Below are positions 1-20,000 of a stretch of DNA of 20,000 bases, in pieces. Position 1 is the first letter of the stretch; each line of letters starts with the position of its first letter. Where the stretch lies: positions 1,610,491-1,630,490 of the forward strand of contig JABVCE010000005.1 in NCBI GenBank assembly GCA_014905635.1. Direction: 5' to 3'. This stretch comes from Scenedesmus sp. PABB004 (Eukaryota). The notes beneath the pieces are model-generated. The model saw nothing but the letters and a program-made list of their open reading frames with translations, was not told the origin of the DNA and made no database searches. A program made the position numbers and the translations under genes.

Positions 1-591
1 CGACGGCGCGGCGGCGGCGCGCCGGGGCCCAGGCGCGGCGGCAGCGTCGGCGCCGGAGCCGGCCTGGGCCGTGTTTGGCGCGGGCCCCATGGTCGTCGAG
101 TACAACTGGGGCGAGCCGGCCGCGGCGCTGCGCGGCCGCGTGGCCGCCGCGGCGGCGGCGCGCCTCGGGGGACGGGCGCCGCTGCCGGCGGCGGCGGCGG
201 CGATGCCGCAGCAGCGGCGGCGGCGGCGGCGGCAGACGCGGTCGCGGCCACGGCCTTCGACGTGCTGGTGGCAGCGGACGTGCTGTATGACCCCGGCAGC
301 CACGCGGCGCTGCTGGACAGCCTGCGCGAACTCTGCGCGCCGCACACCCAGGTGCGCAGCAGGCCGGCCGCGCGCGCGCAGCGCTGGGGCGCGCGTGTGC
401 GGGCCTGGCGCCGAGCGCGGGCGCCGGCGCAGGTGTGGCTCGCCTACCGCGCGCGGGGCCTGGGCGAGGAGGCGTTCGAGGCGGCCGCCGCCGACGCGGG
501 CTGGGTGGTGGAGGCAGCGCCGCGCGAGTCGCTGCACACAGAGTTCAGCGGCGGCGACTACCGCGTGCTGCGCCTCGCGGCGGTGGGCTGA
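1..591 (+). CDS. 3' part of a class I SAM-dependent protein lysine methyltransferase (Methyltransf_16 / METTL21-EFM-like); 5' end outside window; intron 352-432; apparent 1-nt frameshift near G-run 167-171
   Basis: Motifs VVEYNWGE (L-D-W-G-like), FDVLVAADVLYD (DxxY motif), then LLDSLRELCAPHTQ|VWLAYRARG...F; GT-AG intron 352-432 (81 nt); TGA 589-591. The YNWG and AADVLYD motifs are in different frames. Confidence 0.8.
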   Translation, partial: RRRGGGAPGPRRGGSVGAGAGLGRVWRGPHGRRVQLGRAGRGAARPRGRRGGGAPRGTGAAAGGGGGDAAAAAAAAAADAVAATAFDVLVAADVLYDPGSHAALLDSLRELCAPHTQVRSRPAARAQRWGARVRAWRRARAPAQVWLAYRARGLGEEAFEAAAADAGWVVEAAPRESLHTEFSGGDYRVLRLAAVG

Positions 592-618
592 GCGCTGCGT
601 TGCCTCACCGGCTGACCG

Positions 619-862
619 CGCGCCGGACAGCCTGCTCGGCCTGGTCAACGGCTCCCTGCGCATGGCGCACAGGCGAGGCGGCGGCGCGGCGGCGCCGGCG
701 TCGCGGCGAGCGGGCGTGCCGACCGCCCGGCGCCGCGCGCGCAGGGTCGCGCTGCGCTTCATCGCGCTGCGCGAGGACTTTAGGACGGCCAAGGTGGACG
801 GCAAGACGCTGCAGGAGCTCTTCTCCGGCGAGGGCATGGAGGGCCAGCTCGGGGCGCGCTGA
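619..862 (+). pseudogene. SEC10: 5'-truncated duplicate of the last ~56 codons of SEC10 (GC-AG intron 673-744 retained)
   Basis: APDSLLGLVNGSLRMAHR|VALRFIALREDFRTAKVDGKTLQELFSGEGMEGQLGAR*; differs from the intact gene by D>V (GAC>GTC) and three synonymous changes; no upstream SEC10 exons. Confidence 0.88.
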
Positions 863-942
863 GCGGCGTGTCGTTTGCGTGTTTTTCCTTTGTTTTGCGT
901 CGCATGCGTGCGGCGCGCGGTGGCAACTTTTTCGGCGAGATT

Positions 943-947
943 TGTAA
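943..947 (+). terminator. TGTAA chlorophyte-type polyadenylation signal (repeat copy 1)
   Basis: TGTAA ~80 nt after the SEC10-fragment stop, in T/G-rich UTR-like sequence; UGUAA is the established Chlamydomonas-type poly(A) signal. Confidence 0.65.
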
Positions 948-1111
948 CATGTTTGTGCGTTCGAGGGGGGTGTTTTGGGGTGGTCAGTTTGGCGATGTGG
1001 GGTGTTTGTTACGCTTGTGTGTTGCTGGTTATATGCGCTGCAAGCGCGTTCGGCTGCCAACTGTCCTTGGGAGCAGCCCCCCAATGGGATCCAGCCTGCG
1101 ATGTGTTGCAG

Positions 1112-1184
1112 GCCCGGTTAGCTCAGTCGGTAGAGCGCAAGGCTCTTAACCTTGTGGTCGTGGGTTCGAGCCCCACATCGGGCG
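1112..1184 (+). tRNA. trnK-CUU: tRNA-Lys (anticodon CTT), copy 1
   Basis: Acceptor stem GCCCGGT/ATCGGGC, D arm/A-box TAGCTCAGTCGGTAGAGC, anticodon arm CAAGG-CT-CTT-AA-CCTTG (CTT 1145-1147), T arm GTGGG-TTCGAGC-CCCAC; TTTT Pol III terminator at 1189-1192. Confidence 0.97.
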
Positions 1185-1907
1185 TCCATTTTGCACCGCA
1201 CACGCCCTGTTGAAGCCCCCACGCACGCCCCACGCACGCCCCGCGCCACGCCCGACCCAACGGGCCGCGCGCCGCGCCGCGCCGGCGCCCGAGCAGCCCG
1301 CGCCGCCGCACGCCGCGCCGCCGGCAGCCGCCGCGCCGCCGCGTCGCAGCCACCGGCGCGCGCGGCGGTGCGTGCTGAGCTGCCTGGGGCACAGGTACAC
1401 AGCCACAGGCAGGCCCCGCCGCTGCCGGCCCTGGGACGCGCCGCCCGCGTGCGCTGCCGGCGACGCGCGGCGGGCGCGGCGGCGCCGGGCTGGCACCTCG
1501 CGCCAAGTGGCTGCGGCACCGGTCAGCTGCCACCCTGCGGCTGGCCGGGAGCACCGCCGTCAGCCGTCAGCCCGCCCAGCGCGGCGGCCGGGTCGGCGCT
1601 CGCGCCCACGGCGGCGCAAGCGCGGGGGTTCAGCAGCCCGTGCAGACGCGCGCCATCTGCAGCGAGTGTCAGTCGCTCTTGAGACGGCGCGTGCTAGCCT
1701 CGCGGCGCGGGCAGACGCGGCGGAGCAGCGCCGCCGCTCCACGGTCGCCGCCGGCCGGCACTCGCCCCGCAGCGCCACTGTTCTCTGCCCCTCCGGCCGG
1801 CCGCGGTGCTGCCAGATGGTCCCCGGCTGAGCGCCGCGATCCGCGGCCCGCGCGCGGCGGCGCGGCAGCAGCGCCGCGCTCGTCGGCGCCGCCAACCGCC
1901 GCGCGCG

Positions 1908-4900
1908 ATGCCGGGCCACGCGTCCACGCCCGCGCTGATCAATCCCGAGTACTTCAAGGCCGACTTCAGCGTGGACGGGTTTTTGGTGAAGCTGACGCAG
2001 GACGTGCTCGAGCGCGGCGGCGCCGGCGGCGGCGGCGGCGGTGCGGGCGGCGCCGCGACGCGCGCCGATGGCGCGCCGATCAGCAACGAGGAGTGCGCGG
2101 CGGCCACCATTGACCGCGTGCAGCGCCTCATCAAGCGCTTCATCCAGGCGGAGTATGAGATCGCGTCGCTGGGGCAGGACGTGACCGCGAAGCTCGCCGA
2201 GCTGCACGGCGCCGCCGACGCTGACGAGGCGCACTACAAGGCGCGCCCACGCGGCGGCGGCGCGGCACTGGGGCGGGCGGGCGGGCGGCGGCCGCGTGCC
2301 GGGGCCGCGCGGGCGGCGTGCCGCGCCGCCGACCCCGCCGGCCGCCGCACGCGCAGGCCGAGGTGCGCACGCTGGAGCGCCTGGCCGAGCGCATCAAGGC
2401 GGGCATCCGAGACATCGACGGCCGCGTGAGCGCGGTCAGCCAGACCGCCACGCGCGTCGGCGACCGCCTGCAGGTGCGTGTGCGCCGCGCCGCGCGCGGC
2501 TGCGCGCGCCCCGCCACGCCCCGCGCCGACGGCGCGCCGACGCCCCCGCGCGCAGACGGCGGAGGGCCTGCGCGTGCGCTGCCTGGAGGCGCAGGAGCTC
2601 ATCGCCCACCTGCAGGCATTCTCCTGCCACGCCGCGCCGGACGGAGACTGGGGCAAGCTGCCGCCGCTCTTCACCAACGACGCCACGTTCGCAGAGGCGG
2701 CGGTGCGCCGCGCCGCGCCGCCCCGCGCCGCCCGTGCTGGCCGCGCCATGCTGCCGTGTGCGCGGGCTGACCGGGGCTCCGCGCCCGCCGCCGCGGCGCG
2801 CGCAGGCGGTGAGCCGCCGTCTGGCGCTGCTGGCGGGCGACGTCGCGGCCGCGAAGCAGCGCACGCGGATGGGCGCGCCGCCGTTGGACTCGCCGAGCGC
2901 GCAGACGCCCGGCAACCTCGGCGGCATCGGCAGCGTGGAGCACACGCTGCGGGTGCGTGCTCCGCGGCGCGCGCCGACGCGCGCCGGCGCCCCGCACTTA
3001 CACACAGCCGCCACGCGGCTGTGCCGCGCGGCCACCGCCAACGTTTGCTCGCCGCCGCGGCGCCCGGCGCAGGTGCTCGAGGGTTACGCCAACTGGCTGG
3101 AGAACCGCGTGGTCGGCCGCTTCGATGCGGCGGTCGCGGACGACGACCTCGCCGGCCAGGCCGCGGCGGTGGCCATCATGACCGAGCTGGGCAAGGAGCG
3201 CAGCATCGCGCAGGTGCGGCGGCGCGCGGCGCGCACACGCGGGCGGGCGGCGGGCGCGGGGTGCGCGCCCCGCTCGCGCCCAGTTCACGCCGGCCTCGCG
3301 CGGCGCCGCCGCCGCCGCCGCGCCGCGCGCAGCGCTGGGTTGCGTCGCGGCCGATGTTCCTGGCGTTCTCGCCCGAGGTGCTCGACGACTGGGTGCGCCG
3401 CGCGAGCAAGCAGGCGCCGCCGCCGCCACGCGCCGGCGGCGGCGGCGACGGCGGCGACGGCGGCGACGGCGGCGAGGACGAGGGCGAGCAGGAGTGCGAC
3501 CTGGTGTCGCGGCAGGCGCGGGCGCTGGCGGCGCTGTTCCGCGACATGCACGCGAGCGTGAAGGACGACGTCGCCGCCGCGGCGTGTGTCTTCCGCGGCC
3601 CGTCCGGCCCCGGCCTGGTGCTGGAGATGTACCTCACTCGCCTGCTGGAGCAGAATGTGCAGGCGGCGCTGGAGCGGCTGCTGCTGCCGGGCGGCATGGG
3701 CATGGCGGCGCTCGCCGCGGCGGCGGCGGGCGCCGGCGGCGGCGGCGGCGCGGCCAGCGGCTCGGCCGGCGGCGCGGGCGGCGGCAGCGGCGGCGGCGCT
3801 CCCGGCCTCGCCGCGACGGGCGGGCTGGGCAGCTTCCGGGAGCGCGCGACCAGCTTCGCCGCGAGCTTCTCGGCCGGCGGCGCGGCGCCGGGCGGCGGCA
3901 GCGGGGGCAACCTCGCGGCGCTCGCGGGCAGCGCCGGCAGCGGCAGCACCGGCGGCGCCGGCCCGCCGCCGGCCGCGCTGCAGCGCGCGCAGCTGCGGCT
4001 GCTCGCGGAGGCGTATGGCAAGACCAGCCGCCTCGCGCTCAACCTGGAGCGCGCGGTGCGCGGCGTCGCGGCGGTGGACGTGCTGAGCATGGCCGAGAGC
4101 CTCTGGCCCGCCCTCCTGGGGGCCTACCCCTCCCTGGAGCTGGACTGGCTCGCGGCGGCGTGCGCGGAGGAGGTGCGGCGCGGGGGACGCGCCGGCGGCG
4201 CCGCCGGGGGCGGCAGCGCGCACGAGCTGGGCGGTGCCGCGCGCCGGCCACCGGCCGCGCCGCCGACCGCGCGCCGCGCCGCGCGCCCGCGCGCAGGCGG
4301 CGCAGCTGGACTCGCCGGAGCTGAGCGTGCCGTTCTGCCTGGCGCTGATGCGCAACAGCGCCGAGGCGACCGCGCGCGCGCTGAAGCTCAGCGGGCCGGC
4401 GCACGCGGCGCGCAGCGCCCGCATGCTCTTCCACCACCTCGTGGCGGCGCCGCCCGCGGCTGCAGCGGCAGCGGCGGGCGGCGCGGGCGGCGCCGGCGCG
4501 CCGGGCGACGCGGGCGCCGGCGGCGCCGGCGCCGCCGCCGGCGGCGCCGCGCCGGCCGCCCACCCGGGGTGCCTGCTGGAGCAGCTGGCCAGGTGCGCGC
4601 GCGCGCGCAGGCGGTCGGCCGCTGCGCCGCGCCGCGGGCTCGTCCCCGCGCCGCGCGCTCGCCCACGCGCCGGCGCGCCGCGGCGCAGGCACATCATCGG
4701 CGGCGTCGAGCACTCGCTCGACCTCTGCAGCGCCGGCGGCGGCGGCGGGCTGGGCGGGCTGCTCAAGCTCGGCTTTGGCTCCGCCACCGCCGCGAGCAGC
4801 CGCGACGCGGCCGCCGCGTTTGTGGGCGGCAAGGTCCGCAAGGCGCTCGAGGCGGCGCACGCCGCGGGCGGGGTCATGGCCGCGCTGCAGGTGCGCGGCG

Positions 4901-6190
4901 CCGCGGCCGCGCGCGCGCGGCGCGGCCCCCCGCGCGGCGGCGCGGGGCCGGCCCGAGCGCGCCGCGCCGCCGGCCCCCGGCTGCCGCCGCAGGCCCACTT
5001 CAGCGACGTCGTGTCGCCCGCGCTGGCGGCGAGCCCCGCGGAGCTGTCGGCGGCGAGCGGCGCCGCGCTGGCGCTCATGCGCGCGGCGGAGGGCAGCATC
5101 AGCGTGGTGCTGCGCAAGAGCGTCGACGCCTTCATGCTGCAGGCGCGCCGGGAGGGAGGGCGCGCCGAGCGCGCCGGGCGCGGCCGGGCGCTCAGGCTGG
5201 GCGGCTGCGCGGCGGCCGCGCGCAGCCTCCCCACCCGCCCGCCCGCCCGCCCGCCCACCCGCCCGCCCGAACGCCCGCCCGCCAGCTCGAGCGCGTGCTG
5301 GGCGGCGAGCAGCGCAAGGCCGACTTCATGCCCCGCGACAGCGCGGTCAGCTTCGACAAGCCCACGTCCGCCTGCCTCCTCGGCACCGCGCTGCTCGCGG
5401 CGCTCGGCAGCTCGGCGCGCGACACGCTCGCGGGCGCCAACCGGCGCGCCTTCCTCACCGAGGTGCGGCCCCGCGCCGCGCTCCCGCCCCGCTCTGGCGC
5501 GCCGGCGGGCGCCGCGGCGCCGCTCGCGCGCGCTGCCGCTCCGGCGCGCACCGGGCCGCGCCGCGCCGCGCCGCGCCGCCGCCGCCGCGCGCGCCAGGTG
5601 TCGCGGCGCACGCACGCGCTGCTGCTGGCGCACATGTGTCGCTTCAGCTTCAGCCCCATGGGCGCGCTCAAGTGGAAGGAGGACGTGAACGAGTACGCCG
5701 AGGTGCTCGCAGGTGCGGCGCGCGCGGGGCCGCGCTGCGCTGGGCCGTGGCGGGGGGCCGCGCTCCGCTGGGCCGCGGCGCTGGGCCGTGCAGGCGCCAC
5801 GACGCGGGGGCGTGACCCCGCCGCGCTGTGCACGACCGGCGGCCAGGCTTTGGCGTGCCCGCGGCCAACGACGACATGGCGCATCTGCAGCAGCTGGTCA
5901 ACGTCCTCGTCGTCGCGCCCGACAGCCTGCTCGGCCTGGTCAACGGCTCCCTGCGCATGGCGCACAGGCGAGGCGGCGGCGCGCGCGCGCACGGCGCACG
6001 GCGCGCGGCGGCCCGCGGCGCCTCGTCCCGGCGGCGAGCGGGCGTGCCGACCGCCCGGTGCCGCGCGCGCAGGGACGCGCTGCGCTTCATCGCGCTGCGC
6101 GAGGACTTCAGGACGGCCAAGGTAGACGGCAAGACGCTGCAGGAGCTCTTCTCCGGCGAGGGCATGGAGGGCCAGCTCGGGGCGCGCTGA
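1908..6190 (+). CDS. SEC10: Exocyst complex component SEC10 (EXOC5), 13 exons: 1908-2240, 2357-2473, 2556-2702, 2806-2952, 3073-3213, 3333-4172, 4297-4592, 4689-4890, 4993-5142, 5286-5462, 5598-5712, 5847-5967, 6073-6190
   Basis: N-term FKADFSVDGFL; ATRVGDRLQ coiled coil; LEGYANWLENRVVGRFD; EQRKADFMP...DKPTSAC; C-term FSFSPMGALKWKEDVNEY...NVLVVAPDSL...RDALRFIALREDFRTAK resembles plant SEC10. All splice phases are consistent; 3 GC-AG introns (donors 2241, 5143, 5968). Confidence 0.92.
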
Positions 6191-6270
6191 GCGGCGCGTC
6201 GTTTGCGTGTTTTTCCTTTGTTTTGCGTCGCGTGCGTGCGGCGCGCGGTGTCCACTTTTTCGGCGAGATT

Positions 6271-6275
6271 TGTAA
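6271..6275 (+). terminator. TGTAA polyadenylation signal of SEC10
   Basis: TGTAA 80 nt downstream of the SEC10 stop in a T-rich UTR. Confidence 0.7.
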
Positions 6276-6439
6276 CATGTTTGTGTCCTCGAGGGGGGTG
6301 TTTTGGGGTGGTCAGTTTGGCGATGTGGGGTGTTTGTTACGCTTGTGTGTTGCTGGTTATATGCGCTGCAAGCGCGTTCGGCTGCCAACTGTCCTTGGGA
6401 GCAGCCCCCCAATGGGATCCAGCCTGCGATGTGTTGCAG

Positions 6440-6512
6440 GCCCGGTTAGCTCAGTCGGTAGAGCGCAAGGCTCTTAACCTTGTGGTCGTGGGTTCGAGCC
6501 CCACATCGGGCG
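6440..6512 (+). tRNA. trnK-CUU: tRNA-Lys (anticodon CTT), copy 2
   Basis: Identical to 1112-1184; followed by TCCA-TTTT terminator. Confidence 0.97.
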
Positions 6513-6772
6513 TCCATTTTGCACCGCACACGCCCTGTTGAAGCCCCCACGCACGCCCCACGCACGCCCCGCGCCACGCCCGACCCAACGGGCCGCGCGC
6601 CGCGCCGCGCCGGCGCCCGAGCAGCCCGCGCCGCCGCACGCCGCGCCGCCGGCAGCCGCCGCGCCGCCGCGTCGCAGCCACCGGCGCGCGCGGCGGTGCG
6701 TGCTGAGCTGCCTGGGGCACAGGTACACAGCCACAGGCAGGCGCCGCAGCTGCTGGCCCAGGGGACGCCGTG

Positions 6773-6778
6773 TATAAA
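6773..6778 (+). promoter_or_regulatory. Candidate TATA box of the amidase gene
   Basis: TATAAA, conspicuous in very GC-rich DNA, ~160 nt upstream of ATG 6932/6941. Confidence 0.5.
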
Positions 6779-6940
6779 CGCGCGCCGCGCGACGCTCGAC
6801 GTGACGCATGAGGGTTCTGCAGCCCCCTTTGCGCCGATCGCGCGGTCGCGTTGGCGCAGAGGCACGTTTGTCGTGCCCACCAGCGCCCGCTAACAGCTCG
6901 CCGAGCCCAGCCTGGTGCGACCACCGCCCCCATGCCCGTC

Positions 6941-9900
6941 ATGGCGAAGATTCACGTCACGGCGCGCTGGTGAGCAGTCGTACGCGCGCTCACGCACCTG
7001 AAGGTCGCGGCTGGCAGCGATCGCGCCGCGGATTGGCGGGGGGAGCGCGCGAGCGTTCGAGGTGGCCTGTCCGCGCAGGGCACCCGCCCGGCCGCAGCCG
7101 CGGTCGCAATGGCCTTTGTGATGCAACTCTTGCGCGATGCGCCGGCTGCCGCGGCGCGATCGCCGCTCCAGCGGCTAGGGTTTCGGCGCTGGGCGACGCC
7201 GGCCAGTGACTGGCGGCCGCGTCACTCCAGCTCCGCCCTGACCTCCCCTCGCCCCTCCCCCGCGCCCCCCAACCGCGCCCCGCAGCCTGACGGCGCTGCT
7301 GGCCCTGCTGGCTGCGGCGGCCCCGGCGCCCGCGCGCGCGCAGCCGGCTGCGTGCCGCGCGGGCGCCGGCGCGGCGGGCGTGGTGACCGAGTCGGGCAAG
7401 AAGCCCTCGTTCCGCCTCGCCGCCAACGCGTCCACGGTGCGCCGGCGGCAGCGCGCAGGGCAGCCGTCCGCCGCGGGCGCGGCCGGGGGGGCGGCGCGCC
7501 GCCCAGCACGCGCTTTGACCGCGCCGCACGCCACCCCGCGTAATGGACCTAGGTCCATTGGGGCTATTTCTTCGAGTCGCTCAAGCCCAACCTCGTGGTG
7601 CCCTCCGGCGCCGAGGTGGTCATCGAGATGATCACCCACCACGCCGGCGACGACCCGGACAAGATGATCCGAGGCGACCCCGGCGTGGAGTCCATCTACG
7701 AGTGGGGCGCCAAGATGGCCATCCCCGCGCGCGGCGCGACCGGCCAGGGTGCGCGCGCGCGGGCGGCGGGCCTCGGAGCGCGCGCGCGGGGGACGACGAG
7801 GCGCCGCCGCTCACGGCGCCGCCGCCGCCGCCGCCGCGCAGGCGACGGCGTGCACATCCTCACCGGCCCCGTGTACGTCTGCGGCGCGGAGCCGGGCGAC
7901 GTGCTGCAGGTCGAGATCCTGGACCTCTGGCCGCGCAAGAACCCCCGCACGGGCAAGGTGTGGCATTGTTGGCGCGTGGGGCGCGGCGCGCGGGGCGGCC
8001 AGCACGCGCCGCGGCAGGCGGCGGCTGAGCGCGCCGCGCCGCGCCGCGCCGCGCCGCGCGGGCGCAGACGTACGGCTCCAACGCCGCCGCGTGGTGGGGC
8101 TACCAGTTCCGCACGCCCTACAAGACCGGTGCGCGGGGGCAGGGGCGCCGTGCGGCCGCCGGTCGTGCACGCTGCCGACGGCCGCGCCGCCCCGACGTTG
8201 CCGCCGCCGCCCCGACTTGCGGTTGGCGCCGCGGCTGCGCCACACAGGCACAAAGCGCGAGGTGACCACGATCTACGAGGTCGCGTACGACGCGGCGGGC
8301 GCGCCGCTCTTTGCCACGCCCGACTACAGCTTCACCTACGGCAACACGCCCGCGTACAAGGGCCCCAAGACCAAGTCCTGCGTCCCGAAGTCGGGCGTGC
8401 TGCCCCAGACCACCGTGCCCGTCACGTGGGCGTCCACGTACAAGTGAGCGAGCCGCGCGCGCGCGGCGGGGGAGGGGGCCCGCCGCGCCCACACGCCGGG
8501 CGCGGGCGCGCCCCAGCGCTTCGCCGCCGACTGCCCGCCGCCGCGCCGCGCCGCGCGCCCCGGCCTCGCCGCGCCCCGCCCGGGGGCACACCGTTATCGC
8601 CCAGGTACGCGCCGGACATTTCGGCACCGTGTGTTGACGGCTCCCAGCAGTTCACCGGCTACGGCTACCCCGGCCTGCTCACACAGCACCCCACGGGCAC
8701 CGAGGACTACAGCATCAGGGTGCGCGCCGGCGCCGCGCGCCGGGGGCCCCGCGGCCGGCCGGCCGGCCGACCGCAGCCCCGCGCCGCCGCCGCCCGCGCC
8801 CCGCGTCACGCCGCGGCGCCGCGCGGCCGAAGGGGAGGTTCGTTGTCCCCCTCAACCTGCATATTGGGAACATCGGTCTGGCTCCGCGCTACAAGGTGCG
8901 CAGCCGCGGCGGCAGCCTGCGCGCGCGGCAGCGACGGCGCCCGGCGGCGGGCGACGCCGCGGCCGCCCCTGCCGCCCACCCCGCCGCCCGCAACCCCCCC
9001 ACACGCACAGCCCAACGAGGCCGTCAACAGCATCCCCCCGACCCGCACGGGCGGCAACATGGACAACCGCCGCGTCGGCAAGGGCGCGACGCTCTACTTC
9101 CCCGTCGAGGCGCGCGGCGGCGCGCGGCGCACAGCGCGCGGCGCACAGCGCAGCGGCCCGCCACACGCGTGAGCGCGCCCCCGACGCCCCCCCCCTCCCC
9201 TCCCCGCGCCGCGCAGGTCGCGGGCGCGCTGCTGTCGGCGGGCGACGCGCACGTCGCGCAGGGCGACTCTGAGTTTGACGGCACGGGCATCGAGACGAGC
9301 GTGACGGGGCGCTTCAAGCTCACGCTGCACAAGGCGGGCAAGCTGCCCAAGCTCGTGCGGGTGCGGCGCGCGGCGCTGCGCGGGGGTGCGCGCCAGCGCC
9401 CCAGCCCTGCGCCCACGCGCGACCCGGCGCGCGCGCTGACGCCGTCGCCGCCGCTGCGCTGCCGCCGCCGCCGGCGCTGCAGGGCCTCGACTTTCCGCTG
9501 CTGGAGAACAAGAACGAGTTCATCGTGCACGGCTACGCGTACCGCAACTACCTCAAGGAGCTCGACCCGCCGGGCCAGGTCTTTGCCAAGGGGGCGAGCC
9601 TCGACAAGGCGTTCGAGGGTGCGCGCGCGCGCGCGCGCGGGGTTGAACTCGCGTCTCCAAACGCACGGCCAGGGGCGCCGCGCCGCGGCCGACGCGCCGG
9701 CGCCCCCGACGCGCCGCCGGCGCGCCGCGCACGCGGCGCCGCGCAGGCGTGTACGCCAACGCGCGCGACTGGCTGATGTCGGCCTTTGACCTCACCGAGG
9801 ACATGGCCATCACGCTGCTCACGGTCGCGTGTGACTTCCAGGTCCACCAGGTCGTCGACGGCAACTGGGGCATGGGCGTGAGCTGCCCCAAGGTGCGGCG

Positions 9901-10074
9901 CGCGCGCGCCGTGCGCGCGCGCGGGGCGCGCCCCCGGGCCGCGGCCCCGCCGCGCGACGCCCGGCCGCCGCCGCCGCCGCCGCGCGCGCGCAGTATGCGT
10001 TCAGCGGCGCGGCCAAGGAGCGCAGGCGCTACAAGCCGCAGGTCGTGTGCGGCAGCAGCACGCCGGTGGCGTGA
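6941..10074 (+). CDS. Acetamidase/formamidase (FmdA_AmdA family) with predicted signal peptide; 13 exons: 6941(or 6932)-6969, 7286-7436, 7553-7748, 7842-7957, 8068-8128, 8248-8443, 8605-8719, 8833-8895, 9011-9109, 9217-9360, 9483-9618, 9747-9892, 9994-10074
   Basis: Motifs STVHWGYF, GVHILTGPVYVCGAEPGDVLQVEILD, NSIPPTRTGGNMD, TLYFPVEVAGALLSAGDAHVAQGDSEFDGTGIETS, DFQVHQVVDGNWG; N-term MAKIHVTARCLTALLALLAAAAPAPARA-Q; splice phases consistent; TGTAA at 10201-10205. Confidence 0.9.
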
Positions 10075-10200
10075 GCCACCGCCCGCGCCGGCGAGCAGCC
10101 TTCAGTGAGGGACCGCCGGCGCGTCACCAGGGCCCGGGTTGAGCGGCGCGCGCGCGCGCGCACTCGACCTGACCCTTCCGGCACCGTGGTCCGGCAGCCA

Positions 10201-10205
10201 TGTAA
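10201..10205 (+). terminator. TGTAA polyadenylation signal of the amidase gene
   Basis: TGTAA ~127 nt after stop 10074. Confidence 0.65.
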
Positions 10206-10414
10206 CAACCAGTGCGCCGCCGCGCGTGGCGCGCGCACTGCGGGGCGCCATCCGCGCGGCAGCCCGCTCGAGACAGCTGCTGTCGTCGCGGCCCGCGCGG
10301 ACCCCGCCAGCGCGGGCCCAATGGCGTCGCATGAGACACCTTAGGCTCGCTAAGGGTCGTGGCCGGCGCGGTGCCGGCCGCGGGGCTGGTGCGGCGGCGG
10401 CGGCGTCGGAGCGC

Positions 10415-13400
10415 ATGCCGCCGCTGGCGGCGTCGCAGCCAATGGAGGCCCCCCTCAGCCGCTTGCGCAGTTGCCGGGACGGAGCGCGCGACGACCCGGC
10501 AGCTACCATTCTGCGGTGCGGTGTGCAGCATGCGGGGCGGCACCCGCGCGCAGCAGCGGCGACCGCGGGTGACGCGGCCGCCACGCCGCCGCCGACGCCC
10601 CTCCCGCCGCTCTGAACGCAGCACCGCGTTCAGCGCGGAGCACCTGGTCGACCGGCTGCTCGAGCCCGACACGCGGCGCCTGCTGCAGGGCCTGGCGCCG
10701 GCGCAGCGCGCCGCGTCGCTGCGCAAGCTCTACGCGCGCCTCGACGGCCTGGCGGTGGCCGAGCCGGGCGGCGGCTGCTGCGCCGGCGCCGCAGCGCCGG
10801 CGGCCGGGCCCGCCGCGCCAGCGTGGCTCTCGCGGCTGCGCGGCGCGCCGATCGTGCAGCTGCACGGCAGCGGCGAGCTGCTCAGCTGCGACGAGGCCTG
10901 CCTCGCCGCAGACGGGGCCGCGGACGGCAGCGCGCGCTGCCGCCTGCACCTGTGGCCCGCCGACCTCGGCGGCGAGGCGGAGCTGGCGCTCTTCACCGCG
11001 CCCGCGTCCACGCTGCTGACCCCGGCCGGCGGCGCGGCGCCGCTCGGCTTCGCCGACCCCACCAGCCTCGGCGCGTACGGCGGCGCGCTGCTGCGGCGCC
11101 TCGGCGTGCGCGACGCGCCGCTCGCCGCGCTCGTGGACGATGCGCTGCGCCAGCAGGAGGCGTGCTTCATCAGCCACGAGCACCACGCGAGCCTCGTGGC
11201 CCTGCTCTTCCGCCAGCGTGCGCGCCTGGACGGCGCGGCGCGCGACGCGCTGCGCGCGCGCCTGCGCCTGCGCGCCGCGCCGTGCGTCGCGCACGACTGC
11301 TTCGCCGTCTCGCGCTACCCCCTCGCGGGCAGCCTCTGCCTGCCGCCCGGCGGCGGGGCCGCCGGCCCCGCCGCCGCGGGCGTGCCGGCGGAGCTGCAGC
11401 CCGACCTGGAGGCCGCCGGCACGGCGTTTGTGCACGCGCAGTACCTCACCGACCCGTTCCTCGCGGCCTGGCTGGAGCTCGAGCTCGGCTGCGCGCGCCT
11501 GTCGCTGGACGCTGCCGTGGCGCGGCTGCTGCGCCTCTACGGCGACGGCGCCACGCTGTGGCTGGGGCTCACGCAGGAGCGCCACCTGGCGCACGTGGCT
11601 TTCATGGCCCGCGCGCACCGCCACCTGACCCCCGCCACGGTCGCCACGCTGCGGCAGTGGCTGCGCCTGCACGACGCGGCGTCGCCGGCCGCGGCCGAGG
11701 CCGGCGCGGTGCCCGCGCGCAAGGCGTGCGAGCTGCGATGGCCGGACGAGTCCGGGTGTGACGCGTCGTCTGTGCTCGCGTCGCACCTGGAGGCGGCGGG
11801 GGAGGAGGCCTCCGTGCGCGCGCCTGCCGTGCACCCCTGCTACGTCCGCGCGGCGGCGCTCGACGTGCGCAGCGCGGGGGAATGGCGGCGGCTGCTGGGC
11901 GACGCGGGCGTGCGGGCGTCGGGGCCCGACGAGGTGCGGCGACGGCCGCGGCTGGCAGGCGCTCGGCGCGAGCAGCTGGTGCGCCCCGCGCTGACGCCCG
12001 GCTGGCGCGCCTCCCCCGCCCACCTGCGCGCGCAGCTGGTCTTGGCACTCCTGGGCCTCCACACCGCCGAGCGGCTCGACGCCCTGGCCGCCCATCTGGG
12101 CATCAGCCTGCAGCACGTGCTGCGGCAGCAGCTGCAGGCCCTGGCCGCGCTGGGGGGCCAGCTTTCGGCCACGACCGCCGCGGCGGCTCGAGCGGGCCTG
12201 CTGCTGCTGAGCTCCTCCGGCGAGCTGCTGCGCTGCAGCGCGCTGTGTCTGCCGCCGCGCGAGCCCGCGGCAGCGGCGCTGCTGCAGGTGCTGGCGACCA
12301 ACGGCGGCGGCTGCCGTGAGCCGCTGCTGCACGCCGAGCTGGCGGTCGAGGCCCACCGGGAGCTCCTGGTCGACACCCTGGGCGTGCGTGAGCTCGACGC
12401 CGCAGCGCTGTGCAGGGCCATCGCGACGCCCTCCCCCATGCGCGACCTGGGCGCGCCAGACACCCGGGCAGAGGACCTGGCGGTGTGTGTGTGGAGGGGG
12501 GGGGGGGGCAGGCAGGGCGCCCGCGCGCGGCGCTCAGGCGCGGGCGCGCCACCGCGGCCGCGCTGAGCGCTGCGCGCCGCCGCCGCTCGCCGCCCGCTCG
12601 CTGCCGGGGGCGCGCAGGCGCTGCTGCGCTGCCTCTCCTGGCAGCAGGGCGACCCGGGCGAGGTCACGCAGCAGGCGGCGCTGGCGATCTACGCTGAGCT
12701 CGCTGAGCTCGCACGCTGCGGGCGCCACGCCGACCGGCTGGGGGGGCTGCTCGCGGAGCATGTGCTGCTGGTGCACAGCGGCGGCGGGCGCCTCGCGTGG
12801 GCGAACGCGCGGGGGTTGCTGCTGCCCCGCAGCGGGCGCAGCAAGCAGCGCTGGCGCAGCGCGCACCTGCCGGACGACCCCGAGCTGGCAGAGCTGTTTG
12901 CCGGCGGCGACGACGCTGTGCTGCTCGCGGTGCCGCCGGACGAGCTGCCGCCGCTGCTGCCGCTGCTGCGCCGGGCCTGGCCGCCGCTGCCGAGCCTCGC
13001 GGGCAGCGTGGCGTGCGACGCCGTCAGACCCGGCGGCGCGCTGCAGCCCGACGCGGGGTGGACCGAGCGTCTGCGCGGGGCGGCGCCCCTCGTTGCCCGT
13101 GCTCTGTACCACACAGACGGCGACGCCTTCGCGCGCGCGGCGGGTGACGGCCGGCTGCAGGCGCTCGCCGCGGGTCTGGACGCGCACCGCGTGCCCGGCC
13201 TGCGGGAGCGGCTGACCCTGGCCGGCGGCCAGGCCGTGCGCACGCGGCCCGCGCTCGCGGCGGTCGAGAGGCGGCGAGGCGGCCGCTTCCGCCTTTTGCT
13301 CGACGCCGCCGCGAGCGGCCACCGACTGACGATGCGGGTCGCCGCCGCGTGCGCTGCGCACCTCACGGGCGGCGGCGGCCGCGCCGCGGCGACGACCGGG

Positions 13401-14378
13401 CTCGCGCAGGCCGTGGCGGCCGTCCTGCAAGCCTTGGGGCGCAGCCCCGGCGCGGCGGGCCTTGCCGAGGCTGATGACTACCTGCGTGTGGTGTGCCGCG
13501 CCGGTGACATCCCGCGCAGCCAGCTCACGTCGATTGACGGCCTGGCCACGCCGCCGGCGGGCAATGGCGCGCCAGAGGGCGGCGGCGCCGCGGCGCCGGG
13601 GCCGGCGCCGCAGGGAGCCGCGCCCGAGGCGCCTTGCAGCCTTGGCACGGCGGAGAGCCTGGACGCCACCATCGCCGCGGCGCTGGGCGACGTGCAGGCG
13701 GCGGCCGCGGCGGCGCCCGCGACGGAGCTGGAGCAGCTGCGCCGCCGCACGGCCGCGCTGCGCCTCGACGCCCGCGGCGGCGACGCCTGCGGCAGCTGGT
13801 TCAGCGCGGCGGCGGCCGAGCTCGAGTGCAACGCGCGCGGCAACGCGGTCGGCATCCTCGGCGAGCTCTACGCCTTCAGCTGGCTCCGCCGCATGCTGCC
13901 GGGCTTTGGCGACGCGTGCTTCGCGTCGGGCGCGCGCCGCCACGCGGGCCTGCCGCCGCTCGAGGGCGCCGACGAGCCGCCGTATGACTTTGTCTACGAC
14001 GACGCGACCGGGCGGCTCAGCGGGCGGGAGCGTGGCACGCCGCCCGTGCGCTGCTACATCGAGGTCAAGTCCACGAGCGGCGCTGGGCACGAGGGCGTCC
14101 GCCTCTCGGCGCGCGAGTGGGCGCTCGCGCAGGAGGCGCACGCGGCGCCCGGCGAGCAGCTGTTCGTCGTGCTGCGCGTCGCCGGCGTGCACGCCACGCC
14201 GCAGGCCGGCGCGCCGCGTGTCGTCGCGCTGCTGCCAGACCCGGTGGAGCTGGTCGCGCGCGGCGAGCTGCGCAGCCGCCTCGTGGGCAGCGACATGGTG
14301 CTGTCGGGCTTCATGCCGAGGGACGGCACCGAGCTGCAGCCGCCGCCCTGGCGCTGCCGCGCGGCGTGCTGCGCGTGA
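10415..14378 (+). CDS. ~1206-aa protein with internal repeats and a C-terminal NO VEIN-C (DUF3883)-like PD-(D/E)XK nuclease domain; exons 10415-10515, 10622-11933, 12036-12482, 12618-14378
   Basis: C-term GILGELYAF...PPYDFVYDD...CYIEVKSTS...VRLSAREWALA...FVVLRV...LLPDPVEL matches the NOV-C pattern (GE..A, YD, IEVK, S.xEW); HLPDDPELAELF resembles the NOV-like PDD..L..LF motif; three GT-AG introns give a continuous frame (3621 nt). Start codon (10415 or 10442) is uncertain. Confidence 0.75.
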
Positions 14379-14510
14379 CCCACCGGCGCTGAAAAACCGC
14401 GCCATTTTCTGTTTGCTGCGCCGGGCGGCGCCGCGCTCTGAACCGCCCCAACCGCGTCGGGCCCGAGCCGCAGCCGCCGTGCACGGCGCAGCTGCGCAAC
14501 GAGCGGCCGT

Positions 14511-14515
14511 TTACA
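14511..14515 (-). terminator. TGTAA polyadenylation signal of RPT5
   Basis: TTACA on + strand, ~70 nt beyond the RPT5 stop. Confidence 0.65.
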
Positions 14516-14585
14516 GCGCCCGCCCGCCCGCCCGCGCGCGCGCGCGCGCACGCGCGCCCGCCGGCCGCCGCGCCTGAGCGGCCGC

Positions 14586-16324
14586 TCAGGCGTAGTACAT
14601 GAGCGTCGCCTTCTTCTTGGCCTGCACCGCGACGATGCCCTCCACAAAGTCCTCGTGGTTGACCTCCAGGCCGTCGCGCCGCAGCGCGAGCATGCCCGCC
14701 TCGACGCACACGGCCTTGAGCTGCGCGGCGTTGAAGTCGTCGCTCGAGCGCGCGAGCTCCTCAAAGTTGACGCCCGGGCCCACGTTCATCTTGCGGCTGT
14801 GGATGCGCAGGATCTTGGCCCGCGCGTCCTCGTTGGGGTGCGGGAACTCGATCTTGCGGTCGAGCCGCCCCGAGCGCATGAGCGCGGGGTCGAGGATGTC
14901 CGCGCGGTTGGTCGCCGCGATGACCTGCCGCGTGCGGCGCGCGGCGCGGCGCGGCCGTGACGCGGCGCCGCGCACAGCCCGCGCGCGCTGCCGGCCGCTG
15001 CCGCGCGGCGCGCGCGCGCCGCCGCCGGCGCCGGCGCCGCACCTTGACATTGTCGTTGCTGGTGAAGCCGTCGAGCTGGTTGAGCAGCTCGAGCATCGTG
15101 CGCTGCACCTCGCGGTCGCCCGAGAGCTCGCTGTCGAAGCGCTTGGTGCCGATGGCGTCGATCTCGTCGATGAAGATGATCGCCGGCTGCTTCTCCTTGG
15201 CGAGCGCAAACGCGTCGCGCACCATCTTGGCGCCGTCGCCGATGAACATCTGCACCAGCTGCGGCCCCGCGAGCTTCAGGAACGTCGCGTTGGTCTGCGC
15301 CGCGCACGCGCGCGCCAGCAGCGTCTTGCCCGTGCCCGGCGCGCCGTACAGCAGCACGCCCTTGGGCGGGCGGATGCCGAGCTTGACGAAGCGATCCTTG
15401 TGTTGGATGGGCAGCACGACCGCCTCGACCAGCTCCTGCGCACCGCGGCGCGGCGGGCGGGCGCGGCAGGCGGGCGGGCCGCGGCGGCGGCGGCGTGAGC
15501 GCGCGGGCCGCCGGCGCTGCCGGCGCTGCTGGCGCTCTGCCGTCCAGGGCGCCCACTGCCCAGGCCACCCGCTGCCCAGGCTGCGCTGCTGCCGCGCGAG
15601 CTGCCGCCGCTGATGGTGCCCACGCCGCCGCCGCTGCTGCTGCTGCCGTCGCTCCTGCCGCCGCCGCCTGCGCTGCCGCTCCAGCTGCCGCTGCAGCTCC
15701 AGCCGCCGCTCCAGCCGCCGCTCCAGCCGCCGCCCTAGCCGCTGCAGCCGCCGCCGCGCCGGCCCGCGCGCGCGCCTGGATCTGCTTGTCGAGGCCGCCG
15801 ATGTCGCTGTAGTCCTCGGTCGGCTTCTCGTCCACCTCCATCGCCTTGACGCGGCTGTCGTACTCCGCGGGCAGCGTGTCGAGGATGAGGTAGGAGTCCT
15901 TGTTCACGCCGACGAGGTCGCCCGGGCGCAGCGCCGTCGCGTCGACGAGGCCGACGACGGGCAGGAAGATGGTTTGCCGCGTGCTCGTCTTGAGCACGAC
16001 GCACTTGCCCTGCCGCTGCGAGTCGAGGTCGGCGGTGGCGCCGTCCTCCTCCTCCTCCTCCTCCGGCTTGACGTCGAGCACCTCGACGATGTTGCCGACG
16101 AGGTACGGGAGCTGGTTGTTCAGCTTGATTTTCTCCTTGTTCTCCTTGATCTTGTCGCGCAGGCCGTTCTGGTCAAGGCTGAGCCGGGTGCTCTCGTCCT
16201 TGAGCACCCGAATCTCGTTGTCCAGCAGCCGCGCGCGCTGGGTGATGGCCTCAACAGACATGTGCTCAAACTCCTTGGGCAGCACGTCCTCCGCGTCCTC
16301 GAACAGCTCCTTCTCGATGTCCAT
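14586..16324 (-). CDS. RPT5: 26S proteasome AAA-ATPase regulatory subunit RPT5 (6A/PSMC3), 426 aa; exons 16324-15776, 15435-15043, 14924-14586
   Basis: [64 protein letters not shown], Walker [26 protein letters not shown], Walker [24 protein letters not shown]-terminal HbYX-type YYA; intron 1 is GC-AG. Confidence 0.97.
15585..15757. repeat. Imperfect (GCN)n triplet tract with 12-mer CCAGCCGCCGCT units inside RPT5 intron 1
   Basis: gct/gcc/gca triplets in phase, with tandem 12-nt units around 15699-15735. Confidence 0.7.
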
Positions 16325-16747
16325 GGCTGCTCCCGGCCCCCGGGGGCGTCACAACCCGGCCGGCCGCGCCGCGGCGGGGGCCCTGGCGGCCGGGAGACGA
16401 CAACCGAGCGAGCTGCTGCTGATGGCGGTTGCGGCCGGGCGGGCTGGGCGGCTGTGGGCCTCGGCGTGACCTGTCGCGGCTGTGGCGTCCACGGCTACGC
16501 ACTGGGAGGCGATCTGTGGGCCGCGGGAGCGCGTGCGGCGTGCTCGCCCCGCGCCTCTCGCGAGCCCGCCGGGGCTCAGCGCTGGCGAGACAGGCCCTGG
16601 CCACTCGGGGTGCCCACGCGCCTCCACGTCGCACAAACCCCACACGAGCGCGCTGGCCGGCAGAGCGCGCGCCCACACTCGACCGCCGCCCGCCGCGCAG
16701 CGCCCGCCACAGGCGCGCCGCTGCTGCCGCCGCCGCGCGCCGCAGCC

Positions 16748-18269
16748 ATGCTGGCACGCCGCAGCGCCACTTTTGCGGCCCAACAGCGGCATGGCGCCAT
16801 GCCCAAGACGGCCTCGCCGAGCGGCGGCGCGGCGCGGCGCTGGCGCGCGGCCGCGGCGCCCAAGCCGGCCTCCCCGTTTGCTGCCCAGCCCGCAGCGGCC
16901 CAGCCCGGGCAGCAGCAGCAGCAGCAGCAGCAGCCGCCGCCGCAGCCGTCGCCGCCGCAGCCGAGCTGGCGGGACGGCGTGACCACGCACAGCTGGGCGT
17001 GGCGCGGCAGCGAGAGCGGCGTCGAGGCGCGCGTGAGCTACGTCACGGCCGGCTGCGGCCGCCCGGTGCTGCTCGTGCACGGCTTTGGCGCGTCGTCGGG
17101 CCACTGGCGGCGCACGATTCCCTACCTCGCGGCCCACGGCTGCAAGGTGTGGGCCATTGACCTCGTGGGCTTTGGCGAGTCCGACAAGCCCGCGCGGCAG
17201 TACACGATCGAGCTCTGGGCGGAGCTGATTCGTGATTTCCTGGCCGAGTTCTCCCCCGGCGCGCCGGCCGTGCTCATCGGCAACAGCATCGGCAGCCTCA
17301 GCGTGCTCGCCGCCGCCGCGGCGGCCGCCCCCGGCGCGCTCGCGGGCGTCGCGCTGCTCAACAGCGCCGGCGCAATGAACAACAAGGCGAGCCGTGGCTT
17401 GAGCTGACTTGGCTGACTTGGTTGCCTTGGCGCTGTGTGTTCGCGCGCGCACGCGCGCACGGGGCTGGAGGGCGCGCCGGGGCGAGCAGCGCGCGGCGCG
17501 GGGCGCGGCGGCCCCGCCGCGGCCGACCGCCGTGCGCGGGCGCAGGGCGTGGTCAGCGACTGGCGCATCGTGGCGGCGTGGCCGCTGCTGCTGCTGATCG
17601 ACCTGCTGCTCAAGACGCCGCCCATAGCGGCCGCGCTTTTCAACGCGCTCGCCCAGTGAGCGCCGCGCCGCGGCTGTGCCGCGGCTGGGCGCAGCACCCC
17701 GCGCGCGCGCCGCCGCTGGCTGCGCCCCGCGCGCGCCCCACGCGCGCCCCGCCGCGCATCCCCCGGCGCAGGCCCGAGACGGTGCGCAAGGTGCTGGAGG
17801 GCGTGTACGCCGACAAGGCCGCGGTGGACGGCGAGCTGGTGGACATCATCCTCGCGCCCGCGTTCACGCCTGGCGCGCTGGGCGTGTTTGTGAGCGTGAT
17901 CACGGGCCCGCCCGGGCCCAAGCCCTGGGACCTGCTGCCGCGCGTGGACTGCCCCCTGCTCGTGGCGTGGGGCGACGCCGACCCGTTCACGCCGATCGAC
18001 GGCCCCGTGGGGAAGTGCGTGCGGGCGGGCGGGCGGCCGCGCGGGCGAGCGCTGGCTGTGTGTGTGCGCACGCGCCGCCCGCCCACGCGCCGCCGCCGCC
18101 GCCTCCGCGGCTGCGGCGCTCGCCCAGGTACTTTGCTGATCTCGCGGGCAGCCGGCCGGACACGGAGTTTGTGCTGCTGGAGGGCGTCGGGCACTGCCCC
18201 CAGGACGACGCGCCCGAGCGGCAGCTGCACCCCCGGCTGCTGAGCTGGGTGCAGCAGCTGCCGGCGTGA
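16748..18269 (+). CDS. CLD1: Alpha/beta hydrolase, chlorophyll dephytylase CLD1-like (pheophytinase-related), probable plastid transit peptide; exons 16748-17386, 17546-17655, 17772-18014, 18128-18269
   Basis: LLVHGFGASSGHWRR, IDLVGFGESDKP, nucleophile elbow GNSIG, GAMNNK|GVVSDWRI...PLLLLIDLLLK, FVSVITGPPGP, WGDADPFTPIDGPVGKYF, GVGHCPQDD closely recall Arabidopsis CLD1; Ala/Arg-rich N-term followed by poly-Q/P; intron 1 is GC-AG. Confidence 0.85.
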
Positions 18270-18416
18270 GCTTGCGCGCGGAACGGTCGGCGGGGTGGCG
18301 GTCGGTCCGAGTTAACTTGCCCAGCCCGCCCCCTCGCTGTCCAACAGAGGGCTGGCAGCACTCGCGCGCCTGGAAGCACGCACACAGCAGAGGGCTTTGG
18401 CCACAGCGCGCCGCCG

Positions 18417-19505
18417 TCAGGCGCTCGGCGGCTGCTCCAGCAGCCCCGCCTGCTCCTCGGCGGCCGCGCCGCCGCCCGGCGCCGCGGCGTGCCGCGGCAG
18501 CGTGCCGCTGCGGGCGCGGCCGAGCAGGCCGCCGCCGCCGCCGCTGGCGCCGGCCTCGCCGCCGCCGCCGCTGGTCGCCTTGGCGTGCGCAAACACGACG
18601 CCCGCGGCGAGGCCGATGAGCACGCTCGCGACGTTGTTGGCGCTCGTGGGCGCGCGGAAGATGGCCATGCCCAGCAGCGCGAGGGGAATCTTGTTCAGCG
18701 ACCCCACGAGGCTGAACGTCGTCGCGGTGGTGCAGGAGAGAAACCACATCGACGCGATGCTGATGAGGAAGCTCAGCGCCGCGCTCGCGGCCGCGGCGGC
18801 GAGGAAGCCCGGCCGCGTCAGCGCCGCCTCGGAGCGCAGGCGCCCCGCCTCGCCCGTCGCGAGCACGAGGCCCGCGATCATGGGGATGGAGAGCAGGTTG
18901 TTGTAGACCACCATGCCCAGCTCGTCCGCGCCGCCGGCCTTGTGCGTTATGACGGCCATGCGCGTGATGACGGCGCGGAGCCAGAGGGAGTAGCCCGCGG
19001 TGAACGCGTTGTTCGCGAGCTGCCACGCGTAGCCGGGGCCGTCAAACGCGAGGTCGGTCGCCGCCGCCGCGCCGGCCGAGGCGAGCATGAGCAGCAGCGT
19101 CGCCCACACGCCCGCGCCGTAGCGCTTGCCAAAGAGCGCGAGGTCGCCCCAGATGACGAGGAAGTTGGTCAGGTTCTTGAGCACCGTGACCATGGCGACG
19201 CCGAGGCTGCGCAGCGCGTAGAAGCTCGTCCAGACCATGCCCACGAACAACACGTTCACGGGCAGCCACAGGCGCAGCAGCCGGGCGTTGAGCGGCGGCG
19301 GGCGGCCGAAGCCCGCCGCGTACGCGGCGCCGACAAACGCGAGCGTGAGCGTGCACTGGAAGCACAACAGCGCGGTCGGCGCGGTGAAGTGGAACGCGCT
19401 CAGCACGGCCTTGTTGAGCAGCGTCATCGCCGCCGAGGTCGCGCAGAAGCAGGCGCCCGAGGCCAGCTCCTCCGACATGCCGCACCAGCGCCGCGGCGGC
19501 GCCAT
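18417..19505 (-). CDS. GONST1: Golgi GDP-mannose transporter (GONST1/VRG4-like), intronless, 362 aa
   Basis: MTLLNKAVLS, WLPVNVLFVGM, SLGVAMVTVLKNLTN, DLAFDGPGYAW, MVVYNNLLSIP, TTATTFSLVGSLNKIPL (GXLNK GDP-sugar motif); multiple hydrophobic helices. Confidence 0.9.
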   Translation of the reverse strand: MAPPRRWCGMSEELASGACFCATSAAMTLLNKAVLSAFHFTAPTALLCFQCTLTLAFVGAAYAAGFGRPPPLNARLLRLWLPVNVLFVGMVWTSFYALRSLGVAMVTVLKNLTNFLVIWGDLALFGKRYGAGVWATLLLMLASAGAAAATDLAFDGPGYAWQLANNAFTAGYSLWLRAVITRMAVITHKAGGADELGMVVYNNLLSIPMIAGLVLATGEAGRLRSEAALTRPGFLAAAAASAALSFLISIASMWFLSCTTATTFSLVGSLNKIPLALLGMAIFRAPTSANNVASVLIGLAAGVVFAHAKATSGGGGEAGASGGGGGLLGRARSGTLPRHAAAPGGGAAAEEQAGLLEQPPSA

Positions 19506-19802
19506 CGCTGCCGCGGCCAGCAGTCGCCGCGCCGCGGCCCGCCGCCGGCCCGCCGCCGCCCCTGGCGACGCGCGGCGTGGTCGCGCCGGACCGCCGTGGG
19601 CACGCCCCGCCGCCCGCGCCGGCGCGGGAGGACTAGGGCCGCCGCTGCGCCGCGGCGGGCGCAACCGACGCCGCGGCGCGCATCTGCGCTGCCTGCCGCA
19701 CGGCTCGCAGTGGGGCAGCGGCTGCCTTGGCGGGGTCGGGTGCGCCGTGCTCACGCACAGCGCGCGGACCTGCGGGCGGCCAGGGAGTGGTGGAGCGGCG
19801 CT

Positions 19803-19834
19803 CTGCTGCTGCTGCTGCCGCTGCTGCTGCTGCT
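19803..19834. repeat. Short imperfect (CTG)n microsatellite upstream of the GONST gene
   Basis: ctgctgctgctgctgccgctgctgctgctgct. Confidence 0.6.
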
Positions 19835-20000
19835 CCGGCGGCGGGCTCTCGCTGCAGGACTGCAGGCGGTGGGCGGCTGTGCAGACGGCCAGGTCGGGGT
19901 GCCGGTTTCAACGCACTCGCCGCGGGCGAGCCGGCGCTGGCAAGCCCTCAACCGCAGCAACTCCGGACCGCCCCGCGCGCCGCCGCCGCCTCATGCGTCG

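Follow-up and report, generated by a model that had tools for sequence, protein, structure and literature searches.

A probable shortened Tiamat/NO VEIN homologue without the ATPase in the alga Scenedesmus sp. PABB004

The gene at 10415-14378 and its surroundings

The window analysed here, a 20,000-nt stretch of Scenedesmus sp. PABB004 DNA (GCA_014905635.1, contig JABVCE010000005.1, forward strand 1,610,491-1,630,490), contains on its plus strand a gene (10415-14378) whose spliced frame of 3621 nt encodes 1206 aa and a stop codon without interruption. The four exons proposed in the initial annotation (10415-10515, 10622-11933, 12036-12482 and 12618-14378) were reproduced, and each of the three introns is of the GT-AG type. 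Exon 1, which comprises 33 codons and 2 nt and has no detectable homology to Tiamat (TmtA), a bacterial antiphage GHKL ATPase-nuclease, is the least certain part of the model; together with intron 1 (10516-10621, 106 nt, phase 2) it was placed by sequence signals alone, and an alternative in-frame ATG is present at 10331. The Tiamat solenoid begins in exon 2, which carries the repeat units at aa 189-210 and 303-371 and most of that at aa 437-483. Intron 2 (11934-12035, 102 nt) is in frame and free of stops, and its removal raises the score of the repeat profile from 16.7 to 21.0 bits. Exon 3 continues the solenoid with the beginning of the fourth unit (aa 569-649), while intron 3 (12483-12617, 135 nt, phase 0) contains an in-frame stop and must hence be spliced. 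Exon 4 encodes the end of the solenoid, a conserved beta-sheet region, a linker, the nuclease and a short tail before the stop. The GC3 of the gene is 0.94, compared with 0.96-0.98 in the RPT5 exons. As the region has a GC content of 78% and intron GC is about as high as GC3 (0.91 for the in-frame intron 2), the open frame and the high GC3 provide weak evidence of selection. On the plus strand 3' of the stop a TGTAA poly(A) signal is missing, a weak observation given that the same holds for the final two genes in the window.

The neighbours are housekeeping genes and provide no defence context. The stop codon of the upstream amidase gene lies at 10072-10074, 340 nt upstream of the ATG at 10415, with its TGTAA signal at 10201. 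For the two upstream genes the initial count of 12 introns each agrees with a renewed reading by eye, and the two downstream neighbours have 2 and 0.

Nuclease, solenoid body and family relationships

The C-terminus is a NOV_C/DUF3883 nuclease of the PD-(D/E)xK type with additional C-terminal strands (aa 1021-1185; 13818-14312). Its four motifs begin at 13860, 13980, 14055 and 14103, and the catalytic residues E1036 (13863-13865), D1077 (13986-13988), E1102 (14061-14063) and K1104 (14067-14069) are all retained. The Pfam NOV_C model matches exon 4 with 25.4 bits and the domain alone with 28.4 bits (cut-off 22.1), so that the intact NO VEIN-C motif set initially noticed by eye is borne out. The AlphaFold2 model of the nuclease (pLDDT 94.5) has the restriction-endonuclease-like alpha/beta core with the helix-1 Glu, the Asp and the ExK motif of the superfamily, and its best structural matches are Hjc resolvases and the restriction enzymes SwaI, NhoI and HincII, at middling Z scores of up to 7.0; Foldseek returned nothing at E<=0.001. 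A homodimer prediction for the nuclease, in which the alignment was not used, scored 0.00, which speaks neither for nor against a dimer. The columns of the four catalytic residues are conserved in 44 of 47, 49 of 50, 46 of 50 and 50 of 50 relatives, respectively. Over all conserved columns the protein retains 30 of 36 in the nuclease and 44 of 51 in the body. The nuclease share of 0.83 is lower than the relatives' median of 0.89, in a comparison biased in the protein's favour by the choice of relatives according to their likeness to it, and position 1055 is F where 50 of 50 relatives have W (W1055F).

The repeat array proposed for the body proved to be real, as the Tiamat repeat-unit profile finds four units at 21.0 bits whereas 500 shuffles reach at most 0.3, but the array is degenerate and barely visible in self-comparison (best z 3.4 among 105 block pairs). 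A possible fifth unit, incomplete and spanning aa 35-130, was seen by eye only, did not score above the shuffles and was discarded. Following the solenoid, aa 696-850 (12843-13307) match full-length Tiamat profiles built from 4 and 27 sequences with 56.7 and 42.5 bits, respectively. Judged by position, this region would correspond to the beta-sheet/metalloprotease-like fold described in two preprints; an HExxH motif is absent from the whole 1206-aa protein. The Ala/Gly/Pro-rich linker (aa 915-1020; 13500-13817) has counterparts in relatives, which carry long low-complexity linkers at the same position. For the N-terminal half the signals are faint: ESM Atlas features place exon 2 in DUF3684/DUF8348 clusters at 0.98, with low recognition value, and no Pfam HMM, including DUF3684 (PF12449), matches exons 2-3, where the sequence is divergent and Ala-rich and was scanned exon by exon. 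A single-sequence AlphaFold2 model of exon 2 reached a pLDDT of 40.4, too low to be of use, a deep whole-protein profile gave this half -1.1 bits (best of 202 sequences, 16 reported), and hhalign returned a probability of 12.5%.

The PADLOC TmtA family matches the protein with an E-value of 1.6e-16, and all five PADLOC families matched by exon 4 are TmtA. A phmmer search gave 146 relatives, the identity to relatives in body and nuclease being 29-41%. The domain order is colinear with that of full-length eukaryotic Tiamat members, and the nuclease most resembles the PDLC03971 type and proteins of about 1830 aa. In the body tree the protein falls into a eukaryotic clade of 17 rows (SH-aLRT 97). 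In the nuclease tree (103 rows; built with a quick method, the careful search being unfinished) its row belongs to no starred set and lies outside the 75-row group that contains most ATPase-bearing proteins; at least four subgroups of the nuclease are represented in the low-complexity relatives. The position of intron 3 is apparently common to five relatives (P0001, P0003, P0157, P0127 and P0043), as judged from the start points of homology in unspliced gene calls. The body clade and intron 3 led us to reject a recent transfer from bacteria, and a contaminant origin is countered by the three GT-AG introns, the intron-bearing neighbours, the 1.63-Mb contig and the eukaryotic clade. The different history that had been proposed from the paucity of introns is unsupported, because the body groups with eukaryotes, intron 3 appears to be shared and the downstream neighbours are likewise poor in introns.

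Wider searches added few homologues. Word-indexed searches of longer proteins returned none of 8000 candidates with exon 4 and none of 1716 with the P0003 body, and the P0041 body retrieved only itself among 7999; as weak evidence, no full-length chlorophyte member was found in these protein searches. Scanning metagenomes yielded 0 of 71 stretches with P0003 and 2 of 34 with alignment A4, one of which (L019) is prokaryote-like. None of 155 stretches in viral contigs and nothing in 50,697 phage records was homologous.

Absence of the ATPase and comparison with known systems

Compared with full-length eukaryotic relatives, about 500 N-terminal residues containing the ATPase and transducer are absent. 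Four ATPase motif patterns do not occur in any of the six frames of the window, no SACS ATPase is matched in the gene by Pfam, and an ATPase-transducer profile matched no frame in the window and the 40 kb upstream, in a scan of 1198 frames in which the sacsin-like and Hsp90-like loci were detected as positive controls. The claim that a GHKL ATPase is missing and that the gap of about 340 nt to the amidase leaves no room for one thus holds. Neither exon 1 nor the upstream frames contain remnants of the lost region that score above 300 shuffles. Among the collected proteins of at least 1450 aa, 34 of 35 (one being a cluster twin) have an ATPase motif near the N-terminus.

In its own genome, the gene is the only one of Tiamat type found by an exon-wise search. 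A NOV_C family search of the genome gave no matches and is evidently insensitive, since it missed even the gene described here. Searches with SACS, TmtA, full-length P0041 and two DNA motifs returned just this gene, a sacsin-like locus and two further loci, L009 and L013, which from their motifs we take to be Hsp90-family genes and which are therefore ruled out as Tiamat ATPases. The sacsin-like gene, on C76, has two SACS blocks. A weak match on C35 (E 0.045) was dropped as it is antisense to a hydrolase-like gene.

By a strict definition of Tiamat, requiring an ATPase and NOV_C, the protein has the latter and lacks the SACS-type ATPase and transducer. It resembles bacterial Tiamat in its solenoid repeats, conserved beta-sheet region, flexible linker and C-terminal PD-(D/E)xK nuclease, but is eukaryotic, is encoded by a gene with introns and has no ATPase/transducer part. 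With P0041, P0118 (Jimgerdemannia flammicorona RUS33063.1) and P0122 it shares the body clade, nuclease subtype and colinear repeats, whereas those proteins keep a SACS-type ATPase and five repeat anchors, and their residue 500 marks roughly the point at which the algal protein begins. Plant NO VEIN (AT4G13750), compared by description only, likewise has a NOV_C nuclease, a solenoid body and a family tie to the antiviral response; it is defined, however, by an N-terminal region of about 1000 aa that bears three conserved motifs and lies ahead of the ATPase, while here just 34 aa precede the solenoid and the amidase stop is 340 nt upstream. Nor is the algal protein a sacsin of the SACS/AT5G23110 type, as no SACS match is present in the gene. 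A second ATPase-free protein from the Sphaeropleales, Tetradesmus obliquus WIA16247.1 (P0018), comprises the nuclease, the final repeat and a portion of the body. With only 369 aa and an internal shortening, it could be a relic or the product of an incomplete gene model, and is hence weak evidence for a shared loss.

The closest description is that of Type IX-A, a name given to ATPase-less eukaryotic Tiamat-like proteins in one sentence of the available preprint text, which gives neither species nor test (Yuan et al., bioRxiv 10.64898/2026.09.30.754977, October 2026). As described there, these proteins are eukaryotic, N-terminally truncated and ATPase-free, exceed 900 aa and keep the PD-(D/E)xK nuclease, all of which applies here with the 5' end read from the DNA. 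The middle region is in both cases homologous to the Tiamat solenoid (DUF3684 in the preprint), although for the algal body the link to DUF3684 comes from ESM Atlas features and not from a Pfam HMM. The ATPase-less combination of repeats and nuclease, initially put forward as new, is thus already named. In the literature covered, which mostly excluded subscription journals, no paper was found that deals specifically with an ATPase-less Tiamat from algae. The earlier interpretation therefore keeps its NOV_C nuclease, its sacsin/NOV-type repeat body, the missing ATPase and a link to defence, while its claims of novelty and of a different history are not supported and its sensor-plus-effector function is a hypothesis. 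The link to defence rests on family membership, since Tiamat is antiphage in bacteria and knockdown of NO VEIN in Nicotiana benthamiana leads to higher levels of potato virus X.

Predicted function and its alternatives

From family, domain order, the missing ATPase, the intact catalytic residues and the nuclease fold, the sequence very probably encodes a shortened Tiamat/NO VEIN homologue. Its most likely activity is predicted to be that of an ATP-independent ssDNA nuclease or nickase, with a decaying remnant as a close rival. A eukaryotic Tiamat/NO VEIN gene would have shed a 5' part of about 500 aa, comprising the GHKL ATPase, the transducer and part of the first solenoid repeat, presumably within the eukaryotic clade, since three clade members and the prokaryotic relatives carry the ATPase. 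The 1206-aa protein would still be produced; its solenoid and beta-sheet region would hold substrate or partners, and the linker would tether the nuclease. The latter would be a divalent-metal-dependent DNase preferring single-stranded or supercoiled DNA, like Bacillus cereus Tiamat, which cuts ssDNA, and like the isolated NOV_C domain of HmaA. In HmaA the same Pfam domain is fused to an Snf2 helicase rather than to solenoid repeats and, according to the available text, an isolated 142-aa fragment nicks pUC19 with Mn2+ (PMC11232893), so that an ATPase is not necessarily required for catalysis. The recurrence of the ATPase-less layout as Type IX-A, as far as the available preprint text describes it (10.64898/2026.09.30.754977), likewise favours a retained activity. 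Without an ATP-driven N-terminal clamp, Tiamat-like opening and closing could not take place, hence activity would be low and ungated or triggered by ligand binding. The likeliest role would be cleavage of foreign DNA, such as viral replication intermediates.

Maintenance of the gene is suggested by its 1206 open codons, its GC3 and the kept catalytic residues and conserved columns, although the conserved residues may be older than the truncation. The housekeeping neighbours, W1055F and, weakly, the missing TGTAA speak against a functional defence nuclease, as does the report that Tiamat defence requires ATP hydrolysis and is abolished by E44A, given in the available text of the preprint (10.64898/2026.09.30.754977). 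Taken as a whole, function included, the reading as an inherited eukaryotic Tiamat gene that lost its 5' part and is still a DNA-cutting nuclease is tentative, its chances being somewhat short of even.

Less probable, though a serious contender, is a relic, in which a rearrangement recently removed the 5' half of a full-length Tiamat gene and left a 3' remainder that is non-functional or barely expressed and has not yet gained stops. Given the reported dependence of Tiamat defence on ATP hydrolysis, the missing ATPase is as compatible with a relic as with an effector of new design. Exon 1 without Tiamat homology, the proximity of the amidase stop and its TGTAA, the substitution in the otherwise invariant W column and recent segmental duplications 3.6-15 kb upstream, with copies 94-99.6% identical, are consistent with such an event, and NOV is pseudogenised in Thlaspi arvense. 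However, the 3621 nt are free of stops and frameshifts, the three introns are canonical, the catalytic residues are retained, the duplication breakpoints spare the gene, and Type IX-A proteins are, in the preprint text available, found repeatedly in several eukaryotes.

An exapted enzyme or scaffold outside defence, in which an ATP-independent nuclease or a nucleic-acid-binding solenoid serves DNA repair, RNA or chromatin work, is improbable. Plant NO VEIN, a nuclear developmental factor, does serve gene induction as well as development, its effect on viruses seems to be indirect and to run through the induction of defence genes, two ssDNA geminiviruses showed no significant NOV effect, and the algal gene is a single copy amid housekeeping genes. 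On the other hand, the fast divergence of the relatives and their several nuclease subgroups would be more typical of conflict genes, and the NOV-specific N-terminal motifs cannot occur here because nothing lies ahead of the solenoid. Equally improbable is an ATPase supplied from elsewhere, be it by a split gene whose ATPase half is absent from the assembly or escaped detection because of introns, or by a trans partner such as the C76 sacsin-like protein, for although the exon-wise genome search was insensitive and the available preprint text describes nuclease-less Type II-A proteins with effectors proposed to act in trans (10.64898/2026.09.30.754977), the genome yielded no candidate beyond the sacsin-like and Hsp90-family loci and the upstream 40 kb are empty of ATPase.

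Whether eukaryotic Tiamat homologues are still antiviral is called an open question in the October 2026 preprint, and for plant NO VEIN another preprint gives a partial answer. As the layout has already been described, the value of the algal gene is that of a test case rather than a discovery: being compact, naturally free of the ATPase and the sole gene of Tiamat type detected in its genome, it is handy for asking whether the ATPase gates the nuclease and whether Type IX-A proteins are functional or debris. A bolder view, which we consider a long shot, is that Sphaeropleales lost the Tiamat ATPase on several occasions while retaining a growing set of solenoid-nucleases, which would act against algal DNA viruses as DNases that are gated by ligands and independent of ATP. 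If this were true, the gene would represent a natural minimal Tiamat in which the solenoid alone senses and no clamp is needed, in a host that can be grown in culture and whose viruses can be tested.

Gene model and nuclease domain

Judged by its sequence, the gene at 10415..14378 (forward strand) belongs to the Tiamat/NO VEIN family but has no ATPase, and the repeat body with NOV_C nuclease described in the initial annotation is real. The layout is already in print as Type IX-A, a class for which the accessible text of Yuan et al. describes several eukaryotic Tiamat-like proteins missing the ATPase and retaining DUF3684 and PD-(D/E)xK (bioRxiv 10.64898/2026.09.30.754977). Four exons (10415-10515, 10622-11933, 12036-12482 and 12618-14378) encode 1206 codons and a stop, and all three introns are GT-AG. 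Intron 3 contains an in-frame stop, and removal of intron 2 restores a repeat unit spanning the junction, raising the repeat-profile score from 16.7 to 21.0 bits. Exon 1 has splice signals as its sole support, and translation might instead begin at an in-frame ATG at 10331. A short inverted repeat (10339-10357; 6-bp arms and 5-nt loop, by eye), which may be a chance product, lies in the 340 nt that precede the start codon.

Pfam NOV_C (DUF3883), the domain expected from the initial reading, was matched above its cut-off by exon 4 (25.4 bits) and by the isolated domain (28.4 bits), and the five PADLOC families matched by exon 4 are all TmtA (Tiamat; best E 1.6e-16). Structure prediction, likewise suggested at the outset, gave an AlphaFold2 model of the domain (pLDDT 94.5, 50 relatives in the alignment); Foldseek returned nothing at E<=0.001 and ranked Hjc and HincII highest. 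The matches in a broader structure search were Hjc (Z 7.0, rmsd 3.6, 104 aligned), SwaI (6.8) and NhoI (6.6), middling scores that are consistent with the family. The catalytic residues E1036, D1077, E1102 and K1104 are present. Conserved nuclease columns are retained at 30/36 (0.83; relatives' median 0.89), a lenient test since the relatives were chosen by likeness to this protein; one column, W in 50/50 relatives, is F here.

Repeat body and missing ATPase

A phmmer search of 1.84 billion representatives yielded 146 relatives. An ATPase motif lies near the N-terminus in 34 of 35 fetched proteins with at least 1450 aa, and Pfam SACS matches, mostly under the SACS cut-off, occur in 16 of 29 hits scanned. 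Residues 696-838 match the pre-linker region of full-length Tiamats (56.7 and 42.5 bits with two profiles) and, by position, probably correspond to the fold that the preprints describe as beta-sheet or inactive metalloprotease-like. Pfam matches nothing in the N-terminal half, which whole-protein profiles pick up only faintly. For a repeat-unit profile, 127 segments were taken from 27 full-length Tiamats picked for body coverage (four proteins and 23 of the 77 prokaryotic loci fetched). The profile recognises four units, aa 189-210, 303-371, 437-483 and 569-649; the protein scores 21.0 bits, while the best of 500 shuffles reaches 0.3 and the reversed sequence -1.3. The ESM Atlas assignment of the N-terminal body to DUF3684/DUF8348 clusters (0.98, of low recognition value) agrees with this result. 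Three full-length eukaryotic homologues with ATPase (P0041, P0118 and P0122) have five repeat anchors each, a count partly built into the profile. Since the four units align with their anchors 2-5 and exon 2 starts, by eye, right after anchor 1, some 500 residues, comprising the ATPase, the transducer and a portion of repeat 1, are missing.

The absence of a GHKL ATPase noted initially was borne out: a six-frame search of the window turned up no ATPase motif, and an ATPase+transducer profile that detected sacsin-like and Hsp90-like controls found no match there or in the 40 kb upstream. Genome-wide, SACS gave seven matches (six in one sacsin-like locus on contig C76, one in an Hsp90-family gene), TmtA four (three on C76, one Hsp90), full-length P0041 two, both within the gene, and two motif patterns one (C76) and none. 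A hidden ATPase half elsewhere in the genome is unlikely; some room for it is left because these searches ran exon by exon and one overlooked the gene. Own-genome searches found no paralogue. The sacsin-like gene (G000:C76:1328939-1337513; L016, L017) has two SACS blocks above the family cut-off, and nowhere else in the genome did the ELxQNADD-coding pattern match. Several prokaryotic loci (L068, L072-L077, L083, L084, L088), many of which come from genomes of gut Bacillota, encode proteins in which two ATPase blocks of Tiamat/sacsin type stand in tandem (~residues 50-400 and 700-1200).

Ancestry and surroundings

A quick body-region tree (45 rows, 231 columns; flagged for compositional bias and long branches) places the protein in a 17-row clade (SH-aLRT 97). 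Low-complexity, presumably algal fragments belong to this clade, along with P0018 from Tetradesmus obliquus and P0118 from Jimgerdemannia; none of the 26 GTDB loci does, and two bacterial-type proteins also fall outside. Since three clade members and the full-length prokaryotic relatives carry the ATPase, its loss would be the simpler reading. In five of seven inspected relatives homology begins just after a Gln at the exon 4 start column, and what comes before is unrelated or too short; in P0116 and annotated P0018 it runs on, as expected of spliced or intron-free forms. Intron 3 thus seems common to the gene and those five relatives, as far as proteins rather than DNA can indicate. Intron density is low (3 per 3.6 kb coding), as it is in the neighbouring proteasome (2 in 1.28 kb) and transporter (0 in 1.06 kb) genes. 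The foreign origin first hinted at finds no support, in view of the eukaryotic body clade, the apparently shared intron and the intron-poor neighbours.

Green-algal Tiamats form clade 8, with low-complexity insertions, in the accessible text of Yuan et al. (10.64898/2026.09.30.754977), and chlorophytes may be among its Type IX-A members. A sizeable set of low-complexity, probably chlorophyte Tiamat fragments (P0001, P0003, P0007, P0016, P0017, P0018, P0023, P0028, P0157, P0159 and others), of which P0018 alone is named, falls into at least four nuclease subgroups, which suggests expansion in Scenedesmaceae-like algae. In P0041, P0118 and P0122 the body resembles that of the bacterial PDLC03966-type protein P0121, and the nuclease subtype is nearer that of ~1830-aa bacterial proteins than the one in P0121, possibly through an ancient nuclease swap.

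Upstream lies an acetamidase/formamidase gene (FmdA_AmdA family; stop at 10072-10074). Downstream, a convergent proteasomal AAA ATPase gene, which we take to be RPT5, ends ~207 nt away stop to stop (14378-14586); the 3' ends may overlap, since the only TGTAA-type signal between them (14511) belongs to this minus-strand gene. Its intron 1 (15775) and that of an alpha/beta hydrolase gene (17387) are probably GC-AG in the best-fitting models.

Further upstream, 619-1439 and 5914-6768 share an 855-column stretch (93.9% identical) holding a tRNA together with the 3' UTR and final exons of a gene (~1908-6190) that is presumably exocyst Sec10-like, an identity for which no Pfam test passed. More pieces, up to 99.6% identical, lie in the stretch upstream of the window (L101 4991-5243 and 5898-6656). 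These are recent local segmental duplications, and three identical tRNA-Lys(CTT) genes (window 1112-1184 and 6440-6512; L101 6098-6170) sit ~5 kb apart, each within a duplicated block.

Possible function

The sequence shows a solenoid, a conserved beta-sheet region, a linker and a nuclease with its active-site residues and no ATPase. Since the ATPase was sought and not found, the protein is neither a strict Tiamat nor a NO VEIN orthologue; it may be likened to a Tiamat minus its clamp, with a predicted mode of working. The nuclease would cut single-stranded or supercoiled DNA in a metal-dependent, ATP-independent manner, the solenoid would bind substrate or partners, and the protein would act against foreign DNA. 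We hold this three-part reading tentatively, at somewhat under even chances. The NOV_C domain of HmaA, as an isolated fragment, is reported in passages of Liu et al. (PMC11232893) to nick supercoiled DNA with Mn2+. In the available portion of Lageide et al., which does not mention algae, NOV knockdown raised PVX 1.7- to 2.25-fold, left two geminiviruses not significantly changed and blunted defence-gene induction (bioRxiv 10.64898/2026.09.30.755639); the accessible text of Yuan et al. contains no antiviral testing of eukaryotic homologues (10.64898/2026.09.30.754977).

The main rival, less probable yet serious, is a recently truncated relic. It is favoured by the dependence of Tiamat defence on ATP turnover (Millman et al. 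2022 on E44A, as cited in the accessible text of 10.64898/2026.09.30.754977), by the recent rearrangement upstream and by the little weight that an open frame carries where GC is 78%. A housekeeping role gained by exaptation is improbable, and an ATPase provided from elsewhere marginally more so. If the ATPase loss behind the preferred reading of an ATP-independent DNase were shared, selected and antiviral across Sphaeropleales, the finding would gain considerably in interest.
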